From IMG/VR virus record IMGVR_UViG_3300049046_000039, positions 1-64,000 of that record: a stretch of 64,000 nt of DNA, one strand, 5' to 3'. A program made the translations under genes and the position numbers. The stretch comes from a virus. How positions within the stretch are numbered: the first letter of the stretch is position 1; every line of letters starts with the position of its first letter. The notes beneath the pieces were generated by a model. It was not told the origin of the DNA and made no database searches. It saw only the letters and a program-made list of their open reading frames with translations. This document shows positions 1-64,000 of the stretch, in pieces.

Positions 1-1
1 C

Positions 2-205
2 AAGATCGACTGGGCGAAGCCCCAGACGGTCGGGTCGGTGATCGACGCTGGCATCGTTCGTATGGACGATATCCGCAACGACCACGACAAGGGCTACATC
101 GTCGTCGGCGCCGAGAACATCAAGGCGCACGAAAAGGCGGCCGCCGAGGCTCACGCCAAGGCTGTCGAAGACGCCAAGAAGCTCCTGGCTTCGGTCGGCA
201 AGTAA
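2..205 (+). CDS. Partial (5'-truncated) hypothetical protein
   Basis: Open frame from the window edge, KIDWAKPQTVGSVIDAGIVRMDDIRNDHDKG...ASVGK, with TAA at 203-205 followed by a hairpin. Confidence 0.7.
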   Translation, partial: KIDWAKPQTVGSVIDAGIVRMDDIRNDHDKGYIVVGAENIKAHEKAAAEAHAKAVEDAKKLLASVGK

Positions 206-211
206 TCCATC

Positions 212-242
212 GGGCCCGGGACTAACAACCCCGGGCCCTTTC
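212..242 (+). terminator. Intrinsic terminator-like hairpin
   Basis: GGGCCCGGG/CCCGGGCCC stem followed by a short T run. Confidence 0.6.
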
Positions 243-314
243 CTGTGCCTCGAGTCTGAGACGACTGGTGACGAAAAGTCGCCACTCTCGAGGTCGATAA
301 ATCGGAGGTAAATC

Positions 315-524
315 ATGGACGATATCGACAAAGAAATATTCGAGTCGCTGAAGTCGCAGTTCGAGACTCTTCTCGGAATGTGCGTCTCGAACTACCGCGA
401 TCAGAACTTCGAGCGCGGTCACCGTCAGTACTCAGCGCTGATCAAGACCTTCAACGACGGTGTAGACTCTCGGATGAAGCTGCTGGAGCGCATCAAAGAG
501 CTGGAATTGCAGCTCGCCGAATAA
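315..524 (+). CDS. Hypothetical protein
   Basis: GGAGG RBS, 69 aa, followed by a terminator. Confidence 0.75.
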   Translation: MDDIDKEIFESLKSQFETLLGMCVSNYRDQNFERGHRQYSALIKTFNDGVDSRMKLLERIKELELQLAE

Positions 525-564
525 ATCGCTAAGTAATTCGACCAATAAATCGATTGAATAATAC

Positions 565-600
565 GAGGGTGCGCTGCATGAGCAGCGGCCCTCTTTTTTT
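565..600 (+). terminator. Intrinsic terminator
   Basis: GAGGG-CGCTGC / GCAGCG-CCCTC stem followed by a T tract. Confidence 0.75.
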
Positions 601-984
601 GCGCCGGATTCGCGAGCGCTCGCACACGAACGAACAGCGGGACGACGACTGGGTTGAGTCTCATAGGGCGTCTGAGAGCGCTGATGAGTTCTGACGAGCG
701 TCTGAGCGTACTGTCGTGCGTGACTACGCGGTGACGAGTGTTAGCACGACAGGGATTTATTTATCCATGCTCGTCGGCATTGCGCGCGCGATCGTATAAA
801 CGCTGGCTGTCAGTATTCTGTTATAGCTGATCACTTCTGTCTATTAGACGAGCTACTACAGCAAGACGTGTATCATTTATACGCGAGTAGTCTATACTCT
901 GTTATCGTGTATAGTCTATACTCTGCTGTAGATGATGATCGCTGTCTACGATTCTGATGATATTCTTCTGTTCTCAGACGAGAG

Positions 985-1407
985 TTAGTAGTCGCTGTAC
1001 GGCGTGCTACTGTCGATGAGGATGTCTTGTAGCTCTCTACTCGTGAAGACGTGCTTCGAGTAGATGACGATGTGCCACTCGAGAGACTCGCAGGAGCTGT
1101 AGTCGAAGAACTTCCGCTCGACGAGATTAAGCGACACGACTCGAACTTCGTGACCAGACTGATCGAGCTGGTTCAGCACGTCTTCGATGCTTCGAGCGCG
1201 ATCGGACGAGCCGTATTCGCGGTGTCTTATCGTCTGATAGACTCCGTTCGTGTCTAGCATCGCGTCTTCGAGGCTGGCCATCAGCTCGAGAGCTTCGGGA
1301 TCGTCGCCCTCTTCGGCGCCCCAGTTCTCCTGCAACTCGAGCAGCAGTCTCTCGAGCACGCTCTTGGACTTCTCGACTAGAGACTTACTTACGACTAGTG
1401 TCGACAC
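985..1407 (-). CDS. Hypothetical protein
   Basis: GTG start with AGGAG RBS; last ORF of the leftward early unit. Confidence 0.65.
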   Translation of the reverse strand: MSTLVVSKSLVEKSKSVLERLLLELQENWGAEEGDDPEALELMASLEDAMLDTNGVYQTIRHREYGSSDRARSIEDVLNQLDQSGHEVRVVSLNLVERKFFDYSSCESLEWHIVIYSKHVFTSRELQDILIDSSTPYSDY

Positions 1408-1551
1408 GACTGCTTCTCCTCGCTTTAATGAAGTGGGACGGTCCGTGCTGAGCTATGACGCCAGTACTCCCGCAGCCCTGACACGGCCAGTAAGTCAGTC
1501 CCAACCATCGCGTGGTGACGTGACTTCCCGAACCGCGGCAGAGCGGACATA

Positions 1552-1770
1552 TCACGACTCGTCGTCCACGATCTTCTCGAGCCTTTCGACGATGCTCGCC
1601 TCGCGCTGAGCGTACTCTTCGCGATACTTCCTGACCGGAGTGTCGCCGTCGAACCGCGGCTTGAAGATGAACGTGCTGTAGTGACGGTCGGCGTCGCTCG
1701 CGATCTTTTCGCGCACGATCTCGATCGCTTCTCGCAGCAGCTCGATCTCGTCTTCGTCTAGCGAGGTCAC
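1552..1770 (-). CDS. Hypothetical protein
   Basis: Tightly packed with its neighbours (GTGA overlap). Confidence 0.65.
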   Translation of the reverse strand: MTSLDEDEIELLREAIEIVREKIASDADRHYSTFIFKPRFDGDTPVRKYREEYAQREASIVERLEKIVDDES

Positions 1771-1973
1771 TGGTCTCTCCTCTCGAGCTCGAGGCTGGCC
1801 ATGCGCAGCTTGAAGAGCACGTCCTCGAGCGGCTCGTCGATCTTCCAGCCACCGTTGTTGTGGTGACCGTTCTCTAGCCGCACGCAGTTCTCCTGCTTGT
1901 CGACGTGTACTGAGATGCCGAGATCGGGAAAGATCACCAGCTTCTCTTTCGTCTTGAGTGTAAACTCGATCAC
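1767..1973 (-). CDS. Hypothetical protein
   Basis: RBS present; packed early ORF. Confidence 0.65.
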   Translation of the reverse strand: MIEFTLKTKEKLVIFPDLGISVHVDKQENCVRLENGHHNNGGWKIDEPLEDVLFKLRMASLELERRDQ

Positions 1974-2119
1974 GTCACTTGCTCTCCTCGGCCCAGAGGT
2001 CGACGATGTCGCCGTCGTTGGTGCAGCCCTTCAGGTCGAAGTCTCGACTCCTCTCGCCGACCGACGTCGTTACGCTGATACGCGCGAACGGGTCGCACTT
2101 CTGTAGAGCTGCAATGAGT

Positions 2120-2395
2120 TCATGCACGAGCATTCGTTCTCTCCTTACGCTTGAGGGCGATCATCAGGTTGCGGCTCTCGCGCATGTAGAGCCGCCACTC
2201 GTTCTTGAGCTCGCGAGCGATGCGCTTCTTGCTGAAGCCCATCATGCGCATCAGCGACTCGCTCTCGTTCAGGTCGACGCGCTGGTACGACATGAACCTT
2301 CGGATGTCGGTCCTCGTAGCTCGCTCGAGCGGAATGAGCTCGTCGACGTAGCCGTCCTCGCCACCGACGTAGCGTACTCGCGTGATGTTCATCAT
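2120..2395 (-). CDS. Hypothetical protein
   Basis: AGGAG RBS. Confidence 0.65.
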   Translation of the reverse strand: MMNITRVRYVGGEDGYVDELIPLERATRTDIRRFMSYQRVDLNESESLMRMMGFSKKRIARELKNEWRLYMRESRNLMIALKRKERTNARA

Positions 2396-2405
2396 GATCT
2401 GTCTC

Positions 2406-2699
2406 CTAGATGTACATCGAGGGGTGACCCATCGGGTCGGCGTAGTAGAAGCGCTCGTGATAGATGTCGTTGGCTCGAGCGATCGTCAGACCGGTCAGGA
2501 TCAAGAACCGAGCCTGGATGTACTCGTCGTCGTAGACGCGAGCCTCCTGGACTCCATTGATCGTGAACTGACCGTAGCCGAGGCCGCCCTCGCGAAGCTG
2601 GATGACTGTGCCGTCCGTCTTGGTGAACGTGATCTCGGACCACGAGTACGGATCGTGCCTCGGGCCTTCAGTGCCGGAGCGAATCGAAATTCTTGCCAT
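2406..2699 (-). CDS. Hypothetical early protein
   Basis: ATG at 2699 after AGGAGG and an early promoter. Confidence 0.7.
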   Translation of the reverse strand: MARISIRSGTEGPRHDPYSWSEITFTKTDGTVIQLREGGLGYGQFTINGVQEARVYDDEYIQARFLILTGLTIARANDIYHERFYYADPMGHPSMYI

Positions 2700-2721
2700 A
2701 ACTAACACCTCCTATTCTGTA

Positions 2722-2762
2722 ATTCTATCACAAGGTGTGGCAGTTGTAAAGGACTATGTTAT
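2722..2762 (-). promoter_or_regulatory. Early promoter
   Basis: ATAACATAGTCC-TTTACA-N17-TAGAAT; repeated at 4153, 7638 and 9248. Confidence 0.8.
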
Positions 2763-2770
2763 CGCTCGAT

Positions 2771-3139
2771 TCAGTCCATCATCGGGACGTGCTTCTCGAT
2801 GTAGTCCGCGATGTCCTCGAACGTATAGTCTCCGGAATCGTTCATCTGCATCAGAGTTCGAATATTGCTGTATCCGTAGATGAAGTGCTTCATCTCGAAG
2901 TTCTTGTCGAGCAGTGCCGTGCTTCGAAAGAACATGTATTTGTCAGACCTCGGAAAGTTAAACGTGTAGGTTAGCGACCCTCCGAGTATCTCGTTCGGCA
3001 CTTCGCATACTTCAGCCAGCACGCCGAGACAGCAGTGTCGCGTTTCGCCGTCAAAGTCGATCTGCTTGAGACACGTCTTGCCCTGCTTGTAGTCGCCGGA
3101 TCGAAGCGCTTCGACCCACTTCTTCTTGATCTCGCTCAT
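2771..3139 (-). CDS. Hypothetical protein (WVEALRSG family), paralog 1
   Basis: KWVEALRSG.Y.QG...HCCLGVL...ND.G..FE.IADYIE shared with the next ORF. Confidence 0.8.
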   Translation of the reverse strand: MSEIKKKWVEALRSGDYKQGKTCLKQIDFDGETRHCCLGVLAEVCEVPNEILGGSLTYTFNFPRSDKYMFFRSTALLDKNFEMKHFIYGYSNIRTLMQMNDSGDYTFEDIADYIEKHVPMMD

Positions 3140-3516
3140 GCTGGTTCCTTCATTCTGACCTTAGACTCGATGTAGTCGGCGATCTCTTCGAAGCTCTTTC
3201 CAGCGTCGTTGAGCTCGATCAGCTTCCACGGGTCGTTCTCGCTCGAGAAGTGCTGATTTACGAAATTGTACGGAAGCGTAGCCGTGGAGCGAGAAGTAAC
3301 GCCTCTGAACACGTAGCCGTGAATGGCCACACCCTCGTCCATGTGCATCTTGATGTGTGGAATTTCTGCGACCTCGCACAGAACACCGAGACAGCAGTGA
3401 TACGTCCTGCCGTTCTCGACCTTCCTCAGCTTTCCCTGTCCCTGTTCGTACTCACCCGATCGAAGAGCCTCGACCCACTTCCTCTTGAGTGCTGACCCAC
3501 GAAACTTTTTCGGCAT
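3136..3516 (-). CDS. Hypothetical protein (WVEALRSG family), paralog 2
   Basis: Same motifs as 2771..3139. Confidence 0.8.
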   Translation of the reverse strand: MPKKFRGSALKRKWVEALRSGEYEQGQGKLRKVENGRTYHCCLGVLCEVAEIPHIKMHMDEGVAIHGYVFRGVTSRSTATLPYNFVNQHFSSENDPWKLIELNDAGKSFEEIADYIESKVRMKEPA

Positions 3517-3631
3517 CTCTCGTCCCTAGAATATAAGCGTTAGTGCTTTCACTACTATAGCCACCAAGACCCACGATAGTAGTGCGGCGTTGAATATCAC
3601 GTAAATCTTCTCGTGATGAGTGAGTGGTCTA

Positions 3632-3823
3632 TTATCCATCGAAGTAGAACTTCTCGCTCTCCTTGTCCTGTATCACAGCGAGGCCGAAGCCGCCGTCCCA
3701 GATTCGCACGTTGTCGTACTCGTAGTGCGGCTTGTCGGCCGACCACTCGTTGTGCTTGAGATGATCTTCTGCCTCGGACGTAATGTCCTCCAGCTGGCTA
3801 TAGTCTACCGTGTAGTGAGCCAA
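3632..3823 (-). CDS. Hypothetical protein
   Basis: AGGAG RBS, TTG start. Confidence 0.55.
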   Translation of the reverse strand: MAHYTVDYSQLEDITSEAEDHLKHNEWSADKPHYEYDNVRIWDGGFGLAVIQDKESEKFYFDG

Positions 3824-3833
3824 CGCGCGTCTC

Positions 3834-4133
3834 CTATCTCAGAGGTTCTAACATGTGATTGATGCACGACTTGAAGTGCGAGAACAGCGGCTCGACGCGT
3901 CCTTCGTGCACTCGTGCAGGAACGTCCTCGTAGTACGTGTCGTAGAAGACGAGAGCGAGATTATCGTCGATAATCATGATACACGTCATGCACTTCTGGT
4001 CGCACATGTAAGACCAGCATCCGATCTCGGGATGAAACGTGAGCTCGTCGAAGATAGTCACGGTACCGAGACCAGAGTGGCTGCCTATCGACAGGTTGAC
4101 CGAGTCGATGTAGGCTTGAAGTTCTTCTCTCAT
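3834..4133 (-). CDS. Hypothetical early protein
   Basis: AGGAGG RBS directly after an early promoter. Confidence 0.65.
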   Translation of the reverse strand: MREELQAYIDSVNLSIGSHSGLGTVTIFDELTFHPEIGCWSYMCDQKCMTCIMIIDDNLALVFYDTYYEDVPARVHEGRVEPLFSHFKSCINHMLEPLR

Positions 4134-4152
4134 ACACACCTCCTATTCTCTT

Positions 4153-4192
4153 ATTCTATCATAGAGAGTGGTGGTTGTAAAGGACTATGTTA
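4153..4192 (-). promoter_or_regulatory. Early promoter
   Basis: TTTACA-N17-TAGAAT with the same upstream ATAACATAGTCC. Confidence 0.8.
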
Positions 4193-4196
4193 TAGC

Positions 4197-4376
4197 CTAG
4201 ATCGTAGTCGCCTGAATTACGGGCTTACCGTCCTTCTCGACCAGATAGCCGTGGACCATGTGACGGCTGCCGCGCGAAGGCTGGAAGTGAGCTACTGCTT
4301 TCTCCTTCGCTTCGAGCATCGAGTCCGCGCGGATTTCAGTCTTTCGACCACTGTAGAAGAACACGTAACCGTTCAC
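4197..4376 (-). CDS. Hypothetical protein
   Basis: GTG at 4376 after AAGGAG; MNGYVFFYSGRK... Confidence 0.55.
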   Translation of the reverse strand: MNGYVFFYSGRKTEIRADSMLEAKEKAVAHFQPSRGSRHMVHGYLVEKDGKPVIQATTI

Positions 4377-4588
4377 TGCTGATGCTCCTTCATTCGCAAG
4401 CCGACGTACTCGCCGTCCTCGAGCTGACCGTTGAGATAGTGCGATCCTTCGTCGCACTCGACGTAGAGGTATCCTTCGTGGTCGACGTGGACTGTCTTCT
4501 CCTCGCCTTCCTTCATGCACGTAAAGCCGCCGTCTGTGACTACGACGATGCCGGCTTTCGCTTCCTCGATGGTGAGATAGTCGCTCAT
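4373..4588 (-). CDS. Hypothetical protein
   Basis: TAATG coupling; DGGFTCM...LYVEC..GSHYL.GQ. Confidence 0.7.
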   Translation of the reverse strand: MSDYLTIEEAKAGIVVVTDGGFTCMKEGEEKTVHVDHEGYLYVECDEGSHYLNGQLEDGEYVGLRMKEHQQ

Positions 4589-4811
4589 TACAGCTCCTCG
4601 ACTACGGTCAGACTTACTCGAGCGATGCGCACACCGTATCGACTAGCGATAGCTTCGTACACGACGTCGACAGAGTCGACCATCTGATGGTCTACGGTGA
4701 TGCCACCCTGCTCGAGATACTTGTTCTTGGCGTCTCGAATGTTAGTCGAGAGTGTCTCGGCCATTATGTATCCGTCTCTAGAGACTGCGGCGTAATACTT
4801 CTGCTCCCCCA
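4588..4811 (-). CDS. Hypothetical protein (start uncertain)
   Basis: 3' part of ORF 4588..4881; the likely start lies just after the upstream gene's stop. Confidence 0.5.
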
Positions 4812-4813
4812 CG

Positions 4814-5038
4814 TCACGCTCCCCAGTAGTTGTAGTCGCCTTCGTACTCGGCGTTGGCTCGCTCGTAGATGAGTCGCTCACGCTCGCGAGTCTGCTCCTC
4901 GTCTTCGAGCTGGTCGACGCGAGACTCGGGATACATCTCCTCGAGCTCTTCGTAAGCCTTGTCGCGAGTCTCGGCTTCGAGCGACACGCCGAACTCGCAG
5001 CCAGTCTCGTCGATCATTACAGCGTGATACTTGGTCAA
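4814..5038 (-). CDS. Hypothetical protein
   Basis: AGGAG RBS; acidic small protein. Confidence 0.65.
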   Translation of the reverse strand: MTKYHAVMIDETGCEFGVSLEAETRDKAYEELEEMYPESRVDQLEDEEQTRERERLIYERANAEYEGDYNYWGA

Positions 5039-5286
5039 GACACGTACTCCTCTTCTCGAATGTCACGCACTATCGTCGCGATCTTGACGTTCTCGTACTT
5101 CTTGCCGTCCGAAGCGAAAATCTTCCACGTGGCGAGAAGCTCTGAGATTGACGAAAAGTATCCGTAGTACTCCTCGCTACAGCTGTTAGGCTCATCGTAC
5201 AAGACGACGTACCACTTCATGGGTTCGGGCTTCTTAGCGAAGACGGGACCTAGAAACCACTCGATCAAAGCTTTCATGACTTCCAC
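5035..5286 (-). CDS. Hypothetical protein
   Basis: Packed early ORF. Confidence 0.6.
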   Translation of the reverse strand: MEVMKALIEWFLGPVFAKKPEPMKWYVVLYDEPNSCSEEYYGYFSSISELLATWKIFASDGKKYENVKIATIVRDIREEEYVS

Positions 5287-5492
5287 TCCTCGCTAAACAA
5301 AAGCGTCCCGTCATCGAATCGAATGCCAAGCTGGACTTCTGATTCGCGCATCACGACTCGCTGTCCTATGCGGTTCTTTACGACGACGTGTCTGACTAGC
5401 TCAGAGTCGTCGATGTCAGAGAACGTGCAGAGAACGGGTGAGACGATGTTCTCACCTAGACCGTTCACCCACTTCGCTACGACTCTGGCCAT
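5274..5492 (-). CDS. Hypothetical protein
   Basis: TGATG coupling at 5492. Confidence 0.55.
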   Translation of the reverse strand: MARVVAKWVNGLGENIVSPVLCTFSDIDDSELVRHVVVKNRIGQRVVMRESEVQLGIRFDDGTLLFSEEWKS

Positions 5493-5676
5493 CAGGCTTT
5501 CTCGCACTTCTTGATCGTGACTTCGAAAAGCTCCTGGCCGATCCAGAGGACGAACTTGTCGGGCTCGGTGCTACCGTTGGTAAGCATTACCTCGGTGTCG
5601 TGGCTGAGGTTCTCGCCAGTGAGGAAGTTGCGAAGTTGTTCGATAAGCTGCTTGACAGACACGACTTTCTCCTGTG

Positions 5677-5907
5677 TTATACGTCTCTCTTGATGGAGAG
5701 AGACAGACCGCGCTCGAAGTTAGTGATAGAGACTTTCTTTCCCTGCTTAACGTCGTTCTTCTGACTTTCGGTCAGATCGAAGTCGCTTTCAGAGATAGAG
5801 TAGACGTAGTTCCACTGCGCGTACCAGAGTATAGCGTTAGCAAACGGCGCCTTCTTCCATTGAATAGAGCGCTTGCGAACTAGGTCGTACACTTCAACGT
5901 GGAACAT
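5677..5907 (-). CDS. Hypothetical early protein
   Basis: Follows promoter 5932-5960. Confidence 0.6.
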   Translation of the reverse strand: MFHVEVYDLVRKRSIQWKKAPFANAILWYAQWNYVYSISESDFDLTESQKNDVKQGKKVSITNFERGLSLSIKRDV

Positions 5908-5931
5908 TTTTGGTACCCTCTTTACTCTATA

Positions 5932-5960
5932 ATCTTATAACATTTTTTATCACATGTAAA
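5932..5960 (-). promoter_or_regulatory. Early promoter
   Basis: TTTACA-N17-TAAGAT. Confidence 0.65.
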
Positions 5961-5979
5961 TATTCATTTTACACGGTCG

Positions 5980-6021
5980 AAAAAAAAGTGCCCTCTCAGT
6001 TCGTGGCCGAGAGGGCACTTT
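5980..6021 (-). terminator. Intrinsic terminator
   Basis: AAAGTGCCCTCTC/GAGAGGGCACTTT stem with a T tract on the minus strand. Confidence 0.8.
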
Positions 6022-6049
6022 CGTATCTTGTCGAGTGCATTACGCCGTA

Positions 6050-6301
6050 CTACACGGGTTCGAGAGAGCACTCCAGACACTCGGCGAGAGTGAGGCAGTC
6101 AGGCTGAAGCCACTCGCCTTCGCCTGTCAGGACAAAAGCGCTGTGGACCTTCATTCCGTACTTTTCCTCGAGATCGTAGACGATCGATATCAGATCGTCA
6201 TCATCACGAACGTCAATCGGAACGCTGCTAGCGTTTGGTTCGTGGTCGTAGACTTTCACGACGTAGTGCGTCTTGGTGCCGTTCTCTGCCAGAATGTACA
6301 T
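6050..6301 (-). CDS. Hypothetical protein
   Basis: AAGGAG RBS; ends before a terminator. Confidence 0.65.
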   Translation of the reverse strand: MYILAENGTKTHYVVKVYDHEPNASSVPIDVRDDDDLISIVYDLEEKYGMKVHSAFVLTGEGEWLQPDCLTLAECLECSLEPV

Positions 6302-6305
6302 GAGT

Positions 6306-6608
6306 CTACTCCTTGTGTTCGAGGGCCTTGAGGATGGTGGTGTTGTGCTTGAAGTAGTCGCGAAGAGACGCGTCGTCCATGTCGCATATCACGGACTCGT
6401 AGTGCGCTGCCTCTTCGCAGAACCAGGCTTCGGTGCGCTCGTCTTCGATACATCCACTTGCGAGATTGACCACGTCAAACTCTGCGCTACCGGTGCAGGT
6501 CGAGTCTATCGTGGTCGCACTATCTTTGAGAACGTGCTCGAAGCCGAGGTTGATGATCGCGGCGATCGCAGACACTCTACCGATGAGCTTCTGGCGGTCA
6601 CTCGTCAT
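6306..6608 (-). CDS. Hypothetical protein
   Basis: Packed early ORF. Confidence 0.6.
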   Translation of the reverse strand: MTSDRQKLIGRVSAIAAIINLGFEHVLKDSATTIDSTCTGSAEFDVVNLASGCIEDERTEAWFCEEAAHYESVICDMDDASLRDYFKHNTTILKALEHKE

Positions 6609-6828
6609 TCATACCACCTTCGATCAAGAGCCAGCGGTCGTCTTCCTGTCTCTCGTACTTCTGCCCGAAGCCTACGCCCAGTCGACACCTGTAGGCTTCG
6701 AACGCTTCCTGGCCGATGTTACCCCACTGACCCGTGGGAAGCCGAGCGTCGTACATAACGTCGCCGAGCGGCTTGTTCGTGATCTGGCAGTGCGTGATCT
6801 TGCCGTTCCAGTACACGGGCTTACTCAT
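6598..6828 (-). CDS. Hypothetical protein
   Basis: YDARL..GQW...LGVGFGQKY motif resembling small phage proteins. Confidence 0.7.
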   Translation of the reverse strand: MSKPVYWNGKITHCQITNKPLGDVMYDARLPTGQWGNIGQEAFEAYRCRLGVGFGQKYERQEDDRWLLIEGGMNDE

Positions 6829-6927
6829 TGAAGCATCTCCGTAATGCTGATGGGTTGCGGGTTCACGTCCATGATGACGATGTCCGTCGCGTCAGGAAAC
6901 ATCTCGCGCAAGTCGACGAGAGTGCTG

Positions 6928-7209
6928 TCAAGCGAGATCAGATGCTCGGTCGGCGTGCTGCCACTTCCATACGATACGTGGATTAGGATCATATGCGTGC
7001 TCCTTGTTCGAAAATTCCGGATCGATGACTGACGTGGCTGCGTTGAATCGAGACAGACGCTGCTTCTTCGTCGCGATGACGTATGCAGCGTGGCCGATGT
7101 TCTCGTAGTGAGTCCACGGTGCTTTGCCCTTGGCAGTGACGCCCTTCTTGATCTCCAGCATGTCGCATAGCTCGTTAGCCGGAGTCAGCGTGATCGGTTC
7201 GAATCCCAT
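6928..7209 (-). CDS. Hypothetical protein
   Basis: ATG at 7209 after AGGGG. Confidence 0.55.
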   Translation of the reverse strand: MGFEPITLTPANELCDMLEIKKGVTAKGKAPWTHYENIGHAAYVIATKKQRLSRFNAATSVIDPEFSNKEHAYDPNPRIVWKWQHADRASDLA

Positions 7210-7222
7210 GTTATGCCCCCTG

Positions 7223-7627
7223 TTAGTAGTATACAACGTGAGGATGACCATCCTCGAACGCTTCGGCCGCAAGATCGCGAGTGTGAGACTGCGGCGTGAT
7301 CTTGTCCGGCGACACGAAGTAGCTATGGTCAGGCCCTTCAAGCGAATCATGATAGTCGCTCCTCCACTTCTTGAAAGCCGCGACGCTGCTGAAGCCATCC
7401 ATCACTCGCTCGGAGTAATACTTGGTGCAGTCGCAGTCCATGCCGGATCGAACGAAGCCGATCTTGCCGTCGCGCTGATTGTCGTTGAGAATGGCTCGAA
7501 GCCTGGCGTTTTCGTCGCATACCGCAGCCCGATAGTTACGGGGACCGCGCTCTTCGATAAGATCGCGCATGCCACGCCGGAAAGCCCGCTTCACTTTGTT
7601 GGTAAAGATCATTCCATACCTCCTCAT
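7223..7627 (-). CDS. Hypothetical early protein
   Basis: Downstream of an early promoter; C-terminal RDLAAEAFEDGHPHVVY. Confidence 0.7.
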   Translation of the reverse strand: MRRYGMIFTNKVKRAFRRGMRDLIEERGPRNYRAAVCDENARLRAILNDNQRDGKIGFVRSGMDCDCTKYYSERVMDGFSSVAAFKKWRSDYHDSLEGPDHSYFVSPDKITPQSHTRDLAAEAFEDGHPHVVYY

Positions 7628-7637
7628 CTGATAGCTA

Positions 7638-7678
7638 ATTCTATAACAACCAGTATCAAATGTAAAGGACTTTGTTAT
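7638..7678 (-). promoter_or_regulatory. Early promoter
   Basis: ATAACAAAGTCC-TTTACA-N17-TAGAAT. Confidence 0.8.
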
Positions 7679-8054
7679 CGTAATGATCCTACGCCAATAC
7701 GACCTGCCGAGGTTCGACCTTTTCGGTAAGAGTTACCTTCTCGTAGGTTCCACCGATAGAAGTAGAGGTTCCTGCAGCTCGAACCTCGTCGGCGTAGTCA
7801 ACGATTGCCTTACCAGAAGCGTCGCGAACACGAAAGAAAGTTGAAACAACACTCATGACGAACTCCATACTTACTGTGGTAGTGGTCTAGCCACTGTCTC
7901 GATGACTGTCTTCTTGTCGACGATGTCGAATCTCGCTACGACTGGACTGGTGTACATCCACGTCAGATTGCGATACCAACGCGTGGACTTGTATCTGCTT
8001 CCTGCCCACGTAAAGCAGTACTCTTTAACGAGGCGGCCTCGCCCGTTGTAGGCT

Positions 8055-8262
8055 TTAATCTTCAGGAACAATGAGGTCGAGCTGCGCTTGCTGTTCTTCG
8101 AGAAACTCGACTTCCTCTGAAGACAGGCCGTAGTACTCGTACGGATCGACAGCGAATCGACCACACTCGCTCTCACGAGGATAGATGATCATCGTGTCTT
8201 TCACGACGACTCCCATGCACGGATTGCCATTGCAGTCGGTTGTTGGTTGAAGTCTTGACATG
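8055..8262 (-). CDS. Hypothetical protein
   Basis: AGGAGG RBS before MSRLQP. Confidence 0.55.
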
Positions 8263-8271
8263 TTCGCCCTC

Positions 8272-8526
8272 CTAAAGTACGCCAAGATGAGTGAGATAGC
8301 TGTCGACGATGAAGTCAGTGACAGGATTCACGGACCGACCAGCGAAGTCGACGTATACGCTAGCCAACCAGGGAGACTCGTCCAGGAGATGGTCGGCGTA
8401 GTCGAGCTGCTGCTCTTCGAGCCCGAGCTTGTCGAGCGGAATGTCGTCAGGCTTGATAGCCTCGCTAGACATGAGAACTTTGTTGTGAATGTTCGAGAGA
8501 AGTTCTCGTACCTTAGCGTGCTGCAT
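8272..8526 (-). CDS. Hypothetical protein
   Basis: TAATG coupling. Confidence 0.6.
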   Translation of the reverse strand: MQHAKVRELLSNIHNKVLMSSEAIKPDDIPLDKLGLEEQQLDYADHLLDESPWLASVYVDFAGRSVNPVTDFIVDSYLTHLGVL

Positions 8527-8858
8527 TACCTACATCTTCCCCACTCTAGTGCCCTGACCGCAGCCGGGTCGAGATAGCCCTGAGGCGAAGACTCGGCGAG
8601 ATACACGACCTCCTTGACTTCTTGCTTGTCCTCGTCTTCTTCAAAGACGACCTCACCGCGATCAGCCTGGCGCTCAGCTCGCTCCTGCTCTTCCTCGGAC
8701 ATAGCTTCGAAACGTTCCCGAGTGATGACGCGCGGCTTCTCAGTCTTTACGACTTGGCCAATCGACATTTCGAGAGGCCAAGAGGGCTGATAAGCGATGC
8801 GCACTTCGAGCTCTGGGTCGAACTCTTGAAGCGCTTCGATGAGATCGCCTACTCGCAC
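8526..8858 (-). CDS. Hypothetical protein
   Basis: M.V.DLIE.LQ.FDPE.EVRIA.QPSWP motif typical of small phage proteins. Confidence 0.7.
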   Translation of the reverse strand: MRVGDLIEALQEFDPELEVRIAYQPSWPLEMSIGQVVKTEKPRVITRERFEAMSEEEQERAERQADRGEVVFEEDEDKQEVKEVVYLAESSPQGYLDPAAVRALEWGRCR

Positions 8859-9220
8859 GACACGGTCTCCTTCTGAGACTGCAGCCGCTGGCGCTCGTTG
8901 TAGTTGGCGGTCATCATCTGCGCTTCGAAGATTCGCTTCATCCAGCTGGCGCGAGTCTCGTTGCTGACGTTGGTGCGAAGGCCGACGTACTTCATGACGG
9001 TCTCAGGAGTCATGTTCCTGTTCGCGTCATCGTGAACGTTGAAGCCGCCGAGCATGTTGGCGCGAACGGCGAACTCGACGTAGTTCGCCTCGGTGATCTG
9101 GCCGATGCCGACGGCCATCGTCGTGAAGATGATGTTCTGGCACTCGACGGTCATGTAACCGTCGACGAAGCACACCTCGCTGCGGTTCTTGATCTGCGAA
9201 AGGTCATAATCGAGACTCAT
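8849..9220 (-). CDS. Hypothetical early protein
   Basis: AAGGAG RBS after an early promoter. Confidence 0.7.
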   Translation of the reverse strand: MSLDYDLSQIKNRSEVCFVDGYMTVECQNIIFTTMAVGIGQITEANYVEFAVRANMLGGFNVHDDANRNMTPETVMKYVGLRTNVSNETRASWMKRIFEAQMMTANYNERQRLQSQKETVSCE

Positions 9221-9247
9221 GATACACTCCTTCTCAATTGATAACCC

Positions 9248-9288
9248 ATTCTATAACGAGGGATATGGTATGTAAAGGACTTTGTTAT
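9248..9288 (-). promoter_or_regulatory. Early promoter
   Basis: ATAACAAAGTCC-TTTACA-N17-TAGAAT. Confidence 0.8.
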
Positions 9289-9289
9289 C

Positions 9290-9384
9290 GATGAGGGGAC
9301 GGAGCGAGGGTCGCAGTTCGCTCCGTCCCCTGGCCAGACTTGTAGGTGGGGGCAAAGTCTGGCCAATGCGATCTCTATCTATTA
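9290..9384 (-). ncRNA. Candidate two-hairpin small RNA
   Basis: TTGACA-N16-TAATAT promoter (9390-9417), then two abutting stems (9294-9331, 9331-9365); no ORF. Confidence 0.4.
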
Positions 9385-9424
9385 ACTAGATATTAAAAGG
9401 CCGAGATAAAATGTCAATCACTTT

Positions 9425-9652
9425 TTAAGCGATATGATTTTTTCCGATATAGCTGAAGACATAACCGTCTTCATTCCCGCGTCCCTTGCAGGTAGAACGG
9501 TTCGCAAGAATGATAATGATCTCGCCCATGTCTGTCTCCAGGCTTTCGCCGTCCTCCCATACCTGATAGCCCGTTACAGGCCTGCCGACGCTATCAGGTT
9601 CATCTACATTTTGATCTACAAGTATGAACAAGCGCGCAACCTCGTTACTCAT
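9425..9652 (-). CDS. Hypothetical protein
   Basis: Follows promoter TTTACA-N17-TACAAT (9678-9706). Confidence 0.55.
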   Translation of the reverse strand: MSNEVARLFILVDQNVDEPDSVGRPVTGYQVWEDGESLETDMGEIIIILANRSTCKGRGNEDGYVFSYIGKNHIA

Positions 9653-9716
9653 AAGGTGTTTTTCTCCGACCGATCCCATTGTATCACATTTTAACCACTC
9701 TGTAAACAGGCGTTTA

Positions 9717-9965
9717 TTAGAGAGGCTGCTTGTAAGTGTACACGTCCTGCTTGTTTTCTACTTCGTATGTTACTCCGTTGATTACGACGTGAGTGGCTGT
9801 CTTGCCTTCCAGCTTAATTTCGTCGAGAGTCTCTAGGCTCTCTCTGAACATGTAGCCATCGTTGTCTTGGTTGTCGAGATTCAGGATGCTGACCGTACCG
9901 TCTGGATTCTCTTTGTACGTGAGAGTCCACACTGAGTCAGCTCTTGTGAGACATGCTTTCTTCAT
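9717..9965 (-). CDS. Hypothetical protein
   Basis: 82-aa ORF within the early unit. Confidence 0.6.
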   Translation of the reverse strand: MKKACLTRADSVWTLTYKENPDGTVSILNLDNQDNDGYMFRESLETLDEIKLEGKTATHVVINGVTYEVENKQDVYTYKQPL

Positions 9966-9975
9966 TGGTGGTTGC

Positions 9976-10167
9976 TTATAGTTCGAGGATTGTTTTTGGC
10001 GGATTGTCGTTAACTGCCGAGACTCGAATGCGGCGCATCGTAGCGTACGTGGGGATGCACTCTACTAGCGATCCATTCATTAGGCCGTGAAACGGTACGG
10101 GAACGAAGGGGATGCGCACGTAATATACTGGCATTCCGTATATCATCGGGACTGGGTGTTCGGACAT
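9976..10167 (-). CDS. Hypothetical protein, possibly leaderless
   Basis: ATG 7 nt after TTGACA-N17-TATAAT (10175-10203). Confidence 0.5.
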   Translation of the reverse strand: MSEHPVPMIYGMPVYYVRIPFVPVPFHGLMNGSLVECIPTYATMRRIRVSAVNDNPPKTILEL

Positions 10168-10208
10168 ACCATGCATTATATCATTCCCGAGTAAAAATGT
10201 CAATGGAT

Positions 10209-10406
10209 TTATTTCGTAATTCCATTTCTCTGCTCGAGAACCTTTACTTCGCAGAGTCGCACTGAGTATGTCTCGTCGAAGTTTGAAGCGACTGCATTAT
10301 ACCTACGAACAGCAGCGCCATACGTGTCGCGGAAGATGCGACCGTGGCGCTTCCACTCTCCTCCGTTGCATATTTCGATGCAGTAATACAAGCAACCCTT
10401 GGCCAT
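10209..10406 (-). CDS. Hypothetical protein
   Basis: 65-aa ORF. Confidence 0.5.
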   Translation of the reverse strand: MAKGCLYYCIEICNGGEWKRHGRIFRDTYGAAVRRYNAVASNFDETYSVRLCEVKVLEQRNGITK

Positions 10407-10454
10407 GTCTATCTCACGATGTGGGGAGCGGAGGCTGTCCGCTCCCCGTGGTGG

Positions 10455-11414
10455 TCACTTGATGTCGGCGATCGCGCGGAGCGTGCCGTCTTCCTCGATC
10501 GAGAGGAGGAGGTTGTCACCCATCAGGTGCTTGTAGTAGTTGATCATCTGAATGGCGTGAACCAGACCGACCGAGTTCTTATCGATGCCGCGGTGGTGAG
10601 GAGGTCTGATTCGCGGCTGCTCGCCCATGATCTGCTCCGCGATCCTCGCGGGTTCGGGCTGAGGCGCGGGAGGCTTGGGTTCGACCCGTTCGACGGGCTT
10701 GAGCGGCTCGGCCTTGACGGGCTCAGGCTGCTTGACGGCCGGTGCGGGACTGAAGCCGGGGATCTTTTCAGGCTTCTTGAAACTCTTGGGAAGAGCGAAC
10801 GTCATGTGCCTTCCCTGATTGGAGATCAGTTCGATTTCCGTAGAGGAGAAGAACTGAACTCGCTCCTCGCCAGGAATGACTCCATTGCCAACCTGAAGGA
10901 TGTAGTTGCCGTTGTTGATGACCGATCCTCGAGCCTTGCCGCGCTCCTTCAACTTACCTTCTTCGGGCGGCGATTGTCTCGAAAGGATCAGGACGGGCTC
11001 TCCGGCGCGATCGATGCTGTATTCCATGGACCAGTAGTCCAGTGGCTTTCCGTCTTCGCCCACGAACGTCTTGAACAGGTCGTGTTCCGAGCTGATCATT
11101 AGTGCCGTGCTCTTGTCGCTGTGCGTAGCTTTGATCTTGTGCATTACGCTCATCTCCTCTTGCTTGGTCTTGGATGTGTTGCAGATAGGACATCTACACT
11201 TACCGCGTTTGAGGTCCCAACCCTGCTCGATAAGCTTCTTCCGAAATACTTCCGGCGGAAACCTACGAGCGATCTGGACGTCAGTCTTGTTCGAGCAGTC
11301 GGTGCATTCCAGATGTACCGTTACTCGACCGCCCTCTTGCATGTCGAAGTCTAGGGCGCTCTTCAGTCCGAGCTCGCTGGCTACGGACATTTCCCAGGTG
11401 CGTGGCTTGTGCAT
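10455..11414 (-). CDS. Hypothetical protein with an N-terminal CxxC...CPxC zinc-ribbon and a Pro-rich linker
   Basis: CTDC and CPIC motifs; AAGGAG RBS; downstream hairpin at about 10423-10448. Confidence 0.75.
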   Translation of the reverse strand: MHKPRTWEMSVASELGLKSALDFDMQEGGRVTVHLECTDCSNKTDVQIARRFPPEVFRKKLIEQGWDLKRGKCRCPICNTSKTKQEEMSVMHKIKATHSDKSTALMISSEHDLFKTFVGEDGKPLDYWSMEYSIDRAGEPVLILSRQSPPEEGKLKERGKARGSVINNGNYILQVGNGVIPGEERVQFFSSTEIELISNQGRHMTFALPKSFKKPEKIPGFSPAPAVKQPEPVKAEPLKPVERVEPKPPAPQPEPARIAEQIMGEQPRIRPPHHRGIDKNSVGLVHAIQMINYYKHLMGDNLLLSIEEDGTLRAIADIK

Positions 11415-11601
11415 TCATCACTCCTTCCTCCTTGGGAATTTGATTATAAAACGATCTAAAATAAAAGTAAACAGGCATGTTCTTGTAAGAAACGGTTTCC
11501 TGTTGACAATTTTATAATAGTTGATTATAATTGCTATGGCACTGAAAGATGTATCATAACTAGTATCTGCAGAGCCATTCTGGATTGCAGTAAATTCCAG
11601 A

Positions 11602-11667
11602 CAATGGGATATACCATCCAGCACGATATTCAATTCTAGATCAATCTGACAGGGCCTCAAGAAGCAA
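11602..11667. repeat. Copy A of a ~66-bp intergenic inverted repeat
   Basis: Reverse complement aligns with 14771-14837; core ATGGTATATCCCATTG is identical. Confidence 0.75.
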
Positions 11668-11716
11668 ACATGATTGAGCTGACAGGTATATACTAGTGCT
11701 CTTATTACGCACAAAC

Positions 11717-11746
11717 AAAAGGGGCTCGGATTTCTCCAAGCCCCTT
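11717..11746 (-). terminator. Intrinsic terminator
   Basis: AAGGGGCTTGGA/TCCGAGCCCCTTTT on the minus strand. Confidence 0.7.
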
Positions 11747-11770
11747 GTTAAGTTTGGTGGATGCCGAGGA

Positions 11771-12304
11771 TTAGGCCGTCGCTTCTTCCTGCTTGGCTTC
11801 TTCGGCGGCCGGCGGCGCTTCGGCCTTCGGTTCGTCCATGTAGCCCCACTTGATCAGCTCGCGATCGCGGACGCCGAGGGTGCGGAGGAAGGCGCAGCGA
11901 TCTTCACGGCTTTCGAGGGCAGCGAAGTCGGTGGCGTGGGTCTCGCCCGTGGTCGGGTTATCCATGAGGATGTGCCGACGTTCAGCATCCCAGCTGATGT
12001 CCTTGCCGCGGACGCCGTCCTTGCGGACCTGGCTGAGCGTGGTGAGGACGCCGTGCTGACCACCGGTCGAGGCCTTGTACATCTCGTAGATGCCGTGGCT
12101 GGTGGTGCCGGCGCGCTTGGGGTTGGAAGCGACAACGACGAGGTTGATCTCGACCACTTCAGCCGCGGGTGCGGTTTCGGAGGTGTTGGCGTCGGTGCCG
12201 TCTTCCGGGCGGGGCGACGGTGCGCGGCCCTTCTTGGCGGTGGCGGTGCTTTCGTTGGTGGCGGCAGCGCGGGCTGCCGAACGGGCATTCTTCAGATCGG
12301 ACAT
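11771..12304 (-). CDS. Hypothetical protein (NPKR.GT.S...D(I)xWD motif), putative nucleic-acid binding
   Basis: Strong GC3 codon bias; own promoter (12362-12390) and terminator. Confidence 0.8.
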   Translation of the reverse strand: MSDLKNARSAARAAATNESTATAKKGRAPSPRPEDGTDANTSETAPAAEVVEINLVVVASNPKRAGTTSHGIYEMYKASTGGQHGVLTTLSQVRKDGVRGKDISWDAERRHILMDNPTTGETHATDFAALESREDRCAFLRTLGVRDRELIKWGYMDEPKAEAPPAAEEAKQEEATA

Positions 12305-12607
12305 GTTACTTCTCCTTGCTGGTGCTATCTAATGGAACCCGGTGTTCCATTTGATATGCTAATACTATAACACTCCGATCATATTGTAAAGGCTTTTTTT
12401 ATCGTGCGTGAACAAAGTGCTACATGGCGCCGGAGTCACATTGCGAATGGATCACGCCTTTTAATTTCGCGTCACGCGCGCGTGTATATGGTTTTCTAGA
12501 AATGTCAACATATTTTTCAATTCCAAATCATATTTTACTTCGCCTATTTACAACGAATATAAAGCAGATTATAATTGGTAGTGTTGGATGCAGTGGAGTA
12601 GTATTAT

Positions 12608-13552
12608 ATGAATATGCCATTCGATCGAGTACCCCGTTACAACAAGGCGAAGCAGCAGAACGCGATGTCTTCGAGCAAGGACTCCAGTAATGGGCTGGTC
12701 CAGTTCTCGACCTCCTCTCCCGCTCTTCGCTACTCCAGTCTCCCGGACTTCAACTCCGAAGAGACTGACGAGATGATCATCAACAAGCTCAACGAGCGCT
12801 TTGAAGTCTTGCGGCTCATGACGCAGGATGCTATCGCCGGTGAGATTCGAGCGATGATCGTCTCCGGCCCCGGCGGCGTCGGCAAGACGTTCACCATCGA
12901 CGCCGAGCTCAAGAAGTGGGACCCAGACGGCGAGAACTACACGACGTCCTCGGGTTACATGCGCACCACCGGCCTCTACAAGATGCTCTACAAGCATCGC
13001 CGCAAGGGTGACATCATCAAGCTCGACGATATGGACTCGGTGTTCTACGACGAGAACTCTCTCAACTTTATCAAGATCGCGACTGATACTACTCAGAACC
13101 GCATCTTGACTTACGCGGCCGAGACGAAGCTGGAAGATGAAGAGACCGGCGAGCTTATTCCTCGCTCCTTCGAATACCACGGCACTATGCTGTTCATCAC
13201 CAACCTCGACTTTGACGCGATGATCGACAAGGGTAACAAGCTCTCGCCTCACCTTCAGGCACTCGTTACTCGGTCACACTACATCGACCTGATGATGAAG
13301 ACCAAGCGCGACTATCTTATTCGCGTCTTCCAGGTCGCCGAGGAAGGCTTGTTCGACAGTGTCGAAGGCGGTCTTACCGACGAGGAGATGGACGACGTCC
13401 TTAACTTCATCGACAAGTATCACCGCAACCTTCGCGAGTGCTCTCTGCGCATGGCTCTCAAGGTAGCCAATCTGCGCAAGGCGGCTCACGAGAGCGACTC
13501 GGTCAAGTGGGAGCGTAAGGCTCTCCTCACCTGCTGCAAGGGGGTTCTCTAA
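12608..13552 (+). CDS. P-loop/AAA+ ATPase
   Basis: Walker A GPGGVGKT, Walker B IKLDDMD, sensor FITN. Confidence 0.8.
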   Translation: MNMPFDRVPRYNKAKQQNAMSSSKDSSNGLVQFSTSSPALRYSSLPDFNSEETDEMIINKLNERFEVLRLMTQDAIAGEIRAMIVSGPGGVGKTFTIDAELKKWDPDGENYTTSSGYMRTTGLYKMLYKHRRKGDIIKLDDMDSVFYDENSLNFIKIATDTTQNRILTYAAETKLEDEETGELIPRSFEYHGTMLFITNLDFDAMIDKGNKLSPHLQALVTRSHYIDLMMKTKRDYLIRVFQVAEEGLFDSVEGGLTDEEMDDVLNFIDKYHRNLRECSLRMALKVANLRKAAHESDSVKWERKALLTCCKGVL

Positions 13553-13842
13553 TGGGAGCCTGTTCGTTCTGCGTCATCGGCTACGGAACTTCGGCGGAGG
13601 CTGCTTTTAGCGCTCTAAGAAAGAGCGCTAAGGAGCGGCACGCCGATCGAGGTTACACCGGCACGATTGCCGAGAAAGATCGGCTCATCAGGCTAACGCC
13701 CTCGCACCCGATCACCGAAGACTTCTACCCTTACCAGAGCGACGATCCGTGCTGGGAAGTGGTTCAAGACAAGTGGGGTCCCGCCGGATGTTTCGATCTC
13801 GGCGACGGTAAGTACATGTTCATCGGCTTCGCGCCAGAGTAG
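13552..13842 (+). CDS. Hypothetical protein
   Basis: GYTGTIAEK...DKWGPAG...FIGFA conserved-looking motifs; TAATG coupling. Confidence 0.7.
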   Translation: MGACSFCVIGYGTSAEAAFSALRKSAKERHADRGYTGTIAEKDRLIRLTPSHPITEDFYPYQSDDPCWEVVQDKWGPAGCFDLGDGKYMFIGFAPE

Positions 13843-13850
13843 GATACGTT

Positions 13851-14189
13851 ATGAGCGAATACATGAAAGAACGTTGGCCGGGTCTTCTCGCCTATCTGGT
13901 CGAATATGGTCTCGACGAGAAGCTGATCTCCAATATCGATCGAGTCAAGGGTAACTACGACTCGGGCTACTACGTCGTCGGCTCTCTTCAAGAAGACGGA
14001 ATGATCCACATGATCGACGTCTCCAACACTCCCGACGGCATGATGAACAGCTCCAAGGGTACCGACCACCAGTGGAACATGTTGAACGACGGCATGGAGC
14101 CCGTAACCGAGGCCGAGTGGAAGAAGCTCAAGCTCGATCCTTATTGCGAGACGTTTACTATCGCAGGTCACGAGTCGTACGGAGCGTAA
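13851..14189 (+). CDS. Hypothetical protein
   Basis: AGGA RBS. Confidence 0.65.
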   Translation: MSEYMKERWPGLLAYLVEYGLDEKLISNIDRVKGNYDSGYYVVGSLQEDGMIHMIDVSNTPDGMMNSSKGTDHQWNMLNDGMEPVTEAEWKKLKLDPYCETFTIAGHESYGA

Positions 14190-14190
14190 G

Positions 14191-14355
14191 ATGGACGAGC
14201 GCGAAGTGCAAATTCGACAGAGCATCGTAAACAATATCGGCGCTCTAGTCGAGAAGATCGAGACCGCTCGATCGAAAAAGAACCGCAAAGTTGGACAGAA
14301 AGACGTCGAGGCGATCAAGAAGATCGGCCGCGACATAGCGACAGGAGCACTGTAA
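14191..14355 (+). CDS. Small basic hypothetical protein (54 aa, not in ORF track)
   Basis: GGAG RBS, MDEREVQIRQ..., TAATG coupling to the next ORF. Confidence 0.6.
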   Translation: MDEREVQIRQSIVNNIGALVEKIETARSKKNRKVGQKDVEAIKKIGRDIATGAL

Positions 14356-14672
14356 TGCACATCCAAGAGAAGGAAGAAAGAGAGATCGCGATAAAGCTCA
14401 TCGACGCTATCCTAGCGGCGGGGTGCGCGATCTCGGTTCACGAAGGCGAAGACTGGGCGATCGACGAGAACGCTAAGCCAGTCATCAAGTGTAAGGATCG
14501 CAATAGGATTGGAGGCAGCCTAGCCTCAACCGACTACGACAGTCTGATGGCGTATCGTGATGGCGTGCTTCTGGGTCAGTTCGTGTTGATATACGGCAAC
14601 GGAGAAGATCTGATTTCTGACTGCACCGACAACCAGTTCTGCAACGACATACTAATGTCGATTGTGAACTAA
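14355..14672 (+). CDS. Hypothetical protein
   Basis: LIYGNGEDLISD motif; ends before a terminator. Confidence 0.7.
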   Translation: MHIQEKEEREIAIKLIDAILAAGCAISVHEGEDWAIDENAKPVIKCKDRNRIGGSLASTDYDSLMAYRDGVLLGQFVLIYGNGEDLISDCTDNQFCNDILMSIVN

Positions 14673-14698
14673 CTCCTCTAGCATCCAACACTAGAGGC

Positions 14699-14733
14699 GA
14701 AGCCCGGGAGACCCAACTCTCCCGGGCTTCTTT
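14699..14733 (+). terminator. Intrinsic terminator
   Basis: GAAGCCCGGGAGA/TCTCCCGGGCTTC followed by TTT. Confidence 0.8.
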
Positions 14734-14770
14734 GTGTGTATTGAAAATTCCACCCTCTGGATTGATTAAA

Positions 14771-14837
14771 TTGCCCTCTCTGGCCCTCTCAGATGATCCA
14801 GAATTGAATTATCGATATCCTATGGTATATCCCATTG
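14771..14837. repeat. Copy B of a ~66-bp intergenic inverted repeat
   Basis: See 11602-11667. Confidence 0.75.
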
Positions 14838-14871
14838 CCAGAGAAATATTGTCAATTCTAGAGGCAATCTA

Positions 14872-15681
14872 TTACAACCAGAACGTAGTTCGCGGCTTTC
14901 TTCGTGAGAATCCTGTAGCTACGAATGCTGCGACGTCAGATCCGCTTTCAGACGAAGCAAAAGTTCCGGTGACTGGGTCTAGAATCGGTCTTAGCGCCAG
15001 CGTTACTGCCGACCAAGAGCCAGTGTTAGTACTAGTTGAACCACCGAAAGCAGCGGGGTCGAAAGCTCCACTCACCCAGTCTGTCTTAAGAGCGCCGCCG
15101 ATGTTAGCGTCGTTTGTTGTGGTAGTGATAGTGGCAGATCTAAAGTGGTTTGTAGTGGTAGACATACCAGTCGGGTTAGTAAACACAGCACCTGCCGCAA
15201 CTGCAGCACCCGCAAATACTGCAATCCAAGCACCTGGAGTAACTGGAGTAATTGCAGCGGCGTTAGCAACACCAGTGTTAGTAGCACCAGTCACTACGGG
15301 TGTAGCGTCCATGGGTGTAGTAGCGTTGACGCCTCTGAAAACGTAGATAGCGTACGCCACACCAGCAGTAGTCGCGTTTGAAGCAGGTATGGCTACAGAA
15401 GTATCTGGCGTAGTAGGCATGAACTTACCGCTGACTAGGAAGTTAGAGTCGTTAGAGTCGTTTCTATAGTCGTCAGTATGCAGAGCAGTGTAACCACTCG
15501 GAGTAAGCTGAGCCTGAGTTCGGTCTACAGTGCTAGCTACTTCTACAGCCACTAGCACGTAGTCGCCGGCTTGCAGCGTTGGTGTCGCGCCACTAGCATT
15601 GAGTAGTGATGAAAAGTTAACAGTCTGAGCAGACGTAGCCGCATGCGTACCAACGTGACTGCCAACAAAGGTAATTGCCAT
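14872..15681 (-). CDS. Putative virion/fibre-associated beta-rich protein
   Basis: Thr/Ala/Ser-rich; MAITFVGS start; LQAGD.VLV and YVFRGV motifs; in the fibre operon. Confidence 0.65.
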   Translation of the reverse strand: MAITFVGSHVGTHAATSAQTVNFSSLLNASGATPTLQAGDYVLVAVEVASTVDRTQAQLTPSGYTALHTDDYRNDSNDSNFLVSGKFMPTTPDTSVAIPASNATTAGVAYAIYVFRGVNATTPMDATPVVTGATNTGVANAAAITPVTPGAWIAVFAGAAVAAGAVFTNPTGMSTTTNHFRSATITTTTNDANIGGALKTDWVSGAFDPAAFGGSTSTNTGSWSAVTLALRPILDPVTGTFASSESGSDVAAFVATGFSRRKPRTTFWL

Positions 15682-15693
15682 ATGTAAAGCGCC

Positions 15694-16077
15694 TTACGCT
15701 GCGTGAGTAATAGTTCCCGTCGTGAGAGTCACGACCTGTCCAACCGTTATAGAGGTGCTGTTAATGATAATGTCTGCTGCTGAAGTTCCTACAGTAAGGT
15801 TAGATACGACTACGGTGCCGGCGCTGTCTTTAATTCGCGCGGCAGCAGCAGTTCCTGTAGCGTCGGCCGCCGTGTCCGATACGTCTGGATCGAAGTCAAA
15901 GGTTAGCACGTCACCAGAAACAGTGCCGCACGGGTCAGCTAGAGTTATGATAGCCAGCACCGTACCCATGCCTGTCGTACCTATCTCAAGAGTGCCGGGA
16001 CCAGCGCCTCCGTCGATCTGGTTAATCACTGCCTGTAAGCGAGCTGTCTTAGTTGCGGTTGAATATACGAGTGACAT
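15694..16077 (-). CDS. Putative virion structural protein
   Basis: ADATGTAAAARIKDS.G..V...TVGTS.AD motif resembling phage tail-associated proteins. Confidence 0.65.
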   Translation of the reverse strand: MSLVYSTATKTARLQAVINQIDGGAGPGTLEIGTTGMGTVLAIITLADPCGTVSGDVLTFDFDPDVSDTAADATGTAAAARIKDSAGTVVVSNLTVGTSAADIIINSTSITVGQVVTLTTGTITHAA

Positions 16078-16080
16078 TTA

Positions 16081-16641
16081 TTACTCTCTGATTAAGAACG
16101 ATATGTCTGCTAGAGTAGCGTCTGGCGACGCTGGAGCTACTATGGTGATGTTGTCGTTAACTGCGACTGTAGTGGAAGTAAACGAGAAAGTTCCAACTGT
16201 AGCTGCTGCAGCAAAGGTTATAGTGCCAATTTCAGAACCAGCAATACGTATGCTGAATACAGTCGAAGCCGTCGCTGCTACTACTGCTCTAGCGGCACAG
16301 TTACCAGAAACGATAGTAAACGCGTATGGCGCTAGAGCTCCTGCCACTATTTCAGATGCTGCAGGCTTCCCGCTACAGAAGCCAGAAAGTCCTCGTATCT
16401 GCGTACCTGTCGAGCCAGTAAATCCAATCGAACCCGTGAAGCCTACAGAACCAGTGAAGCCAGTTGGTCCGGTGGCACCAGCAGAACCAGTGAAGCCAGT
16501 TGGTCCGGTCGCACCAGCAGAACCGGTGAAGCCTGTACCACTAGGCACAGACCAAGTAGGGACGCCACTTACGTTAGTCAGCACGTCGCCGTTACTAGCG
16601 CCGGTAGGATCGATCATGTATGGTGGAACGCGCTGTGTCAT
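16081..16641 (-). CDS. Short collagen-like fibre protein
   Basis: [12 protein letters not shown] Gly-X-Y repeats between small globular ends. Confidence 0.75.
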   Translation of the reverse strand: MTQRVPPYMIDPTGASNGDVLTNVSGVPTWSVPSGTGFTGSAGATGPTGFTGSAGATGPTGFTGSVGFTGSIGFTGSTGTQIRGLSGFCSGKPAASEIVAGALAPYAFTIVSGNCAARAVVAATASTVFSIRIAGSEIGTITFAAAATVGTFSFTSTTVAVNDNITIVAPASPDATLADISFLIRE

Positions 16642-16657
16642 TTATACCTCTTTTATA

Positions 16658-19600
16658 TTACGCTACGCGTATTCTAACTAAAGCAACAGACCCTGCAGCG
16701 TCAATTACCGTTCCAGCCGTGGCTGGAAGAGCGCCTCCAACAAAGGTGTAGAAGCCATTAACACCACTAGCTCCATTATAATAAAGAACCATCGAAGCAG
16801 AGTTACCTATAGTTCGCACTGTAGTAGTAACAGACGCGGTAGTTGCGATGAAATACAGAGTTCCTGCATTTAACGTGATAGAACTGAACGTTCCCACCTT
16901 ATCGCCTGTAGAATCGCCTGCGACAGAAACAGAAACCAGTCTGTTGTTTGGTTTACGGCTAGCGTTGGAGTCGTAAATACCCAGTGAAATAGTACTTCCG
17001 CCCGAACCACTGGCAGTAGTTACTTCAATAGCTAGTGCGTCGACTACAATATCGTGAGAAGGAATGAACGGAGTCCATACCGCATTTCCTGTCACGACGT
17101 CTGTAGACGTAAATGATCCATTCAGTGTCTGACTCGTGTAGAGTCCACTTGGAAGAGTTATAGGATAGTGAGCTCCAGTACTACCGTTCGCACCAGCACC
17201 GTAACGTACAATTACGATATCTGAGCCGTTAGGCTGTGTGGTTGTTAGTGTAGTTCCTGTGATACTGTACTGCGAAGCTGGCTGATGCACACCCTCAACA
17301 AACACTAGAACCTGATTAGCAGTTGCCGTCTCTGGAATAGTTATGTTTTGAGAAGCACCAGTACCTGTTGCTGTTACCGGAGCCCATCCACCATCACCGC
17401 CGACTGAACCTGTGAAACCGGTTGGACCTGTCGGACCTGCCACAGTTGACGCCGAACCAGTGAAGCCAGTTGGTCCAGTCGCGCCCGCCGAGCCTGTGAA
17501 TCCTGTTGGCCCAGTCGCACCCTGCGAACCCGTAAAGCCCGTCGGACCAGTCGCACCAGCAGAACCAGTGAAGCCAGTTGGTCCAGCTACCGTAGAAGCC
17601 GAACCTGTGAAACCAGTTGGTCCAGTCGCACCAGCAGAACCAGTGAAGCCAGTTGGACCAGTCGCGCCCGCCGAGCCTGTGAATCCTGTTGGCCCAGTCG
17701 CACCAGCAGAACCTGTGAAGCCAACAGAGCCGTTGAAGCCAGTAGGACCAGTCGCGCCCTGCGAACCAGTAAAGCCGACGTCACCTGTTCTAGCAAAGCT
17801 TAAAACTAGTGAAGTGCCGTTAGTTGGAAGCGTTCCAGATACATATGATACGGTTAGAGTTCTGTAACCAGTGCTATTGACTACTGCGCCAGTGATCGTG
17901 AATATTATTGGCAGGCCAGTAGTAGAATTCTGAAATACTAACTTGCCGCGATTTGCAGTGTTCGTAGAAGTACCAAACGTATCGATCCACGCACTTACGT
18001 TAACACCAGTTGCGTCTAAGTCATCAATGTATATAGAGCTGACTGAAGCTATAGTAGCGTTGTTAAAGCGCACGGTGCCGGCACCAGGGTCTGCAGCAGT
18101 CGTGGTAGTACTAAACGTATACTGCACACCTCCGCGAATACCTTGCGAACCAGTGAATCCTGTCGTACCTTGAGAACCAGTGAAGCCAACAGAGCCGTTG
18201 AAGCCAGTCGGACCAGTAGCGCCTTGAGAGCCAGTAAATCCAACAGATCCGTTAAAGCCAGTTGGTCCAGTTGGACCAGTCGCACCCTGAGAACCAGTGA
18301 ACCCCGTCGGACCCGTTGGTCCAGTAGCACCCTGCGAACCAGTGAAGCCAGTTGGTCCAGCTACCGTAGAAGCCGAACCTGTGAAACCAGTTGGCCCAGT
18401 CGCACCAGCAGAACCTGTGAAGCCAACAGAGCCGTTAAAGCCAGTTGGTCCGGTTGGACCTGTTGCGCCCTGAGAGCCTGTAAAGCCAGTCGGACCTGCT
18501 ACTGTAGAAGCCGAACCTGTGAAACCAGTCGGACCTGTTGGTCCAGTTGGTCCAGTTGTACCTGCCGAGCCAGTAAATCCAGTCGGACCTACGGCGCCCT
18601 GAGAACCAGTAAATCCAGTCGGACCTACAGCGCCCTGAGAGCCAGTGAAGCCTGTCGGACCAGCTACTGTCGAAGCAGAGCCGGTAAAACCAGTCGAACC
18701 TGTAAAGCCCGTTGGTCCTGTCGCTCCAGCCGATCCGGTGAAGCCAGTCGGACCAGCTACAGTAGAAGCAGAACCCGTGAAGCCTGTAGGTCCTATCGGT
18801 CCAGTTGGTCCGGTAGCGCCTTGAGAACCAGTAAAGCCTGTCGAACCGTTAAATCCAGTCGGTCCTACAGCGCCCTGAGAGCCAGTAAATCCGGTAGGAC
18901 CAGTCGCACCCTGAGAACCAGTGAAGCCAGTCGCACCAGCCGGACCCTGAATGCTACCTACGTCCTGCCATGCAGAGCCGTTCCACACCCATAGGTTACC
19001 GCTAATTAAGTACGCGTCGCCAGAACTTCCTGTTGGCGGTAGTAAGCCAGGATTTGCTAGCTCACCGATGATGTTGATACCCTGACCGATCGAACCTGTA
19101 AATCCGACAGGTCCTGTCGCACCCTGCGAACCAGTTAGACCAGTCGGTCCAGTCGCACCCTGCGAACCAGTTAGACCTGTAGGACCAATAGGACCGGTAG
19201 CACCCTGCGAACCGGTGAAGCCACGAGAGCCAGTTAGACCAGTTGGTCCGGTCGCGCCGATAGAGCCGTTAAATCCTGTAGGACCAATAGCACCCTGCGA
19301 ACCTGTAAAGCCGATAGGACCGATTGCGCCTTGAGAGCCAGTAAGACCAACTACACCCTGCGAACCAGTTAGACCAGTAGGTCCTACTACACCTTGAGAG
19401 CCCGTGAAGCCGGTCGCACCAGTCGATCCCTGCGAACCCGTAAAGCCAATCGAACCAGTAAAGCCGGTTGGACCTACAGCAGTAGAAGCTGAACCAGTGA
19501 AGCCAGTCTCGCCCTGAGAGCCAGTGTAGCCAATCGAACCAGTGAAGCCGGTTGGACCTACAGCAGTAGAAGCAGAACCAGTGAAACCGGCCGAACCAGT

Positions 19601-19834
19601 GAAACCTATCGATCCAGTGTAACCAACAGAGCCGGTATAGCCGTCTCGACCGATAACACCGTCCTGACCAGCCGACCCAGTATAGCCTCGCATAGCAGCC
19701 ATAGCTCTTATCGCAAGATCTTCGCTGTACTCTTCGTAAGTTACTCTTGTCGTTGCCGCCGCCTCAGACACGACAACCTGCGTAGGAACCTGTCCTATCG
19801 TGTTTAGAACAGTAACTTTTATGTTATATGTCAT
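16658..19834 (-). CDS. Long collagen-like (Gly-X-Y) tail fibre/whisker protein
   Basis: Hundreds of residues of [12 protein letters not shown] triplets interrupted by globular knobs. Confidence 0.85.
17402..19690 (-). repeat. Degenerate coding repeats (Gly-X-Y triplets)
   Basis: gaaccagtgaagccagttggtccagtcgcacc-type units. Confidence 0.85.
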
Positions 19835-20144
19835 TTGCTACGTTCACCGGTATCTTGCTTCTGATGACTACAGTTCCGTCAGTCTTTTCGACTGTAGTAA
19901 CTAAAACGTATCCAGAGCCTCTAGAGTCTAATGACTCAGTTTGTTCGGACGTGAGCTCCACGATGTAACCGTTACCAGACGCTAATGAAGAAACAACGAA
20001 TGGCGACGGACCGACTTCGGTCTGCCACCTCAGCTGTATATCAGTCGTCCACGAACCATCGTTAAGATTGAGTGCCGTGTTGGCTTGAGTAGCCTCCACA
20101 AAGAGGCTGAATGGATAGCCTTTTACTATTCGAATGTTGCTCAT
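19824..20144 (-). CDS. Putative fibre attachment/baseplate-upper-like protein
   Basis: First gene after late-like promoter AATAAATA (20164-20171); VELTSEQT..L motif. Confidence 0.5.
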
Positions 20145-20184
20145 GCATTACCTCTCTTTACATTATTTATTAGACTGCAGCCTA

Positions 20185-20213
20185 TTGACATTTTTATAAG
20201 CCTATGATATAAT
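20185..20213 (+). promoter_or_regulatory. Sigma70-type promoter
   Basis: TTGACA-N17-TATAAT with an extended TG. Confidence 0.85.
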
Positions 20214-20235
20214 CTGATATCGGCTGAAAATAAGG

Positions 20236-21387
20236 ATGATTATGACCGTAGTAACACGTGAGACTATCTATAAGCGCACCAAGACTGGTAAGGTTCAGAT
20301 CTGGTACGGACAGTTAGAAGGTAACAAGTATCGAACTATCTCTGGTCAGGAAGACGGCAAGAAAACCGAGTCGGAATGGACAGTATGCGAGGGTAAGAAC
20401 TTAGGTCGCTCTAACGAGACTACGCCTAGACAACAGGCAGCTTTCGAACTCGACGCGATGTACAAGAAGAAGCTCGAAAGAGAGTATCACCGAACTAAGG
20501 ACACCATCGACGTAGAGCGCTACGTAAAGCCGATGAAGTCTATCAAGTGGTACGACGACTTCAAGAAGCGTCCTTCTGCTAACGTTCAGATCGCTCTTCA
20601 GCCCAAGCTGGACGGAATGAGATGCATCGCTACCGAAGATGGAATGAAGTCTCAGGACGGCAAGATCATTCCTGGTGCGGTGTTTCTTAACGAAGCTCTC
20701 AAGGAGCTGATGCAAGAGTATATCGGTCTGGCTCTCGACGGCGAGCTCTACAATCACGAATACTGTGACGACTTCGAAGGACTGATGAGCCTGCTAAAGA
20801 AAGAGACCAGAACGGTCGCCGAAGACGAAGAGATCAAGCAGAAAGTACAGTTCCACATCTACGACTTGGCTTCCAGTGCTGGCAACTACCAGGTAAGATA
20901 CGATCTGCTCGAAGGCACTATTATGCCGAAGCTTCAGCAGCACGGTTCGATGTTTCAACTAACGTACACCGAATTTCATATTCCTTCTTCAGTCGCAGAA
21001 AGAGACCAGACTGTCGAGGACTTCAACCAGGCCTGTCTCAACGCTCACTACGAAGGATCGATGGTACGAATCGTAAGTGGCAAGTACAAGAACGGTCGCA
21101 CTAACGACATGTTCAAGGTCAAGAAGTTCCAGGACGACGAGTTTCTTATCTTGGACGTGCACGAGGGTAAGGGTAACTGGACTGGATGCGCTAAAGCTCT
21201 CGTGGTAAGAGTTCCTAACGGTGAGTCCTGTAAGGCTACCGTAAAGGGAGACATGGAGTACTGCCGAGACCTCTGGAATCGTCGTGAAGAAGTTAAGGGT
21301 AAGATGGCGACAATTAACTTTCTTCGCTACTCCAAGAAGGGAATGCTTAATCTTCCGGTCGTTAAGACTATCAGATGGGATGTGTAA
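20236..21387 (+). CDS. ATP-dependent DNA ligase with an N-terminal extension
   Basis: Motif I QPKLDGMR, LDGELY, FHIYD, EGSMVR, KVKKFQDDE, OB-fold tail. Confidence 0.9.
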   Translation: MIMTVVTRETIYKRTKTGKVQIWYGQLEGNKYRTISGQEDGKKTESEWTVCEGKNLGRSNETTPRQQAAFELDAMYKKKLEREYHRTKDTIDVERYVKPMKSIKWYDDFKKRPSANVQIALQPKLDGMRCIATEDGMKSQDGKIIPGAVFLNEALKELMQEYIGLALDGELYNHEYCDDFEGLMSLLKKETRTVAEDEEIKQKVQFHIYDLASSAGNYQVRYDLLEGTIMPKLQQHGSMFQLTYTEFHIPSSVAERDQTVEDFNQACLNAHYEGSMVRIVSGKYKNGRTNDMFKVKKFQDDEFLILDVHEGKGNWTGCAKALVVRVPNGESCKATVKGDMEYCRDLWNRREEVKGKMATINFLRYSKKGMLNLPVVKTIRWDV

Positions 21388-21752
21388 TGCATATATTTCT
21401 AGACGACGAGAGAGTGCCCGGCCACGTTAGTTGGGTAGCTATTCCTAGAGCGAACTGGACTATCGTAAGAAGTTACGAAGAGTTTGTCGAGCTCATCAAG
21501 TCTGCCGAACATATCGAGTTCGTGTCTTTCGATCACGATCTTGGATACGAACACTACGGGCACGGTCTTAACGGTGACATCATTCCGTACGACTCGTACG
21601 CCGAGAAGACTGGAATGCACTGCGCTAAAGCTCTCATAGACTGGTGCCTCGACCGAGGTAAGCTCTTACCTGAGTTTGAGGTGCACTCGCTAAATCCTGT
21701 TGGGCGAGACAATATTAGAAACATACTTAACAGGTTTAGATCTACGCAGTAA
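21387..21752 (+). CDS. Cyclic-phosphate-processing receiver-like domain protein
   Basis: IFLDDER, SFDHDLG, TG, VHSLNPVG motifs; TAATG-coupled to the ligase. Confidence 0.75.
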   Translation: MHIFLDDERVPGHVSWVAIPRANWTIVRSYEEFVELIKSAEHIEFVSFDHDLGYEHYGHGLNGDIIPYDSYAEKTGMHCAKALIDWCLDRGKLLPEFEVHSLNPVGRDNIRNILNRFRSTQ

Positions 21753-21786
21753 CTTTGTAGTTTACAATTGTTTTAACTTGGTATAT

Positions 21787-21837
21787 AAGCCCTAGTACTA
21801 GTATGGTAATCAGGCCATATAGTACTAGGGCTTTTTT
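21787..21837 (+). terminator. Hairpin/terminator overlapping an early promoter (TTTACA 21761, TATAAG 21784)
   Basis: 14-bp stem AAGCCCTAGTACTA/TAGTACTAGGGCTT followed by a T tract. Confidence 0.7.
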
Positions 21838-21840
21838 GTT

Positions 21841-22668
21841 ATGCAGCTTAGTGACGTTATCGATCATTTCATTACCAAAGAAGGTTCGTATCTCGACGAC
21901 AAGTGTCGCGTTGATAACGGCAAGTTCTACTACCTGGGCAATCTGGTAGCGATCAAGAGTAAGAGTGGAGTTCTTATCTCCAGCGGCGTCAATCAGGAGC
22001 TCAGCGATGCCCTGATCTACGGCCTCGCCAAGAACGGTCTGAGTCTGCAGCGGGTCAATCTCGGCAGCCTGACCAACTACACGGCAAGAATCAGCGATCT
22101 CGAAGGTGGAAAGATCGAGAGCTTCAAGCAGATCGCCGATCTCTACGGGATGGAGTACACCGAAGAAGAGGTCAACTCTTTCGCTACGGCGACGGCGTTC
22201 AAGGAGCGCGTCAAGGAGTTCTTCGAGAGAGTACACCAGCAAGAAGCTGAAGAGAGGCGCAAGGCCGAAGCCGCGGCTATGGACGCTATCACTCGCAAGG
22301 CTATCGAAGAGTGGGATCTCGGCAAGGGCAGCGCTCGCGACAGCCGAGTCAAGGGTGAGGGTGGTGGTCTCCGTCTTCGCCGGCACGACTCTGGTTCGAA
22401 GAATTACGTCTATACCAGCCAGGGTGAGAAGACTACTCTCAGCGTCGTTAGGAAGGCGTGGAACTTCGCGTGTCAGCACTGGTATCTCGGTAAGGAACTG
22501 CAGTACGGTGAAGCCACCAAGTCAGTTTCAAGCGGCAGCTATTACAGCTCTGGTCGATCTGCTACTGTAACCAAGGACACTATCGCTATCGGGTGTCAGA
22601 AGGTTACGAAGGCTGAAGCTGAGCGCTTCGCTGCTCTGCAGGGCTGGAACAAGGAAGGCACCAACTGA
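21841..22668 (+). CDS. Hypothetical protein
   Basis: 275-aa ORF with phage-like codon usage. Confidence 0.75.
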
Positions 22669-23090
22669 TGAAGAGCGCTCGCGAACATGGTGAAGATCTG
22701 CTGAAACAGCTCAACTGGTTTCATCGCCTTCTTCACAATTTTGGCGGGCTGCTCACACTGTACGCTCTTACTGTCTGCTTGTCGGCAGGTCTCTACTCGT
22801 ACTTCGAGAGCAAGACCTTCTTCGACTCAGTATGGTGGGCTATGGTGACTGGCACTACGGTGGGATACGGTGACATGTATCCCACCACTGTCGGTGGCAG
22901 GCTAGTCGGAATGTTTCAGATGCACGTAGTTCCGTTCTTTATCGTGCCGTTCATCGTTGCCAAGATCCTCAACACTATGATGATCGACGAGCACGAGTTC
23001 AATCACGAAGAGCAGGAACTGATGAAGAAGGACGTTAGAGAAATCAAGGACTCTCTTAACGCACTCGTCTCAGGACAGTCGAAAAGCTGA
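22668..23090 (+). CDS. KcsA-like two-TM potassium channel
   Basis: TM helix, pore helix [17 protein letters not shown], second TM helix. Confidence 0.9.
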
Positions 23091-23478
23091 AGTTCTGGCT
23101 CTGATCGTTAACTAAGGCGAGCAGGATGTTTACTATGTAAGTGTCCTGCGTGCCGTTATAAGTCACGCTTATATCTCTTAGAGCAGCACGTGGTTCGTGC
23201 TGCTCTATTGTTGTTTGTATTGCAGACTTAAGAAGCTCTTCTGAGATAGAGTCGGCTGGTTCGAACAGTATTCTCTTGATGTTGCTGCCAATGCTAGAGT
23301 CAAACAGTCTCTCACCACGGTTAGTAAGAAGTAGGTTACGAATAGATCGAATCACGGCTTTCTCGTTAGACACGCGAGCTAGCTCGCCGCTGATAGGATT
23401 CCTGTCAAAGTTCATCAGGAAGTCTGCATAGTACTCAGACTTCTTCGACGTAACCGTTATTTTATCTGCTCTACTCAT
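23056..23478 (-). CDS. gp25: Baseplate wedge subunit gp25
   Basis: [25 protein letters not shown]...LFEP...IEQHEPR. Confidence 0.9.
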
Positions 23479-24074
23479 TATAGACCTCTTACGATATTAA
23501 CCGACGCACCGCGAATAGTAACATCCGAGTCTGCTTTTATTCTTACGCTGGAAGCTTCCATGTCGATGCTTCCTCCGCCTACTATAGAAGTGTCGCCCTT
23601 TACGTCTATTTCGGCGTCCTTCTCGACTTTTACGTTCAGGTTGCTGTCAACCTTGGCAGTCATAGAACCCTCGACTTTAGTAACAGCATCGCCGCCTATC
23701 ATCTGGACTGAGTCACCGAGTGTAGCGACCGTAGAGTCGCCAGAGACTACAGTGTTCATGTTACCGTAGACTTCGGCCTGCACGTCACCCTCCACTACCA
23801 GCCTCAGGTTACCCGCAATCTTAATGTCGCCATTGTTCTCGACAGTAAGAGTTAGACCGCCCTTAACGTACTTATAGTCGTCTCCAACGACCAGCTCGAC
23901 TTTACGACCGTCAGCACTTACCTCAAAGAACGTTCCAGACTTGTGAGCCTGTCTCAGTCTTTCGTGACCTGGTGTGTCGTCGACGTGAAACTCGTGTCCA
24001 GACCTACTCACCGTGACGGCGTTGAATGGATACTGCGCGTTAAATGTAGACGCTGGTAGTCTGTTGTTAGCCAT
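23478..24074 (-). CDS. gp5: Baseplate spike gp5, C-terminal beta-helix part
   Basis: YPFN.V..SRSGHEFHVDDTPGHERL...HKSGTF.E followed by VxG repeats. Confidence 0.85.
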   Translation of the reverse strand: MANNRLPASTFNAQYPFNAVTVSRSGHEFHVDDTPGHERLRQAHKSGTFFEVSADGRKVELVVGDDYKYVKGGLTLTVENNGDIKIAGNLRLVVEGDVQAEVYGNMNTVVSGDSTVATLGDSVQMIGGDAVTKVEGSMTAKVDSNLNVKVEKDAEIDVKGDTSIVGGGSIDMEASSVRIKADSDVTIRGASVNIVRGL

Positions 24075-25008
24075 TGTTCTTTCTTCTAGCTGCTCTCTTA
24101 ATCTGGTCGAAAGTTCTCTCGACAGATCTGACTCTAGTCGTCATAGTAAACGCTAGACCAGATACTCTATTTACAGCATCCTGAGACGAGCCTATACTCT
24201 TCTTTGATAGTCTCTCACTAATCGATCCGACTAAGTGATTGGCTCTGTCGAACTCTACGCCGTCGATGTTAGTGACTATGCCGATAGTATCGCTTACTGT
24301 TGGAGGAACTATCTCACCGCGTCCTGTTATCGCACCGAAGATAGAACCACCCACCCCAGTCACTAGCTGAGGATTTACGTTTAAGTCGTCTAGACCCTCT
24401 TCTATAGTGCTGTCAATGGCATTAGTCAGGTCACTAGTAAATCCCGAGATAATACTATTAAGCTGCTCAACTGGCGCATCAATCAGTGTTGATCTAAGGG
24501 ATTGAATCTGTTGTGATATTTGACGCATACTTTGGATCGCGTTGGAAAACTGGCCATTTTCAATAAAACCCACCATATCCTCAATATTTTGGCCAGTATA
24601 CTCAATAGATCCTATAGTTTTGCTTTCTATGAACTTGAGCTCTGAAGTCGCTACGTTAAAGATGCTGTCTTCGAGAACTTCGTTAAAGTCCTCACCCGCG
24701 TTTGCTTTTGGAAAGTCTCTGACCGTGTCCGAGTTTCTACCAAGAGTACCCTCGACAATAGGAATCTGACGTATGTCGCCGTCAGCAAACGTACCTACTA
24801 CGACCGTGCCTACCACGACTCCAGTGATAGGTCCAGCGATGCCAGAGCTAACTGGATTCGTTACTGGATATATACACCTAGCCCAAGGAAGCATGTTGTC
24901 TGGAACGCTCTGCTCGTCGTCGTGCATTCCAAATATTCTGATTCGTAGACGACCTGCCTGCTCTGGATCGTTTACGTCTACGACTCGAGCTATAAATCTA
25001 CCGTTCAT
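24067..25008 (-). CDS. gp5: Baseplate spike gp5, N-terminal OB-fold part
   Basis: VVDVNDPEQAGRLRIRIFG.H...LPWA...V.GTFADG...Q.P...GT. Confidence 0.85.
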   Translation of the reverse strand: MNGRFIARVVDVNDPEQAGRLRIRIFGMHDDEQSVPDNMLPWARCIYPVTNPVSSGIAGPITGVVVGTVVVGTFADGDIRQIPIVEGTLGRNSDTVRDFPKANAGEDFNEVLEDSIFNVATSELKFIESKTIGSIEYTGQNIEDMVGFIENGQFSNAIQSMRQISQQIQSLRSTLIDAPVEQLNSIISGFTSDLTNAIDSTIEEGLDDLNVNPQLVTGVGGSIFGAITGRGEIVPPTVSDTIGIVTNIDGVEFDRANHLVGSISERLSKKSIGSSQDAVNRVSGLAFTMTTRVRSVERTFDQIKRAARRKNNG

Positions 25009-26231
25009 CTTCTAACGTCCTTATAAGCGCCCTTGATGCACTCCATCGAGCACGTGTATCTCGGGTTGTTGCCAGAAGGACCTATCTCGTGTCTTATAGA
25101 TCCGATTATGTACTTACCGCTCATCTGAGCGTGTAGTTCTGGCGCTCTAGTTGCGGTCGATGTCTCGACGATATTAGCCTCAAGACCGATTCCCGCAGTG
25201 AGCTCAGAATCCCCAAAAGTATTTAACCATAGGATACCTTGCCTATACAGGCTTGTCCCACTCGAGAGGGCTCCAGATCCATCTGAGATAAACGTATCTG
25301 GATTGCCTGAGTCATGGGCTATCCATGCATTGGAACCGGCAGTTCTACCATAGTTAACTCTAGTGAGTTCGTAATCTGGATCTGTAGAATTACCGTCGGC
25401 GCTGGCAAAGTCTTCGGGATTAAACGTCGATAGCTTCGCGGTGTACTCTAGAGTCTTGTAGTCGAACTTCTGTATCTCTTTGGCTAGACCACCCTTGTGT
25501 AGTCTGTCAACCATGTCGAACTGCTTGGACTGCGAGTAAGCCAGGATATTTCTGAAGACTGGTCTAGATATGTCTACGTTACTCGTAGGATTGTTGAAGA
25601 ACACTCTGTCTCCGACCTGGATGTTCTTCAACATGTTCTCGATAGTCTTGTAGTGTATTCCCTCTTGGTTCTCGAAGAATACGTAAGAAGAAGACATGTC
25701 TTCGCTAGAAGTCGATCTCTGTCTAAGAAGCTTAATAGCCTTGAATGGTCTTACGTTAGGCAGCACTACGTTCTGTATTCCGCGCGTTGGCTGAACCATC
25801 ACCTTCTTTCTAGTTCGTAGATACTGCTTGATTACGTCTTCTATGATGTTAGACACCGTGGTGTTGTACGCTTTAGAAACTCTGATAGTCTTGTTCTTAA
25901 GAACCTCTGGAGTCGTGGCGTATATCTTGTACACCTTAGATCGCATGTTCTCGCCAGGCTCTGCTTCCTGAATAGAAGTCACTCTTAGGTCGTATATCGC
26001 GGTCTTTCTACCTGGCGCGGTAAACTCGATATACAGTCGTTCCGTTCCTAAGATAGGAAGTAGAGAAGCTAGGTTCATCGTATCCCATACGACTAGCTCG
26101 GCTATAGTTCCAGGCATGAAGATAGACTCTTCGACCATCAGTCCCTGAACGTGCTCTACTAAGTTAAGCACACCCCTGTTAGTGTAGAGACTTATAGTGT
26201 TGATCACTACCTCTCCGGCTACGGTGTTCAT
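25005..26231 (-). CDS. Baseplate hub/tail protein (gp27-like)
   Basis: Position between gp53 and gp5; YVFFEN..G.HYKTIE and SGKYII..IRH motifs. Confidence 0.6.
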   Translation of the reverse strand: MNTVAGEVVINTISLYTNRGVLNLVEHVQGLMVEESIFMPGTIAELVVWDTMNLASLLPILGTERLYIEFTAPGRKTAIYDLRVTSIQEAEPGENMRSKVYKIYATTPEVLKNKTIRVSKAYNTTVSNIIEDVIKQYLRTRKKVMVQPTRGIQNVVLPNVRPFKAIKLLRQRSTSSEDMSSSYVFFENQEGIHYKTIENMLKNIQVGDRVFFNNPTSNVDISRPVFRNILAYSQSKQFDMVDRLHKGGLAKEIQKFDYKTLEYTAKLSTFNPEDFASADGNSTDPDYELTRVNYGRTAGSNAWIAHDSGNPDTFISDGSGALSSGTSLYRQGILWLNTFGDSELTAGIGLEANIVETSTATRAPELHAQMSGKYIIGSIRHEIGPSGNNPRYTCSMECIKGAYKDVRR

Positions 26232-26232
26232 C

Positions 26233-26886
26233 TTAATCTCTTAATAGTTGTCTGAGGTTAGAAGCTGCAGTTTCGGCTAGCCTGTTGTCCAGCAGACGAA
26301 TGTGCGCTTTGTCTGCGTTTCTCTCTTCTTCCATGTCGTATGCTGTTACAGGAGACCAGTAAGACTGCTCTTCGACTGGAACCGACAAAGTGACGTTTCC
26401 TTCGTCATCTTTAGCGACAGCCTCGTAGTCTATCTTCTTGCGCTCGTAGACCATTGGAAGATTATTGCTGTCAAACGCTGGAGTCCAGTACTTCTTTGCG
26501 TAGGCTGGAAGATTGTTGTACTGAGTGTTGTTTAGCTTCGTAGTATCCTCGTACCAGTTAACTCGATACGACACTATCTTGGCTCTGGCCTGCTCCATAG
26601 AGCCGTACTTGTCTCGTATGTAGTCGTTAAAAGTCATGCTGTCCATAGGCCACTCGTAGTAAGGATCTACGATGTTGTTGCTCATGTAGACGAGCCACAC
26701 AAAGTCAGTGCTGCCGTAGTATCTCTCTGCAACCTGATCTGGACGAATGCCGTCCTTTACCTGATACGGATAGAACGCTAGACGATTACCAAATATGCTG
26801 TTGAGGATTGCAACTCGCTTGGTTATATCTATCGCTATAGATCCATTGTAGTTTATAGTCGAAAAGTTTTGAAAGTATCTACTCAT
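26233..26886 (-). CDS. gp53: Baseplate wedge subunit gp53
   Basis: YF.NF..I.Y; RPDQVAERYYG...WLV...NNIVDPYYEWP; YDMEE..N..K..I. Confidence 0.9.
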   Translation of the reverse strand: MSRYFQNFSTINYNGSIAIDITKRVAILNSIFGNRLAFYPYQVKDGIRPDQVAERYYGSTDFVWLVYMSNNIVDPYYEWPMDSMTFNDYIRDKYGSMEQARAKIVSYRVNWYEDTTKLNNTQYNNLPAYAKKYWTPAFDSNNLPMVYERKKIDYEAVAKDDEGNVTLSVPVEEQSYWSPVTAYDMEEERNADKAHIRLLDNRLAETAASNLRQLLRD

Positions 26887-27968
26887 AGGCCACCTCCTCC
26901 TACGTTTCCAAGATCTATTACTCTTGGAGAAGCTATGTCGTTAAAGTCTCCGTTACCAACTGTAGGAAGCTTTCCATCTAGAAGAGAGTCGTTATCGCCA
27001 TTTCTCCATAGTTCTATTTCATTTAGACTTATAGAGAAAGATATGTTTACAGGTGCCTTAGTTCTACCGAAGAATCCAGGCACTTTCTGAGGAGCGTAGT
27101 CTACGTCTATTCCAGATATAACGCATGGCTTGAATCTATATAAGTTTTCAGCAATTTCAGTCGGACCAAAGTTTGGTATAACTATCATCGGATACTTGTA
27201 AAAGCCACCAGCACCAAGCTCCATAAGTTCAGGATATGCTGCTTTCTTAAACGTGTTTATGATAGTCTTAACTATCGATGATTCGTCTTCGTTGTTTGGT
27301 GAAAAGTTCCAAGTGAACTGATGCGTCTTGAGTTCAGGACCTTTAAACACAACAGTTGAGAACGGGTTCTCTGCTATACCAGCCGCGCTAAGCGCTCCAT
27401 CTACTATATCGTTTCCTGCTATGCCTCTTGCTGCAGATAGAGTTGCACCTATACCAGCAGCGCCAGCACCCTGAAGTATATTAGTAAGACCTTCAGTCGA
27501 AAGTACTCTCTTCTTAAGAGAGTCGATTAAGCCGTCTGCGTTTGTAGCGCTAGCTTCAGTCGATCTAATTAGATTAGCTAGAGCTTCACCAAGAACACCA
27601 CCCTTTGCTATGCCGTAGTCTAGCTTACTAGAGTCTACTAGGTTGCTTGGTATAGGAAGAGAGATGTAGTTCTTTATTCCGTCAGTCTTTAAAGGCTCGA
27701 ACTGACTCGGTCTCTTATACTCCATAAAGGCGAAAGAAACGTATACCAGAGGAAAGTCTGTCGGATACTTTATAGCGTACTTGTTTGCAATGTATGAAGG
27801 ATCGCTGTCATCAATATACTTTCCAGGGTCTTCACTCTGGTCGAATCTAGCTCGCGTTCTGTCTGGCTCTCGATTGTCTAAAAACTCATTGATAGCAGAA
27901 GTCGCCCCCTGCACAGACGAAGGGATTCCATTGACTATTGCTGGCAGTAGAAATGGATTGATAGCCAT
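26883..27968 (-). CDS. gp48: Baseplate tail-tube cap gp48
   Basis: ISLPIPSNL.D; NPF..VVFKGPE.K...F.W.F.P; PCVI..I.VDY.P; late promoter upstream. Confidence 0.8.
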   Translation of the reverse strand: MAINPFLLPAIVNGIPSSVQGATSAINEFLDNREPDRTRARFDQSEDPGKYIDDSDPSYIANKYAIKYPTDFPLVYVSFAFMEYKRPSQFEPLKTDGIKNYISLPIPSNLVDSSKLDYGIAKGGVLGEALANLIRSTEASATNADGLIDSLKKRVLSTEGLTNILQGAGAAGIGATLSAARGIAGNDIVDGALSAAGIAENPFSTVVFKGPELKTHQFTWNFSPNNEDESSIVKTIINTFKKAAYPELMELGAGGFYKYPMIVIPNFGPTEIAENLYRFKPCVISGIDVDYAPQKVPGFFGRTKAPVNISFSISLNEIELWRNGDNDSLLDGKLPTVGNGDFNDIASPRVIDLGNVGGGGL

Positions 27969-27997
27969 TTGCGATCCTATAATTATAGCGTATGAGT

Positions 27998-28005
27998 TAT
28001 TTATA
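27998..28005 (-). promoter_or_regulatory. T4-type late promoter TATAAATA
   Basis: Exact consensus upstream of gp48. Confidence 0.75.
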
Positions 28006-28014
28006 GGTGCTACC

Positions 28015-28455
28015 ATGGCTTACAAAGGATTGTTCAAGCCAATAAACCCCCACAAATACAGAGGCGACGTTAACAACATCGTATATCGATCTAGATGGGA
28101 GTCTAGGTTCATGTCGTTCTGCGACACTAATCCTGACATAGTCGAGTGGTCTAGCGAAGAGTTCTTCATTCCGTATCGCTGCAAGACAGACGGTAGAATA
28201 CATCGGTACTTTCCAGACTTTAAGGTAAAGTGGCGTAAGAAAGACGGCACGACTGTAATTCAGGTCGTAGAGATAAAGCCACACCATCAGACAATTCCTC
28301 CGAGCAAGCCTCCTAGAATGAGTAAGCGTTACCTCAACGAGGCTATGACTTACGCTAAGAATAAGTCTAAGTGGGAGTATGCTCGAGAGTGGTGCGCTAA
28401 TAGAAACTACCAGTTTCTGATACTAACCGAAAAGAGTCTAGGCCTTCGCTTTTAA
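28015..28455 (+). CDS. gp4: Head completion nuclease gp4
   Basis: MAYKG.FKP.NP.KY.GD...IVYRSRWE...WSSEE..IPY...HRYFPDF...EIKP. Confidence 0.92.
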   Translation: MAYKGLFKPINPHKYRGDVNNIVYRSRWESRFMSFCDTNPDIVEWSSEEFFIPYRCKTDGRIHRYFPDFKVKWRKKDGTTVIQVVEIKPHHQTIPPSKPPRMSKRYLNEAMTYAKNKSKWEYAREWCANRNYQFLILTEKSLGLRF

Positions 28456-28470
28456 CACATAAATAATTGT

Positions 28471-29118
28471 ATGAAGAGAACTGAAGGTAAACTAAGCTAC
28501 ATATTCCAGCGCTTAGCGCAAGGTAAGCCTGACTCACTGAACTTAAATCAGCGAGGACAGCGTCAGGCTGCTCGAGACTGGTACAGAAAAGTAGCTTCTG
28601 AAATACAGTCTGTTAACGTTCCAAATCTGTTTCGTGGAAATGAAAGAGATCGTGTAGTAAAGACTATCAGCTACGACAACATCGGTCAGATGATAACTTT
28701 TAACTACGACGCTAAGTTAAAGGATAAGCTTCCGTACTGGGATAGAGTTCCACTCATATTCCCGATTGAAGTGTACGCCGACGGATTTCTTGGAATCAAC
28801 CTGCACTACCTTCCACCAATGTACAGAGCTAAGCTGATGGACGCTCTGTACACGACTATGAACAACGACAAGTACGACGCGACTACTAAGTTGCAGATAT
28901 CGTACAGCATAATGAAGGGTGTTCAGAAGTTTAGATACTTCGAACCATGCATTAAGAGATACCTAAACAGCCACGTTCAGTCTCAATTTGTACGCATCAA
29001 TCCTGACGAGTGGGACATGGCTCTAATGCTACCTACAGAAAGATTCGTCAAGAAGAGAAAAGAGTTCGTCTGGTCTGAAAGTGTTAAGAGACTAGGAAGA
29101 AGAAGGAAGCCTCGATAA
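28471..29118 (+). CDS. gp2: DNA end protector gp2
   Basis: YDAK.KD.LPYWD..PLIF...GFLGINLHYLPP..R...IKRYL..HV.S; CATAAATA upstream. Confidence 0.92.
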   Translation: MKRTEGKLSYIFQRLAQGKPDSLNLNQRGQRQAARDWYRKVASEIQSVNVPNLFRGNERDRVVKTISYDNIGQMITFNYDAKLKDKLPYWDRVPLIFPIEVYADGFLGINLHYLPPMYRAKLMDALYTTMNNDKYDATTKLQISYSIMKGVQKFRYFEPCIKRYLNSHVQSQFVRINPDEWDMALMLPTERFVKKRKEFVWSESVKRLGRRRKPR

Positions 29119-29849
29119 TGGCCAACAAGGGCTTTAATGTTCAGGAGTTTAAGTCTGTTATCGACAGAGGTGGTGGCCTTAAGCTGGGCAGCCGCTTCCT
29201 AGTGGAGTTTCCCGTTCCTGAGTATCTCGAAAGAAACAGACGAGTTAAGAACAACGTCGGAGGTAGAGCAGGCAAGCTGTCTTTCTATTGTAAGGCTGCT
29301 GCAATTCCGGGTATTGGTGTCATGTCTGCAGACGTCTATAGATATGGATACGGTCCTATTGAGCGTAAGCCATACGGCACCGTGTTTAACGACGTCATGA
29401 TGATGTTCTACATCGACGGTGAAGGACAAGTAGACGAGTGGATGTACGAGTGGGTACGTTCTATCATCAACTTCAACATGGCTAACGGAATCGGCGGCGA
29501 GTTCTACAACATGGATCCTAGCGCTGAATTCGTAAGAGGAGCAGGTCCAGACGTAGAGCCTTACTTCTTCAGATACAAGAAGGAGTACGCAGTAGACCTT
29601 AAGATCACGACGTTCGATCCCGAAGGTCGCTTCGAGAAAGCAATAGTTCTTTCGGAGTGCTATCCAAACTACATCGGCGACAAGCAGGTAGACTGGGATG
29701 AGAAGAACCAGCTCACCATGCTTCCAGTGTCGTTTACGTTTAAAGACTGGTATCCCGAGAGATATCAGACCGGCCCTAGAATCGAGTTCACGGACGACCC
29801 CAACGCAAATCAATCAACACCAGTACCAGATAGTAGTGATACTAAATAA
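29118..29849 (+). CDS. Tail tube initiator (gp54/gp19-like)
   Basis: C..A.IPG...YG..ER.PY...F.D...FY.D; L.ECYP.......W...V.F.F. Confidence 0.65.
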   Translation: MANKGFNVQEFKSVIDRGGGLKLGSRFLVEFPVPEYLERNRRVKNNVGGRAGKLSFYCKAAAIPGIGVMSADVYRYGYGPIERKPYGTVFNDVMMMFYIDGEGQVDEWMYEWVRSIINFNMANGIGGEFYNMDPSAEFVRGAGPDVEPYFFRYKKEYAVDLKITTFDPEGRFEKAIVLSECYPNYIGDKQVDWDEKNQLTMLPVSFTFKDWYPERYQTGPRIEFTDDPNANQSTPVPDSSDTK

Positions 29850-29861
29850 GGAAATATCGTA

Positions 29862-30566
29862 ATGCCACTACCAAAGACATCTCACCCTCTGTTTGAGATG
29901 ACAATGCCATCTACAGGTAAGAACGTACTATACAGACAGATGCTAGTCAAGGATGAGAAGATCCTTCTTATGGCCAAGGCCAGTGAAGACGAAGCTGATA
30001 TCTACCGAGCAGTAAAGCAGGTCGTTAACAACTGCCTTATAGAAGTAGACGTAGACTCTCTTACTACTTTCGACATCGAGTACGTATTCCTTAAGATAAG
30101 AAGCATCTCTATTGGAGATCAAGTAAGTCTCTCTTTCCGAGATATGGAAGACGAAGAGAAGTACGACTTTGTCGTAGATCTAGACGACGTAGAGATTCTA
30201 TATCCAGAAGACGCCGACAGCGTCGTAAAAGTTAGCGATGAAGTATCGATTAAGCTTAGGTATCCACCAGCAAAGTTGTTCGATGATGCTAAGGCAATTA
30301 AGGACACCGAAGAAGCTTACGAGTGGATCGCTTCGAAGTGTATCGAGACTATATTTGAAGGCGACGACGTTTATCTTGCAGAAGACTACAATGACGAAGA
30401 GCTGCTAGAGTACGTTCTAAACTTAGACACTAAGTCGTACTCTAAGGTCAAGAAATTCATCGGAAGCATGCCTCGCCTAAACTACGTGATCGAGTACACC
30501 AACTCCAAGGGGACTCCTCGAAAGATTAGTCTGACTACGTTAACTGATTTTTTTACGTTGCGCTAA
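29862..30566 (+). CDS. gp26: Baseplate hub assembly protein gp26
   Basis: MPLPK...P.F....PSTGK...YR..LVK.EKILL.A; FDIEY.FLKIRS.S.G; ends TDFF. Confidence 0.88.
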   Translation: MPLPKTSHPLFEMTMPSTGKNVLYRQMLVKDEKILLMAKASEDEADIYRAVKQVVNNCLIEVDVDSLTTFDIEYVFLKIRSISIGDQVSLSFRDMEDEEKYDFVVDLDDVEILYPEDADSVVKVSDEVSIKLRYPPAKLFDDAKAIKDTEEAYEWIASKCIETIFEGDDVYLAEDYNDEELLEYVLNLDTKSYSKVKKFIGSMPRLNYVIEYTNSKGTPRKISLTTLTDFFTLR

Positions 30567-30733
30567 GTCATAATACCCTTGAAGATCACCTCCAGTTGAT
30601 GTTCGCACTTGAACAGCATCATAAATACTTGACAAGCGAGGTTGAGAATTGGATAGTCTTCGAGAAAGACATTAAAGTCGACATGTTGATACAACTTCTA
30701 GAAAAGCAGAGAAATGATGAAAGAGGAGTTTAA
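30548..30733 (+). CDS. gp51: gp51-like baseplate hub catalyst segment, in the -1 frame relative to gp26
   Basis: LSHNTLEDHLQLMFALEQHHKY..SEVENWIVFEKDI...L; entered at T_TTT_TTT; not in ORF track. Confidence 0.75.
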   Translation, partial: FFYVALSHNTLEDHLQLMFALEQHHKYLTSEVENWIVFEKDIKVDMLIQLLEKQRNDERGV

Positions 30734-30738
30734 GCATC

Positions 30739-31065
30739 ATGGAAGACGATCACATCGAGGATATAAGCTTTAACGAGCACTCTCAACACACGCACCCCGC
30801 GCCTCCACCACCTACCACACTGTCACCAGTAGACTCTCGCTTAGATTCTAAGCAGGTCGAAGAGATATGGGATGGGCGTAGAAGAATAGCGTGGATCGCT
30901 CTATTCGCGATGATAATTCCAACGTTCTACATCATTGGATTCGTAACCTCTGTTCCTCTTATAACTCAGTTCGCCGAGCTTCTAACTTGGTTCTACCTAG
31001 CCATGGCTTCTATAGTTTGCGCTTTCTTCGGATTCAGCAGCTGGGCTAACATGAAGGGTAAGTAA
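30739..31065 (+). CDS. Two-TM membrane protein
   Basis: RRIAWIALFAM... and FYLAMASIVCAFFGF hydrophobic helices. Confidence 0.7.
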   Translation: MEDDHIEDISFNEHSQHTHPAPPPPTTLSPVDSRLDSKQVEEIWDGRRRIAWIALFAMIIPTFYIIGFVTSVPLITQFAELLTWFYLAMASIVCAFFGFSSWANMKGK

Positions 31066-33044
31066 TGTTTCCTACGATATCAGATCTAAATAAGCCGACA
31101 AACGATAACGACGGTGTAGTTATTAGAGCAGCTAATGACTCATACCTCGAGAAGTCGATGTCTTCAACTTTAGATCGAGTCATAACCAAGCACAATCTAC
31201 ATACCGATAAGAAGTTAAACGCCGTCAACGATAAAGTGGACGCCATAGTTTCTACTATGGGTAAGCTTATCGACAAGTTTAACTACAACGCTGGAGCTCC
31301 TAGATGGATCGAGCGTCGAAATGGTATCAATGACAACGACGTAGTTCCTGACGCTCTTGGATCTGTTACAGATCAGACTGGTATTGTAAGTCGAACCATG
31401 GATAGAATCATGGACCGACACAACTATCACGACTACAGTAAGAACAAGGCTAACGACAACTATCGCGACGTTCTTGGCGACTACCTCTTTATGCCAGAAG
31501 AGCTACCTGAGTTTGCTAACGACTGGAAGTCAGGTAAGAAGAAGCCTGACATCTACGGTCATACGTCTAGACTAAAGCCAGCCACCGCTCAGAGAGCAAA
31601 GTCTTCGAGAAGAAAGTCTGAAGACTCTGACAATTATTCTAATGAAGAGATGATAGATGTTCTACACAGCATTGAGGCCAACACGGCCGAGACTGCTTCT
31701 CTTCTTACTATGTTAGTTGGCTCTTTTGACGAGGCGGGTATAGACAATCTAAGAAGACAAGAGTATGAGAGAGAAGAGGCACTAAACTCTAAAGCAAGCT
31801 CGGCTGTCTCTACTGAAAATGGTAGCGAAAGAGAAGACAAGAAGGAAGAGTCTCAAAGCTGGCTTAAGACTGGAATAATGGCAGCTCTAGGTGGCGCTGG
31901 GATACTAACAACAGGTGCCGAAGACGCTCTAAACAATCTCCCAGAAAACGCTACACCAGAACAAAAGGCAAAAGCACTACAGAGTGGATTAGCTGGTGGT
32001 ATTGGTGCCGCGCTTGGTGTTAAGCCTGAATATATTGCTGATCTTCAGTCGCAGATTACCGGTGGTGGAAAAGACGTTGGTCCTACTGTTACTGGTAATT
32101 TTACAGGTAGAGAAGCTGCGTTTATCGACATGATCTCTAGAAGAGAGGGTGCTGGATACGACACGGAATTTGATAACGGTAATTACGGTAGCGCTGAAAA
32201 GATGTTTGGTAAGAAGCTGTCCGAGCTTACTATAGAAGAAGCTCAGCAACTACAAAAACAAATAAACAAGAACACTAGAGCGGCTGGTATAGGACGAAAC
32301 TCTAGAGGCCAGATAGTGGGAACTAGCGCTATAGGTAAGGGTCAGTGGATTTCTGGAACTATGGTTGAAACACTAGAGGGTATGGGCTACACTAAAGATC
32401 AGTTTAGCACTCTTAAGTTTACACCAGAGCTACAAGACAGAATGATACTAAGTACTGCTATTAAGAAGAGAGGTCTCGATCCAAACAAGATCGACCAGTG
32501 GTCTAACAGCGATCTAGTAAAGCTCGGTCTTGAGTGGGAATCTTTAGACGTATCTAAAGGTAAGATAAGCATGGGCGACCTAAAAGAAGAAATTAAGAAG
32601 ATAGCTTCAGCATCTACAGCACGCCGTGCTGGTGGAGTCACTCCACTGACACCTAAGAGTGAAGTTGAGAGCGAGTCTAGCTTCTTAGGTGGTCTATTTA
32701 AGACTAAGAGAACTAAAGACAAGGGCGACAGCTGGGCTGACACGGCCTTTCAGTTCACGTCAAAGATTATGCAAGTATATGATGACGTGACTGATAATGG
32801 GTTGTTTGTTATTAAGAAAGACTCACCTACAGCTAGAAAGCTTGAGAGCACTATAGCTCCTAGAGGTAAGGCTCTAAATCAAACATCTCAGGCAGCTCAA
32901 GGCTCTAAGAAAGACAAACCTGTAGTCATAAACAACACGACTAACGTTGCTGCCGGCGGTAAAGCTACGTCAGCTCCAAAAGGAAAGCCCGCGACTCAAC
33001 CAAAGCCTTCGCTCTGGGAGCAGTTTACTGACTGGTTTGACTAA
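31065..33044 (+). CDS. Tape-measure/hub-like virion protein with a lysozyme-like (lambda-R/GH104-type) domain
   Basis: Follows gp26/51; AFIDMISRREG.GYD, TSAIGKGQ, FTPELQD, L..EWESL; VVINNTTNV tail. Confidence 0.65.
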   Translation: MFPTISDLNKPTNDNDGVVIRAANDSYLEKSMSSTLDRVITKHNLHTDKKLNAVNDKVDAIVSTMGKLIDKFNYNAGAPRWIERRNGINDNDVVPDALGSVTDQTGIVSRTMDRIMDRHNYHDYSKNKANDNYRDVLGDYLFMPEELPEFANDWKSGKKKPDIYGHTSRLKPATAQRAKSSRRKSEDSDNYSNEEMIDVLHSIEANTAETASLLTMLVGSFDEAGIDNLRRQEYEREEALNSKASSAVSTENGSEREDKKEESQSWLKTGIMAALGGAGILTTGAEDALNNLPENATPEQKAKALQSGLAGGIGAALGVKPEYIADLQSQITGGGKDVGPTVTGNFTGREAAFIDMISRREGAGYDTEFDNGNYGSAEKMFGKKLSELTIEEAQQLQKQINKNTRAAGIGRNSRGQIVGTSAIGKGQWISGTMVETLEGMGYTKDQFSTLKFTPELQDRMILSTAIKKRGLDPNKIDQWSNSDLVKLGLEWESLDVSKGKISMGDLKEEIKKIASASTARRAGGVTPLTPKSEVESESSFLGGLFKTKRTKDKGDSWADTAFQFTSKIMQVYDDVTDNGLFVIKKDSPTARKLESTIAPRGKALNQTSQAAQGSKKDKPVVINNTTNVAAGGKATSAPKGKPATQPKPSLWEQFTDWFD

Positions 33045-33420
33045 TACCTTCCACGTCTCGCGAGTAGTCTTTAACAAATCTCGCGAGCTCTTGCTGAGTG
33101 GGTATCATTCTTAGATCGTATTCTTCGATCAAGTTGGCCTGCTCTTCAGTAAAACGAAAGCCTTGATCCTTGTACGTTCTAGCGATCTGAAAGTATGTCT
33201 CTTTCAAATGGCAGTCGCTCTGCGATCCATCTTGACACGCAAGAACTGAAGAATAAGTTAGTGCGGCTAGGCCTACAGGAGTCACTTCAGTCAGAGCTTG
33301 ATCTAACGAAGGATTGACTATACCCTTTACTTCGTCTTCTGTTGAAGACGTAACAACGTCTTCCTGAACGCTACATCCTGCTACTAATAGAGCTACGGCA
33401 GCGATTACAAACTTATTCAT
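33025..33420 (-). CDS. Lipoprotein, paralog 1
   Basis: Signal peptide with lipobox VAGC. Confidence 0.8.
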   Translation of the reverse strand: MNKFVIAAVALLVAGCSVQEDVVTSSTEDEVKGIVNPSLDQALTEVTPVGLAALTYSSVLACQDGSQSDCHLKETYFQIARTYKDQGFRFTEEQANLIEEYDLRMIPTQQELARFVKDYSRDVEGISQTSQ

Positions 33421-33442
33421 AAATTCACCTCAGCAAATAAGA

Positions 33443-33805
33443 TTAAGGATTGTTAGCCTCTATCTCTCTTCCCTTGTCGACGTAGTCTTCAAGTTCGTCG
33501 AGTGACGGCAAGACTCGAAGTCCATGCCTATTGAAGAACTGCATTTGTTGGTCGCTAAACTGATAATCCTGCTGCTTGTACGTCTCGTATATCTGAAGAT
33601 ACAGCATCTTCATCTCGCAGTCCTGCTCCAAGCCGCGATTGCAGCGCTGGTGCATACCATAAGAAATGGCTAGCAAACCATCGGCCGTGACTTCAGTCAT
33701 AGCCTTCTCATAGTCTGGGTTGTCCATGTCCATAGCCGACTCGCCCTGTTGGACATTACAAGCCGACATTAGTAGACTTGCTGTCGCAATCAAAAATATG
33801 CGCAT
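33443..33805 (-). CDS. Lipoprotein, paralog 2
   Basis: Lipobox MSAC; promoter GTTTACA-N17-TATAAT at 33827-33856. Confidence 0.8.
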   Translation of the reverse strand: MRIFLIATASLLMSACNVQQGESAMDMDNPDYEKAMTEVTADGLLAISYGMHQRCNRGLEQDCEMKMLYLQIYETYKQQDYQFSDQQMQFFNRHGLRVLPSLDELEDYVDKGREIEANNP

Positions 33806-33878
33806 AGTTAAATTCCTTCCATTCCCATTATATCACGATTTAGAATATTTGTAAACATATTTTATATCGTTTGAATAC

Positions 33879-33910
33879 AAAAAAGGGGAGCGCTTGGAGG
33901 CGCTCCCCTT
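33879..33910 (-). terminator. Intrinsic terminator after gp32
   Basis: AAGGGGAGCGC/GCGCTCCCCTT followed by a T tract. Confidence 0.85.
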
Positions 33911-33931
33911 AGTACGAGGTACTTATTGTTC

Positions 33932-34876
33932 TTAGTCAGCCGCGAGATTCTTGAAGAAGTCGAGGCCGTCGTCATCGTCAGAACCAGTGTTCCAAGGAAG
34001 ATCGTCGTCAGAGCTCGAAGAAGGAAGAGCTGTAGCTTCCATAGAAGGAGCTACGTCATCCTCGTCCTCGATAGTTCTACGAGAGTTAGCCGCTGCACGC
34101 TGATGAGCGGCAGTGTTCTGATCACCCAGGCCTAGAACCATCTCAAGCTTACGCTTAAGTTCGTCATAGCTCTTGAACTGGTCAGGAGCGATAACTGCCT
34201 CGAGGCTGTGGCAAGACTTCCAGATAGCTTCGAGAGCGTCGTCGTCACCGGCGATCGCACTTGGCTCGTCGAACTCAGACTTATCGTAGTTACGATAGCC
34301 TTCGACCTGACGAATCTTAAGCTTGAAGTCCGCACCTTCCCAGAGGTCGAACGGGTTCATCGGCGTTTCATCTTCAAACTCAGGGTTCATCTTCTCGTTG
34401 AGCTTATTGAAGATCTTCTTACCGTACTTGTACTTGAAGACCTTACCCTCGTTCTCGGGATTAGCCGAGTCCTTAATGACGAGAATGTTAGATATGAAGT
34501 GGAGGCGGCGCTTCTGGTTACGAGCCTGCTTACGTTCAGGAGAGTTATCGTCCTGAGAAGCGTTCCAGAGCTTGCCGTTGAATTGGGCGACAGGGTCTTC
34601 CTGTCCGATAGAGGTCAGACTCTTCTCGATGTACCACTTACCGGTCGGGCCTTGGAAGCCATGGTCCCAGTAGCGTACGTAAGGGGCAGATTCGCCCGGA
34701 GGAGCTGGAAGGAATCGAATAACAGCGTAACCATTACCAGCCTTATCGACGGTGGGTGCCCAGAAGCTCTCGTCCTTGGAGCGTTCATTACCCTTGGTTA
34801 GCTTTTCGAGATCGGCTGCGAGAGAAGCAGCGCTAGACTTACGGTTCTTTTTTAGATCAGCAAAACTTGATGCCAT
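33932..34876 (-). CDS. gp32: Single-stranded DNA-binding protein gp32
   Basis: DKAGNGYAVIRFLP, HGFQGP.GKWYIE, GADFKLKIRQVEGYRNYDKSEF, acidic tail. Confidence 0.97.
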   Translation of the reverse strand: MASSFADLKKNRKSSAASLAADLEKLTKGNERSKDESFWAPTVDKAGNGYAVIRFLPAPPGESAPYVRYWDHGFQGPTGKWYIEKSLTSIGQEDPVAQFNGKLWNASQDDNSPERKQARNQKRRLHFISNILVIKDSANPENEGKVFKYKYGKKIFNKLNEKMNPEFEDETPMNPFDLWEGADFKLKIRQVEGYRNYDKSEFDEPSAIAGDDDALEAIWKSCHSLEAVIAPDQFKSYDELKRKLEMVLGLGDQNTAAHQRAAANSRRTIEDEDDVAPSMEATALPSSSSDDDLPWNTGSDDDDGLDFFKNLAAD

Positions 34877-34996
34877 TGTATTTTCCTGTATGATTTGTAT
34901 GTTGTTGTATATGATTTGTATAGCATGTCACTTCACCATAATGTAAATGCAGCAAGAGTTTGCTCCCTCGTGGGCCAGCCTTATCTTGCTGCATTG

Positions 34997-35027
34997 TATT
35001 TATATCACAGTAATGCAAGAATGTCAA
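34997..35027 (-). promoter_or_regulatory. Overlapping sigma70-like and late promoter for gp32
   Basis: TTGACA-N17-TATAAATA. Confidence 0.75.
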
Positions 35028-36397
35028 CCATTTTTTGCATTATTTCTCACTTGCTCAAACGTGACTTGATTTTGAAGAGCTCCGTTTCTGAAGCGAGTCT
35101 TCAATAGAGAAGGACCGACTGGAGCTCCAGTCTCTAACTTGATTGTTCTATACTCGTCACCTACTTTAATAAGGTCGAGCATTCCGCGCTTAGACTTCTT
35201 GCCCGGGTCGGTAATCGGGTCCTTATATACGTCTCTCCATTCGCCGTCGACGCAGATCGCCGAGCACTTCATTGCAAACTTCAGAGTATCACGATTGACC
35301 TGCTGAAGCAGGGCGCCACCTTGACCAAAGGTAACATTGTCTGCACTATAGTTAGCCATCTCGAGAGAGTACAGAATAGACCTGATGCTAGAGTGGTCGA
35401 TTCCGTCGCCTTGGATGACTCTTACATTATTGAGGACTCTAAACCCTTTATCATTGACAGTGTGACCGAAGTACTTGTCAAGGATTTGAACGCACTTGGT
35501 AACGACCGCAGCCGGGTCGCCCGAGTCGGGACGGACTACCAAAGTAGCCCCGCTCTTAAGCACCTGGTCCTTAAGGATGGTGCCCCACATCTTGCACGCT
35601 TCGAAGATACTGTAGCTGTCGCTAACACATGCGACCAAGCCACCTGGTTTTGCGTGCTTCTGTAAGATGTTGCTGTAGGCTCTAGCCTCGTTCTCTCGAC
35701 CCCAGCTAGTGATGGTAGAGTGCTCTGAAGCAGGAATGCTGAAGCCTACGATGTCTTTAGTATTGTAGTACTTTCTCGCGAAGAGAAGAGATTCGACTGT
35801 GTCGGTTCCCATAAAGTTGATGAGGTGAGCCAGGCCGCCGATGCCGGCAGACTCTAGACTCGAAACACCTCGAGCGCCGAAGTCGTGAAGCTTGAAGTCG
35901 ATTAGAGAAGGATCGCCGGTTCTCTCGAGAGCGTTGAGGATGATCTTCTTGCTATAGTAGCTGTTAGTGGCTACGGTGGTAGGATACCAGATAGCTCTGA
36001 GCAGCGCTGTCTCGAGAAAAGATACTAACCACCAGCACTTCGGGTCGGTGTTCCAGATGTCTACGAGAACATTGCTGGTTGGGAGAATAGTTCCCTCGTC
36101 TACACCCCGGATGTTGACTGGCAGGAATCCGTCGTGTTCATAGACGATGTACTCCCAGCCTTCGCGATAGAAGGGAAGTCCGTGTGCTGTAATGACTGCT
36201 TCGGCTTCGTCGATCATTTCCATTGTGACCTGGTGTGACAGATACTCCTTGAGGAACATCTGAAGTCCGAAGTATACGGTATCGTCGTACTTACCGCCGC
36301 GCGACTCAATGTAAGAGTAGACGTACTCCGTCTTGTCGGGATACTGATTCCACTGACTGTACTTGTACGAGTCGCTGTTAAGAATGATGTTTTGCAT
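35024..36397 (-). CDS. nadV: Nicotinamide phosphoribosyltransferase
   Basis: DSYKYS, WYPTTVAT, KLHDFGARG, GTDT, SEHSTITSW, VRPDSGDP, QGDG, KDPITDPGKKSK.G. Confidence 0.95.
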   Translation of the reverse strand: MQNIILNSDSYKYSQWNQYPDKTEYVYSYIESRGGKYDDTVYFGLQMFLKEYLSHQVTMEMIDEAEAVITAHGLPFYREGWEYIVYEHDGFLPVNIRGVDEGTILPTSNVLVDIWNTDPKCWWLVSFLETALLRAIWYPTTVATNSYYSKKIILNALERTGDPSLIDFKLHDFGARGVSSLESAGIGGLAHLINFMGTDTVESLLFARKYYNTKDIVGFSIPASEHSTITSWGRENEARAYSNILQKHAKPGGLVACVSDSYSIFEACKMWGTILKDQVLKSGATLVVRPDSGDPAAVVTKCVQILDKYFGHTVNDKGFRVLNNVRVIQGDGIDHSSIRSILYSLEMANYSADNVTFGQGGALLQQVNRDTLKFAMKCSAICVDGEWRDVYKDPITDPGKKSKRGMLDLIKVGDEYRTIKLETGAPVGPSLLKTRFRNGALQNQVTFEQVRNNAKNG

Positions 36398-36440
36398 TGT
36401 AAAACTCCTTTACAAGATGTAGCTAAGCGTCTATCGCTTA
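36395..36440 (-). promoter_or_regulatory. Two-hairpin cis-regulatory RNA motif before nadV
   Basis: TAAGCG-ATAGA-CGCTTA ... TTGTAAA-GGAGT-TTTACAA(TG). Confidence 0.7.
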
Positions 36441-37496
36441 ACCTTTAATAGCTGGGATGAAGTGTTGAATGATGTCGAAGTGATCGTCGAACAGAAAGTC
36501 TCGCTTGATCTGCGAGATGGGGAACCACTTAGCCTTCTCGGCGTCGTCACTTCCTCTCACTCTCGGCAAGTTCCACTCACCGTCACTCAGACGGATGAAA
36601 CCAGCGAATGTTACAGACCTACCTAGAAGCGATCGACCTGGAGCAGCGAAGTGCTGAACTCTGTCGAGAGAACCACGAAGAACCTTATCTGGAACGTCGA
36701 TCTTGGTCTCTTCTCGAAGCTCTCGGAATATGCCGTCGACAGGATCGCGGTCTCTGTTAGCGTCGAAGTATCCACCAGGAAGAGCCCACAGACCCTTACC
36801 AGGAATCGACCTGCGCCTGATAAGAAGAACGTGTCCGGCCTGAACTACTACAGCGTCGCAGGTAACTCCTACGATGGGATACTCGTAGACTTCCTTCTTC
36901 TTTATGTAGTTGTCGATGAACTTCTTCTCTTCGACGATAGAGTCGTAGGTGTCCGCATCGAACTCGTCGAGGAACTCCATTACGGCTCCTGGAACGACGC
37001 CAGCGATAAAGCCGCGGTGCATGTTTGGATTGAAGTACATCTCGCGAATCTTAGTCGCGTCGAGGATGTCAGTGTGAGTGGTGTTATGGCGAGCCCACTG
37101 AGGAAACATGTTGAGGTAGCGACTGGTGTCGCCGTCTTTGGAGTATCCTATTAGGACGATCTCGCTGTCTTCTTTACAGTAGTTGGAGACGATAGACTGA
37201 ACTCGTTCTATCCACGCGTTGTCGTCGTAGATAGTGTCGATGTTAGGCTCGATCGTGACTCTGATTAGCTCACTGTTCTCTTCTTGCTTGCGCAAGTCCG
37301 CGATCGAGTACATTATCATGCACCGACGCTCTTCAAACGTAAACGGATTCTTGTGAGTTCTTGGTTGGTCTGCCGAACCGACTATGACCAGAACGCGATC
37401 TGCGATCTTAGAAGCTTCTACAATGGTCTTGAGGTGCGCATTATGTAGTGGCTGAAAGCGGCCAATGTACACCGCTAGCTTGTACTTTTTACTCAT
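36438..37496 (-). CDS. nadM: Bifunctional NMN adenylyltransferase / Nudix hydrolase
   Basis: IGRFQPLHNAH, KNPFTFEER; Nudix box WALPGG...RELREET; GSDDAEKAKW. Confidence 0.95.
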   Translation of the reverse strand: MSKKYKLAVYIGRFQPLHNAHLKTIVEASKIADRVLVIVGSADQPRTHKNPFTFEERRCMIMYSIADLRKQEENSELIRVTIEPNIDTIYDDNAWIERVQSIVSNYCKEDSEIVLIGYSKDGDTSRYLNMFPQWARHNTTHTDILDATKIREMYFNPNMHRGFIAGVVPGAVMEFLDEFDADTYDSIVEEKKFIDNYIKKKEVYEYPIVGVTCDAVVVQAGHVLLIRRRSIPGKGLWALPGGYFDANRDRDPVDGIFRELREETKIDVPDKVLRGSLDRVQHFAAPGRSLLGRSVTFAGFIRLSDGEWNLPRVRGSDDAEKAKWFPISQIKRDFLFDDHFDIIQHFIPAIKG

Positions 37497-37543
37497 ACAG
37501 CAAAACTCCTTTGCTTATCTTAAGGGCAAGTCTTTCTCGCCCT
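37494..37543 (-). promoter_or_regulatory. Two-hairpin cis-regulatory RNA motif before nadM-nudix
   Basis: AGGGCGAG-AAAGA-CTTGCCCT ... AGCAAA-GGAGT-TTTGCT; promoter TTGACA-N17-TATAGT at 37552-37580. Confidence 0.7.
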
Positions 37544-37560
37544 GTTACATTACTATATAT

Positions 37561-38148
37561 CTAATCACCATAAATGTCAATAACTATGTCGCGTAACTTT
37601 TTTGCGTCATATTGCATGAATGGATGATACTTACGTATCTTAAGAGCTACCTCCTGCCAGACTGGATCGAAGTCCATCTTGCGATTCCAGTAGTTGTAGC
37701 AACCGCTAAGGTGAACTAGAATTACTAAGGTTTCAAGACTGATCGACTGACGTAAGTATTCGCGGAGAAGGGGTGGATGCCTTCCGTCTCCAGCCCTAAA
37801 CATCTCGTCGAAGGACTGATAGGTCTCACTGAGCTTATTGACTTCCTCCTTGAACGTATAAGAAAGAGATTGGTTCCGTTTGGCCCAACTTCGATATACA
37901 GTCTCGGCGTTGTCGTTAGTCGTAAGTTCTCCGACCCATACTTTAGGATCGACAAGAAGGTTTGCAAGCATGAAGCCGAAGGGGTCTCTCTTCTTTGCCA
38001 GCTTCTCAAAATGGTATCTGTCGCGACGGGTATCAAATGACTTGGCACTGGCGGAAACTTTCCCTGCATACTTGTGGTAGTCATATGATTCTTTCGTTAG
38101 ATGATTCTTGAGTGCTAGGTAGGTCTTATAAACGTCGAATGGCTTCAT
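37561..38148 (-). CDS. gp59: Helicase loader gp59
   Basis: FDVYKTYLALKNH.T...YDY.KY.GK...F..R.DRY.FEKL; HPPLL..YL...ISLETL. Confidence 0.88.
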   Translation of the reverse strand: MKPFDVYKTYLALKNHLTKESYDYHKYAGKVSASAKSFDTRRDRYHFEKLAKKRDPFGFMLANLLVDPKVWVGELTTNDNAETVYRSWAKRNQSLSYTFKEEVNKLSETYQSFDEMFRAGDGRHPPLLREYLRQSISLETLVILVHLSGCYNYWNRKMDFDPVWQEVALKIRKYHPFMQYDAKKLRDIVIDIYGD

Positions 38149-38335
38149 CGTATGGCCCGTTATCGCACTTAGCACAAGTGCCCTTATAACGGCACGTGCC
38201 TGTTAAACATCTTATCTTTTCGAAAATTGTGGTTGGAATATACCACAGAGGGACTGGCGAGGTCTTACACTCGCACCATCTTCCCGTCTCAGTCATTTGA
38301 GTGTGTTGTTGGCAGCGTCCACAGAACCACTTCAT
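38126..38335 (-). CDS. Small Cys-rich hypothetical protein
   Basis: ATGA-coupled to gp33; multiple CxxC. Confidence 0.45.
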   Translation of the reverse strand: MKWFCGRCQQHTQMTETGRWCECKTSPVPLWYIPTTIFEKIRCLTGTCRYKGTCAKCDNGPYDEAIRRL

Positions 38336-38589
38336 ATGGGTAGCTTAGCCGACGATGGAATGATGTTGAGCTCTTCAGCTTCGTTCTGAATCTTAGCTCT
38401 TAGGACAGGGTCTTTCTTTATGAGCGCCGCTGCAGTCTCTACGTCTACGTTATTCTCTTCGCACCAGTGACATATCGCGTCGATAATGTCTCCAGCATTA
38501 TTCTTGGTTAGTCGATCTACTTCTTTGTTTAGATCGACGTTAAACTTACTACTTGACATCTTCAATCTTTCCATTAATGAGTCTATCAT
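38332..38589 (-). CDS. gp33: Late transcription coactivator gp33
   Basis: IDAICHWCEENNVDVE.AA.LI....L.AKI..EAEELN; synteny with gp59 and gp32. Confidence 0.85.
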   Translation of the reverse strand: MIDSLMERLKMSSSKFNVDLNKEVDRLTKNNAGDIIDAICHWCEENNVDVETAAALIKKDPVLRAKIQNEAEELNIIPSSAKLPI

Positions 38590-38827
38590 GCCTCATTATA
38601 AACCAAGTTAGCATGAAAGTAAAGGAAAAACCGTACATGAACTTACCAAATAGCAGAGGTGCGTACATGGTAGATAGCGTGGTAGTAACTAGAAGAACGA
38701 CTAAAGTCAGTGTGTAGAGATCGAATCTCTTGTAAGGTGAAGCGGTCGATAGAAATATCGTGATTGCCGCGACCATCGCGCAAATGTAGCCTAGTATGCT
38801 ACTGATCAATATTACGAAATACAACAT
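38549..38827 (-). CDS. Small membrane protein
   Basis: Three hydrophobic segments. Confidence 0.55.
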   Translation of the reverse strand: MLYFVILISSILGYICAMVAAITIFLSTASPYKRFDLYTLTLVVLLVTTTLSTMYAPLLFGKFMYGFSFTFMLTWFIMRHDRLINGKIEDVK

Positions 38828-39033
38828 TATCTAGTTAGACTATCTTTCGCTTTCTTCGGGTCGGCATCCATCATCTTAATAACGTACTCACATTGCCTAG
38901 TGTATTCGATTAGGATTAGTAGATCCTCACCGCTAACAGTTACGTTCTTCTGCTTTGCGGGCGTTTTAAGAACAGCCAGCTCAAGATCGTCTATCAACGC
39001 TTCCATGAGCCCGTGCTTACTAAGATGTGCCAT
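38827..39033 (-). CDS. Hypothetical protein
   Basis: AAGGAG RBS. Confidence 0.6.
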   Translation of the reverse strand: MAHLSKHGLMEALIDDLELAVLKTPAKQKNVTVSGEDLLILIEYTRQCEYVIKMMDADPKKAKDSLTR

Positions 39034-39246
39034 AGGGTACTCCTTGTTTGTACCCTATATTTAGGCCGAAGATAGTCTTAAACGCCCGCAAAAGTTAAGA
39101 TTGGCTAACTACAGGCCCCGCTGTGATGTAAGATTCGATTGTAGTTGCAATGGTAATGAGGTCGTTTATGTCTGTATAGTTGTTGGTGGAGGCGACGAAA
39201 CGAATGGCTTCGTCGATACAGTACATTCTTAGTTCTCTGTCTGACA

Positions 39247-39528
39247 TTACGTAGTGTATCCCTGATTAGCTAACTCGTAGCCATACATCATCATGCGGCA
39301 CTGAAGAGCGAAGTCTCGAACCTTACGATTAGTATCTAGCTTGTAAGCAGTTATAACTTCGTTAGACTGTAGCTCGTCAGTGGCTAGGCTGGCACAGACG
39401 AGAGCTCGCTGTGCTAACTCAGTGTCGGTAATATCCTGATCGTCATTAGGAACGATCAGTTGTTGCTGAGCATACAGCGCGGCCGGAACGCACACTAAGG
39501 CTGCAGCAGCTAAAAGCAGCTTCTTCAT
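39247..39528 (-). CDS. Secreted hypothetical protein
   Basis: Signal peptide MKKLLLAAAALV. Confidence 0.65.
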   Translation of the reverse strand: MKKLLLAAAALVCVPAALYAQQQLIVPNDDQDITDTELAQRALVCASLATDELQSNEVITAYKLDTNRKVRDFALQCRMMMYGYELANQGYTT

Positions 39529-39546
39529 ACAAATTTTCCTTGAAAA

Positions 39547-39874
39547 GTGGTGGGATTCTGTTGCTAGGTTCCCACCGGACCCCAGGACTCACTGCTTAGG
39601 CAGCGAGCGCAAGGACATTGTTGTCGTTTGCGGTTATTTTGTGTGGGCCTTAGCGTGGACCCAAACGATCTTCTCAGTCTAGCCTTCAGCGACCATCGAT
39701 CCTAGTTCGGCCCCATCAGAAGCAGTGGTTGGAAGTCTCTTCATACCAACTTTCATTAAGATCGTCTATAGCCAACCTTAAGACCGTCACTGCTTCTGGT
39801 GGAGCCGCCGGGTACTGCCCCCGGGTCTGATCTCCTATCGTTCAACTTCTGGCATATCTCTATGCCGCGAAGAT
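39547..39874 (-). ncRNA. ssrA: Two-piece (circularly permuted) tmRNA, alphaproteobacterial type; ends approximate
   Basis: T-arm and CGGCTCC-A-CCA (39797) precede the 5' GGGGCCG (39714); G3:U70 pair; tag ORF ANDNNVLALAA* at 39596-39631; promoter TTGACA-N17-TATAAATA. Confidence 0.92.
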
Positions 39875-39905
39875 AGAGTATTTATAACATAGCTTGACTA
39901 AAATG

Positions 39906-40217
39906 TCAAGGCCTTTTTTTGCGTCTCTTAATCATAGTCAAGAGCTTGTTCTCAACCTTAGACTTCTTGTTGTTGCAACCTGCGCAGATAAGCTGCCAGT
40001 TGTCTTCTTCGTCTGGTCCACCAAGACACTGAGCCACCATGTGGTCTACACTAGCCTGAAGCGCCCAAGGCTTCTCTTCGGAGTGCTCGATGTGCATCTC
40101 CTGCTCGCATATCCAGCAAGTCTTGTTCTTACGCCATTGGGTCATCTTCCACTGAAACTGTGGATACATCTTTTGCATACGCCTAGCGTGGCCGGCGTTC
40201 TCGTATACGATAGGCAT
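39906..40217 (-). CDS. HNH endonuclease
   Basis: CWIC...SVDH.....GG.....NWQLICAGCN..K. Confidence 0.85.
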   Translation of the reverse strand: MPIVYENAGHARRMQKMYPQFQWKMTQWRKNKTCWICEQEMHIEHSEEKPWALQASVDHMVAQCLGGPDEEDNWQLICAGCNNKKSKVENKLLTMIKRRKKRP

Positions 40218-41383
40218 TACTTCTTAACAACCCTTACTAAGACAGTGTTCTCGTTCATTCGTTGCTGAAGCTTCTGGTCTGAACCGTTAACGGTGTCCAT
40301 AAACTTTCGCAATGATACTTTGCCTGCGGCTTGCAGTTCTCTTAGAACGCCGTCGACTCTATTGGCTCTGATCTTCTTGGTTACAGAAGAGCTCTCGTCA
40401 TAATTGATGATCGCTGTTCGATGCACGCTCAGACCCTTGATAGGATCGCTAGCTCTGAACACTGTAAGCTGATTGTACTTACAGTTGAACGTCCACAGCT
40501 CTAGAGCACCGACGACTTCTGAAGGATAGACCGACTGTATCTTGAAGACGTTATCGAACTCCTTATACTTAAAGTCCTTGAGGAGCTTTTCGGTAGTCAT
40601 CGTCTTCGGCTTGCGAGGCTTACGAGTCTTCTTCTTGTTGTTCTGATACTGCTCGATATCTTCGACCAGCATTACGTAGAATCCGTACAGCTTCTCGAGG
40701 TGATCTTTGGTGTAACCCTCGTAACCCTCGACCTTACCGTGATAGGCCAACTCGATGTCTTCGAGTTCTGGGTTGTACTTGTCGTGAAGCTGCTTAGCGA
40801 TCTGCTGAGATACTTCGTTAGCCTGAAGGAAGTCGAACATGCTGAATTCCGACTTCCAGTTGTCTAGGAAGTCGTCAATCTTAACTTCGACCTGACAAGC
40901 CAGGTGATCGTAGAGCGCGGCCATTCGATCCTGTACGGTGGGCTTTTTGGGCTCATTGCCCATACCATCCTCAGGCTCGGGTTGCTCATTCTCGGCCCTT
41001 CTCTGGCCATCTGAGATGGCTTCCTGAAGGCGGGTCTCAAAGTAATTCTTGGTCTTGTCTGGAAGAATAGCGCCTTGAGACCGCATCCTAGCGATCCAGC
41101 ATATCGTAGACGGAATGAACTTGTCTGGAATCGCTCGTACAGCACGAAGATCGGCAGTGCGATTTGTGTTCTTGAGATACTCGACAAGGAACTCTTTCGC
41201 TTCCTTGGTCTCGCACATGTAGTTGTACCAGTTGTATGCCTGAGTCAGCTGACTGGCATTCAGTTCTTTGCTGGTGTAGACTGGTTCTCCGCCGTAAGCT
41301 TTGCTGTTTACTAAAAACTGTTCTTGCTTAGACTTCGTCTTCTTCTTTGACTTGAGCTTGATAAGTGCTGGGCGCTTTGCCAT
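40217..41383 (-). CDS. Conserved T4-like hypothetical protein
   Basis: AYNWYNY; P..VVGA.ELW.FN.KY..L; R.NE.T.L..V. Confidence 0.75.
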   Translation of the reverse strand: MAKRPALIKLKSKKKTKSKQEQFLVNSKAYGGEPVYTSKELNASQLTQAYNWYNYMCETKEAKEFLVEYLKNTNRTADLRAVRAIPDKFIPSTICWIARMRSQGAILPDKTKNYFETRLQEAISDGQRRAENEQPEPEDGMGNEPKKPTVQDRMAALYDHLACQVEVKIDDFLDNWKSEFSMFDFLQANEVSQQIAKQLHDKYNPELEDIELAYHGKVEGYEGYTKDHLEKLYGFYVMLVEDIEQYQNNKKKTRKPRKPKTMTTEKLLKDFKYKEFDNVFKIQSVYPSEVVGALELWTFNCKYNQLTVFRASDPIKGLSVHRTAIINYDESSSVTKKIRANRVDGVLRELQAAGKVSLRKFMDTVNGSDQKLQQRMNENTVLVRVVKK

Positions 41384-41453
41384 GTAATACTCGCACGTGT
41401 AGTGTTGAAACTTTATTTGGAGGGATTATATATCTAAGTAAAGCGAAAGTAAA

Positions 41454-41687
41454 CTACTTTTTTCTCAGCTTTACAAGTTCGCGCGAGCTTACGACAACAG
41501 CTCCAGCAGCGACGGCGAGCTCGAACTCGTGCTCGCGAAGATCGTAGTGATCTCGATCGAACCAACAGCGTTTGCAGCCGATTCTAGCTGCAAACGCGTG
41601 TAGTTCGTCCAAAGTATCTGCCATGAGATGACAGTACTTCTTTCGTTTGTGGAAGAAAGCTCTAGGCTTGTCTACGTAGACTGTCAC
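41454..41687 (-). CDS. DUF4031-like protein
   Basis: VYVD...CHLMADT.DELH.FA..IG..R.WF..DHYDL...A...GA. Confidence 0.8.
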   Translation of the reverse strand: MTVYVDKPRAFFHKRKKYCHLMADTLDELHAFAARIGCKRCWFDRDHYDLREHEFELAVAAGAVVVSSRELVKLRKK

Positions 41688-42757
41688 AGAACCTTCGAGA
41701 TGTCGAATGTTCCATTGATCTTCGTCTTGATAGTAACCTCAGTACCCTCGACGTCTCTGTAGCAGATTCTACCCTGCTGAGCGTCGTACTGATACATGTC
41801 GTCGATGGACATAACGATCACGTCGTCTTCCATGGCGACTTCGATGCTCGAAGCTCGGAAAGGATTGAGATACAGCGAGTTGGTCTCGACGTCCTTAGTT
41901 ACGTCCTTGCCGTTGATGACGACCTTTTCGATAGTCCAGTATTGATAGCCAGGGCCGTCGTTTTCGGGCTTGACGTTGAGATACTTCACTGCGTCGAGGG
42001 GATCGCATCCATAGCGATTGATCTCTTCGACGATAGTCTGAAGCATGTCGAAGTTGAACGCCTTGAAGAGGCCGCTGATCTTGACGATCTCGTCGGTAAA
42101 CTTTTCGTGCTTGAGGTTTTCGCTAAGAAACTCTCGAATGAACTCTTCTTCAAGACCGACATAGTCGATCATGTAGTAGATTCGACTGGGTCTGTTGCGG
42201 AGGTGAGTGTCGATCTTGTACTTGTCGTTGCAGGTAAAGATGAAGAGCTTGTTGCTCGCGAAGAGCCCGTCGAGCAGAGTCAGAATCGACTGCTGATCTT
42301 CGTAATTGTCGTACATCTTCTCGAACTCGTCGAACAGAATTACCGACGGAGTGTCGATAGTCGACATAAACTTCAAGAAGCCGTCCTTGATCGTCTTGTT
42401 GTGTTCAGTGTTCGTAAACGCCGTGTTGACGATGATCGTCGGCATGTTATCGTTTACGCGAAGATCGTGTGAGATGAGCTTGGCGAGAAGAGTCTTACCA
42501 GAGCCCTTTTCGCCGGTAAGCATAACACCCGTAGACTGCGAGCGCATCTTGAAAGTGTTGATGATTCGCTCGGCTCTCTTCCTCGTATCGCCGTAGTAGC
42601 GAGGAATGAGGTTAAAGTCGACCGACTTCGTGAGATAGAAGTCTCCGGCGTCGTCTCTCTGAACGACGTAAGTGCCGACAGGAAGACTACTGCCGAGATC
42701 GATAGACTCCGAAGAGCGAACGTAGATTGCGTCTCCATACTTAATGTAGTGTGTCAT
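41684..42757 (-). CDS. AAA ATPase
   Basis: GEKGSGKT, LFDEFEK, LLDG, NRPSRI. Confidence 0.88.
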   Translation of the reverse strand: MTHYIKYGDAIYVRSSESIDLGSSLPVGTYVVQRDDAGDFYLTKSVDFNLIPRYYGDTRKRAERIINTFKMRSQSTGVMLTGEKGSGKTLLAKLISHDLRVNDNMPTIIVNTAFTNTEHNKTIKDGFLKFMSTIDTPSVILFDEFEKMYDNYEDQQSILTLLDGLFASNKLFIFTCNDKYKIDTHLRNRPSRIYYMIDYVGLEEEFIREFLSENLKHEKFTDEIVKISGLFKAFNFDMLQTIVEEINRYGCDPLDAVKYLNVKPENDGPGYQYWTIEKVVINGKDVTKDVETNSLYLNPFRASSIEVAMEDDVIVMSIDDMYQYDAQQGRICYRDVEGTEVTIKTKINGTFDISKVL

Positions 42758-43026
42758 GCGTATTCCATATCGTTAGAGTATTGCCACGTATTTTGGTAGT
42801 CCCATATGTATCTGTGCATCTCCCGCTGCATGTCATTGTCGACTATCTCTCGAGCCAAGTCCATGTGCTTGCACGGCCCTCTGGCGTAGCAACTGCACGA
42901 AACAGATCTAGGCTTTACTATAAGAGTGTAGGTGTCTACAGGTTCTTTTTCGCTGCTCCACTTAGAGCACTCGAACATAAATCTACCACCGTACTCAGAC
43001 AGCAGTCTAAACGTGTAGACACTCAT
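42754..43026 (-). CDS. Hypothetical protein with a SWIM-like zinc finger
   Basis: CSC.....CKH. Confidence 0.6.
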   Translation of the reverse strand: MSVYTFRLLSEYGGRFMFECSKWSSEKEPVDTYTLIVKPRSVSCSCYARGPCKHMDLAREIVDNDMQREMHRYIWDYQNTWQYSNDMEYA

Positions 43027-43571
43027 ACCAGGCGAGGATCGTATGCCCAGTGAAGAATAGCTTGGCGCTGCTTGCGGCGGCAGTTCATGTCGCCGACTTT
43101 GCAGTTAGCTCTGATCTGACCGAGATGGCGAGCCATAGCCTTCCAGCGGCCGATCTGGCGATTGTCGTCTGGATGACGACGACCGAGGTAGTAGCGACAG
43201 TACCACTGGAACCAGCCGCGCGGATCGTCTGGATGTATCCATCCCTTTTCACGCCAGACTGACAGTGGCTGAGATGCGTCGACTCTCATGAAGTTTAGAC
43301 GTACATCGGGCTTGGTACCCTTAGCGAACTTGGCATTTTCGAACCAAGACGCTGGAAACTCGTTAACGCAGTCGCGCATGTATATGCCACCGAATACGCC
43401 CATGCTGAGCATTTCAGCCGGTGTTAATTGTGGCGTAAAGTCATAGCGAAAGTTCTTGCCGGCGGGTTCGACCAGCTCGTAGCTGTAGCCATCCTGCATC
43501 TTGTCTCGAACAGAGATAATTCTACCGACTCTTTCCACGTCTCGACGATGTCCTGTTGATATGTGTGCCAT
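43023..43571 (-). CDS. Conserved hypothetical protein (DPRGWFQWYCRYY family); open frame extends upstream to 43874
   Basis: LTP.EML.MGVFGG.Y; KGWI...DPRGWFQWYCRYY.GRR..DD.RQI.RW; promoter immediately 5' of ATG 43571. Confidence 0.75.
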   Translation of the reverse strand: MAHISTGHRRDVERVGRIISVRDKMQDGYSYELVEPAGKNFRYDFTPQLTPAEMLSMGVFGGIYMRDCVNEFPASWFENAKFAKGTKPDVRLNFMRVDASQPLSVWREKGWIHPDDPRGWFQWYCRYYLGRRHPDDNRQIGRWKAMARHLGQIRANCKVGDMNCRRKQRQAILHWAYDPRLV

Positions 43572-43976
43572 AATGTATATCCTATCACGATTTAACACAA
43601 TGTCAACCACTATCTTCTTGTTCGAGTTCGTGCTCAGGGCGAGGCCACTGACCATCAACTCTTCCACAGTCCAGACACAATCCAGACACAATCCAAAGTA
43701 GAGGTAGTCACCGTCTCCGATTCCAAGGCCAGAAGGAACGTATCCAACGCTCTCTCTTCCCTTTATCTCGACGCAGCACATGTCAGAACACTTAGCGTTA
43801 ACGTTAAGGATTCTGGTGCTTAAACACTTAGAGCAGAATGACGCCATGTGTGCTTCTCGCCTGGCCTTTACCATTTTCTATTATAAACATTTAATCTAAA
43901 ATGTAAAGGCATTTTATACCACGCACAAAGAGAGGGAGATCAGCTCTCCCTCTCTTCGCCGTCCTGTTGTGGACAA

Positions 43977-44630
43977 TTAGGCCATCGCGTGCGTGCGATT
44001 CTGAGCCAAGCGTCCGTCCCAGTGATTCTTCACTCGTCCGGGCCGGCCCTTCATTCGACCAGAAGGATTCTCGTCCTCGTGGCCGTCATGCACGGTCGGC
44101 TTGCGAGCGACCCTGGCTTTCGGGCTGGACTGCGTCGATCTGGTCATCGGAACGACGTTTGACTTGTCATCGGAAGCTCTGGGCTTCAGGTTCGATACCT
44201 GAGCTTCGATGATGAGAGGGTTCTCACCGCTCTCGATGCCATCCATGATTGGATCGATCGTGCTGACGCTCACCGAAGGGAGCTCTTCGTTCAGCAGGGC
44301 CGCTTCGATGATGATGTCGAAGACCTCGCCCTCGTCGTTACGGCACCAACCGCGAGTCGAGAAGTGCTGCTGCATTCCAGTCGTGGTCGGAACTTCAACG
44401 ATGTCGAGCTCGACGTGATCCTGGTTCTGTATCTTCAGACCAGACATCATGATCGCTCGGATGGCGAGTTCCCGATACGAATCGATCGGACGTTGGGATT
44501 GAAAGATCATCGCGTCGATCGCCGCCTCGCCCTTGGGCCAGACGAACACTCTTGATCGATTGCGACGGATCGTCTCGTTATCTTCCGGACTGACCAGAAG
44601 AATACGCGAGATGCGTGCTTCAGTATTCAT
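43977..44630 (-). CDS. Hypothetical early protein
   Basis: AAGGA RBS before MNTEAR; TTTACA promoter at about 44696. Confidence 0.65.
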   Translation of the reverse strand: MNTEARISRILLVSPEDNETIRRNRSRVFVWPKGEAAIDAMIFQSQRPIDSYRELAIRAIMMSGLKIQNQDHVELDIVEVPTTTGMQQHFSTRGWCRNDEGEVFDIIIEAALLNEELPSVSVSTIDPIMDGIESGENPLIIEAQVSNLKPRASDDKSNVVPMTRSTQSSPKARVARKPTVHDGHEDENPSGRMKGRPGRVKNHWDGRLAQNRTHAMA

Positions 44631-44750
44631 AACATTCCTTCCTTGCTGCCGGTTATTCTTACCAGCAAGGACCTTATAATACACGTGTTAAACAATGTAA
44701 ACAGGTATTTTGCACCACGATTAGCGAAGCAAATACCTGTTTACAGTTGC

Positions 44751-45284
44751 TTACAAGCGCCTTAAGAGATCGGAATGATCGGACACCGCGTGGTCCTTCT
44801 CGATGAAGCGAGAGTAGAGCCCGACTTCTCGACCGTAAGCGTCGACTTCCCACGGGTAATCGTAGTAGTCCATGCTGTCGTATGCGATGTGATTTCCGTA
44901 CCACACGACGCCGTCTCCATGAGGAGACCATCTGGCGATGCCGGTAGAATATTGCCTGACGTGAGCGAACTCGTGTGCGAGAGTACACAGAGTCGCTTTC
45001 CTGTCTAGGTGAGCGTCTATTTCTACTACAAAGCTTCGCGGGTCTGCGTGACCGTCAATGTACGAGGTGTATGCGTCACACCGATGACTGTGCTTGAGGC
45101 CTACAACGTTATCGATCCTAACGCTTAGGTTATTGATCGTGTCCAGTTCCTGTTGAGTTATAAACAGCAGCTGACCGTAGAATCGGCAAGCCTCGCGAAT
45201 GAGCTCGTGGTTTACGTCTCTGTGGTGATGTCTTCCGCATACTTTTATTCTCATTGACCCCTCATCATCAGATCCCCACGCCAA
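44751..45284 (-). CDS. Zinc metallopeptidase-like protein (HExxH)
   Basis: TLAHEFAHVRQY...Y...PWEVDAY..E. Confidence 0.8.
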   Translation of the reverse strand: MAWGSDDEGSMRIKVCGRHHHRDVNHELIREACRFYGQLLFITQQELDTINNLSVRIDNVVGLKHSHRCDAYTSYIDGHADPRSFVVEIDAHLDRKATLCTLAHEFAHVRQYSTGIARWSPHGDGVVWYGNHIAYDSMDYYDYPWEVDAYGREVGLYSRFIEKDHAVSDHSDLLRRL

Positions 45285-45349
45285 CGTGAAACTAATCCCA
45301 TTGACTGGATTAAAATATAAACATGCCAGCCTGCATTGTAAATATTAAA

Positions 45350-46015
45350 TTATTGCGCAGAGATAATTTTATTTTCTTCGAGCATGTCGTTGATCTTGTC
45401 GATGTAGTCTTCTTTTTTCTTTACGAAGACTTGAGGATCTTCATTGTCTACGCCAATGATCACTACGATCTGAGGAATTTGAACTCCAGTAATTTCCTCT
45501 ACCATGAGAGCGTACAGAGTACACTGGAGGAAGTAGTTTAGAATGTCTTCTTCGTTCTTAATGTACTTAGAAGTCTTAAAGTCTACAATAGACTTAGCGT
45601 CGTCCCATAGCGCGAGCATGTCAGCTCGTCCGGCTATCTTCATAGAGTCGGACCACAGACCTATCTCGAGTCCGTAAACAGCTCTCACTCTTTGAAGTAG
45701 AACTTTACGAATAGACTCGGCCATCATTAGGTTGTTGGGCATCTGGCCCCTAGAGTACTGAGGGTTGTTGAGAACCATCTGCTCTAGTATGTTGTGAACT
45801 GCAGTTCCGCGTCTTGAAGCTTGAACTGAGACTCTCTTTGCAGTCTCTTCGCCTACTCTCTCGATCCAGTCGTCTAGCCACTGATGGTCGCTAAACTTAG
45901 AGAGAAACGTGGTGACGCTCTGATACTTGTCACCCTTCGGTGTAGTATAGAATCTTCCGTTTGACGTATCTTCGGAATATATCTTAGGTAAGTCGATTAG
46001 TTTTAGATTAAACAT
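45350..46015 (-). CDS. PD-(D/E)xK (Cas4/RecB-like) exonuclease
   Basis: RFY.TP.G..Y.SVTT; RGTAVH; AGRAD; VDFKTS; YFLQ...YA. Confidence 0.88.
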   Translation of the reverse strand: MFNLKLIDLPKIYSEDTSNGRFYTTPKGDKYQSVTTFLSKFSDHQWLDDWIERVGEETAKRVSVQASRRGTAVHNILEQMVLNNPQYSRGQMPNNLMMAESIRKVLLQRVRAVYGLEIGLWSDSMKIAGRADMLALWDDAKSIVDFKTSKYIKNEEDILNYFLQCTLYALMVEEITGVQIPQIVVIIGVDNEDPQVFVKKKEDYIDKINDMLEENKIISAQ

Positions 46016-46076
46016 GATGTTCTTCTATTGTGGCTACAGCGCATTATACACTGTAGCCACAGAAATGTCAACTAAT

Positions 46077-46823
46077 TTAGACGGTAATCCTGAGCTCATC
46101 CTTCTGGATGATGTACTCTTTAACCAGGGACGACCTGACGATGTCTTGTCTCTGAAAGTCTACGAACTCGAATGACTTCATCGACTTAACGATGTTCATG
46201 AACTTACCTAGTCCGTTTCTTTCCTGCTCGTTAGTAAAGTCGGACTGTCTGAAGTCTCCTGCGAACACGATTCGAGTGTTCTTACCTACTCGAGTGATGA
46301 TACTGTCTAGTTCGTGGAGGTTGCAGTTCTGCATCTCGTCTACTAGAACGATAGCGTCATTGAAGGTGACGCCGCGCACGAAGCTGGTCGAGATGAACTG
46401 GATGATGCCCTTGTTCTCTAGTAGAGTGTAGGCGTCTCTTCGACCGAACAGCTCTTCGCATATAGCCACGTAGGGAGCCTTGTAGACCGCTTCCTTCTCC
46501 TTGGTCGTACCAGGAAGGAAGCCCATGTCTCTAGTTGGAACGACTGATCTTACGATGACCAGTCGAGTCTTAGTGGATAGACCTGAAAATATCTCACGTA
46601 GTGCGAAATACATACCAAGGAACGACTTACCAGTACCTGCGATGCCGTGAAGCATCAGGTTATGATCAGCATCATAAGCTTTAAACGCGTTATTTTGATT
46701 AATCGTTAGTGGCTTAATGACTTTGAGCTGAAGTCCAAAGTTTGGCTGTTCACTTTCTAACCTAGTCTGCTCTCTTAGCAGTCTACGTTCTCTCTTAGTA
46801 AGTCTTTTATTCTGGTGAGTCAT
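46077..46823 (-). CDS. phoH: PhoH-family ATPase
   Basis: GIAGTGKS, MGFLPG, SFVRGVT, VDEMQN, ITRVG, GDFRQSD, DIVRS.LV. Confidence 0.95.
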   Translation of the reverse strand: MTHQNKRLTKRERRLLREQTRLESEQPNFGLQLKVIKPLTINQNNAFKAYDADHNLMLHGIAGTGKSFLGMYFALREIFSGLSTKTRLVIVRSVVPTRDMGFLPGTTKEKEAVYKAPYVAICEELFGRRDAYTLLENKGIIQFISTSFVRGVTFNDAIVLVDEMQNCNLHELDSIITRVGKNTRIVFAGDFRQSDFTNEQERNGLGKFMNIVKSMKSFEFVDFQRQDIVRSSLVKEYIIQKDELRITV

Positions 46824-46849
46824 CTATGCTCTCTTGTGTTATGAGACGA

Positions 46850-47074
46850 CTAAAATGTATTGATGTTACTCCTAGGACTATTTCTCTTAATGTCCCTCAG
46901 AATATCACGAAAGCTATCATCTGGTTTCTTAGCGTCGTTGTAGCTAATGCTAGAAGATGTCACTTTCCTACGCACATGAGTGTTCTCTTTCAAGAACTCT
47001 TCTACCTTGGAGTGAGGCATGAGCTCTTCGAACTCTTCATTTGTCTCGATGTTAACGAAAGTGTATAAAGGCAT
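46850..47074 (-). CDS. FmdB-like small regulatory protein
   Basis: MPLYTF.N..T.E.FE; KPDD.FRD.L..IK. Confidence 0.65.
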   Translation of the reverse strand: MPLYTFVNIETNEEFEELMPHSKVEEFLKENTHVRRKVTSSSISYNDAKKPDDSFRDILRDIKRNSPRSNINTF

Positions 47075-47220
47075 TAGTAGTCCTCGTCGTCGTCGCAGTG
47101 ATCTAAAAGGTAGTTGATATCTCGCGTCTTAAGAGCTCGTTGGAACTTCTTATTCTTTGGTTTACGCTTTTGAGATACTTCTTCCTCTTCTTCCCAGTTA
47201 TTCTTCCGAAACTTTTTCAT
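47074..47220 (-). CDS. Small charged hypothetical protein (48 aa, not in ORF track)
   Basis: MKKFRKNNWEEEEE...DDDEDY; TAATG coupling. Confidence 0.55.
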   Translation of the reverse strand: MKKFRKNNWEEEEEVSQKRKPKNKKFQRALKTRDINYLLDHCDDDEDY

Positions 47221-47638
47221 CAGCTTCACTCGGAATAAGACCAGGCCACACTTCTTGGACTAGAGCGGGTGTTATACCTTTAGGTAGTTTTCTGTCCTTG
47301 ACCAGCAGAAGTAGTTCTGCATCTTTAGGCGCAATGGACTCAAGAATCTGAACAAAAATCTGCTCTAGTCGAGCCGGCTTAAGATTAGAGCCGTTCTTGT
47401 TCACGAATAGTGATAGCTTACGCATCTGCGTGTACAGCATATTCTCTTGGTCGAGAAAATCAGTAGGCTTGTAGGGAGGAGCGCCTTCTGGGAGGTCCCA
47501 GACTATAGCAGGATGCAGAGCGTATTGGATTAAGTCTTGTAAAGATCGACTATCGTTCTTCTGTAGATATTCTATCTTTTCTTTGCGACTCTTCAGTTTA
47601 GAAGCATTTTCTAGAATTTCGGCAAGACCGAGTTTCAT
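47198..47638 (-). CDS. Conserved T4-like hypothetical protein
   Basis: LPEG.PPYKP; E..F.Q.LE...P.DA.LL...KD; late promoter TATAAATA at 47688-47695. Confidence 0.75.
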   Translation of the reverse strand: MKLGLAEILENASKLKSRKEKIEYLQKNDSRSLQDLIQYALHPAIVWDLPEGAPPYKPTDFLDQENMLYTQMRKLSLFVNKNGSNLKPARLEQIFVQILESIAPKDAELLLLVKDRKLPKGITPALVQEVWPGLIPSEADEKVSEE

Positions 47639-47713
47639 TAATCTATCCTTGGTTGTTATTGTCAAAGGCTAAAAGCCATTCACGACTTATTTATACCTTT
47701 GACAATAGCAACA

Positions 47714-48043
47714 TCACTTCTCAACCCAGATTTCTGCTTTACGGACTGGCACGAATCTAGGAACTTTCTTACCGTCTACTTCGACTTGATCCTTCCACTC
47801 GCGGAAAGGACGAGAGTAGACTACTTCTCCCTCTTTAAAGTACTCGAAGTTAGGCCCGTCGATTCTCATGTACGAGATCATCAACTCGCCAGTGTCGGTA
47901 TTGAATCCGAAAGGGTGCTTCATTTCGGTGAGTACTCGGTAGATTCCGCCCTTGTAGTGCTTCCACTCCTTACCCTTCGAGCTAAAAAACATCCATGCTA
48001 AGGATAGCTCTTCATTCATTTGTTCTGTTGTCTTATGTGGCAT
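47714..48043 (-). CDS. DUF1653-like protein
   Basis: WKHYKGG.Y.V ... YSRP...W...V...G..VPRF. Confidence 0.65.
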   Translation of the reverse strand: MPHKTTEQMNEELSLAWMFFSSKGKEWKHYKGGIYRVLTEMKHPFGFNTDTGELMISYMRIDGPNFEYFKEGEVVYSRPFREWKDQVEVDGKKVPRFVPVRKAEIWVEK

Positions 48044-48925
48044 TCAAAACTCGTTGATGTGTTCCATTAGGTGTTTCATTCGATTGTTGATAAGATAGTT
48101 GAAGATCTTATCGCGAGACTTACCAGCCTCGGCTTCGTACGCTTCGAAGATCTTATTCTTAACGTCTTCAGGAATTTGGCTAAGATCGATCATCTGCTTG
48201 TTGCGAAGATAGTTTCTGTGAGCCATCGACAGCTTAGGGTCTCTTAAGATCTCGCTCCAGTCTCCGCTCTTTACTGCTTTTGTAAGAGTTGCTAGTCTAG
48301 GCTTAGTCATCGTTGACTGTCTAATGCCAAGAACGATAGCATTGTCGGCCGAAAGAACGTTAGGAACGCCGTCTCCTCTGTCACCCTTGAGGACGTGCTC
48401 GATCAGGTATTCTTCTGGGTTGTTCTCAGTGATCTTCTTAGAGCGAACTGGATCGTACTGCTCTACATTCATGTATGACTGAAGCTGCTTGAAGTCCTTG
48501 TCGCCCGAGATAATCAGTATCTGTTCGCCGCCTGGAAGGTTAGAACCGTACTTATGGCATAACGCACCGATGATGTCATCGGCCTCGGCACCATCTACTT
48601 CCACTACTCTGTAGGGAAAATTATGCTTAAGATCGCTCCTAACTTCTCTAAGAGCATTGTGGATGCCCTCCCAGTCGAGAGTGGACGCATCTCGATCTTT
48701 TATGCGACTGGCCTTGTAGTATGGAAAGACTTCTCTACGCCACGACCTGCCAGTGTCGGTAGCGATAACAAGTTCACCGTACTTAGACCTGAACTTATTT
48801 CGATATGAGCGAAGAGAGTTGAGAACCATGTGCTTGAACATGTTGGTCTCGATAGTGCCGCCAGAGTTACCCATCTGCATCATGATAGATGCGATCATAA
48901 CCTGCTGTAAGTCTACAATAATCAA
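48044..48925 (-). CDS. rnh: T4-type RNase H / 5'-3' exonuclease
   Basis: IIVD; WRR..FPYYK..R; GAEADDII; ISGDKDF.QL; GDRGDGVPN. Confidence 0.93.
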   Translation of the reverse strand: MIIVDLQQVMIASIMMQMGNSGGTIETNMFKHMVLNSLRSYRNKFRSKYGELVIATDTGRSWRREVFPYYKASRIKDRDASTLDWEGIHNALREVRSDLKHNFPYRVVEVDGAEADDIIGALCHKYGSNLPGGEQILIISGDKDFKQLQSYMNVEQYDPVRSKKITENNPEEYLIEHVLKGDRGDGVPNVLSADNAIVLGIRQSTMTKPRLATLTKAVKSGDWSEILRDPKLSMAHRNYLRNKQMIDLSQIPEDVKNKIFEAYEAEAGKSRDKIFNYLINNRMKHLMEHINEF

Positions 48926-49254
48926 GTTTCGTCACTTTCGTCTTTAAAGTCTACGTATATGCCAGGCTCGATGAAGAGCATGTCGCCCTTGAACGTAAAC
49001 AAGTTTTCTGACACGTCTTGTACAGGATGGTATCTCTCTTGCAGCTTCATGAGATAAGATCGTATTGACTCATTAATGAGTGCCAGATCCTTAGTATATA
49101 CCATCTCACCTAAATTGTCAAAGCCTTCATCACGCATCCACTCGAAAAGTGATTCCGTAAGACTTTCGACAAGTACGTCTAGTAGGTCTTCTTTGTAGGG
49201 TTCTGCCGAATACGATACGGAGTTAACCCACGGTCCGATAATAACTTCACCCAT
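48922..49254 (-). CDS. Hypothetical protein
   Basis: Packed between rnh and the glycosyltransferase; ESIRS.L......HP.Q. Confidence 0.65.
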   Translation of the reverse strand: MGEVIIGPWVNSVSYSAEPYKEDLLDVLVESLTESLFEWMRDEGFDNLGEMVYTKDLALINESIRSYLMKLQERYHPVQDVSENLFTFKGDMLFIEPGIYVDFKDESDET

Positions 49255-49255
49255 A

Positions 49256-50257
49256 TTAAGCTCTATACGTAAAGCCAGCCTTGGGTAGCGCTTTGTCGGG
49301 ATTGCGCATGGTTATTTCTGTTAGAAGCCCAGTCCACTGACTAGACTTGATGAACCAGTTAAATCTGTAGTCAGCGTTAGTCTTCGCCAGCTTGATGATT
49401 GCTCCTGTCGAATCGTCGCTGTAGTGAGTGACGCATCCCTTTAGCAGATGATAGAGCTTAGTAGCGTGAGCGTTCTCGTCTTCATGGTACTGGTACATGT
49501 GAGTGTGACCGCCCGAAGTGTCTGACAGTGCGCCGAAGTTAGAGTGAACGCACATGAGTCCGGCCGACATCGCCTCGATCAAGCATAAGCAGCTCGTCTC
49601 TGGCCACTTAGAAGGATACGCGAAGATGTGTCCCTCGTTGGCTAGATAGTGTCTGATCTCGTCGTTAGACTTAGTGCCGTGATAGTTAACCTGAGGATGT
49701 TCTCGTAGAGCTTCAAATAGTTCCTTGTAGCTCTCGTCTCTCTGCTCCCATCCGTAGAGCTTAAACGAAGAGAAGACGTCTAGTACTATGTCGTCTCGCT
49801 CTTTTGCCAGAGCCTCGAATGCGGCGAATAGAATGTTTAGTCCGCGATGAGGCGTTGGGGTGTAGCAGATTCTGATAGGACCGTCGCCTACTGGCTTATG
49901 CTCTCCATCGACGATCGGTATAATCGAGTTCTCGATAACTTCGCAGTGAGACCACGGTATGTTGTAGTACGAAACGTAAGCCTGCATCTGCCAGTTACTT
50001 ACGAACACTATCTTGTGGAACTTTCTCCACCCTCCATTGTGGAGGAACTCAGACTCTGGATCGCCAGGCAGATCGTGCGCATAGAAAATACGGAACCTAG
50101 ACTCATCCAGGTCCCGTACTCTAGAAAACACGATCTGAAATTGCTCTAGTAGTTCTCGAGGAACGCGGCCGTCGTATAGCCGTTCTTGCAGAAGCTCCGT
50201 TCCGCCTCTAGAGTTCTTGTTTGTTTCGTTACGCTCAATTAGATCGATATTTGTCAT
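49256..50257 (-). CDS. GT-B glycosyltransferase
   Basis: GGTE; FVS.WQ; YTPTPHRGL; FAYPS.WPETSC...IEAMSAG. Confidence 0.88.
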   Translation of the reverse strand: MTNIDLIERNETNKNSRGGTELLQERLYDGRVPRELLEQFQIVFSRVRDLDESRFRIFYAHDLPGDPESEFLHNGGWRKFHKIVFVSNWQMQAYVSYYNIPWSHCEVIENSIIPIVDGEHKPVGDGPIRICYTPTPHRGLNILFAAFEALAKERDDIVLDVFSSFKLYGWEQRDESYKELFEALREHPQVNYHGTKSNDEIRHYLANEGHIFAYPSKWPETSCLCLIEAMSAGLMCVHSNFGALSDTSGGHTHMYQYHEDENAHATKLYHLLKGCVTHYSDDSTGAIIKLAKTNADYRFNWFIKSSQWTGLLTEITMRNPDKALPKAGFTYRA

Positions 50258-50523
50258 TTACTACCATACATTTCCTCGGCAGCTATTCTCTGTTCTCGTC
50301 GTCTGCATTCAGCAAACAGAGCGTCGTCTGGAATGCTGCTGAGGAGTTCTTTCTGTTGTTCGGTGAGGTGAGTGCAATAGTATCCATAGTCTTCTGGATT
50401 CTTACCGAGCACGTTCTTGATGTAGTTGTACGTGCTGTCGGGATGCTCGGGATGGAGAGAGTCTCGAAGAACTCGAATTCCGAGTCCAGAAGTCCAAACT
50501 GGAACTTGTATTTCATCACTCAT
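50254..50523 (-). CDS. Hypothetical protein
   Basis: ATGA-coupled to the glycosyltransferase. Confidence 0.5.
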   Translation of the reverse strand: MSDEIQVPVWTSGLGIRVLRDSLHPEHPDSTYNYIKNVLGKNPEDYGYYCTHLTEQQKELLSSIPDDALFAECRRREQRIAAEEMYGSK

Positions 50524-50553
50524 TATATATCACCTCAGTCAGAATGTCAAGGC

Positions 50554-51180
50554 TTAATCACACTTGATAGTTCTCTCGATCTTCTGCAGTCGCATGATGT
50601 CAGCTGCCAAGTCGTGAATGCAGTTATGCTCTTCGAAGTGCTGAGCCCAGAGAGCCTCGTCGTCAATAGGACAGAATCCGTTCTTTACGTTAGGATTGAA
50701 GTCGAACTGCGTGTCGATGTAGGTTCTAGTATCGCGAACTAGCCAGAACTTCATAACCTCGTCCATCTTATCGCGGCCGATGCTCTCGTTAAAGAGGCGA
50801 GCCATGATGACAGGATCGAAGGTGTTAGCTCTCGACCACCACCGAAAGAGCTTTGGCTGACTCTTAAGATAGTTGTAGATGATGGTGCAGAACTCTTCTA
50901 CACTAACGTCTTCGGGAGACGGCTTAAGCTGGTTCTGAACCTTAGGTGGAAGTGACATCCACCAGTCGATATCGCGCTTGTTATACTTACATCCAGCAGC
51001 CAGCTGAGACTTGATGTCGAGCTTGGCGAACTGAATATTGCTTACTAGCTCGTTAAACGTATAGGGCTTGTCGGACGTAAATCGGTCCCAGTCGAAGACG
51101 TAGTACGCGCAGTTGACTACTGGAATCTTGAATACATCCTGTCCAATAGTCTCAAAGTCAAAGATAAAGTGATTATTCAT
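50554..51180 (-). CDS. DEDD 3'-5' exonuclease (DexA-like)
   Basis: FDFETIG; W.R...FD; RDTRT; H.C.HD...D. Confidence 0.8.
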   Translation of the reverse strand: MNNHFIFDFETIGQDVFKIPVVNCAYYVFDWDRFTSDKPYTFNELVSNIQFAKLDIKSQLAAGCKYNKRDIDWWMSLPPKVQNQLKPSPEDVSVEEFCTIIYNYLKSQPKLFRWWSRANTFDPVIMARLFNESIGRDKMDEVMKFWLVRDTRTYIDTQFDFNPNVKNGFCPIDDEALWAQHFEEHNCIHDLAADIMRLQKIERTIKCD

Positions 51181-51249
51181 GGATAATGTTATGGCTCAGA
51201 TGGCCAGAAAATGGCCTAGAAATGGAAACACTAGTAATACATGGTATGC

Positions 51250-51480
51250 CTACCATGGCTGGTCTGGCATTGACATGTTATCATCTAGAGGGTACAGTAT
51301 TGGCTCGTTAGTGAGGTATTCTGATGGAAGATCGTCACCGCACGAGTAGTCAGACATGTTAACGTTTATGCCGACTTGAAATGTTTGATTGGCTGTAGTT
51401 CGAGGATGAAAGCACGGACGAACAGGTCCTGTTACGCATCCAGAAAGCAGAAGTGCGGCGATGAGAACACTAGCCCTCAT
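51250..51480 (-). CDS. Small lipoprotein
   Basis: MRASVLIAALLLSGC lipobox. Confidence 0.6.
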   Translation of the reverse strand: MRASVLIAALLLSGCVTGPVRPCFHPRTTANQTFQVGINVNMSDYSCGDDLPSEYLTNEPILYPLDDNMSMPDQPW

Positions 51481-52030
51481 CGCCGTCTTTTCCAAAGACT
51501 TCATTAAAGTCACTGTAGCCTTCAGGAAGAGGGTCGCCTTCCTTATAGTCGGCAAAGTCGCGCTGGACCTGTTCTGCCATGTCTATAAGACTGTCTCTCT
51601 TCTCTTCCATAGTTTCGGGCCAGCCGAACCAAGTCATCTCGTAGTAGATGTGAGCTGCAAGTTCGTTAGTCGAGAGGTTCTTGTTAGTCTCGTCCTCGAC
51701 TTCCATCTCTTTCCAGACACCCCAGTCAGTCATGCTAAGACTGTAGACTTGCTTCGGGTCTAGAACCCTTCTAGCGCCAACGTGGAAGTACTGGTCGTGG
51801 TACTTGTCGTTATTAGGCCCGCCCCACTTTTGGTCGACCCACTCGATGACGACCTTACACTGGTCGTCACCTTCGTTAATGCCGATAGTAAAGTTAATGC
51901 GTTCGCGAAAGCGATCAAAGACTTCGGGCGACCCCCATCCGTCGTTACGCTCTCCGCTGTTGTAGGTCTCGTTATAGATACGAGCTACTTCAGAAGCATC
52001 AGCTTGATTAATAAGCTGGCCGACTTTCAT
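51470..52030 (-). CDS. Hypothetical protein
   Basis: YSLS...W..W; AH..YEMTWFG. Confidence 0.7.
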   Translation of the reverse strand: MKVGQLINQADASEVARIYNETYNSGERNDGWGSPEVFDRFRERINFTIGINEGDDQCKVVIEWVDQKWGGPNNDKYHDQYFHVGARRVLDPKQVYSLSMTDWGVWKEMEVEDETNKNLSTNELAAHIYYEMTWFGWPETMEEKRDSLIDMAEQVQRDFADYKEGDPLPEGYSDFNEVFGKDGDEG

Positions 52031-52509
52031 TATATAACTCCTAGTTCTCTCAGTTGTCTGATGCTGTTTTCAGCCGAAGTGTGGTGGATGAATACGTCAC
52101 CGTTCTCCTCCCAAGCGTCCTTATACTTAGTCCAGTCGTCGACTAGAACGTTAGTAACGCTAGGGTCCTTAGCTAGCTTCTTGTCCTTCGAAGCGCAGCA
52201 GGTCATCGGAAGATCGGGATAGTTATCCATCCTCCACGTCAGCTTCTCTTTGATAGCCCACGAACCGTTAGGTATGCCAGTAAGGATAGTGGGACGAGTA
52301 TGTCTAACAGCTTCAACGAGATTATCAGCATCTGGCATCTTCTTTAGTTGGTTGAAGAACCCTCCCTTAGCATGAGAGATGATCTTCCAGAACGGACCAG
52401 TTCCATGGCGCTCTTCGTAGCTGCGCGGATTGTGTCCAGTCAGTTCTTCGAAGTGTCTGTCAAAGTCAGCCAGAACACCGTCACAGTCTAAAAAGAGCTT
52501 AAACGTCAT
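52030..52509 (-). CDS. HAD-family 5'(3')-deoxyribonucleotidase-like protein
   Basis: FLDCDGVLADF; ILTG; LVDD; W...G..FI.H. Confidence 0.85.
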   Translation of the reverse strand: MTFKLFLDCDGVLADFDRHFEELTGHNPRSYEERHGTGPFWKIISHAKGGFFNQLKKMPDADNLVEAVRHTRPTILTGIPNGSWAIKEKLTWRMDNYPDLPMTCCASKDKKLAKDPSVTNVLVDDWTKYKDAWEENGDVFIHHTSAENSIRQLRELGVI

Positions 52510-52838
52510 AATACTTCCATATCTACTCTAGCTACTCCTCGATTGAGGATGCCTATCGCTCTCGCCGCGCCTCGAGACAAGTCTATCTCTCGATGCTTAT
52601 TAAACGGACCGCGATCATTGATGGTCACTACTACAGACTTATGGTTAGAGATGTTCGTCACTCTAACTTTAGTACCGAACGGAAGAGTTCGGTGTGCGGC
52701 CGTCAGGCCGTCTGGTTTGAATCTCTCACCACTGGCTGTAGTATGTCCGTGGTGATAGTAAGATGCTACAACTTCCTTAGCTGCAGTTGGGAATGCAGCT
52801 AAAGTAATAGCTGCTGCGATGATACACACTTTGCGCAT
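52506..52838 (-). CDS. rlpA: RlpA-family lytic transglycosylase (DPBB)
   Basis: ASYY...TASGE.F....LTAAHRTLPFGT.V.VTN...INDRGPF...R.IDLS..AA. Confidence 0.92.
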   Translation of the reverse strand: MRKVCIIAAAITLAAFPTAAKEVVASYYHHGHTTASGERFKPDGLTAAHRTLPFGTKVRVTNISNHKSVVVTINDRGPFNKHREIDLSRGAARAIGILNRGVARVDMEVL

Positions 52839-52888
52839 CGTTGGTCCTTTCCTTGTTTAAGGGATTGGTCAACGGCCTTAGGTTGTAC

Positions 52889-53158
52889 TCAGGGAGCAGG
52901 ATTAAAGACGTGGTTGACTCGGTCTAACCGGAAAGCTCTCCAGTCGGACTTATCCATGTCCCAGACAGAAACAGAAAGATCGCTGTCATTAGCAGACCTC
53001 TGTTCGTATGCTGGGGTGTATGTTTCCATTTCCTTTTCGAGAATGGTTGGGTTTAGGGTGCAGCGCATGTCGCGCTTGCTACCGTCGGCTTTTGTAAAGT
53101 TTACGAGGATAACACCCTGGCGGAGTTCATTAAGCATTTCTTCACGATTTAGTAACAT
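52889..53158 (-). CDS. SH3/WYL-like beta-barrel protein
   Basis: V.FTKADGS.R.MRCTL; VWD..K.DWR.FR.D. Confidence 0.75.
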   Translation of the reverse strand: MLLNREEMLNELRQGVILVNFTKADGSKRDMRCTLNPTILEKEMETYTPAYEQRSANDSDLSVSVWDMDKSDWRAFRLDRVNHVFNPAP

Positions 53159-53382
53159 TATTTTAAGTGCTCTCTCAATTCAGTAAATCCTCCGATGTAA
53201 GTTCCATCTTCGGTTTCAATTTGCGGAAAAGTTTTCGCGTCGGGAAACTTTTCCAGAAGCTCTTCACGAGTAAAGTCTTCGTCTAGACTCTTGTACTCGT
53301 AAGTGTGTCCAGCGCTCTTTATAGCGATAATCGCTCTAGTGCAGAACTGACACTGTGGTTTACCATAAACAACGTATTGCAT
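53158..53382 (-). CDS. Glutaredoxin
   Basis: CQFC; TFPQI; YIGGFTEL. Confidence 0.9.
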   Translation of the reverse strand: MQYVVYGKPQCQFCTRAIIAIKSAGHTYEYKSLDEDFTREELLEKFPDAKTFPQIETEDGTYIGGFTELREHLK

Positions 53383-53432
53383 GTGTTCTCTAACATTAAG
53401 GGGCGCCAGACAAACTAGCGCCCCTGAAGGTA

Positions 53433-53506
53433 TGGTGCTTTCTAACAGAATCGAACTGTTGATCCCGGGTTACAAAGCCGGTGTTATACCACTTAACTAA
53501 GAAAGC
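53433..53506 (-). tRNA. tRNA-Thr(UGU)
   Basis: Full cloverleaf, anticodon loop TT-TGT-AA, encoded CCA; late promoter TATAAATA at 53515-53522. Confidence 0.9.
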
Positions 53507-53523
53507 GTGTCGGTTATTTATAC

Positions 53524-54129
53524 TCAGAGATTGTGAGTATACTGACCGAAGTTCGGATGGCCGTATTGCTCTCGACGAGCCTTGATCTTGGCGCGAAGCT
53601 CGCTGAGCTCGATAGGACGATAGTCGATCTGCTCGACAGAGACGTTCATGTACAGAGGATCTGGCCAGTATGTGTACTCATTGTCGAATGAGTTAAAGTC
53701 TCGCTTCATTACTTCATTAGCGTGAAGGTGACCGTGAACGTTAACGTTCCAGCGCTGAGTTACCGACTCGGGGTGAAGTGGGACGTGCGAGAGGACCATG
53801 TCTTCCAGAACACGAACGCCATAGACTTCCTTGAAGTACTTCAAGTAGTCTTTGATCTTTCCATTGTCGTGGTTGCCACGAATCAGACGCTTAGAACCGT
53901 TAAGTCTCTCGAGAGTCGAGAGAAACTTAAGATTGATCACTACGTCTCCGAGGTGGTAGACCTTATCCTGCTCTCGTACCACCTCGTTCCAGCGACGCAC
54001 CATCTCTTCGTCCATCTCCTGAGCATTAGCGAAGGGACGAAGTGGCGAACCATCTTTGCGCTTGAACGTCGTGCAACACTTTTCGTGGCCGAAGTGAGTG
54101 TCAGAAATAAAGAAGATGTTCGCCGACAT
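53524..54129 (-). CDS. Calcineurin-like metallophosphoesterase
   Basis: SDTHFGH, LGD, GNHD, SH.P, HGHLH. Confidence 0.92.
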   Translation of the reverse strand: MSANIFFISDTHFGHEKCCTTFKRKDGSPLRPFANAQEMDEEMVRRWNEVVREQDKVYHLGDVVINLKFLSTLERLNGSKRLIRGNHDNGKIKDYLKYFKEVYGVRVLEDMVLSHVPLHPESVTQRWNVNVHGHLHANEVMKRDFNSFDNEYTYWPDPLYMNVSVEQIDYRPIELSELRAKIKARREQYGHPNFGQYTHNL

Positions 54130-54233
54130 AGTTACGTTCTCAGATGTTTTCTAAAAGCTTTGCGGCAGCAAAACCGATAATGCCGCCAATGATTAGCCCA
54201 GTGATCATAGTATATACTCTTTTCTTGGAAATG

Positions 54234-55391
54234 TCAAACAATAATGTGAGGAACGAATTTTGCAGTATTGCTAGTAATGAGGCCGTCCTCACGAATGCCC
54301 ATACCTACTGCAGCACCGTCGACCGACCAGACGCCGAGTACGGGATACTTACCACTGAACTCAGGAAGAGAGTAGCGCTCTTGATAGACGTAGCCGTCAG
54401 AACCGTACTCGCCACCGGTCGCGCTAAGAGTCTTACCGAACTGGTCCTTGACAAGGATGTTCGAACCTTCGCGAGCCAGAATAGGCTTCGAGACGTATCC
54501 GCTGGAGAAGTCACGATTGTTGACCGGAACTTCGAAGCTTGCGGCAAGGAGGTTCTTATGATTTGGGAACATCTTCCACAGAATCGGAAGAATCGCCTTG
54601 TTAGACCAGATCATCTTCCAGACAGGTTCGATCCACGTGGTGATGTCGGCTGAAGCGAGAATGTTGTTAGCGAACTTCTCGTTGACCATCCACTCCCAAG
54701 GATAGAGATGCTGAATCGTCGACATATGGTAATTGTCGAGATCAACGAAAGCTTCGCCATCCCAACCGATGTCGTTGATCAGAATACCGTGACTGATGAT
54801 GCCGGCTTCTTCTGCCATATCTCGCATGTAGGAGACATTGACGGCATCTTCACCGGCACCATCGTCGGCGTGAGTAAACCAGACGTGCTTCTCAGGAAGC
54901 AGAGGAGCGATGTACTTCCAGCGCTCGACGATAGCTTCGTGAATGCCATTGAACTGATCCACGCCCTCGCCGAACATGTCGTTCTTCCAGTGCCATTGGA
55001 CTACCGAAGCTTCGAGAAGACTGGTCGGAGTGTCGCAGTTGAACTCGAACATCTTGGGGTCGGTGCGACCGTCATAACCAAAGTCGAAGCGACCGTAGTT
55101 AAGAGCCGGTGGCTCGCTATCCCAAGTGTCGATAATGTACTGGTGGAAGTGAGGAGGAATCCCAAACTGGTTGAGGATGTGGTAGTTAGAGACGATATAG
55201 TCTCCAGCTACAATCATCATCTTGTAGCAGTTGTTAGCCGCTTCCTCAATTCTCTCGATGTCTGAAGACGAGAATGCGTAGTATGCGTCCTCGTTCCAGT
55301 AAGGTTCGGCCGAAGCACTGTGCCAGAGAAGACCCTGACCCTCGACGATCGCCTTCCAATTGTGGCGAGGAGTTGAAGAGTGACGCAGCAT
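54234..55391 (-). CDS. Glutathionylspermidine-synthase-family ATP-grasp protein (YgiC-like)
   Basis: YW.E..YY; GRFDF; FEFNCDTPTSLLEAS; LYPWEW; EP.WK...SNKA; KP...REG.N; GIRED. Confidence 0.9.
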   Translation of the reverse strand: MLRHSSTPRHNWKAIVEGQGLLWHSASAEPYWNEDAYYAFSSSDIERIEEAANNCYKMMIVAGDYIVSNYHILNQFGIPPHFHQYIIDTWDSEPPALNYGRFDFGYDGRTDPKMFEFNCDTPTSLLEASVVQWHWKNDMFGEGVDQFNGIHEAIVERWKYIAPLLPEKHVWFTHADDGAGEDAVNVSYMRDMAEEAGIISHGILINDIGWDGEAFVDLDNYHMSTIQHLYPWEWMVNEKFANNILASADITTWIEPVWKMIWSNKAILPILWKMFPNHKNLLAASFEVPVNNRDFSSGYVSKPILAREGSNILVKDQFGKTLSATGGEYGSDGYVYQERYSLPEFSGKYPVLGVWSVDGAAVGMGIREDGLITSNTAKFVPHIIV

Positions 55392-55768
55392 TACGAAGAC
55401 GCCGAACCGTACGAGCTGGCCGAAGAGCCGAAGCCGCCGCGCTGGACGGTGCTGTTGCTCTTGGTGTAGCTGGTAGAGGAAGGCTTGTTGTATGTGCCAT
55501 AGCTGCGAGGAATGGTAGAGCCGTACGCAGGAACTCGCTGGCCATTGTTCATGAAGAACATGCCGTAGTATCCGCCGCCACCACCCGAAGAACCACGGCA
55601 GTAGCTGTCAGCTACACGCTTGTTAGTGCGCTTGTCGACACATGCGGCGTTGCGACGCTTATCGTCATCATCGTCGTCGTAGTAGTCCGTACGAGGCTGA
55701 CCACATCCAGCAACGGTCACTGCGAGAGCGGTAGCGACCGCCGTGGTAATATTCAGAGTCTTCTTCAT
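55391..55768 (-). CDS. YgiB-like lipoprotein
   Basis: Lipobox VAGC; C-terminal TVQRGGFGSS; coupled to the YgiC-like gene. Confidence 0.75.
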   Translation of the reverse strand: MKKTLNITTAVATALAVTVAGCGQPRTDYYDDDDDDKRRNAACVDKRTNKRVADSYCRGSSGGGGGYYGMFFMNNGQRVPAYGSTIPRSYGTYNKPSSTSYTKSNSTVQRGGFGSSASSYGSASS

Positions 55769-55823
55769 AATATCTCCTATTGTGGAGTGGCGATTACTAC
55801 CACCACTCCCATTTAGAATTCAC

Positions 55824-56507
55824 TTAGTACTGGTCGAACTTAAGCAAATTATATCCTCTTAGCAAGCCGCGCTTATGTTCTTCCAGAGGATATACTCCAA
55901 TCGAAGTCTTTTGATTTCCGATGTCCGGTTCTCTAAACACTACGTATGGAACTTTCATGCTCCCCAGAACTTTCTCTACTTCTTCGAGCTCGTACGCGTT
56001 ACGTACTCCGCAGCAAGTAAAGTGTAAGCCCTTAACGAGTTCTGGAGACTTTTGAGCGATGAGTGCGCCAAGTTCGAGAGCAGCGTGAGACGTCTGAACC
56101 AGCTGATACTCGTCGAAGATGTCTTGACGAGTGAAGAAGTAGGAGTACCTCCTGATCAGGAGCGCTCTATTTACGCTTAATCTAAGCGCGTGAAGCTCGG
56201 CGTGCTCTTCTTCGGTCAGAACTTCAGCAGCGTTTTGACCTAGAACAAAGTTCTTCAGACCAATGAGCATGCCGTTGTAGTTGTTGGTGATTGCGTCGAA
56301 TGGAACTCTACCGTTCGCCAGCTTGGACACCTTACTGACCGGAGGAAATGCTCGACGGAGAAGGTGAATGGCGATGTCTCTCTTATCGTCGAGAGATTCT
56401 GCACGGGAGTTGATAGCCTTTAGAAGACAGTAGTCGATCATGTCTCGCGTAGTGTTCTTCTTTTGAGAGGCGAGAGTCTTCCAGGCGGTTTTGTAATCAA
56501 AGTTCAT
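55824..56507 (-). CDS. Protein with a C-terminal peptidyl-tRNA hydrolase type 2 (PTH2)-like domain
   Basis: Y.F.RQDI....Q.VQ..HA; F.EPDIG...T.I...P; AAGGA RBS before ATG 56507. Confidence 0.7.
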   Translation of the reverse strand: MNFDYKTAWKTLASQKKNTTRDMIDYCLLKAINSRAESLDDKRDIAIHLLRRAFPPVSKVSKLANGRVPFDAITNNYNGMLIGLKNFVLGQNAAEVLTEEEHAELHALRLSVNRALLIRRYSYFFTRQDIFDEYQLVQTSHAALELGALIAQKSPELVKGLHFTCCGVRNAYELEEVEKVLGSMKVPYVVFREPDIGNQKTSIGVYPLEEHKRGLLRGYNLLKFDQY

Positions 56508-56578
56508 TATTGAATTCCTTAATCTTGAGTAATATAACACGTAATAAAACAAATGTAAATAACATTTTTACGGTAAGA

Positions 56579-56608
56579 TTAAGGCGGGCCGGTTGAGTTC
56601 TAACGCAT
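56579..56608 (-). CDS. Leader mini-ORF M-R-(TAG)-N-S-T-G-P-P-stop
   Basis: AGGAG RBS and TAATG coupling; ATG CGT TAG AAC TCA ACC GGC CCG CCT TAA. Confidence 0.65.
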
Positions 56609-56859
56609 TACTCTTCTCCTGATATTGTTGCGACACCGTCAACAATTTCTACCGAGCACTTCTTGAGCTTGATAGAGCCTTTGGTGTGTGAGTTGTCTGG
56701 AGTTTCTTTTGTAGAGAAGCCGATGTTACAGTCGACATGGTCTACGTAAAACGTCTGCCCTTTTAGTTTAAGAACCCACATGGGAATCTTAGGATCGGCT
56801 AGGTGACCCTTATTGAAGTGAAATACTACTTCTTTACAGTTCTAAAAAGTCTGCTTCAT
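56608..56859 (-). CDS. Conserved-looking phage protein with an in-frame amber at codon 6 (83 aa on readthrough)
   Basis: AAGGA RBS; MKQTF*NCKEVVFHFNKGHLADPKIPMWVLK...STKETPDNSHTKGSIK...; missed by the ORF track. Confidence 0.75.
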
Positions 56860-56863
56860 TTTG

Positions 56864-57328
56864 TTATTCCTTAAATTCGCTAGTAACATTTACCAACTCT
56901 GTTGGCAGATAGAATACTTCAAAATCTTCAACTACTCTCCAGTATTCGCCGTCAGCCCACGATCCTACTAGTTCTGTTACAGCATCGCGAAGAATGTCTT
57001 CTACGTACTTAGAGTCTTCCTCAGAAAGAATGTGATAGTCGAATTCTTTTGGAACTGACACGTTATTCTGGTTATATGAGTCTACAATCTTCTTAAGATC
57101 TGGAACAAGCTCCGAGTCATTTTCACGACCCTCGTAGTCGCTATGTCTATCGACATTTCCATACTTACCACCATCGTAAGTCGACCTAAACATAAGAGCG
57201 ACGTCGACGTAGAACTTAACATGGTCTACTTCCAGACCAGTGAATTCTTTAGTCATGTAGTTGTCGGCGTCATTTTCCCAAGTGGTCAGCTTAAGAATGT
57301 ATCCAGGCTTAATGTTTGTCATAATCAC
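56864..57328 (-). CDS. Hypothetical protein
   Basis: I.PGY.L..TTWENDADNY.T motif. Confidence 0.75.
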   Translation of the reverse strand: MIMTNIKPGYILKLTTWENDADNYMTKEFTGLEVDHVKFYVDVALMFRSTYDGGKYGNVDRHSDYEGRENDSELVPDLKKIVDSYNQNNVSVPKEFDYHILSEEDSKYVEDILRDAVTELVGSWADGEYWRVVEDFEVFYLPTELVNVTSEFKE

Positions 57329-57336
57329 CTTAGTAA

Positions 57337-57413
57337 TGGTGCGCGTGACGGGACTCGAACCCGTGACGTCATGATTTTAGAGATCACCGCTCTTCCAACT
57401 GAGCTACACGCAC
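57337..57413 (-). tRNA. Amber suppressor tRNA (anticodon CUA)
   Basis: GTGCGTG-TA-GCTC..GAGC-G-GTGAT-CT[CTA]AA-ATCAT-GACGTC-ACGGG-TTCGAGT-CCCGT-CACGCGC-A-CCA. Confidence 0.9.
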
Positions 57414-57652
57414 ATATTGTTTCTTATGTATGATGCTACCGAACTTGGCGTCATCACGTTTACAGAACATTCATCGTCTGGATATCGGAACTCCGAAGTT
57501 TCGAGTTCTACCGCGTCCACTAACTTCTTAGTGCCAGTCTCTGAGTTTACTATCTCGACGTAAGAGCTACCACGATAGTAGTAATAGTCAGTGCCGTCGA
57601 CGTTAATCGTTCTAGCACCCTTGCGCTTATTTGTCTTGCTCGGTTTACTCAT
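57404..57652 (-). CDS. Hypothetical protein
   Basis: GAGG RBS before MSKPSK; its TAG stop lies inside the suppressor tRNA 5' end. Confidence 0.6.
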   Translation of the reverse strand: MSKPSKTNKRKGARTINVDGTDYYYYRGSSYVEIVNSETGTKKLVDAVELETSEFRYPDDECSVNVMTPSSVASYIRNNMCV

Positions 57653-57669
57653 GACTGCCTCTTTAATAG

Positions 57670-57761
57670 CGGGTTGCCGTGTTTTCCACCATTGGAAAAC
57701 GCCTGTTTTGGCGGCGTTTATTGGAATCGAACCAATTAGTACGGTTTGCTGTAAGCAACCC
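57670..57761 (-). ncRNA. CAGCAA-stem RNA with a permuted T/acceptor/D tRNA-like module
   Basis: GGGTTGC-TTACAGCAAAC...GCAACCC-G; T arm ATTGG-TTCGATT-CCAAT; AAACGCC-GCCA-AAACA-GGCGTTT. Confidence 0.8.
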
Positions 57762-57770
57762 ATTTTTTTA

Positions 57771-57878
57771 CAGGATCAACTTGGTTTGTTGCCTTTACCG
57801 TTTGGCTATTCGTCGAAGTCGACAAAATGGGAATCGAACCCATAATACACAAATTGTGTGATTTGCTGAACTGATCCT
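57771..57878 (-). ncRNA. CAGCAA-stem RNA with a YrlA-like T/acceptor/D module
   Basis: AGGATCAG-TTCAGCAAAT...TTGATCCT-G; T arm, closed acceptor TTTGTCG-ACTT-CGACGAA, D arm TAGCCAAACGGTAAAGGC. Confidence 0.8.
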
Positions 57879-57887
57879 AAATTAGTA

Positions 57888-57984
57888 CAGGCTTCAGATT
57901 TAGGTGGGAATCGAACCCACACAGATCGATTAGAAGTCGATTGCTCTACCTTTGAGCTACTGAAAGGTTTGCTGTAAGAAGCCT
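57888..57984 (-). ncRNA. CAGCAA-stem RNA containing the D, anticodon (UCU, Arg) and T arms of a tRNA
   Basis: AGGCTTC-TTACAGCAAAC...GAAGCCT-G; promoter TTGACA-N17-TATAAT at 57994-58022. Confidence 0.8.
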
Positions 57985-58035
57985 TATAACCTAATTATAT
58001 AACTTTTGTCTAAGAATGTCAACTAGTTTTTTGCG

Positions 58036-58539
58036 TTAGCTAGTCGGCAGCTTAAGAGATTTTAGAGCAGCGATGCTCAGCGAGTTCTCGATCTTAAAGA
58101 TTCGATTGAGCTGAAGCGTAGAGCGTCTCCAGTGTGGAACCTTAAAGCTCTCGTACTCGTCCTTAATCTTTGATATGAAGTCTTGGCGAGCTACACCAGC
58201 AGCTCGATACTTATCCATCGCTTCTTTGTATTCTGGAGTTCCGGCCGGTGCCAGAGCCGCGTAGTCGGCCCACTTAGGATAGGCGTAGTCTTTAATGCGC
58301 TTATCGCTGTAGTAGTTCGGCACTTCAATACCAGTCTCGACGTGACGCCACTTAGTAGTGGGTTCGTACATCATTACTGTTACTGACTTACTGGTTCCAG
58401 TGGTAACAAATCCAGCGTAGACTGCAACTCTGGTATTGACATTGTGAGCGTATCCAGTGGTTACTGCTAGAACTTCTTCACCGACGTTAATAGTCTGCCC
58501 GATACTGTTAGTAAAGGGTTCACGAATTAACTTCTTCAT
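58036..58539 (-). CDS. Hypothetical protein
   Basis: AGGA RBS; sits between two ncRNA clusters. Confidence 0.7.
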   Translation of the reverse strand: MKKLIREPFTNSIGQTINVGEEVLAVTTGYAHNVNTRVAVYAGFVTTGTSKSVTVMMYEPTTKWRHVETGIEVPNYYSDKRIKDYAYPKWADYAALAPAGTPEYKEAMDKYRAAGVARQDFISKIKDEYESFKVPHWRRSTLQLNRIFKIENSLSIAALKSLKLPTS

Positions 58540-58556
58540 AATGATCCTATTGTTAG

Positions 58557-58684
58557 CAGGCTAGCTTTTGTGCTTTACGCGCTCTATCCAGCTGAGCTAC
58601 TCTCCCGCATGGTGGGAGAGGTGGGATTCGAACCACACGACCTCGTCCTTCTAATGGAATGCAATGAGTTGCTGAAACTAACCT
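58557..58684 (-). ncRNA. CAGCAA-stem RNA with a circularly permuted tRNA (degenerate anticodon arm)
   Basis: AGGTTAG-TTTCAGCAAC...CTAGCCT-G; T arm, CTCTCCC-A-CCA-TGC-GGGAGAG, TAGCTCAGCTGGATAGAGC. Confidence 0.85.
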
Positions 58685-58692
58685 AAAGTTAA

Positions 58693-58818
58693 CAGATTCG
58701 CTTTTTTATCTAACGTGCTACTATTACACCACACCCCGATAGATGGCCGGGGTGCCAGGAATTGCACCTGGACCTTTCCTTTAACAGAGGAATGATAGAG
58801 AGTTGCTGAAACGAATCT
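58693..58818 (-). ncRNA. CAGCAA-stem RNA with a complete circularly permuted tRNA-Asn(GUU)
   Basis: AGATTCG-TTTCAGCAAC...CGAATCT-G; anticodon arm, T arm, CACCCCG-G-CCA-TCTAT-CGGGGTG, D arm. Confidence 0.85.
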
Positions 58819-58821
58819 AAA

Positions 58822-58941
58822 TCACAGTGACCAGACGTCGGCGTCGTCTAAGCCGTCATCGTAGCCTTTTCGGTTTGTTGGATCGATAGCTGCGGCCAGA
58901 ACTATGAGGCCGAAAGAAACCAAGATAATGGTAGCAATCAT
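58822..58941 (-). CDS. Small single-TM protein (39 aa, not in ORF track)
   Basis: GGAGG RBS; MIATIILVSFGLIVLAAAIDP... Confidence 0.55.
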   Translation of the reverse strand: MIATIILVSFGLIVLAAAIDPTNRKGYDDGLDDADVWSL

Positions 58942-59051
58942 ACTATTAACCCTCCAAAACTCGTGTTAGCACTATAAGTGCAGCGTTGAACTGCTTTCCC
59001 TTATTGTGTCGAATATCGTGAGCGAACCAAGGTTTGCCCTCGGCGTCGTAT

Positions 59052-59088
59052 TGATCAGCCAGGAGGTTTCGTGCCTCCTGGCTGATCA
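59052..59088. terminator. Strong 15-bp hairpin after the DUF2828 gene (no U tract)
   Basis: TGATCAGCCAGGAGG/CCTCCTGGCTGATCA. Confidence 0.5.
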
Positions 59089-59096
59089 GAGATGAC

Positions 59097-60548
59097 TTAC
59101 CTGAAGTCATACTTAGACTGCATGACAGTCTTACGCATGATACCTTCGGGAGTCATGTCGTCGTAGTTAGCGCCGAGAACGGCCTTCATGATCGCTGGCG
59201 AGAAGCCAGAGACGAGGGCAGTTCCAGTCTCGTCGAATGAAACCGGCACGTTACCGTGAGAGTTGAGGTTCCAGAAGACTACTGCCGGAGCTTCGTAACC
59301 AGCACGACGGTACTCGTTACGGATCATCTCGATTGCTCGAGGGTCGTGAGCTTTCGCGCTAGAGCTCCAGCCGCCGCCACCAGTGCCTACGCACTGGTTG
59401 AACTGCATGTCAGACATGATTAGGAGCATCGTTGGCATTTCTGCCGCAGGCACCTTACCCTTGACTGCAGTATCGAGGATGCGATGGAGCGCCTTCTCGA
59501 GGTCGGTAGACATGTTCCAAGACGATCTCGCCATGGCGTTGTATCGCTGAGACAGCGTACCCTTGACGGTCACGAACTCAGGCTCACTGGAGAAGGTAAG
59601 GAACATGTCCTTGAACTTACCAGTGTTCTTGCTCGCGCAATAGAGACCTAGAGAGATCGCTACGTCGAGACAGGTGACATCCACGCCCTTCGTACCACCG
59701 CCGGCGCGGCAGCCCATAGAACCTGAAACGTCTACCAGAGGCAGAACGTTAGCGTCGCCGATAAAGTTAGGTAGAGCGTCCCACTGAGCGTTAGCCACGG
59801 TAGAGTCACCGTATCTCACGGTCTTGATGATGTCGTAAGGGTATACGGCACCAGCGTTGACCTTGACACCCTTGTCGCCACGCTTGAGAGCTTCCTTGTA
59901 TGCAGTGAACTGCGTAGGAGCCTTCTTAGCGAAAGCCTTGGTGTAGCGAGACATAGCCAGAGAAGGAACGTGGTTGAAGTTGATAGCTTCAAACTCACGG
60001 TTACACATCTGAGTCTCGACAACTCTCGTGAGGTTCACGAGCAGCTTGCGGTACTGCTTTGGAGACATTGCCATGAAGTTGCGCAGCTCTACAGCCTTAG
60101 CGCCCTTACGTGGCATCCACTTAGCGGCCAGACCATTACCGTTCTGGAGGTTCTCCTGAATGAGAGAGAACGCTACAGACTTCACTTCCTCGGTGTTGAA
60201 CACGAGAAGGTCGTCGAAGCGGCCCAGATCAGGAACACGCGACAGAAGGTTAGTCTTGGTGAGGTAGTCAGGGTTGACTTTCTCGAGATGGAGAAGGATG
60301 TCGCGGAAGAGCTTACGCTCACCGGCGCCGCCGCGGATGTCGCGAGCCCAGAGGGCGATACGGATAGCCAGTTCGCTGTCTTCTACCAGCGCCTTGTTGA
60401 AGAGGCCGGTAACGTCCTTGCCACGCATAGCGCCGATCTGACCAAAGAGGTCTACGTTGGCGCGCATGGTTGACTTGTATGCAGCCATGCCATTCGTGGT
60501 CTTGGTTTTTACAGGAGTGTTGTTTACTGCATTCGCAAAAGTATTCAT
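59097..60548 (-). CDS. DUF2828-family helical plus vWA protein (Ro60/TROVE-like architecture)
   Basis: T.NG; ARDIRGG.GER; AAKW.PR; VETQMC; VPS.AM.RY..AF; QW..L; MIDAS DVSGS; SDMQF; VFWNL; SGFSP. Confidence 0.88.
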   Translation of the reverse strand: MNTFANAVNNTPVKTKTTNGMAAYKSTMRANVDLFGQIGAMRGKDVTGLFNKALVEDSELAIRIALWARDIRGGAGERKLFRDILLHLEKVNPDYLTKTNLLSRVPDLGRFDDLLVFNTEEVKSVAFSLIQENLQNGNGLAAKWMPRKGAKAVELRNFMAMSPKQYRKLLVNLTRVVETQMCNREFEAINFNHVPSLAMSRYTKAFAKKAPTQFTAYKEALKRGDKGVKVNAGAVYPYDIIKTVRYGDSTVANAQWDALPNFIGDANVLPLVDVSGSMGCRAGGGTKGVDVTCLDVAISLGLYCASKNTGKFKDMFLTFSSEPEFVTVKGTLSQRYNAMARSSWNMSTDLEKALHRILDTAVKGKVPAAEMPTMLLIMSDMQFNQCVGTGGGGWSSSAKAHDPRAIEMIRNEYRRAGYEAPAVVFWNLNSHGNVPVSFDETGTALVSGFSPAIMKAVLGANYDDMTPEGIMRKTVMQSKYDFR

Positions 60549-60567
60549 GTTGTATTCTCCTAATTCA

Positions 60568-60622
60568 CGGGCTCAGTTTGGTTTGCTGTTTTCCGAAAGC
60601 TATGAGTTGCGGAATTGAGCCC
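60568..60622 (-). ncRNA. Minimal C(C/A)GCAA-stem element in the 5' UTR of the DUF2828 gene
   Basis: GGGCTCA-ATTCCGCAAC...TGAGCCC-G, about 20 nt before the ATG. Confidence 0.7.
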
Positions 60623-60630
60623 TAATAAAA

Positions 60631-60816
60631 CGGGATGCGCGGCTTGCTTACTGCCTGCTGAACTAGCCACACGTCGCAGTGACCTCGATCTCTTATTCGG
60701 AGGAGCACCTACACCGTTTATGCTCATGAAACGGTACAATTGGGACGGCGGCCGAAGCCCCGCCGATCGCTAGAAGACCTCGTTAGAGGCCGGTCAGTTT
60801 TTGCTGAAGTCATCCC
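60631..60816 (-). ncRNA. Large CAGCAA-stem RNA with multi-hairpin, non-tRNA cargo
   Basis: GGGATG-ACTTCAGCAAAA...CATCCC-G; internal TAAC- and TTCG-capped hairpins. Confidence 0.7.
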
Positions 60817-60824
60817 ATGACTTG

Positions 60825-60898
60825 TGGAGCGGATAGCGAGACTCGAACTCGCCTCATCTGGTTGGAAGCCAGGTGCTTTACCTCTAAGCTATACCCGC
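60825..60898 (-). tRNA. tRNA-Gly(UCC)
   Basis: Full cloverleaf GCGGGTA...CT-TCC-AA...TATCCGC-T-CCA. Confidence 0.92.
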
Positions 60899-60967
60899 CC
60901 TATTGGATTATGTGCTAATATATATACCCGTTCCAAATAAATGTCAACAGGTTTTTAACATTTTTTC

Positions 60968-61522
60968 TTAATCGTGATCGTAATCACTGACTTCGATGCC
61001 GTTAGCTCGAGTGATCATTACAGTAACGTGATCGCCGAACATAGCGCGCATAATGTCTTCGTTATTAGACACCAGACCGTTAAACCTACGCATGGCTTCT
61101 CTCTCGGACTCAGGAATGGCCATGTCCTTCTTAAGTCGATCGATCGCGTCCTGCCAGTACTGAGAGTCTCGATCCTGATTGAGGTACCCCTCGTATCGCT
61201 TTACTTCAGACTCACTGGCGTCGAAGTTAATATGAACGCCGTAGTAGCGGTCTGCGTAGCTCTCGTCTTCATCTTCACTGAAGAGATCCTCTTCTCGAAC
61301 AAAATAGAGAGTGTTTACGCTAAATACGCACTCCTCACCGTCATTGAAGTAGGGTGTGTACTGCGTCCAAGTAACTGCTGCTACTGTCGGAGCTTCATTG
61401 AAGAATGCTTCAACGACAGACTTAAACTTTTCTTGAACAGAAGCCTGAAATGCTTCGGCCTGAGCCTGAAGCGTGGCCTGATGCGCGCTGATGGCGTCGG
61501 TAATTTGCTTAAGCTCACTCAA
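60968..61522 (-). CDS. Hypothetical protein
   Basis: WTQYTPYFNDGEECVFSV; FGDH..V..T..G..V..YDHD. Confidence 0.75.
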   Translation of the reverse strand: MSELKQITDAISAHQATLQAQAEAFQASVQEKFKSVVEAFFNEAPTVAAVTWTQYTPYFNDGEECVFSVNTLYFVREEDLFSEDEDESYADRYYGVHINFDASESEVKRYEGYLNQDRDSQYWQDAIDRLKKDMAIPESEREAMRRFNGLVSNNEDIMRAMFGDHVTVMITRANGIEVSDYDHD

Positions 61523-61886
61523 CTTTCTTACCCTTTTCCTCAGGCGTCTTATGCGCCATCTTATGCTTCATTGTTCCAGACATCCAACCCTCGATTGGCA
61601 TGGTGCCTAACCACTTCTCGACTGTTGGAATGAAGCCCAAGTCCTCGATGATGTGCTCTTCGGCGATGTCTCGAGTACTGACTTCCTTACCGTCGAGATT
61701 GATGATAGTCTTACCGAACACTTGCTCTACGAGATAGCATCCGAAAGACGAGTGAAGAATAGCTCTATGCCGAATGTCTGGCATAGCGATCTTCGTCTGA
61801 TCGATAAAGTCGTGAATCGGCATGTAGTCAGAAGGAGTTCCACCCCATCGCTTTACGCTAATTCTCGCGTGAAGAAAGGGCTTCAT
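61515..61886 (-). CDS. DUF6915-like protein
   Basis: P..HA..S...WGG...DY..IH.F.D..K....D.RHR..LH..FG....E..FG; R.IAE.H..ED.G.IP. Confidence 0.75.
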   Translation of the reverse strand: MKPFLHARISVKRWGGTPSDYMPIHDFIDQTKIAMPDIRHRAILHSSFGCYLVEQVFGKTIINLDGKEVSTRDIAEEHIIEDLGFIPTVEKWLGTMPIEGWMSGTMKHKMAHKTPEEKGKKVE

Positions 61887-62272
61887 TACCAGTCTCCGCT
61901 AGAGCCGCCACCGCCAAAGTCTCCACCGCCGCCAGAGAAGCTACTCGAAGAGTCTGAGGAACTAGAAGAGTCCGAAGAACTCCATCCGTAGTCGCTCGAA
62001 GAGTCTGAGCTGCCAGATGATCCACCAAAGATCATAGCGCTGGAAGTGGGTGTGTAGTCGTCGTCAGATCTACGCGAGTAGCTCGATCCGTAAGTAGAAG
62101 TCTTTCTCTTCGGCTTTGACTTGTAAGAGTCTAGGCGAAGCCGAGCCGCATTGATGCTGTCGCGAAGCTGCTCTTTGCTCTCGAGAGTCTTAGCGACTTC
62201 AGAAGTAGAGTAGACGCGCTCTGACTTATTGCGCTTAAACAAGCGCTTGAGGAAACACATATTGTTCTCCAA
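61886..62272 (-). CDS. Hypothetical protein with a Ser/Gly-rich tail
   Basis: Ends FSGGGGDFGGGGSSGDW; the likely start is ATG 62260. Confidence 0.7.
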   Translation of the reverse strand: MENNMCFLKRLFKRNKSERVYSTSEVAKTLESKEQLRDSINAARLRLDSYKSKPKRKTSTYGSSYSRRSDDDYTPTSSAMIFGGSSGSSDSSSDYGWSSSDSSSSSDSSSSFSGGGGDFGGGGSSGDW

Positions 62273-62404
62273 AAAAGAAGGTGGGGCATCACTCTCGCGT
62301 TAAGAGAAGGAGAAAACGCAGCAAGGAGGTGATTAGAGTGATGCCCCGTTTAGCCGTGCCTGCCAGCACCGGCTAAACTCGTTATCAAGCCATCTAGTCT
62401 TGAT
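62271..62404 (-). ncRNA. Candidate sRNA/leader with an anti-Shine-Dalgarno loop
   Basis: TTGACA-N17-TATAAT (62411-62439), three hairpins, loop ATCACCTCCTT, terminal T tract. Confidence 0.6.
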
Positions 62405-62537
62405 GGAGTGATTATACTATAGTCACGGGAAAATGTCAACAGGTTTTTAGCGACTATTCAATATTTGCTTTCGTATTTCGTTCACTATATGTTCCGTTTT
62501 GGAGGTTTCCGACCGGTTTTACGGGCACTCAACAATA

Positions 62538-62795
62538 CTAGAAATATTCGCTAGCGCGAAGCAGCGCGTCCTCACAATCTTCCAGTTCAGACTCGGATAT
62601 GCGCTTCCACATAGCGTCGGTGATGGGATGATCGGAAAGAAACGCGATGTCGTCTATCTCGGGTGTTGGATAGTCTACGCCCACGTCTGGCTCGGGTGGA
62701 TGAACTCGACCGTACACTAGTACCGGAAGACCACCTAATATTCTAGCTTCGGCTTCTACAGTGTTGTAGTAGATTCTGCGGTGCTTCTTCTTCAC
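62538..62795 (-). CDS. Hypothetical protein
   Basis: P.EPDVG motif. Confidence 0.6.
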   Translation of the reverse strand: MKKKHRRIYYNTVEAEARILGGLPVLVYGRVHPPEPDVGVDYPTPEIDDIAFLSDHPITDAMWKRISESELEDCEDALLRASEYF

Positions 62796-62796
62796 G

Positions 62797-63066
62797 CTAC
62801 TTACCGAACGTGTTCTTGAACGGACTGGGCATAGTGGACTGCTTCTTGGGAGTAGCGTCCTGCCACTCCTGGTAGTAGTCCTCCAGCTTCTTCCACTCCT
62901 TGTCGAAGTCTTTCTTGCCGTTCGAGCTGAGAGTCTCTTTGTAGGCGGCGATCCACTCTTCGGCCTCGATCCAGAAGCGGATGTTCTTACCGTTGATTCT
63001 GTTCGCCTCGTCCATCTGGACCGCTCGGCGATACCTCTCCCAGAAGAACCTTACTATATCCTGCAC
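62797..63066 (-). CDS. Hypothetical protein
   Basis: GGAGG RBS, GTG start. Confidence 0.6.
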   Translation of the reverse strand: MQDIVRFFWERYRRAVQMDEANRINGKNIRFWIEAEEWIAAYKETLSSNGKKDFDKEWKKLEDYYQEWQDATPKKQSTMPSPFKNTFGK

Positions 63067-63067
63067 G

Positions 63068-63385
63068 CTAACCTCCCGTGTATCCCCAAGTCTTAGTGAT
63101 GTCGTTTACTGTAGACGAGTACTTGATGTCGTCTAGAAGCAGAGTGCAGAACGCAAGAAGAACTAGCGAGTCTCGATCTTCTACTCCGTCTATCTGAAAG
63201 TGCCTCGCTTCGACGCCACACCGCATCATTCGTTCTTGAATTGCTGGAGTCAAGCTGTCCATGCTCGGAGAAGCTGGAGTGTTGTTAAACGTCTCAGTCC
63301 AGCGAGACTTTACGTCTTTAACCCAGCTACGAAATTCAGCCTTCTTGCTTACCGACGATGCTATATCCGGCATACGGACCTCCAA
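63068..63385 (-). CDS. Hypothetical protein
   Basis: GGAGG RBS before MPDIAS. Confidence 0.6.
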   Translation of the reverse strand: MEVRMPDIASSVSKKAEFRSWVKDVKSRWTETFNNTPASPSMDSLTPAIQERMMRCGVEARHFQIDGVEDRDSLVLLAFCTLLLDDIKYSSTVNDITKTWGYTGG

Positions 63386-63580
63386 AATGACATCTTGACG
63401 AACCCTTCTCGCGATAGCACTTATCGCACACCGGGCAACTGCACTCTTCGTACTCTGGCTCTACTCGCTTCTTACTCATCGTCTTCTCCTGGCCAGTAGA
63501 CCGGATGTCCCGGCGGTAAGTGGAAAGCGTTAGAGCAGAACTGGCCGCCCTCGTAAGGCTCGCCGCAGGTAGGGCACACT

Positions 63581-64000
63581 TTACTCTCCATGGTAGAAGT
63601 ACAGTATCTCTGAGAAGCCCTCGCTCTCGTGCGGCGGCTGCATTCTCTTTCTCATGTTCTCTACCACTTCGTGTGAGACCACCTTCTCGGGTCGTCTCGC
63701 TCTGCGATGGAGTAGGACTTCGTACTCGACGTCGTGAAACACTGCCACTACGTCGTATCCAGCTTTCCTAAGCGGAGTAATGAGCGCGGCTCTGGCATCT
63801 CTACTCAAGTTTGTACGATCGATTACTAAATTCTTATCGGTCTCGATAGCTCGATCTATGTCTCTGTTGAAGACTCGGTTAGCGAACTGGATGAGATCGT
63901 GAAACACTTCGTTGTAGCCAAAGTCGTACTTCGAGGATACGAAGTCTATGACGTGATCGCTAGAAGCTGCTATATAACTGCCATCGTGGAAAGCATTGTT
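63581..64000 (-). CDS. Partial polynucleotide-kinase-like (AAA_33) P-loop protein
   Basis: ASSDHVI; VIDRTNL....R; R..R..K.V...V...M; P...EGF. Confidence 0.7.
   Translation of the reverse strand, partial: NNAFHDGSYIAASSDHVIDFVSSKYDFGYNEVFHDLIQFANRVFNRDIDRAIETDKNLVIDRTNLSRDARAALITPLRKAGYDVVAVFHDVEYEVLLHRRARRPEKVVSHEVVENMRKRMQPPHESEGFSEILYFYHGE

Follow-up and report, generated by a model that had tools for sequence, protein, structure and literature searches.

How much of an NAD+-rebuilding pathway does a phage make, and what in its messenger RNA sets that amount? NadV (Nampt) and NadM-Nudix (Nmnat) together form NARP2, with which phages restore NAD+ once defence systems have depleted it; the pathway makes NAD+ in excess, and its demand for PRPP is assumed to make it costly (bioRxiv 10.1101/2024.02.11.579819). 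Nothing was reported on the regulation of NARP2 expression in the sources that were searched. The DNA considered here (the window) is a stretch of 64,000 nucleotides from the 115.8-kb record of a T4-like phage that carries both genes as a cassette. An original prediction placed a covarying motif of two RNA hairpins in front of each gene and proposed that it acts as a translational operator, with NadM-Nudix or a factor responsive to NAD or ADP-ribose as possible readers, or as a ligand-sensing RNA; its span, 36395-37543, takes in both leaders and the entire nadM gene. This leader, which stands before the two genes in many phages and bacteria, probably governs the output of a known anti-defence pathway.

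Two leaders in the NAD-salvage cassette

The cassette lies on the minus strand, with nadM-Nudix at 36438-37496 and nadV at 35024-36397. Its features are listed below in the order of transcription.

37552..37580, minus strand: sigma-70-type promoter-like site, TTGACA-17 nt-TATAGT, 11/12 consensus matches
37523..37543, minus strand: nadM leader hairpin 1, 8-bp stem AGGGCGAG/CUUGCCCU, loop AAAGA (37535-37531), closing pair G-C
37499..37515, minus strand: nadM leader hairpin 2, 6-bp A/U-rich stem AGCAAA/UUUGCU, loop GGAGU, -4.8 kcal/mol
36438..37496, minus strand: nadM-Nudix gene, 352 aa, NMN adenylyltransferase and Nudix ADP-ribose pyrophosphatase, PF01467 and PF00293
36421..36443, minus strand: nadV leader hairpin 1, core UAAGCG/CGCUUA (36440-36424) extended to 9 bp, loop AUAGA (36434-36430)
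36397..36415, minus strand: nadV leader hairpin 2, 7-bp stem UUGUAAA/UUUACAA, loop GGAGU, -3.4 kcal/mol
35024..36397, minus strand: nadV gene, 457 aa, nicotinamide phosphoribosyltransferase (Nampt), PF04095 and PF18127

The NadM-Nudix protein of the window has all the residues that are invariant across 14 aligned relatives, those of the Nudix box included, and homologues of nadV are annotated as nicotinamide phosphoribosyltransferase in many phage records. The promoter-like site is the sole strong one within 34800-37800, and a nadM-nadV transcript would begin a few bases 5' of nadM hairpin 1.

In the nadM leader, hairpin 1 (-12.4 kcal/mol, z -4.1) is joined by the linker UAAGAUA to hairpin 2, the loop of which holds the Shine-Dalgarno sequence GGAG (37509-37506); after the hairpin 2 stem come GU (2 nt) and the AUG at 37496. 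The nadV leader is intercistronic. Its linker is GCUACAUC, and GGAG (36408-36405) again lies in the loop of hairpin 2. The nadM stop codon UAA (36440-36438) falls within the 5' arm of nadV hairpin 1, and the final A of the 3' arm of hairpin 2 doubles as the A of the AUG. For both leaders, the minimum free energy (MFE) and centroid structures consist of exactly the two hairpins (z -3.0 and -2.6). The stems of the two copies share no sequence, yet each of them pairs, which excludes duplication as their origin. The hairpins are those of the original prediction, which had described stems that differ but pair, a first loop of the form G-A(A/U)AGA-C and GGAG in a second loop of 5 nt; the predicted distance of 21 nt was likewise found in both leaders, counted from the last base of loop 1 to the first G of GGAG.

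Covariance model R1, derived from metagenomic relatives, matched the nadM leader at 37493-37546 (51.5 bits, E 2.5e-6) and the nadV leader at 36392-36445 (44.3 bits, E 5.5e-5) in a search of 477 kb. Each match includes hairpin 1, and the fit of the window leaders to the model exceeds chance. These two are the only R1 matches in the entire 115.8-kb phage record; the original prediction had noted no copy before other genes here. When hairpins with GGAG in their loop were sought, the GGAGU pentaloop stood directly before a start codon only in the nadM and nadV leaders; two looser hairpins with a Shine-Dalgarno sequence in the loop precede other genes, at 28111 (plus strand) and 39033 (minus strand).

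Covariation and distribution of the element

The relatives of these leaders behave as a structured RNA. All 80 R1 matches in 477 kb of phage loci and the window lie on the gene strand, as do 61 of the 62 in 469 kb of bacterial nadM loci and 26/26 in a third locus set. Compensatory changes occur at 14 of 14 base pairs in the phage set, where 87.0% of cells are paired as against 52.9% after shuffling and 28-46% when the partners are slid; for the bacterial set the paired share is 89.7% as against 55.8%. Hairpin 1 was also recovered unaided by RNAalifold on an unfitted MAFFT alignment. Besides the Shine-Dalgarno sequence, conservation is confined to hairpin 1, namely to its closing pair and the five bases of its near-invariant loop, G-ANAGA-C (A1, A3 and A5 in 80/80, G4 in 79/80 and U2 in 74/80), and the linker is unconserved. 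Covariation, strand specificity and conservation across phages and bacteria strongly support the proposal that this is a covarying, gene-specific RNA motif.

Across the leader family hairpin 2 is weak and A/U-rich, with the GGA(G) of the Shine-Dalgarno sequence in its loop and a 3' arm that reaches the start codon; the linkers are A/U-rich and the Shine-Dalgarno sequences strong. The distance from loop 1 to the Shine-Dalgarno sequence is 19-29 nt (median 22, sd 2; 21 nt in the window copies), a narrow spacing that may partly stem from the selection of matches. Stem length and linker length are negatively correlated, which is partly an artefact of subtraction, and only the narrow total spacing is retained here. 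The relatives' leaders stand behind sigma-70-like or TATAAATA-type promoters, and in loci L003, L008, L009 and L014, as in the window, there is an overlap between the nadV copy and the stop codon of nadM. The jumbo phages K64-1, BF, Yen9-04 and CBB have other hairpin 1 loops in the same architecture, ending in GUA and closed by C-G (e.g. GAUGUA); further variants of the loop are GGAGA (L025, L030 and L052) and AGAGA (L228). Some phages, such as Moby, retain hairpin 2 without hairpin 1.

The element stands almost only before nadM-Nudix, nadV, two small uncharacterised families and, in one weaker match, a PnuC-like transporter. Outside the expected nadM and nadV leader positions, 38 of 41 phage R1 matches precede nadM, nadV or members of a phrog_33851-like family (about 120 aa); other such matches precede phrog_12218 (twice), the PnuC-like transporter (a single, weaker match) and one unplaced small open reading frame. 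The phrog_33851-like protein has a confident predicted fold (pLDDT 92), for which nothing in the PDB matched at E <= 0.001 and neither Pfam nor the protein atlas gave a lead. The leader marks this family and phrog_12218 as likely members of an NAD regulon. It also precedes nadM and nadV in the chromosomes of three proteobacterial classes, and the top R1 matches are NAD-gene leaders in two of the three bacterial genomes that have any match. Experiments are feasible because it occurs in systems that are in culture (Synechococcus phage B23, roseophage DSS3_MAL1, Pseudoalteromonas luteoviolacea and Budvicia aquatica), and a compact (about 55 nt), strongly covarying leader common to phages and proteobacteria offers a concrete and easily testable control point.

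Many phages with NadM-Nudix have no such leader, KVP40, RB16, 44RR2.8t and CcrColossus among them; NadM can do without it. Among 151 genomes of one order, the leader occurs in 6 of the 7 with both nadM and nadV, a count that takes in several hairpins recognised by eye below the reporting threshold of the model, and in none of the genomes with NadM only (0/6) or NadV only (0/3). These counts come from gene-anchored loci, which were used instead of a whole-genome R1 scan (37 candidates per genome scored) that was too insensitive; ancestry confounds the tracking of leader with cassette, which cannot identify the reader. A 36-bit match in one genome with neither NadM nor NadV (G083) was rejected as a false positive, being a REP-type hairpin beside a REP-associated transposase-like gene. 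Weak matches before purine-nucleoside-phosphorylase-like and MurE-like genes, each without one of the hairpins, were put down to chance.

The element is apparently uncatalogued. A scan of Rfam, which had been suggested as a check on whether the motif is already described, gave no gathering-level match within the leaders in Rfam 15 (NAD+-I, NAD+-II and guanidine-II included), and at E up to 10 yielded only three unrelated chance matches of 12.6-14.8 bits. Literature searches found no description of the leader.

How the leader may be read

In our main reading, to which we assign a probability of about 0.5, both leaders represent one conserved mRNA element that acts in cis to control translation of the NARP2 genes, in which hairpin 1 is read in trans and hairpin 2 gates the ribosome-binding site. 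Action at translation would fit the anatomy of the leaders, since the Shine-Dalgarno sequence and AUG lie in or at hairpin 2 and the nadV copy stands between cistrons, overlapping the nadM stop codon. The nadM-nadV mRNA is predicted to start at nadM hairpin 1 from the sigma-70-like promoter. Hairpin 1 would then be the specific docking site of a trans-acting reader, and a reader bound there may reach or stabilise hairpin 2 and keep the 30S subunit off the ribosome-binding site, so that less is made of a pathway in which PRPP and ATP are spent. Ribosomes that terminate at the nadM stop codon could melt nadV hairpin 1 and so couple nadV translation to that of nadM. As to the direction of control, we infer repression over activation; hairpin 2 is weak (-3.4 kcal/mol for nadV, -4.8 for nadM) and, with the Shine-Dalgarno sequence in its loop, could equally present that sequence to the ribosome.

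The leading guess for the reader is a protein of the cassette itself, NadM-Nudix or NadV, whose RNA binding would depend on nucleotide ligands and would thus let NAD status feed back on translation. When 37 leader-bearing NadM-Nudix proteins were compared with 11 leader-less ones, no motif-specific basic patch emerged; the leader-bearing proteins have one specific position (Q133) and a weak enrichment of K321 and K323. The evidence leans towards a protein rather than a ligand as reader, because the variants of loop 1 are lineage-specific and no switching or pseudoknot element was found. Between loop 1 and the downstream sequence, 4-mer complementarity occurs in 31/78 as against 23.8 +/- 3.9 after shuffling, with no consistent position; there is no excess of 5-mers, and neither window copy is complementary. 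Loop 1 and loop 2, read from the sequence, are not complementary either, as loop-loop kissing would demand.

More tentatively, the leader may be a defence-responsive sensor, by which the NARP2 enzymes would be kept low until NAD+ is destroyed and then released as the reader, either the RNA itself or NadM-Nudix, leaves hairpin 1. A NadM-Nudix reader would bind ADP-ribose in its Nudix pocket and NMN, ATP or NAD+ in its NMNAT pocket. If this is true, a switch made of RNA, enzyme and metabolite ties phage counter-defence, as well as bacterial salvage by the same route, to what NADase immunity produces.

Other explanations have to be weighed against a cassette protein that reads hairpin 1. The leader might be a constitutive element without a dedicated reader, hairpin 1 serving as a 5'-terminal or intercistronic stabiliser or processing signal and hairpin 2 tuning the rate of translation through presentation or mild masking of the Shine-Dalgarno sequence. 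Hairpin 1 does lie at the predicted 5' end of the transcript, and behind promoters in relatives; the A/U-rich linkers are enhancer-like, the Shine-Dalgarno sequences are strong, and hairpin 2 alone is kept in phages such as Moby. We regard this as doubtful, however, since a structural role leaves unexplained both the near-invariant loop across phages and three proteobacterial classes and the restriction to a few NAD-related genes, with two copies in 115.8 kb. A riboswitch, in which both hairpins or hairpin 1 alone would bind NAD+, NMN, ADP-ribose, nicotinamide or PRPP and alter the access of ribosomes to the Shine-Dalgarno sequence, would fit the tie of the element to NAD genes, the PnuC-like transporter included. 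The spread of the element over hosts from cyanobacteria to proteobacteria, in chromosomes and phages, is also as expected of a factor-independent sensor, and guanidine-II is an earlier case of a riboswitch that consists of a pair of small hairpins whose loops are conserved. A riboswitch is nevertheless unlikely, given that conservation apart from the Shine-Dalgarno sequence is limited to five loop bases and a closing pair, with an unconserved linker; that no internal loops, junctions or pseudoknot were found and the two loops are not mutually complementary; and that the hairpin 1 loop varies by lineage while enzymes and metabolites stay constant. No alternative pairing offers itself as an expression platform, the MFE and centroid structures of the window leaders both being the two-hairpin fold.

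If the reader is a protein, it might be a universal one of the host, such as ribosomal protein S1, RNase E or a CsrA-like binder of GGA loops, instead of a cassette enzyme. The hosts in which the leader works are very diverse, hairpin 2 is similar to CsrA/RsmE sites, and the GGAGA variants carry GGA in both loops. The main type of loop 1 (ANAGA) has no GGA, CsrA is to our knowledge missing from many host groups (cyanobacteria and many alphaproteobacteria), and a general factor would not be confined to NAD genes, all of which makes a host reader rather improbable. A DNA operator for an NrtR- or NadR-like NAD transcription factor, or a chance or duplicated sequence, is more improbable by far. 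Operons of nadM and nadV are NrtR targets in some bacteria (PMC2330246), and a divergent Nudix-like gene adjoins the cassette in one sampled genome. The NrtR operator is a 21-bp palindrome with the core GT-N7-AC and that of NadR is TGTTTA-N6-TAAACA (PMC2330246), but neither core is present in the leaders. Their arms vary yet stay complementary around a conserved, asymmetric centre, the opposite of a protein-read palindrome, and across the searches all but one match lie on the sense strand; the operator was therefore rejected on strand asymmetry, variable arms and the absence of both cores. An intrinsic terminator or attenuator was rejected as well: neither hairpin appears in the terminator scan, and there is no U tract, the tails being UUAAGAUA (nadM) and GCUACAUC (nadV).

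Comparison with known systems

The leader would be a new translational operator read by an enzyme, or else a new class of NAD-related riboswitch. Autogenous translational operators read by enzymes include those of E. coli thrS (ThrRS) and of gene 43 of phages T4 and RB69 (DNA polymerase). The leader shares with these a small hairpin, placed over the Shine-Dalgarno sequence of the gene under control or directly upstream, in which a loop of specific sequence is fixed and the stems covary; in each case the mRNA encodes an enzyme of metabolism or replication. The thrS and gene 43 operators act at 30S binding, and by analogy the leader may do the same. It differs from them in its unrelated loop sequence, in the placing of the Shine-Dalgarno sequence in the loop of hairpin 2, and in serving a small regulon in phages and bacteria with, as yet, a candidate reader only.

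Riboswitches offer partial parallels. NAD+ riboswitches of class I (nadA motif) and class II (pnuC motif) are likewise cis-regulatory leaders of genes for NAD biosynthesis or transport, and class II also acts on the ribosome-binding site. The present leader matches neither in sequence or structure, has another architecture without an internal-loop pocket, and differs in its taxa, being found in proteobacteria and their phages; we know of no NAD-sensing RNA described in proteobacteria. Guanidine-II (mini-ykkC) likewise consists of two short hairpins in tandem beside the ribosome-binding site, with stems that vary and loops that are conserved. Both guanidine-II loops are ACGR and kiss, whereas those of the leader differ from each other (AAAGA/AUAGA, i.e. 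ANAGA, and GGAGU), are not complementary and contain no ACGR, and Rfam gave no match.

CsrA/RsmE sites display GGA in the loop of a hairpin that covers the Shine-Dalgarno sequence. The leader resembles them in having GGA in a short loop at that place and a second site about 20 nt upstream; unlike them, its main-type upstream loop is without GGA and its gene association is narrow and pathway-specific. NrtR and NadR, known NAD regulators both derived from NAD enzymes, control nadM-nadV, pnuC and related genes, as the leader would, and respond to NAD-related ligands (PMC2330246). These proteins bind DNA palindromes and act on transcription, whereas the leader is a structure in the sense-strand RNA, located at the ribosome-binding site.

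The NAD genes and their two leaders

The NAD genes of this virus are located in a T4-like phage region, with homologues of gp59 and gp32 on their flanks, and the window covers 64 kb from the start of an IMG/VR record of 115.8 kb, with completeness judged to be about 64%. Their products, NadM-Nudix and NadV, constitute a pathway named NARP2 in phages (bioRxiv 10.1101/2024.02.11.579819). All genes relevant to the leader are on the minus strand, where the following features were identified:

35024-36397, minus: nadV (NAMPT_N and NAPRTase domains)
36438-37496, minus: nadM-Nudix (cytidylyltransferase-like and NUDIX domains)
37580-37552, minus: near-consensus sigma-70-type promoter, TTGACA-17-TATAGT, ending 8 nt before nadM hairpin 1
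nadM leader, minus: AGGGCGAG-AAAGA-CUUGCCCU, UAAGAUA, AGCAAA-GGAGU-UUUGCU, GU, AUG
nadV leader, minus: UAAGCG-AUAGA-CGCUUA, GCUACAUC, UUGUAAA-GGAGU-UUUACAAUG

The original observation of unlike stems that nonetheless pair, conserved loops and a distance of 21 nt from loop 1 to GGAG was accurate for both leaders: read from the minus strand their loops agree, and their stems have no sequence in common. The predicted fold of each leader (z -3.0 and -2.6) consists of exactly these two hairpins, in both the minimum-free-energy and the centroid structure, hairpin 1 being stable (-12.4 kcal/mol for nadM and -5.2 for nadV) and hairpin 2 weak (-4.8 and -3.4 kcal/mol). Given the position of the predicted promoter, nadM hairpin 1 would form the 5' end of the mRNA. 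The nadV leader leaves no space for a promoter, and the nadM stop codon falls within its hairpin 1, so that this leader lies inside a bicistronic mRNA.

Several other elements were noted in the window. A permuted alphaproteobacterial-type tmRNA gene (39505-39889, minus; Rfam alpha_tmRNA, 130.8 bits; tag peptide ANDNNVLALAA by ARAGORN) is a possible sign of an alphaproteobacterial host. Phage tRNA genes are present at 57337-57413 (minus), 53433-53506, 60825-60898 and 57896-57966 (minus), the fourth being in the Rfam listing and absent from the ARAGORN output; one tRNA has the anticodon CUA, would decode the amber stop codon and is labelled tRNA-Pyl by ARAGORN. Just upstream of the ORF at 45350-46015, a perfect hairpin of 10 bp, GUGGCUACAG...CUGUAGCCAC (about 46016-46060, minus), has TATAAT as part of its loop and may represent a promoter contained within a stem-loop.

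Covariation of the leader family

Phage contigs were fetched by relatives of NadM-Nudix (40-53% identity) and of NadV, and most of them have the same design 5' of both genes, namely variable stems, the fixed loop GAUAGAC and then a Shine-Dalgarno hairpin. A covariance model of the leader (R1) was built from 39 leaders and searched against both strands of 477 kb, giving 80 matches, all on the gene strand, with only its two leaders found in the window. Covariation of the stems, claimed initially from the two copies, extends to compensatory changes at all 14 base pairs; pairing across R1 matches reaches 87.0% of cells, versus 52.9% when shuffled and 28-46% when partners are slid. Furthermore, RNAalifold recovered hairpin 1 independently from an unfitted MAFFT alignment, with 6 of 7 pairs compensated.

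In the phage set, A1, A3 and A5 of loop 1 are invariant, G4 is found in 79/80 and position 2 is U in 74/80. Loop 1 is closed by G-C in 73 rows and by A-U in 2. Between the hairpins, the linker is unconserved and A/U-rich, and loop 1 lies 19-29 nt from the Shine-Dalgarno (median 22, sd 2), a range that match selection may narrow somewhat. One false-positive class of the model was recognized, scoring up to 36 bits: REP-like hairpins in G083, one of the genomes sampled (L194, 1501-1555 and 2915-2967, minus), reading GGGG-AUAGA-CCCC and GGGG-ACAGA-CCCC, then AAUUAAAAA, which precede a REP-associated transposase-like gene (MPRRAR...) present in two copies.

Genes and genomes carrying the leader

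Over the whole 115.8-kb record R1 detects two copies only, in agreement with the early observation, in which the motif was not seen before other genes here. Looser hairpins around a Shine-Dalgarno, without hairpin 1 or R1 match, occur at about 39034-39060 (minus; GGGUAC-aaacaagga-GUACCC, before 38827-39033) and about 28085-28110 (plus; GAUCUAGA-UGGGAG-UCUAGGUU, before 28111-28455). Outside the leader positions expected for nadM and nadV there are 41 phage matches, of which 38 are directly 5' of nadM, nadV or an uncharacterized phrog_33851-like phage family of about 120 aa; the remaining ones precede phrog_12218 twice (108-109 aa, function unassigned; L230:2058-2435 and L058:4014-4385; weaker or variant matches), a PnuC-like NMN/NR transporter (PF04973; L228:2741-3442; a weaker match with an AGAGA-loop variant) and one unplaced small ORF. 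Since matches precede almost only nadM, nadV and a few other genes, the leader marks a small NAD regulon. About ten of 56 phrog_33851-like loci (among L219-L285) carry it, and genes of this family (e.g. L040:2281-2652, L015:2631-3008, L035:6484-6837) often have the same leader and adjoin nadM or nadV. The protein, not found in the window's record, has a conserved W-x-I-x-GEDPNCDFGGHHYQP and a confident AlphaFold model (pLDDT 92); it matches no PDB entry at E <= 0.001 and belongs to no Pfam family.

Among cultured phages, the leader is present on both nadM and nadV in Synechococcus phage B23 and roseophage DSS3_MAL1, Moby retains hairpin 2 alone, in phiRSL1 a hairpin with an AGAGA loop covers the ribosome-binding site, and KVP40, RB16, 44RR2.8t and CcrColossus are devoid of it. 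The jumbo enterobacterial phages K64-1, BF, CBB, Yen9-04 (fHe-Yen9-04) and KP13-7 (L210, L217, L286, L287, L288) show the same two-hairpin layout on nadM and, except for KP13-7, whose nadV is unconfirmed, on nadV; the gene between the two has none. Their C-G-closed hairpin-1 loop ends in GUA (e.g. GAUGUA) and their hairpin 2 is a near-invariant CUAAGGGAGUCUUAG, while contigs L025, L030 and L052 have GGAGA as loop 1.

The leader is not phage-specific. On 80 bacterial or archaeal loci with NadM-Nudix relatives, R1 gave 62 matches (61 gene-strand), placed just 5' of nadM or of the next gene (nadV), in carriers including Pseudoalteromonas, Cellvibrio, Thalassolituus, Neptuniibacter, Paraburkholderia, Burkholderia, Xanthomonas, Budvicia and Thiothrix. 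Covariation is as strong as in the phage set, and loop 1 position 2 is unconstrained (U, A, C, G). Whole-genome R1 scans of five such bacteria gave matches in three, the NAD-gene leaders scoring highest in two. A sample of 151 genomes from one order showed the leader in 6/7 with both NadM-Nudix and NadV (several by eye, below the R1 reporting threshold), 0/6 with NadM-Nudix only and 0/3 with NadV only, which ties it to one lineage of the nadM-nadV cassette; this co-occurrence is confounded by ancestry and names no reader, i.e. no trans-acting factor recognizing hairpin 1.

Proposed mode of action and known elements

The leader is a sense-strand RNA structure whose hairpin 2 holds the Shine-Dalgarno and abuts the AUG, and it is kept even between cistrons. 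It would act on translation initiation, hairpin 1 serving as a sequence-specific docking site whose occupant would control access to hairpin 2. In this phage, a ribosome terminating at the nadM stop codon would melt nadV hairpin 1, which suggests that nadV translation is coupled to that of nadM.

A protein reader is favoured over a metabolite because specific information resides solely in one pentaloop and the pair that closes it, because a search for a switching helix or pseudoknot in the leader found none, and because the loop differs by lineage while enzymes and metabolites are unchanged. As the leader is shared by widely differing hosts and moves along with the cassette, our leading guess is a cassette-encoded enzyme; NAD regulators such as NadR and NrtR have repeatedly derived from NAD enzymes (PMC2330246). 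Against such a reader, many phages have NadM-Nudix without the leader and no motif-specific basic patch was found in NadM-Nudix, so the proposal is put forward as a hypothesis.

The leader is a real and strongly supported RNA element, predicted to be cis-regulatory, and belongs to an anti-defence and salvage pathway already known. It is apparently uncatalogued: the Rfam scan suggested at the outset returned no Rfam 15 family, and full-text literature searches found no published description. The NAD+-I and NAD+-II riboswitches are functional analogues of the leader but unrelated to it; its likeness to guanidine-II is limited to two small hairpins and that to CsrA sites to hairpin 2. Closest to its proposed way of working are the enzyme-read translational operators of thrS and T4 gene 43.

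What the first reader, a model, noticed from the sequence alone, without database searches (positions are those of the whole stretch)
55824..56608. Amber-gated GPP-stop leader peptide positioned to control a PTH2-like gene
The mini-ORF reads M-R-amber-N-S-T-G-P-P-TAA. Its last bases CCTTAATCTT (56575-56584) are perfectly complementary to AAGATTAAGG (56517-56526), which contains the RBS of the PTH2-like gene. Established: Pro-Pro-stop and RAPP/RGPP-type ends stall ribosomes. Inference: only a ribosome that reads through the amber reaches PP-stop, melts the stem and frees the RBS. This would be a translational attenuator sensing suppressor-tRNA charging or release-factor status. A TTTACA-N17-TATATT promoter inside the loop would bypass it. 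The PTH2-like protein may service the suppressor tRNA.
Basis: partly seen in the sequence, partly recalled or inferred. Interest (0 to 1): 0.85.

Follow-up and report, generated by a model that had tools for sequence, protein, structure and literature searches.

The report
Stop-codon-gated leader sensing phage suppressor tRNA
A soil phage places a ten-codon leader before a peptidyl-tRNA-hydrolase-like gene, and the leader reaches its ribosome-pausing Pro-Pro-stop end only if the phage's own UAG-reading tRNA overrides a stop codon; this looks like a natural, apparently unpublished switch that reports whether stop-codon read-through is working.

Summary
On the minus strand there is an AGGAG Shine-Dalgarno (SD) site, then ATG CGT TAG AAC TCA ACC GGC CCG CCT TAA (56608-56579). 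Its last bases pair perfectly (10 bp) with the SD of the next gene.

This one copy is not statistically striking: the fold z-score is -0.18. The comparative evidence is strong.
- I found 19 homologous genes by protein similarity alone. All 19 have a start..TAG..Pro-Pro ORF just upstream. None has the TAA or TGA version.
- The pairing between the Pro-Pro-stop region and the SD is kept by different sequences: -12.7 kcal/mol for cognate pairs against -6.6 for non-cognate pairs.
- A tRNA(CUA) lies beside the module.
- The one locus with a tRNA(UUA) has a TAA-gated leader that ends in TAG.

The downstream protein is a helical N-domain fused to a PTH2-fold domain (Z 14.0).

Most likely mechanism: read-through of UAG carries the ribosome to Pro-Pro-UAA. 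There it covers the 5' arm and frees the SD.

This copy has four special features.
- Its motif is TGPP, without the Arg of RGPP.
- A T4-early-like promoter lies in the loop.
- The two protein domains are fused.
- Its ATG overlaps the stop (TAATG) of an upstream 83-aa gene that is itself amber-gated; 49 of 49 homologues carry TAG there.

This scan has noted the same design in at least 67 other genomes. I found no publication describing it.

The parts
57337..57413 (-). Suppressor tRNA, anticodon CUA (77 nt, A73, encoded CCA). Amino-acid identity unknown.
   Evidence: ARAGORN. Rfam tRNA, 59.2 bits. Its closest tRNA in the same genome is Arg(UCU), at only 79%.
56608..56859 (-). Upstream 83-codon gene with a strong SD and ATG, and an in-frame TAG at codon 6 (56844-56842). 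Its TAA overlaps the leader ATG (TAATG).
   Evidence: All 49 unique viral homologues have TAG, never TAA or TGA, 2-12 codons after SD+ATG. No alternative start follows the TAG.
56616..56620 (-). AGGAG Shine-Dalgarno of the leader, 7 nt before its ATG.
   Evidence: Read from the sequence. SD-like sites also precede the leader ATG in L007, L008 and L078.
56579..56608 (-). Leader mini-ORF M-R-UAG-N-S-T-G-P-P-UAA. Gating TAG at 56602-56600; Pro-Pro at 56587-56582; stop at 56581-56579.
   Evidence: It is the only ATG-started TAG..PP-stop ORF on the gene strand of the 115.8-kb contig. Conserved in relatives.
56575..56584 (-). 5' arm CCUUAAUCUU: second Pro codon, the stop codon and 4 nt beyond.
56531..56559 (-). 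Sigma-70 / T4-early-like promoter TTTACA-17-TATATT (TG-extended) in the hairpin loop. The predicted transcription start lies inside the 3' arm, so its transcripts lack the 5' arm.
   Evidence: The same -35/17/-10 layout is present in L005, L006, L007, L008 and L009, and absent in L073 and L078.
56517..56526 (-). 3' arm AAGAUUAAGG, which holds the SD (AAGGA, 56520-56516) of the downstream gene.
55824..56507 (-). Regulated gene, 227 aa. Helical N-domain (residues 1-117, 56157-56507) fused to a PTH2-fold domain (residues 118-227, 55827-56156).
   Evidence: AF2 pLDDT 90.9. Foldseek probability 1.0 to archaeal Pth2 and human Bit1. VIA Z 14.0, rmsd 2.2, 106 aa aligned to 1wn2. Family profile against PDB Pth2 E 5.6e-6. 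Pfam PTH2 only 15.4 bits against a cut-off of 23.

Best explanation
This is a translational attenuator whose input is amber suppression by the phage's own tRNA(CUA).

On transcripts that come from upstream, a ribosome starts at the leader ATG. It can do so through the leader's own AGGAG, or by re-initiating at the TAATG overlap after finishing the upstream 83-codon gene, which is itself amber-gated. It makes Met-Arg and then meets UAG.

- If release factor 1 wins, the ribosome leaves about 18 nt before the 5' arm. The arm CCUUAAUCUU stays paired with AAGAUUAAGG, and the SD of the 227-aa gene stays masked.
- If tRNA(CUA) decodes the UAG, the ribosome continues through N-S-T-G-P-P to UAA. A C-terminal Pro-Pro makes termination slow. 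The paused ribosome sits with the second Pro codon CCU in the P site and UAA in the A site, so it is directly on the 5' arm. The SD is freed and the helical-domain/PTH2-fold protein is translated.

A promoter in the loop makes short transcripts without the 5' arm. These are not gated.

Shown: the sequence elements; their conservation; frame and TAG specificity; covariation of the arms; linkage to the tRNA; the PTH2 fold.

Inferred: actual read-through; the pause; SD occlusion in vivo; the polarity (ON when suppression works); what the protein does. The protein's most likely activity is hydrolysis of a peptidyl- or aminoacyl-tRNA ester linked to suppression or to the stalled leader.
For: 1. Unbiased conservation. 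19 of 19 unique N-domain genes found by protein HMM alone have a start..TAG..Pro-Pro ORF within 170 nt upstream, and 12 of these end PP-stop. The same pattern with TAA or TGA occurs in 0 of 19 each.
2. Enrichment. In 68 viral loci the pattern occurs 20 times on the gene strand. Shuffles give 0.98 (maximum 4). The TAA and TGA versions give 0 and 1, and other dipeptides give 0-5.
3. Frame is kept although lengths vary: 1-9 codons before TAG and 2-7 after it. The Pro codons vary at the third position (CCG CCT, CCT CCC, CCA CCT and others). That fits constraint on the peptide rather than on the RNA alone.
4. Pairing. Cognate duplexes average -12.7 kcal/mol against -6.6 for non-cognate ones. The cognate partner is the best of 26 in 12 cases and ranks 2 or better in 20. 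For the window the values are -13.6 against -5.5, rank 0.
5. In all 8 close relatives the MFE fold of the PP-to-ATG segment pairs the PP-stop arm with the SD arm.
6. Compensatory changes. Stop TAA to TGA goes with TTAAGG to TCAAGG in L005 and L078. CCT to CCA goes with AAGG to ATGG in L073.
7. Modelled cost to open the SD window: 6.5 kcal/mol on free mRNA, 6.8 with a ribosome at the gating TAG, 1.7 with a ribosome at the leader stop. For the window: 4.0, 9.1 and 3.9.
8. Anticodon match. tRNA(CUA) is by far the commonest neighbouring tRNA, present in 58 of 118 loci. The only locus with tRNA(UUA) has the leader M-T-TAA-I-F-K-P-P-TAG.
9. TAG-gated leaders end in TAA (20) or TGA (4). The two that end in TAG pair poorly and are probably chance hits.
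10. The gating TAG is followed by A in 19 of 28 cases. From my own knowledge, this context favours suppression.
11. A C-terminal Pro-Pro before a stop arrests termination in all contexts tested in E. coli (PMC3834316).
Against: - There is no experimental or RNA evidence for this locus.
- The window's own hairpin is weak and AU-rich. The whole-leader fold is not better than shuffles (z = -0.18), and the MFE structure is a competing one.
- With a ribosome modelled at the leader stop, the SD window of this copy still costs 3.9 kcal/mol to open.
- Within the 8 closest relatives, a formal pair count on a MAFFT alignment is not better than column shuffles (105 of 500), although it beats all slid controls.
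- This copy lacks the Arg that RAPP/RGPP arrest needs. It is not known whether a 9-residue peptide ending T-G-P-P-stop pauses long enough, or instead drops off.
- The loop promoter may supply most of the expression, which would make the gate minor.
- The suppressor's charging and its host are unknown.
Confidence: 0.72

Rival explanations
1. Product-relieved arrest (a monitoring-substrate loop). The main signal would be the Pro-Pro-stop-stalled, or dropped-off, short peptidyl-tRNA. The PTH2-like product resolves it, so the gene regulates itself. The amber codon only limits entry. Without suppression, the two-codon M-R-stop acts like a lambda bar-type minigene that also yields peptidyl-tRNA.
For: - The regulated gene has a PTH2 fold.
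- The leaders are very short, 7-19 codons. From my own knowledge, short peptidyl-tRNAs drop off readily.
- Pro-Pro-stop complexes are rescue substrates (PMC3834316).
- The phage also carries a tmRNA.
- This reading is compatible with the main model as an added feedback loop.
Against: - The two-codon form is not conserved; 1-9 codons precede the TAG.
- It does not explain why the internal stop is always the one read by the neighbouring suppressor tRNA.
- The canonical Pth2 Gly-Lys position aligns to Gln/Glu in this family, so the activity is uncertain.
Confidence: 0.15
2. Constitutive insulator. The hairpin would only block translation of the gene from read-through transcripts, so that expression depends on the loop promoter. 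Alternatively the inverted repeat is a DNA operator around that promoter. In either case the mini-ORF is a by-product of an anti-SD sequence (CCUCC/CCUU).
For: - The promoter sits between the arms in 6 of 8 close relatives.
- CCU-CCN resembles an anti-SD sequence.
- The single-sequence fold statistics are unremarkable.
Against: - In-frame ATG..TAG..PP is found in 19 of 19 loci, with 0 of 19 for the TAA or TGA versions.
- The first Pro codon lies outside the stem, yet it is conserved with a variable third base.
- The hairpin and leader persist in relatives whose loops are short or lack a promoter: L073, L013, L031, L035, L041 and L044.
- An ochre-gated twin lies next to a tRNA(UUA).
Confidence: 0.05
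3. Opposite polarity or decay switch. Read-through to Pro-Pro-stop would trigger A-site mRNA cleavage and tmRNA action. This would either destroy the message (repression) or cut the 5' arm away from the SD (irreversible activation).
For: - Pro-Pro-stop arrest causes stop-codon cleavage and ssrA tagging in E. coli (PMC3834316).
- The phage encodes an alpha-type tmRNA.
Against: - Nothing in the sequence shows cleavage.
- The conserved overlap of the stall site with the SD-pairing arm is most simply read as steric unmasking.
Confidence: 0.06

Closest known systems
Leader-peptide translational attenuators that unmask a downstream SD (ermC/cat leaders; SecM-secA, MifM-yidC2)
   Same: A short upstream ORF with its own SD. 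The stall site lies in or next to the 5' arm of a hairpin whose 3' arm holds the SD of the regulated gene. A paused ribosome opens the hairpin.
   Different: The input is not an antibiotic or secretion activity. It is decoding of an in-frame UAG by a phage-encoded suppressor tRNA. The leader is only 10 codons long, and the pause is at termination after Pro-Pro.
RAPP/RGPP arrest peptides (ApdA, ApdP, ApcA; PMC7897499, PMC10951233, PMC12992588)
   Same: They carry a Pro-Pro core at the C-terminus of a small upstream ORF. Several relatives of this leader do end in RAPP or RGPP: L031, L041, L044, L075, L076 and L077.
   Different: This window's leader ends T-G-P-P. Arg is essential in that family (the AAPP variant is arrest-defective). 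There is no signal peptide or long nascent chain here. In this clade the stop always follows PP directly, which points to a termination pause rather than an elongation arrest.
prfB (RF2) autoregulation through an in-frame UGA
   Same: An in-frame stop codon early in an ORF is used as a sensor of the competition between termination and an alternative decoding event.
   Different: In prfB the alternative is a +1 frameshift within the same gene, and it senses RF2. Here the alternative is suppression by a dedicated tRNA, and the output is SD unmasking of a separate gene.
Synthetic unnatural-amino-acid switches with TAG placed in tna/trp leader peptides (PMC6412442, section 6)
   Same: The logic is identical: the downstream gene is expressed only if a UAG in a leader peptide is read through by a tRNA(CUA).
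   Different: Those switches are engineered and act on transcription termination. This one is natural, phage-encoded and translational.
Phage stop-codon recoding (code 15, TAG as Gln, with suppressor tRNAs; for example PMC9523058)
   Same: A phage-encoded tRNA(CUA) reads TAG.
   Different: This genome otherwise uses TAG as a stop: 10 of 130 long ORFs end in TAG, and TAG-interrupted ORFs are not in excess. Only two adjacent sites are conserved read-through sites.
Archaeal/eukaryotic peptidyl-tRNA hydrolase Pth2 (PF01981; 1wn2, 2zv3, 1xty, human Bit1 1q7s)
   Same: The fold of residues 118-224 matches, as do the V-Q-x-x-H-A helix motif and an acidic E-P-D at the catalytic Asp region.
   Different: The single sequence scores below the Pfam threshold. 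The canonical Gly-Lys before the helix is replaced. The domain is fused to, or in other phages encoded next to, a helical domain of about 115 aa with no clear match to a known fold.

Membership tests
SD-unmasking leader-peptide attenuator (erm/cat, SecM, MifM type) | A short upstream ORF with its own ribosome-binding site | tested here: met
   AGGAG, 7 nt, then ATG at 56608. SD-like sites also precede the leaders in relatives.
SD-unmasking leader-peptide attenuator (erm/cat, SecM, MifM type) | A hairpin whose 3' arm holds the SD of the regulated gene and whose 5' arm lies at the stall site | tested here: met
   A perfect 10-bp pair. The MFE fold of the PP-to-ATG segment shows it in 8 of 8 relatives. 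Cognate duplexes average -12.7 against -6.6 kcal/mol for non-cognate ones.
SD-unmasking leader-peptide attenuator (erm/cat, SecM, MifM type) | The ribosome really pauses and expression responds to the signal | not testable with these tools
   This needs toeprinting, ribosome profiling or reporters. Only a thermodynamic model is available.
RAPP/RGPP arrest peptides | An Arg-(Ala/Gly)-Pro-Pro core, with Arg essential | tested here: not met
   The window leader ends T-G-P-P. Arg dependence is from PMC12992588. Some relatives do have RAPP or RGPP.
C-terminal Pro-Pro termination-arrest motif (YbeL-PP type) | Pro-Pro immediately before the stop codon | tested here: met
   CCG CCT TAA. PP-stop is present in 7 of 7 members of the close clade. 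The motif's effect is from PMC3834316.
Pth2 peptidyl-tRNA hydrolase (PF01981) | The PTH2 alpha/beta fold | tested here: met
   Foldseek probability 1.0, TMt 0.72-0.76. VIA Z 14.0, rmsd 2.2, 106 aa aligned.
Pth2 peptidyl-tRNA hydrolase (PF01981) | A sequence match at the family threshold | tested here: inconclusive
   The single sequence scores 15.4 bits against a cut-off of 23. A profile of 21 family members hits the PDB peptidyl-tRNA hydrolase 24bt_A at E 5.6e-6.
Pth2 peptidyl-tRNA hydrolase (PF01981) | Catalytic residues (the Lys before helix 1 and the Asp of the D-A-G loop; recalled from memory for S. solfataricus Pth2) | tested here: inconclusive
   An invariant E-P-D aligns at the Asp loop. 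The Gly-Lys position aligns to Gln/Glu.
Genome-wide TAG recoding (code 15 phages) | Many genes interrupted by in-frame TAG, with TAG not used as a stop | tested here: not met
   TAG ends 10 of 130 long ORFs. There are 6 candidate TAG-interrupted ORFs, against 3 for TAA and 5 for TGA.
Lambda bar-type minigene | A two-codon ORF (AUG-sense-stop) behind a strong SD, kept as such | tested here: not met
   This form is present in the window (M-R-TAG), but relatives have 1-9 codons before the TAG, and the frame continues to PP-stop.

The most novel reading that the evidence does not exclude
The phage runs a small private 'amber regulon'. Its tRNA(CUA) serves as a regulatory signal rather than as a change of genetic code. 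At least two adjacent conserved clients read that signal:
- an 83-aa (elsewhere about 190-aa) protein that can be made only by reading a TAG at codons 3-6;
- this leader.

The leader-controlled two-domain PTH2-fold protein would be a dedicated factor acting on the suppressor tRNA, or on ribosomes stalled because of it. It would hydrolyse its peptidyl or aminoacyl ester, which closes a homeostatic loop on read-through.
Probability: 0.35. Interest if true: 0.9.

Novelty: new variant of a known kind. Interest (0 to 1): 0.8.

Why it matters
This would be a natural sensor of nonsense suppression: a cis-element that turns a gene on only when a stop codon is being read through.

- It shows that phages with a standard genetic code can use a suppressor tRNA as a regulatory channel. 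This is not wholesale recoding.
- It gives a function-linked context for a large, unannotated family of PTH2-fold proteins found next to phage suppressor tRNAs.
- It offers a compact natural part for genetic-code-expansion circuits. Engineers built the same logic artificially.
- It bears on why many large phages carry a tRNA(CUA).
- It is directly testable with reporters.

Tried and rejected
- **The look-up of encoding contigs was closed.** The DNA around the 62 protein homologues could not be fetched. Only those also present in IMG/VR or the JGI metagenomes were examined.
- **Leader-motif pattern scan.** The scan with TAGAACTCNACNGGNCCNCC returned only the known relative L008 plus chance hits.
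- **MAFFT alignments of the leader region.** They misplace L078 or the 5' ends. The formal pair count is therefore conservative, and I used anchor-based duplex tests instead.
- **Cultured jumbo phages.** RaK2, RsoM2USA and XacN1 carry distant PTH2-domain homologues, but I saw no leader or tRNA(CUA) beside them. No cultured host-phage system with the module was found.
- **Rhizobium phage RHph_I1_18.** It has the tRNA(CUA) and the amber-gated small gene, but tblastn finds no PTH2-like gene.
- **Domain and family searches.**
  - Rfam has no family for the leader.
  - Pfam gave no hit, and PHROGs only a weak 'hydrolase' hit (phrog_3668, E 0.0049), for the 227-aa protein. Neither library gave a hit for the 83-aa protein or its longer homologues.
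  - The ESM Atlas gave no usable hit for the N-domain.
  - The N-domain had no fold match above Z 5. The 77-aa beta domain had no match above Z 3.8 or Foldseek E 1.
- **Sequencing runs.** No RNA holder is listed. The laid contigs show only a 99%-like relative with the leader unchanged.
- **Suppressor tRNA identity.** It could not be assigned; the nearest tRNA in the same genome is Arg(UCU) at 79%.
- **Genome-wide amber recoding.** Considered and rejected.
- **Complex prediction.** Not used, because fused or split halves of one protein would pass trivially.
Full report
**What is there**

All genes between 53.5 and 59 kb lie on the minus strand. Reading that strand from 57413 downwards:
- a tRNA with anticodon CUA (57413-57337);
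- a 154-aa ORF of unknown function (phrog_2290);
- an 83-codon gene (56859-56608);
- the mini-ORF (56608-56579);
- a 71-nt spacer;
- a 227-aa gene (56507-55824).

An AGGAG lies 7 nt before its ATG, and that ATG overlaps the upstream gene's stop (TAATG). The bases CCTTAATCTT (second Pro codon, stop codon, four more) are perfectly complementary to AAGATTAAGG, which holds the SD of the 227-aa gene. The repeat finder reports this pair as one of three inverted repeats of 10 nt or more in 5 kb. A TTTACA-17-TATATT promoter with a TG extension sits in the 48-nt loop.

The window is part of a 115.8-kb IMG/VR phage contig, estimated 64% complete. The contig carries 33 tRNAs and an alphaproteobacterial-type tmRNA. 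Its only DNA-level cultured relative is a Rhizobium phage.

**Is this one copy more than chance?**

Taken alone, only weakly.
- The 126-nt leader region folds no better than shuffles (z = -0.18), and the proposed stem appears in the centroid structure, not in the MFE structure.
- One promoter-like site is within the shuffle expectation.

The case rests on comparison with relatives.

**Comparative evidence**

The 227-aa protein has 62 full-length homologues in metagenomes, none annotated. Viral and metagenome scans gave 148 loci.

- **Close relatives (46-54% protein identity: L005-L008, L078, L073).** Each has a leader just upstream:

  | Locus | Leader |
  |---|---|
  | L005 | M-N-TAG-Q-L-A-Q-P-P-TGA |
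  | L006 / L007 | M-R-TAG-F/L-K-P-P-TAA |
  | L008 | M-L-R-TAG-N-S-T-G-P-P-TGA |
  | L078 | M-T-TAG-L-S-T-G-P-P-TGA |
  | L073 (5' end cut by the contig end) | ..T-TAG-P-F-K-P-P-TAA |

- **Unbiased count.** I found N-domain genes with a protein HMM only and then inspected the 170 nt upstream. All 19 unique genes have a start..TAG..Pro-Pro ORF, and 12 of these have PP directly before a stop. The same pattern with TAA or TGA inside occurs in 0 of 19 each.
- **Enrichment.** Across 68 viral loci the strict pattern occurs 20 times on the gene strand, against 0.98 in shuffles (maximum 4). The TAA and TGA versions give 0 and 1, and other dipeptides give 0-5.
- **Frame and codon use.** Frame is kept while the lengths before and after the TAG vary. 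The Pro codons vary at their third base, and the first Pro codon lies outside the stem. Pro-Pro is therefore a peptide-level feature, not only an anti-SD sequence.
- **Terminal stops.** TAG-gated leaders end in TAA (20) or TGA (4). The two that end in TAG pair poorly and are probably chance hits.

**The pairing**

- I took a 27-nt window at the PP-stop and the 30 nt before the downstream ATG. Cognate duplexes average -12.7 kcal/mol against -6.6 for non-cognate combinations among 26 unique leaders. The cognate partner is the best of 26 in 12 cases and ranks 2 or better in 20. For the window the values are -13.6 against -5.5, rank 0.
- Folding only the PP-to-ATG segment gives the PP-stop/SD hairpin as the MFE structure in all eight close relatives. 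The 3' arm ends 3-9 nt before the ATG.
- Compensatory changes are visible:
  - TAA to TGA in the stop goes with TTAAGG to TCAAGG (L005, L078);
  - CCT to CCA goes with AAGG to ATGG (L073);
  - the arm extensions CTTGAG/CTCAAG (L007), CTTAATT/AATTAAG (L006) and ATAGGT/ATCTAT (L078) differ but each still pairs.
- A formal count on a MAFFT alignment of the eight gives 78% paired cells, three pairs with changes on both sides, and 52% or less in every slid control. It is not better than column shuffles (105 of 500), because the clade is small and one row is misaligned.
- In a simple occupancy model, opening the SD window costs 6.5 kcal/mol on free mRNA, 6.8 with a ribosome at the gating TAG, and 1.7 with a ribosome at the leader's stop. 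For the window the values are 4.0, 9.1 and 3.9.

**Link to the suppressor tRNA**

- tRNA(CUA) is the commonest tRNA next to these genes (61 of the tRNAs found; 58 of 118 unique loci). In several loci it sits immediately before the leader (L005, L035, L044).
- The single locus with a tRNA(UUA) (L094) has the leader ATG ACA TAA ATA TTT AAA CCA CCA TAG. This is the ochre-gated twin of L048's M-T-TAG-I-F-K-P-P-TAA, and its terminal stop is switched as well. It is one case, but it is the predicted one.
- Earlier notes of this scan claim the same anticodon match on other genomes.

**The regulated protein**

- The AlphaFold model has pLDDT 90.9. Residues 1-117 are helical. Residues 118-224 have the Pth2 fold.
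- A profile of 21 family members finds PDB peptidyl-tRNA hydrolases (E 5.6e-6). The single sequence stays below Pfam's cut-off.
- The V-Q-x-x-H-A helix and an invariant E-P-D are kept. The canonical Gly-Lys is not. 'PTH2-like' is therefore right at the level of fold and superfamily; the activity is unproven.
- In other phages the two domains are separate adjacent genes, and the leader precedes the N-domain gene. In some distant loci the leader precedes a different small ORF that lies after the PTH2 gene.

**Features specific to this copy**

1. The motif is T-G-P-P, not R-G/A-P-P. Arg is essential for RAPP-type arrest, and EF-P does not relieve that arrest (PMC12992588). Here, and in the whole close clade, the stop always follows PP directly. 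That fits the termination defect of a C-terminal Pro-Pro (PMC3834316).
2. A T4-early-like promoter sits in the loop in 6 of 8 clade members, but not in L073, L078 or the distant relatives with short loops. The hairpin is therefore probably the older element.
3. The upstream 83-codon gene is itself amber-gated.
   - All 49 unique viral homologues have TAG, never another stop, 2-12 codons after a good SD and ATG. In 45 of 49 the context is TAG-A.
   - No alternative start lies before the strongly conserved V-F-H-F-N-K block.
   - A tRNA(CUA) lies within 1.5 kb in 35 of 49.
   - The gene's fold and function are unknown.
   - The TAATG overlap with the leader is shared with L008.
4. The genome is not recoded. 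TAG ends 10 of 130 long ORFs, and TAG-interrupted ORFs are not in excess.

**Mechanism and confidence**

I put about 0.9 on the leader being a real, translated, TAG-specific element tied to the suppressor tRNA. I put about 0.72 on the full model: read-through, then a pause at Pro-Pro-UAA on the 5' arm, then a free SD, then translation of the PTH2-like protein. The role of the protein is open. Candidates are feedback on the suppressor, rescue after read-through, or release of the stalled leader.

**Novelty**

Full-text searches found no natural example. The nearest items are engineered TAG-in-leader switches (PMC6412442), RAPP/RGPP arrest peptides, erm/SecM-type attenuators, and prfB's in-frame UGA sensor. 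This scan has already noted the design in at least 67 other genomes, so this is a further instance with its own variations. I class it as a new variant of a known kind: leader-peptide attenuation with a new input.

Noticed in passing
window 56608-56859 (-); homologues L153-L232 and L001:2962-3210 (-): This is a small conserved protein family that can be made only by amber read-through. All 49 unique viral homologues have TAG, never TAA or TGA, 2-12 codons after SD+ATG, mostly in the context TAG-A. The conserved block V-F-H-F-N-K follows the TAG, with no alternative start in between. Most members are about 190 aa. There is no Pfam or PHROG hit and no fold match. The homologue in Rhizobium phage RHph_I1_18 is unannotated.
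   Followed up: partly
window 39546-39913 (-): A phage-encoded two-piece tmRNA of alphaproteobacterial type (Rfam RF01849, 130.8 bits; ARAGORN tag ANDNNVLALAA). It suggests an alphaproteobacterial host, and it is a possible rescue route for Pro-Pro-stop stalls.
   Followed up: partly
G000 contig 91081-101872 (beyond the window): A dense array of about 31 tRNA genes on the minus strand. With those in the window, the contig has 33 tRNAs in all.
   Followed up: no
G000 contig 98248-98481 (-), beyond the window: A second candidate amber-interrupted ORF, with the strong SD AAGGA: M-N-P-I-G-T-G-H-T-I-G-TAG, then 65 open codons. It lies inside the tRNA array. I did not check it against relatives.
   Followed up: no
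window 55850-55859 / 55885-55894: A perfect 10-nt inverted repeat, 25 nt apart, inside the last codons of the PTH2-like gene. It might be a 3' stem-loop or a control element for the next gene (55391-55768, a Gly/Ser-rich lipoprotein-like ORF).
   Followed up: no
L076 and L077 (metagenome relatives): In these relatives the leader is not a separate mini-ORF. It is the read-through extension of the upstream gene's own TAG stop: ..TAG..TAG..R-A-P-P in L076 and ..TAG..R-G-P-P in L077.
   Followed up: partly
L094:1327-1400 and 1810-1836: A tRNA(UUA) ochre suppressor lies next to a PTH2-like gene. Its leader is M-T-TAA-I-F-K-P-P-TAG, a stop-swapped twin of the amber-gated leaders.
   Followed up: partly
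window 54234-55391 (-): A phage-encoded glutathionylspermidine-synthase-family protein (PF03738, E 2e-130). A calcineurin-like phosphoesterase lies at 53524-54129.
   Followed up: no

What the first reader, a model, noticed from the sequence alone, without database searches (positions are those of the whole stretch)
56579..57413. Local amber-suppression module: tRNA(CUA) upstream of two ORFs with in-frame TAG in the same context
Seen: an intact tRNA with anticodon CUA (57337-57413). Downstream on the same strand is an RBS-bearing ORF ATG AAG CAG ACT TTT TAG AAC TGT... that continues for 77 sense codons (56608-56859). Next is a TAATG-coupled ATG CGT TAG AAC TCA... Both ambers sit in T-TAG-AAC-T. 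Elsewhere TAG behaves as a normal stop, so this is not genome-wide recoding. Inference: programmed, context-dependent readthrough makes these products conditional on a charged suppressor tRNA. The inserted amino acid is unknown (acceptor G1-C72, U2:G71, A73).
Basis: partly seen in the sequence, partly recalled or inferred. Interest (0 to 1): 0.9.

Follow-up and report, generated by a model that had tools for sequence, protein, structure and literature searches.

The report
Phage genes gated by own amber-suppressor tRNA
A large phage that otherwise uses the normal genetic code carries its own UAG-reading tRNA. Beside it lie a conserved small gene and a tiny leader peptide that each contain one early UAG stop, and about a hundred related phages keep this layout, so it looks like a natural tRNA-operated translation switch that I could not find described in the literature.

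Summary
The window is the first 64 kb of a 115.8-kb phage contig with 34 tRNAs and a tmRNA. The tRNA(CUA) at 57337-57413(-) is a good tRNA (Rfam 59 bits).

**Gated gene.** ORF 56608-56859(-) belongs to a phage-only family with an invariant FHFNK motif. That motif lies between the TAG (codon 6) and the next ATG.
- 94 distinct relatives have an in-frame TAG at codons 3-8. None uses TAA or TGA there.
- The base after the TAG is A in 84 of 94.
- A same-strand CUA tRNA lies within 10 kb in most loci (108 CUA, 0 UUA, 0 UCA among 1289 tRNAs).
- The cultured Rhizobium phage RHph_I1_18 has the same arrangement, unannotated.

**Leader.** The second "ORF" is not a protein gene. It is a conserved leader, M-x-UAG-...-Pro-Pro-stop. 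In 7 of 7 relatives its last Pro codon and stop pair with the ribosome-binding site of a PTH2-fold (peptidyl-tRNA-hydrolase-like) gene.

**Code.** TAG still ends 19 of 154 ORFs here, so this is not genome-wide recoding.

**Limits.** Nothing is experimental, the inserted amino acid is unknown, and the FHFNK protein has no known fold relative.

This scan has found the same module before on other DNA. I found no publication describing it.

The parts
57337..57413 (-). tRNA with anticodon CUA (amber suppressor); class I, CCA encoded, A73
   Evidence: ARAGORN; Rfam RF00005 59.2 bits; 40 distinct homologous-position CUA tRNAs in relatives with compensatory stem changes
56864..57322 (-). Intervening 152-aa gene (phrog_2290, unknown function), not TAG-gated
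   Evidence: PHROGs E 6e-22; no Pfam hit
56608..56859 (-). Amber-gated gene of the FHFNK family: SD, ATG, 4 codons, TAG, then 77 codons; small all-beta protein of unknown function
   Evidence: 124 homologs; invariant FHFNK between the TAG and M27; AF2 pLDDT 92.6; no PDB fold match
56842..56844 (-). In-frame TAG, codon 6 of the FHFNK gene, followed by A
   Evidence: same feature in 94 distinct relatives
56579..56608 (-). Amber-gated leader mini-ORF M-R-TAG-N-S-T-G-P-P-TAA; its ATG overlaps the FHFNK gene's stop (TAATG)
   Evidence: L005 has M-L-R-TAG-N-S-T-G-P-P-TGA with 5 synonymous changes; 7 distinct relatives have a leader of this kind; control 5/61 against 0/170 and 0/103
56575..56584 (-). 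5' arm of the hairpin: last Pro codon CCT + stop TAA + TCTT
   Evidence: MFE folds
56517..56526 (-). 3' arm of the hairpin, AAGATTAAGG, holding the Shine-Dalgarno (AAGG) of the PTH2-like gene, 9 nt before its ATG
   Evidence: the same pairing in 7/7 relatives; stop TAA pairs with TTA and TGA with TCA
56531..56559 (-). Sigma-70-like promoter match (TTTACA-17-TATATT, TG-extended) inside the hairpin loop; role unresolved
   Evidence: a similar GTTTAC..TATA motif in L152-L155 and after the TAG at 81903
55824..56507 (-). 227-aa protein: helical N-terminal domain + C-terminal PTH2-fold domain (peptidyl-tRNA-hydrolase-like)
   Evidence: Pfam PTH2 only E 0.087; PDB profile hit only to PTH2, E 0.12-0.66; AF2 pLDDT 87; Foldseek top 11 hits all PTH2, E 3e-5 to 5e-4, TMt 0.69-0.77

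Best explanation
This is a conserved phage cassette in which a phage-encoded amber-suppressor tRNA(CUA) acts as the key for two locks placed just downstream on the same strand.

**Lock 1: a direct gate.** The FHFNK-family gene starts with a strong ribosome-binding site and an ATG, then meets a UAG after 2-7 codons (codon 6 here).
- Without the charged suppressor, only a peptide of a few residues is released.
- With it, the ribosome reads on and makes the 83-aa beta-protein.

**Lock 2: a leader.** The leader reads M-R-UAG-N-S-T-G-P-P-stop.
- Without suppression the ribosome leaves at the UAG. A hairpin formed by the last Pro codon, the stop and about 5 more bases keeps the Shine-Dalgarno of the next gene paired.
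- With suppression the ribosome runs on to Pro-Pro-stop, a known slow-termination context. It sits on the 5' arm and frees the Shine-Dalgarno, so the PTH2-fold gene is translated.

**Net effect.** Two proteins are made only when, and in proportion to how far, UAG is being read through in the infected cell. These are a novel small beta-protein and a peptidyl-tRNA-hydrolase-like enzyme.

**Shown here:** the anatomy, its conservation, the tRNA linkage and the coding signature after the TAG.

**Inferred:** that the tRNA is expressed and charged; that it, rather than a host tRNA, reads the TAG; that Pro-Pro-stop pauses the ribosome; and that the hairpin controls translation. I put the hairpin step at about 50%.

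**Guess at purpose:** timing, or feedback control of the side effects of suppression such as readthrough products and peptidyl-tRNA load. The phage also carries a tmRNA.
For: **The TAG is inside real coding sequence.**
- The family has 124 protein hits.
- The invariant FHFNK motif lies between the TAG and the next ATG, with no ATG, GTG or TTG in between.
- In the 9 codons after the TAG, 33% of codon differences are synonymous in frame, against 10% and 7% in the shifted frames (58 sequences).
- The AF2 model folds residues 3-15 as a strand of the domain.

**The gate is conserved and is always TAG.**
- 79 of 80 loci have it.
- There are 94 distinct gated genes, with the TAG at codon 3 (63), 4 (12), 5 (12), 6 (4), 7 (2) or 8 (1). 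The next base is A84, G7, C3, T0.
- Terminator TAGs of this genome have C6, T5, A4, G4 at that position.
- The pattern SD-ATG-(1-5 codons)-stop followed by at least 50 open codons occurs 106 times with TAG, 6 with TAA and 11 with TGA.

**The tRNA is linked to the gate.**
- ARAGORN finds a CUA tRNA in 57 of 82 loci and in 50 loci of the second set.
- It is always on the gene strand. In 51 loci it is the only tRNA within 20 kb.
- Among 1289 tRNAs there are 108 CUA, 0 UUA and 0 UCA.
- Atypical CUA tRNAs that ARAGORN missed lie upstream in at least 9 more loci.
- A 97%-complete genome has its CUA tRNA 11.7 kb away.

**A cultured phage shows it.** RHph_I1_18 reads ATG AGT GAG TTC ATG TAG AAC ...FHFNK. 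The gene is unannotated and the tRNA(CUA) starts 14 nt after it.

**The leader is conserved.**
- Seven distinct loci with long-form PTH2-like homologs, this window included, have one; some more distant long forms have none (see evidence against).
- The window and L005 peptides are identical after the TAG despite 5 synonymous changes.
- A Pro-Pro ending occurs in 5 of 61 TAG mini-ORFs, against 0 of 170 TAA/TGA mini-ORFs and 0 of 103 on the other strand.
- The hairpin to the SD forms in 7 of 7, and the stop covaries with its partner.

**A second route to the same logic.** Distant short-form PTH2-like genes carry a direct in-frame TAG at codons 3-8 with CUA tRNAs nearby.

**Not a recoded genome**.
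Against: - No expression, aminoacylation or readthrough data exist for any member.
- About a dozen gated loci show no CUA tRNA within the DNA held. Most of these are contig fragments.
- Some family members have a plain ATG start yet still have a CUA tRNA nearby (L090, L100, L103-L110). The tRNA is therefore not tied to this gene alone.
- TAG ends 19 of 154 ORFs in this phage, so a strong suppressor would extend those proteins.
- A sigma-70-like promoter match lies inside the hairpin loop. A transcript started there would lack the 5' arm and escape the leader control.
- The promoter match is not above chance by itself: 2 were found against 3.1 expected.
- The hairpin rests on MFE predictions for 7 sequences, not on a statistical covariation test.
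- In L003 and L007 similar PP-stop leaders precede another gene and show no clear SD pairing.
- More distant long-form PTH2-like homologs (L203, L209, L212, L217; 30-33% identity) show no PP-stop leader within 260 nt upstream, so the leader is a feature of this window's clade, not of all long forms.
- The function of the FHFNK protein is unknown.
Confidence: 0.75

Rival explanations
1. The TAG is a sequencing error, a private nonsense mutation, or the mark of a decaying pseudogene. The real product, if any, starts at the next ATG (M27).
For: Gene callers treat it this way. The window's own entry in the protein collection is the 57-aa piece from M27 (P0009), and RHph_I1_18 leaves the gene unannotated.
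Against: 94 distinct relatives keep the TAG. The invariant FHFNK motif would be lost from an M27 product. The codons after the TAG carry a coding signature.
Confidence: 0.01
2. The phage is TAG-recoded as a whole (code 15, TAG = Gln), like crAss-like or Lak phages, and these are simply two of many in-frame TAGs.
For: A phage-encoded CUA tRNA is the hallmark of such phages (bioRxiv 10.1101/2021.08.26.457843). Several protein-collection entries show Q at the TAG column. I suspect these come from gene calling under code 15.
Against: TAG ends 19 of 154 ORFs, with ordinary intergenic signals after it. The 115.8 kb holds no other credible in-frame TAG. In many relatives the CUA tRNA and the gated gene are the only such features in 20 kb.
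Confidence: 0.03
3. The UAG is passed without the phage tRNA. This would happen by termination and re-initiation at the next codon (often AUU), or by low-level readthrough with host near-cognate tRNAs. The tRNA would then be linked for another reason, such as global suppression or counter-defence.
For: The codon after the TAG is ATT, ATC or ATA in 66 of 94 genes, and AUU is a known rare start codon. Some gated loci show no CUA tRNA in the DNA held. Some ungated members still have the tRNA nearby.
Against: In 28 of 94 genes the next codon is AAT, ACT, AAA, AAC (this window), GTA, GTC, GTT, CAA, CCC or CTC, none of them a start. The gate is TAG only and the linked suppressors are CUA only (0 UUA or UCA among 1289 tRNAs), which re-initiation does not predict. 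The leader needs elongation through the TAG to reach the conserved N-S-T-G-P-P.
Confidence: 0.12
4. The UAG encodes a special residue such as pyrrolysine, inserted by a dedicated tRNA and synthetase, and the residue itself is needed for function.
For: ARAGORN labels the tRNA 'Pyl'. The CUA tRNAs resemble no single isotype of their own genomes.
Against: The label follows from the anticodon alone. The tRNA has an ordinary G18G19 D-loop, a TTCGA T-loop and a 5-bp anticodon stem, unlike pylT. No PylS match is in the record. The gate lies in a variable N-terminal tail at codons 3-8 with unconserved neighbours, and it also occurs in a 9-codon leader.
Confidence: 0.03
5. The leader hairpin is not a translational switch. 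It would be an RNA processing site or a stability element, or the complementarity would merely reflect Pro codons (CCN) resembling anti-SD. The PTH2-like gene would be expressed from its own promoter regardless of suppression.
For: A promoter-like site lies in the loop. Pro codons are anti-SD-like by nature. The L003 and L007 leaders show no SD pairing.
Against: The helix extends 5-9 bp past the Pro codon through the stop, and it covaries (TAA/TTA against TGA/TCA). This is seen in 7 of 7. The penultimate Pro codon lies outside the helix yet is always Pro. Shuffling the 12-nt window removes the pairing; 0-11 of 200 shuffles reach the observed value.
Confidence: 0.3

Closest known systems
Stop-codon-recoded phages with phage-encoded suppressor tRNAs and 'code-change modules' (code 15 TAG=Gln, code 4 TGA=Trp; crAss-like, Lak and Jade phages; bioRxiv 10.1101/2021.08.26.457843; PMC9523058)
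   Same: A phage-encoded suppressor tRNA makes translation of phage genes with in-frame stops conditional on the tRNA. The proposed purpose is timing of gene expression.
   Different: In recoded phages tens of late or lysis genes carry many in-frame stops, and the stop is largely abandoned as a terminator. Here the genome uses the standard code, with TAG ending 19 of 154 ORFs. Only one gene and one leader are gated, each by a single TAG within the first 8 codons, and both lie beside the tRNA.
Suppressor tRNAs noted in cultured jumbo phages without known targets (Xanthomonas phage XacN1, PMC5852040; Atu_ph07, PMC6102473)
   Same: These are standard-code large phages with CUA or UCA tRNAs and peptidyl-tRNA hydrolase genes.
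   Different: The XacN1 authors read through the amber stops at gene ends and state that they could not identify target genes. Here the targets are at gene starts, where annotation drops them.
prfB (RF2) autoregulation through an in-frame UGA
   Same: An early in-frame stop codon acts as a sensor of how efficiently that stop is being terminated, and it sets the output of a translation-factor gene.
   Different: prfB escapes the stop by a +1 frameshift and senses a release factor. Here the escape is in-frame decoding by a dedicated tRNA, and the products are not release factors.
Leader-peptide translational attenuation by ribosome arrest (ermC, cat, secM-secA, tnaC)
   Same: A short upstream ORF is present. 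A paused ribosome on its 3' end opens a hairpin that hides the Shine-Dalgarno of the next gene. Proline at the end slows termination.
   Different: In the known cases the trigger is an antibiotic, secretion load or tryptophan. Here the proposed trigger is readthrough of a UAG at codon 3-4 of the leader. I know of no described leader of that kind. Arrest is not shown here.
Archaeal/eukaryotic peptidyl-tRNA hydrolase PTH2 (PF01981; MJ0051, Sso Pth2, human Bit1/PTRH2)
   Same: The C-terminal 110 residues of the downstream protein have this fold (Foldseek E 3e-5, TMt about 0.75).
   Different: Sequence similarity is below Pfam's threshold (13.5 bits against 23). There is an extra 115-aa helical N-terminal domain. 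Substrate and catalytic residues were not examined.

Membership tests
tRNA (Rfam RF00005), amber suppressor | Cloverleaf scoring above the family's gathering score | tested here: met
   59.2 bits against 29; ARAGORN call
tRNA (Rfam RF00005), amber suppressor | Anticodon CUA in a 7-nt loop with U33 and a purine at 37 | tested here: met
   Loop C-U-C-U-A-A-A; the same in 40 distinct relatives
tRNA (Rfam RF00005), amber suppressor | Is expressed, aminoacylated, and decodes UAG | not testable with these tools
Pyrrolysine system (pylT/PylS) | pylT shape: small D-loop without G18G19, 3-nt variable loop, 6-bp anticodon stem (established knowledge) | tested here: not met
   The sequence has D-loop AGTTGGAA, T-loop TTCGAGT and a 5-bp anticodon stem
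Pyrrolysine system (pylT/PylS) | PylS synthetase encoded | tested here: inconclusive
   No TIGR02367 match in the 115.8-kb record, but the record is 64% complete and the host is unknown
TAG-recoded (code 15) phage | Many in-frame TAGs in conserved genes; TAG not used as a terminator | tested here: not met
   One gene and one leader only; TAG ends 19 of 154 ORFs
PTH2 peptidyl-tRNA hydrolase (PF01981), for gene 55824-56507 | Pfam gathering score | tested here: not met
   13.5 bits against 23, E 0.087; PDB profile E 0.12-0.66, only hit PTH2
PTH2 peptidyl-tRNA hydrolase (PF01981), for gene 55824-56507 | PTH2 fold | tested here: met
   AF2 pLDDT 87; Foldseek top 11 hits all PTH2, E 3e-5 to 5e-4, rmsd 2.2-3.0 over about 110 columns
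PTH2 peptidyl-tRNA hydrolase (PF01981), for gene 55824-56507 | Catalytic residues and hydrolase activity | not tested
   Active-site residues were not mapped; no assay
Arrest-leader translational attenuator (ermC/secM type) | Short upstream ORF with its own SD and a conserved arrest-prone end | tested here: met
   SD + ATG; Pro-Pro-stop in 7 distinct relatives plus L003 and L007
Arrest-leader translational attenuator (ermC/secM type) | RNA structure that hides the downstream SD and overlaps the arrest site | tested here: met
   MFE pairing in 7 of 7, with TAA/TTA against TGA/TCA covariation. This is prediction only.
Arrest-leader translational attenuator (ermC/secM type) | Ribosome arrest and induced translation demonstrated | not testable with these tools
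   Needs toeprinting or reporters

The most novel reading that the evidence does not exclude
Large standard-code phages carry a self-contained circuit that senses UAG readthrough. A dedicated suppressor tRNA is read out by two different devices. One is an N-terminal amber gate on a novel beta-protein. The other is an amber-gated Pro-Pro-stop arrest leader that unmasks the ribosome-binding site of a peptidyl-tRNA-hydrolase-like gene. Together they would tie expression of translation-quality-control factors to the level of stop-codon suppression in the infected cell. This would be a natural counterpart of synthetic amber-suppression gene switches, and it would answer what phage suppressor tRNAs in standard-code phages are for.
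Probability: 0.45. Interest if true: 0.85.

Novelty: new variant of a known kind. Interest (0 to 1): 0.8.

Why it matters
**An open question gets candidate answers.** Suppressor tRNAs have been reported in cultured large phages that use the standard code, and their targets were explicitly not found (XacN1, PMC5852040). This module supplies concrete targets. It also explains why they were missed: the stop sits at codons 3-8, so gene callers either truncate the gene or drop it.

**It would be a new regulatory device.** A single-codon, tRNA-operated gate, and a leader peptide triggered by stop-codon readthrough, would both be new.

**It links suppression to ribosome rescue.** Peptidyl-tRNA hydrolase-like enzymes are the gated products, and the phage also carries a tmRNA.

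**It is directly testable.** Cultured phages have the module, for example Rhizobium phage RHph_I1_18.

**Practical consequences.** It matters for phage annotation, because hundreds of mis-called genes are involved. It also offers compact natural parts for amber-suppression switches.

Tried and rejected
- **My first reading of the mini-ORF.** I took it as chance at first. I dropped that view after L005 showed the same peptide with synonymous changes and after the PP-stop control.
- **Function of the FHFNK protein.** Pfam and PHROGs gave no hit. Foldseek against PDB gave nothing below E 0.3. VIA-align wide gave a best Z of 3.5, a weak small-beta or OB-like resemblance only.
- **C-terminal extension of the long-form FHFNK genes.** There is no Pfam hit and no similarity to the PTH2-like protein.
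- **Amino-acid identity of the tRNA.**
  - In this genome the nearest tRNA is tRNA-Arg(UCU), at 79%.
  - Across 27 phages the nearest isotype is inconsistent: Trp 5, Leu 3, Arg 3, Glu 3 and others. No call is possible.
- **Stop codon and anticodon changing together.** I found no TGA- or TAA-gated member in about 150 loci. Atu_ph07, which has a UCA tRNA, has a fused ungated homolog. The claim is neither confirmed nor refuted.
- **Odd tRNAs in L007 and L038.** ARAGORN reports two-base anticodons for them. They are not CUA readers.
- **Literature.** Four full-text searches found no description of the module.
- **Cellular genomes.** A scan of 185,579 species genomes gave only 7 hits, all on MAG contigs of unrelated taxa. 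This looks like phage DNA binned with them.
Full report
**What the window is.** The window is the first 64 kb of a 115,801-base IMG/VR phage record, estimated 64% complete. The record carries 34 tRNA genes and a tmRNA. The nearest cultured relatives of the region are Rhizobium, Sinorhizobium and Agrobacterium phages. Genes around the finding run on the minus strand.

**The observation.** ARAGORN calls a 77-nt tRNA with anticodon CUA at 57337-57413(-). Rfam's tRNA model scores it 59.2 bits against a threshold of 29. The sequence shows G1-C72, U2:G71, A73, an encoded CCA, an ordinary D-loop and T-loop, and the loop C-U-CUA-A-A.
- A 152-aa gene of unknown function (phrog_2290) follows the tRNA.
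- Then comes AAGGA-N9-ATG AAG CAG ACT TTT TAG AAC TGT..., open for 77 more codons (56608-56859).
- Its stop overlaps the ATG of a second reading frame: ATG CGT TAG AAC TCA ACC GGC CCG CCT TAA (56579-56608).

**The first TAG lies inside a real, conserved coding region.** The read-through product has 124 relatives in the protein collection, and 433 stretches in viral contigs encode a relative.
- The invariant block F-H-F-N-K lies between the TAG (codon 6) and the next ATG (M27). No ATG, GTG or TTG lies in between. A product started at M27 would lose this block.
- An AlphaFold model built on 74 sequences is confident (pLDDT 92.6). It makes residues 3-15 a strand of a small all-beta domain.
- Across 58 distinct relatives, 33% of codon differences in the 9 codons just after the TAG are synonymous in this frame. 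The shifted frames give 10% and 7%.

**The gate is a family trait and is always TAG.**
- In 79 of the 80 best viral loci, an ATG with a strong Shine-Dalgarno is followed after 1-6 codons by an in-frame TAG. FHFNK follows 7-11 codons later. The one exception is Sinorhizobium phage Phosso, where the domain is fused behind another domain.
- A second scan seeded with a distant member gave the same picture.
- Pooled, there are 94 distinct gated genes. The TAG is codon 3 in 63, codon 4 or 5 in 24, and codon 6-8 in 7. The base after it is A in 84, G in 7, C in 3 and never T.
- The terminator TAGs of this genome show no such bias: C6, T5, A4, G4.
- From established work on E. coli amber suppressors (Bossi 1983; Miller and Albertini 1983; recalled, not re-read), a purine after UAG, especially A, favours suppression.
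- Across 138 non-redundant loci, SD-ATG-(1-5 codons)-stop followed by at least 50 open codons occurs 106 times with TAG. TAA gives 6, TGA gives 11, and the opposite strand gives 6-9.
- The cultured Rhizobium phage RHph_I1_18 reads ATG AGT GAG TTC ATG TAG AAC ...FHFNK. The gene is not annotated there, and a tRNA(CUA) starts 14 nt after it.

This conservation rules out a sequencing error or a private mutation.

**The tRNA travels with the gate.**
- ARAGORN finds a CUA tRNA in 57 of 82 loci of the first set, which includes the two GenBank loci, and in 50 loci of the second set.
- It is always on the gene's strand, usually within 50-2500 nt on either side. Sometimes it overlaps the gene's last 14 nt.
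- In 51 loci it is the only tRNA in about 20 kb.
- Among 1289 tRNAs in these loci, 108 read UAG and none reads UAA or UGA.
- ARAGORN misses atypical CUA tRNAs. A simple pattern search finds them upstream on the same strand in L006, L015, L017, L021, L023, L025, L052, L076 and L029.
- The one near-complete genome without a nearby copy has one 11.7 kb away.
- The 40 distinct CUA tRNAs differ widely in their stems, with compensating changes. They are therefore maintained as tRNAs.
- They resemble no single isotype. In this genome the nearest tRNA is tRNA-Arg(UCU) at 79%. The residue inserted cannot be called.
- Because the gate sits in a variable N-terminal tail at a variable codon number, the residue probably does not matter. 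What matters is whether the stop is read.

**The second TAG belongs to a regulatory leader, not a protein gene.** I first took it for chance.
- The closest relative (L005, 78% protein identity) has TA-ATG CTT CGG TAG AAC TCC ACT GGT CCT CCC TGA at the same place. The peptide after the TAG, N-S-T-G-P-P, is identical although five of six codons and the stop differ.
- Seven distinct loci with long-form homologs of the next gene, this window included, have such a leader 82-106 nt before the start. More distant long forms (L203, L209, L212, L217; 30-33% identity) show none within 260 nt:
  - window: MR*NSTGPP
  - L155: MLR*NSTGPP
  - L202: MT*LSTGPP
  - L152: MN*QLAQPP
  - L153: MR*FKPP
  - L154: MR*LKPP
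  - L171: MM*VFKPP
- Among SD-bearing mini-ORFs with an early stop, 5 of 61 TAG cases end in Pro-Pro. The figure is 0 of 170 for TAA/TGA cases and 0 of 103 on the other strand.
- In all seven, the minimum-energy fold pairs the last Pro codon, the stop and about 5 further bases with a stretch ending in AAGG or TAGG. That stretch lies 8-10 nt before the downstream ATG, so it is the Shine-Dalgarno. Here CCTTAATCTT (56584-56575) pairs with AAGATTAAGG (56526-56517).
- Where the stop is TGA, the partner is TCA instead of TTA.
- The penultimate Pro codon lies outside the helix yet is always Pro. This points to a constraint on the peptide.
- Proline at the C-terminus slows termination. This is established knowledge on Pro-Pro-stop, tmRNA tagging and TnaC; see PMC8450073 for TnaC.

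The simplest reading has two states. A ribosome that stops at the UAG leaves the hairpin closed, because the helix starts 9-15 nt beyond the UAG. A ribosome that reads through parks on Pro-Pro-stop and frees the Shine-Dalgarno.

**The gene under the leader.** ORF 55824-56507 encodes 227 aa.
- Sequence searches give only sub-threshold PTH2 hits: Pfam E 0.087 and PDB profile E 0.12-0.66.
- A model built on 20 sequences (pLDDT 87) matches archaeal and eukaryotic PTH2 structures in its top 11 Foldseek rows (E 3e-5 to 5e-4, TMt 0.69-0.77).
- It therefore has the PTH2 fold behind a helical N-terminal domain. Activity and catalytic residues are untested.
- About thirty more distant short-form relatives from metagenomes carry a direct in-frame TAG at codons 3-8, many with a same-strand CUA tRNA.

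The same family is thus tied to UAG readthrough in two different ways, which argues that the coupling itself is selected.

**Not a recoded genome.**
- TAG ends 12 of 132 ORFs of at least 100 aa, and 19 of 154 ORFs of at least 80 aa.
- The long TAG-joined frame at 81903 is two genes separated by a promoter-like site and an RBS.
- A whole-contig scan finds no other credible TAG-interrupted start.
- No PylS is encoded in the record.
- The family is essentially confined to phages. Only 7 hits appear in 185,579 species genomes, all on MAG contigs of unrelated taxa.

**Open points.**
- A sigma-70-like match (TTTACA-17-TATATT, 56559-56531) lies in the hairpin loop. Similar motifs lie there in L152-L155. 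A transcript started there would escape the leader. Whether this promoter is used is unknown.
- Similar PP-stop leaders in RHph_I1_18 and L007 precede a different small gene whose domain is fused to the FHFNK domain in Phosso. They show no clear pairing with the SD.
- The FHFNK protein has no recognisable fold relative.
- Some ungated family members still have CUA tRNAs nearby.
- A dozen gated loci show no CUA tRNA in the DNA held.
- A strong suppressor would also extend the 19 TAG-terminated proteins.

**Relation to what is known.**
- Phage suppressor tRNAs are well known from TAG- or TGA-recoded phages and their code-change modules. Those phages have many in-frame stops in late genes.
- For standard-code jumbo phages, the XacN1 paper states that targets of its two CUA tRNAs could not be identified.
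- Four full-text searches found no description of an N-terminal single-TAG gate or of a readthrough-triggered leader.
- By function, the nearest analogues are prfB autoregulation and ermC/secM-type leaders.
- This scan has reported the same module before on other genomes, and first-stage notes exist on this genome. I re-derived the main claims independently here. I could not confirm one earlier claim, that the stop codon changes with the anticodon.

**Verdict.** The mechanism is inferred, not shown. I class it as a new variant of suppressor-tRNA-dependent phage gene expression, and it is readily testable in cultured phages.

Noticed in passing
window 39505-39889 (-): Phage-encoded tmRNA with tag peptide ANDNNVLALAA, flagged by ARAGORN with '*'. 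This is interesting beside a suppressor tRNA, because readthrough creates non-stop ribosomes.
   Followed up: no
window 57896-57966 (-): Rfam tRNA hit of 55.2 bits that ARAGORN does not call. It has D, anticodon (loop CUUCUAA, i.e. UCU) and T arms but no normal acceptor stem; the outer flanks AGGCTTC/GAAGCCT pair instead. It matches tRNA-Lys/Thr genes of other phages by BLAST. It lies in the array of tRNA-like elements that another first-stage note describes.
   Followed up: partly
window 59097-60548 (-): 483-aa protein with DUF2828 + DUF7788 (TROVE/Ro60-like), set among the tRNA-like elements. Nearby genes include a glutathionylspermidine-synthase-like protein (54234-55391), a metallophosphatase (53524-54129) and an Rv2179c-like 3'-5' exoribonuclease (50554-51180).
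   Followed up: no
window 57404-57763 (-): A 119-aa ORF ends at a TAG that lies inside the 5' end of the CUA tRNA gene. Readthrough would add 8 codons.
   Followed up: no
L011:4470, L055:9299, L022:8182: Genes that look like homing endonucleases (GIY-YIG/HNH-like sequences) begin with the same 'M-A/S-TAG-I-E-Y' start as the FHFNK gene, as if they had copied or captured its gated 5' end.
   Followed up: no
L003 (RHph_I1_18) 3364-3387 and L007 680-706: Amber-gated PP-stop leaders (ML*FKPP, MS*LAQPP) lie before a 117-127-aa gene. The domain of that gene (..EY.AW..W..) is fused N-terminally to the FHFNK domain in Sinorhizobium phage Phosso and in Atu_ph07.
   Followed up: partly
L007:4143-4218 and L038:7030-7102: tRNA-like genes with 6-nt anticodon loops, for which ARAGORN reports two-base 'anticodons' tg and at.
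   Followed up: partly
genome C1:96722-96812 (beyond the window): A tRNA-Ile(UAU) of 91 nt and a tRNA-Asp of 83 nt are unusually long for class I tRNAs.
   Followed up: no
protein collection hits P0029, P0041, P0046, P0048 and others: Collection proteins read 'MSQIEYACK...' where the viral contigs read ATG TCN TAG ATT.... The Q is probably a product of gene calling under code 15.
   Followed up: partly
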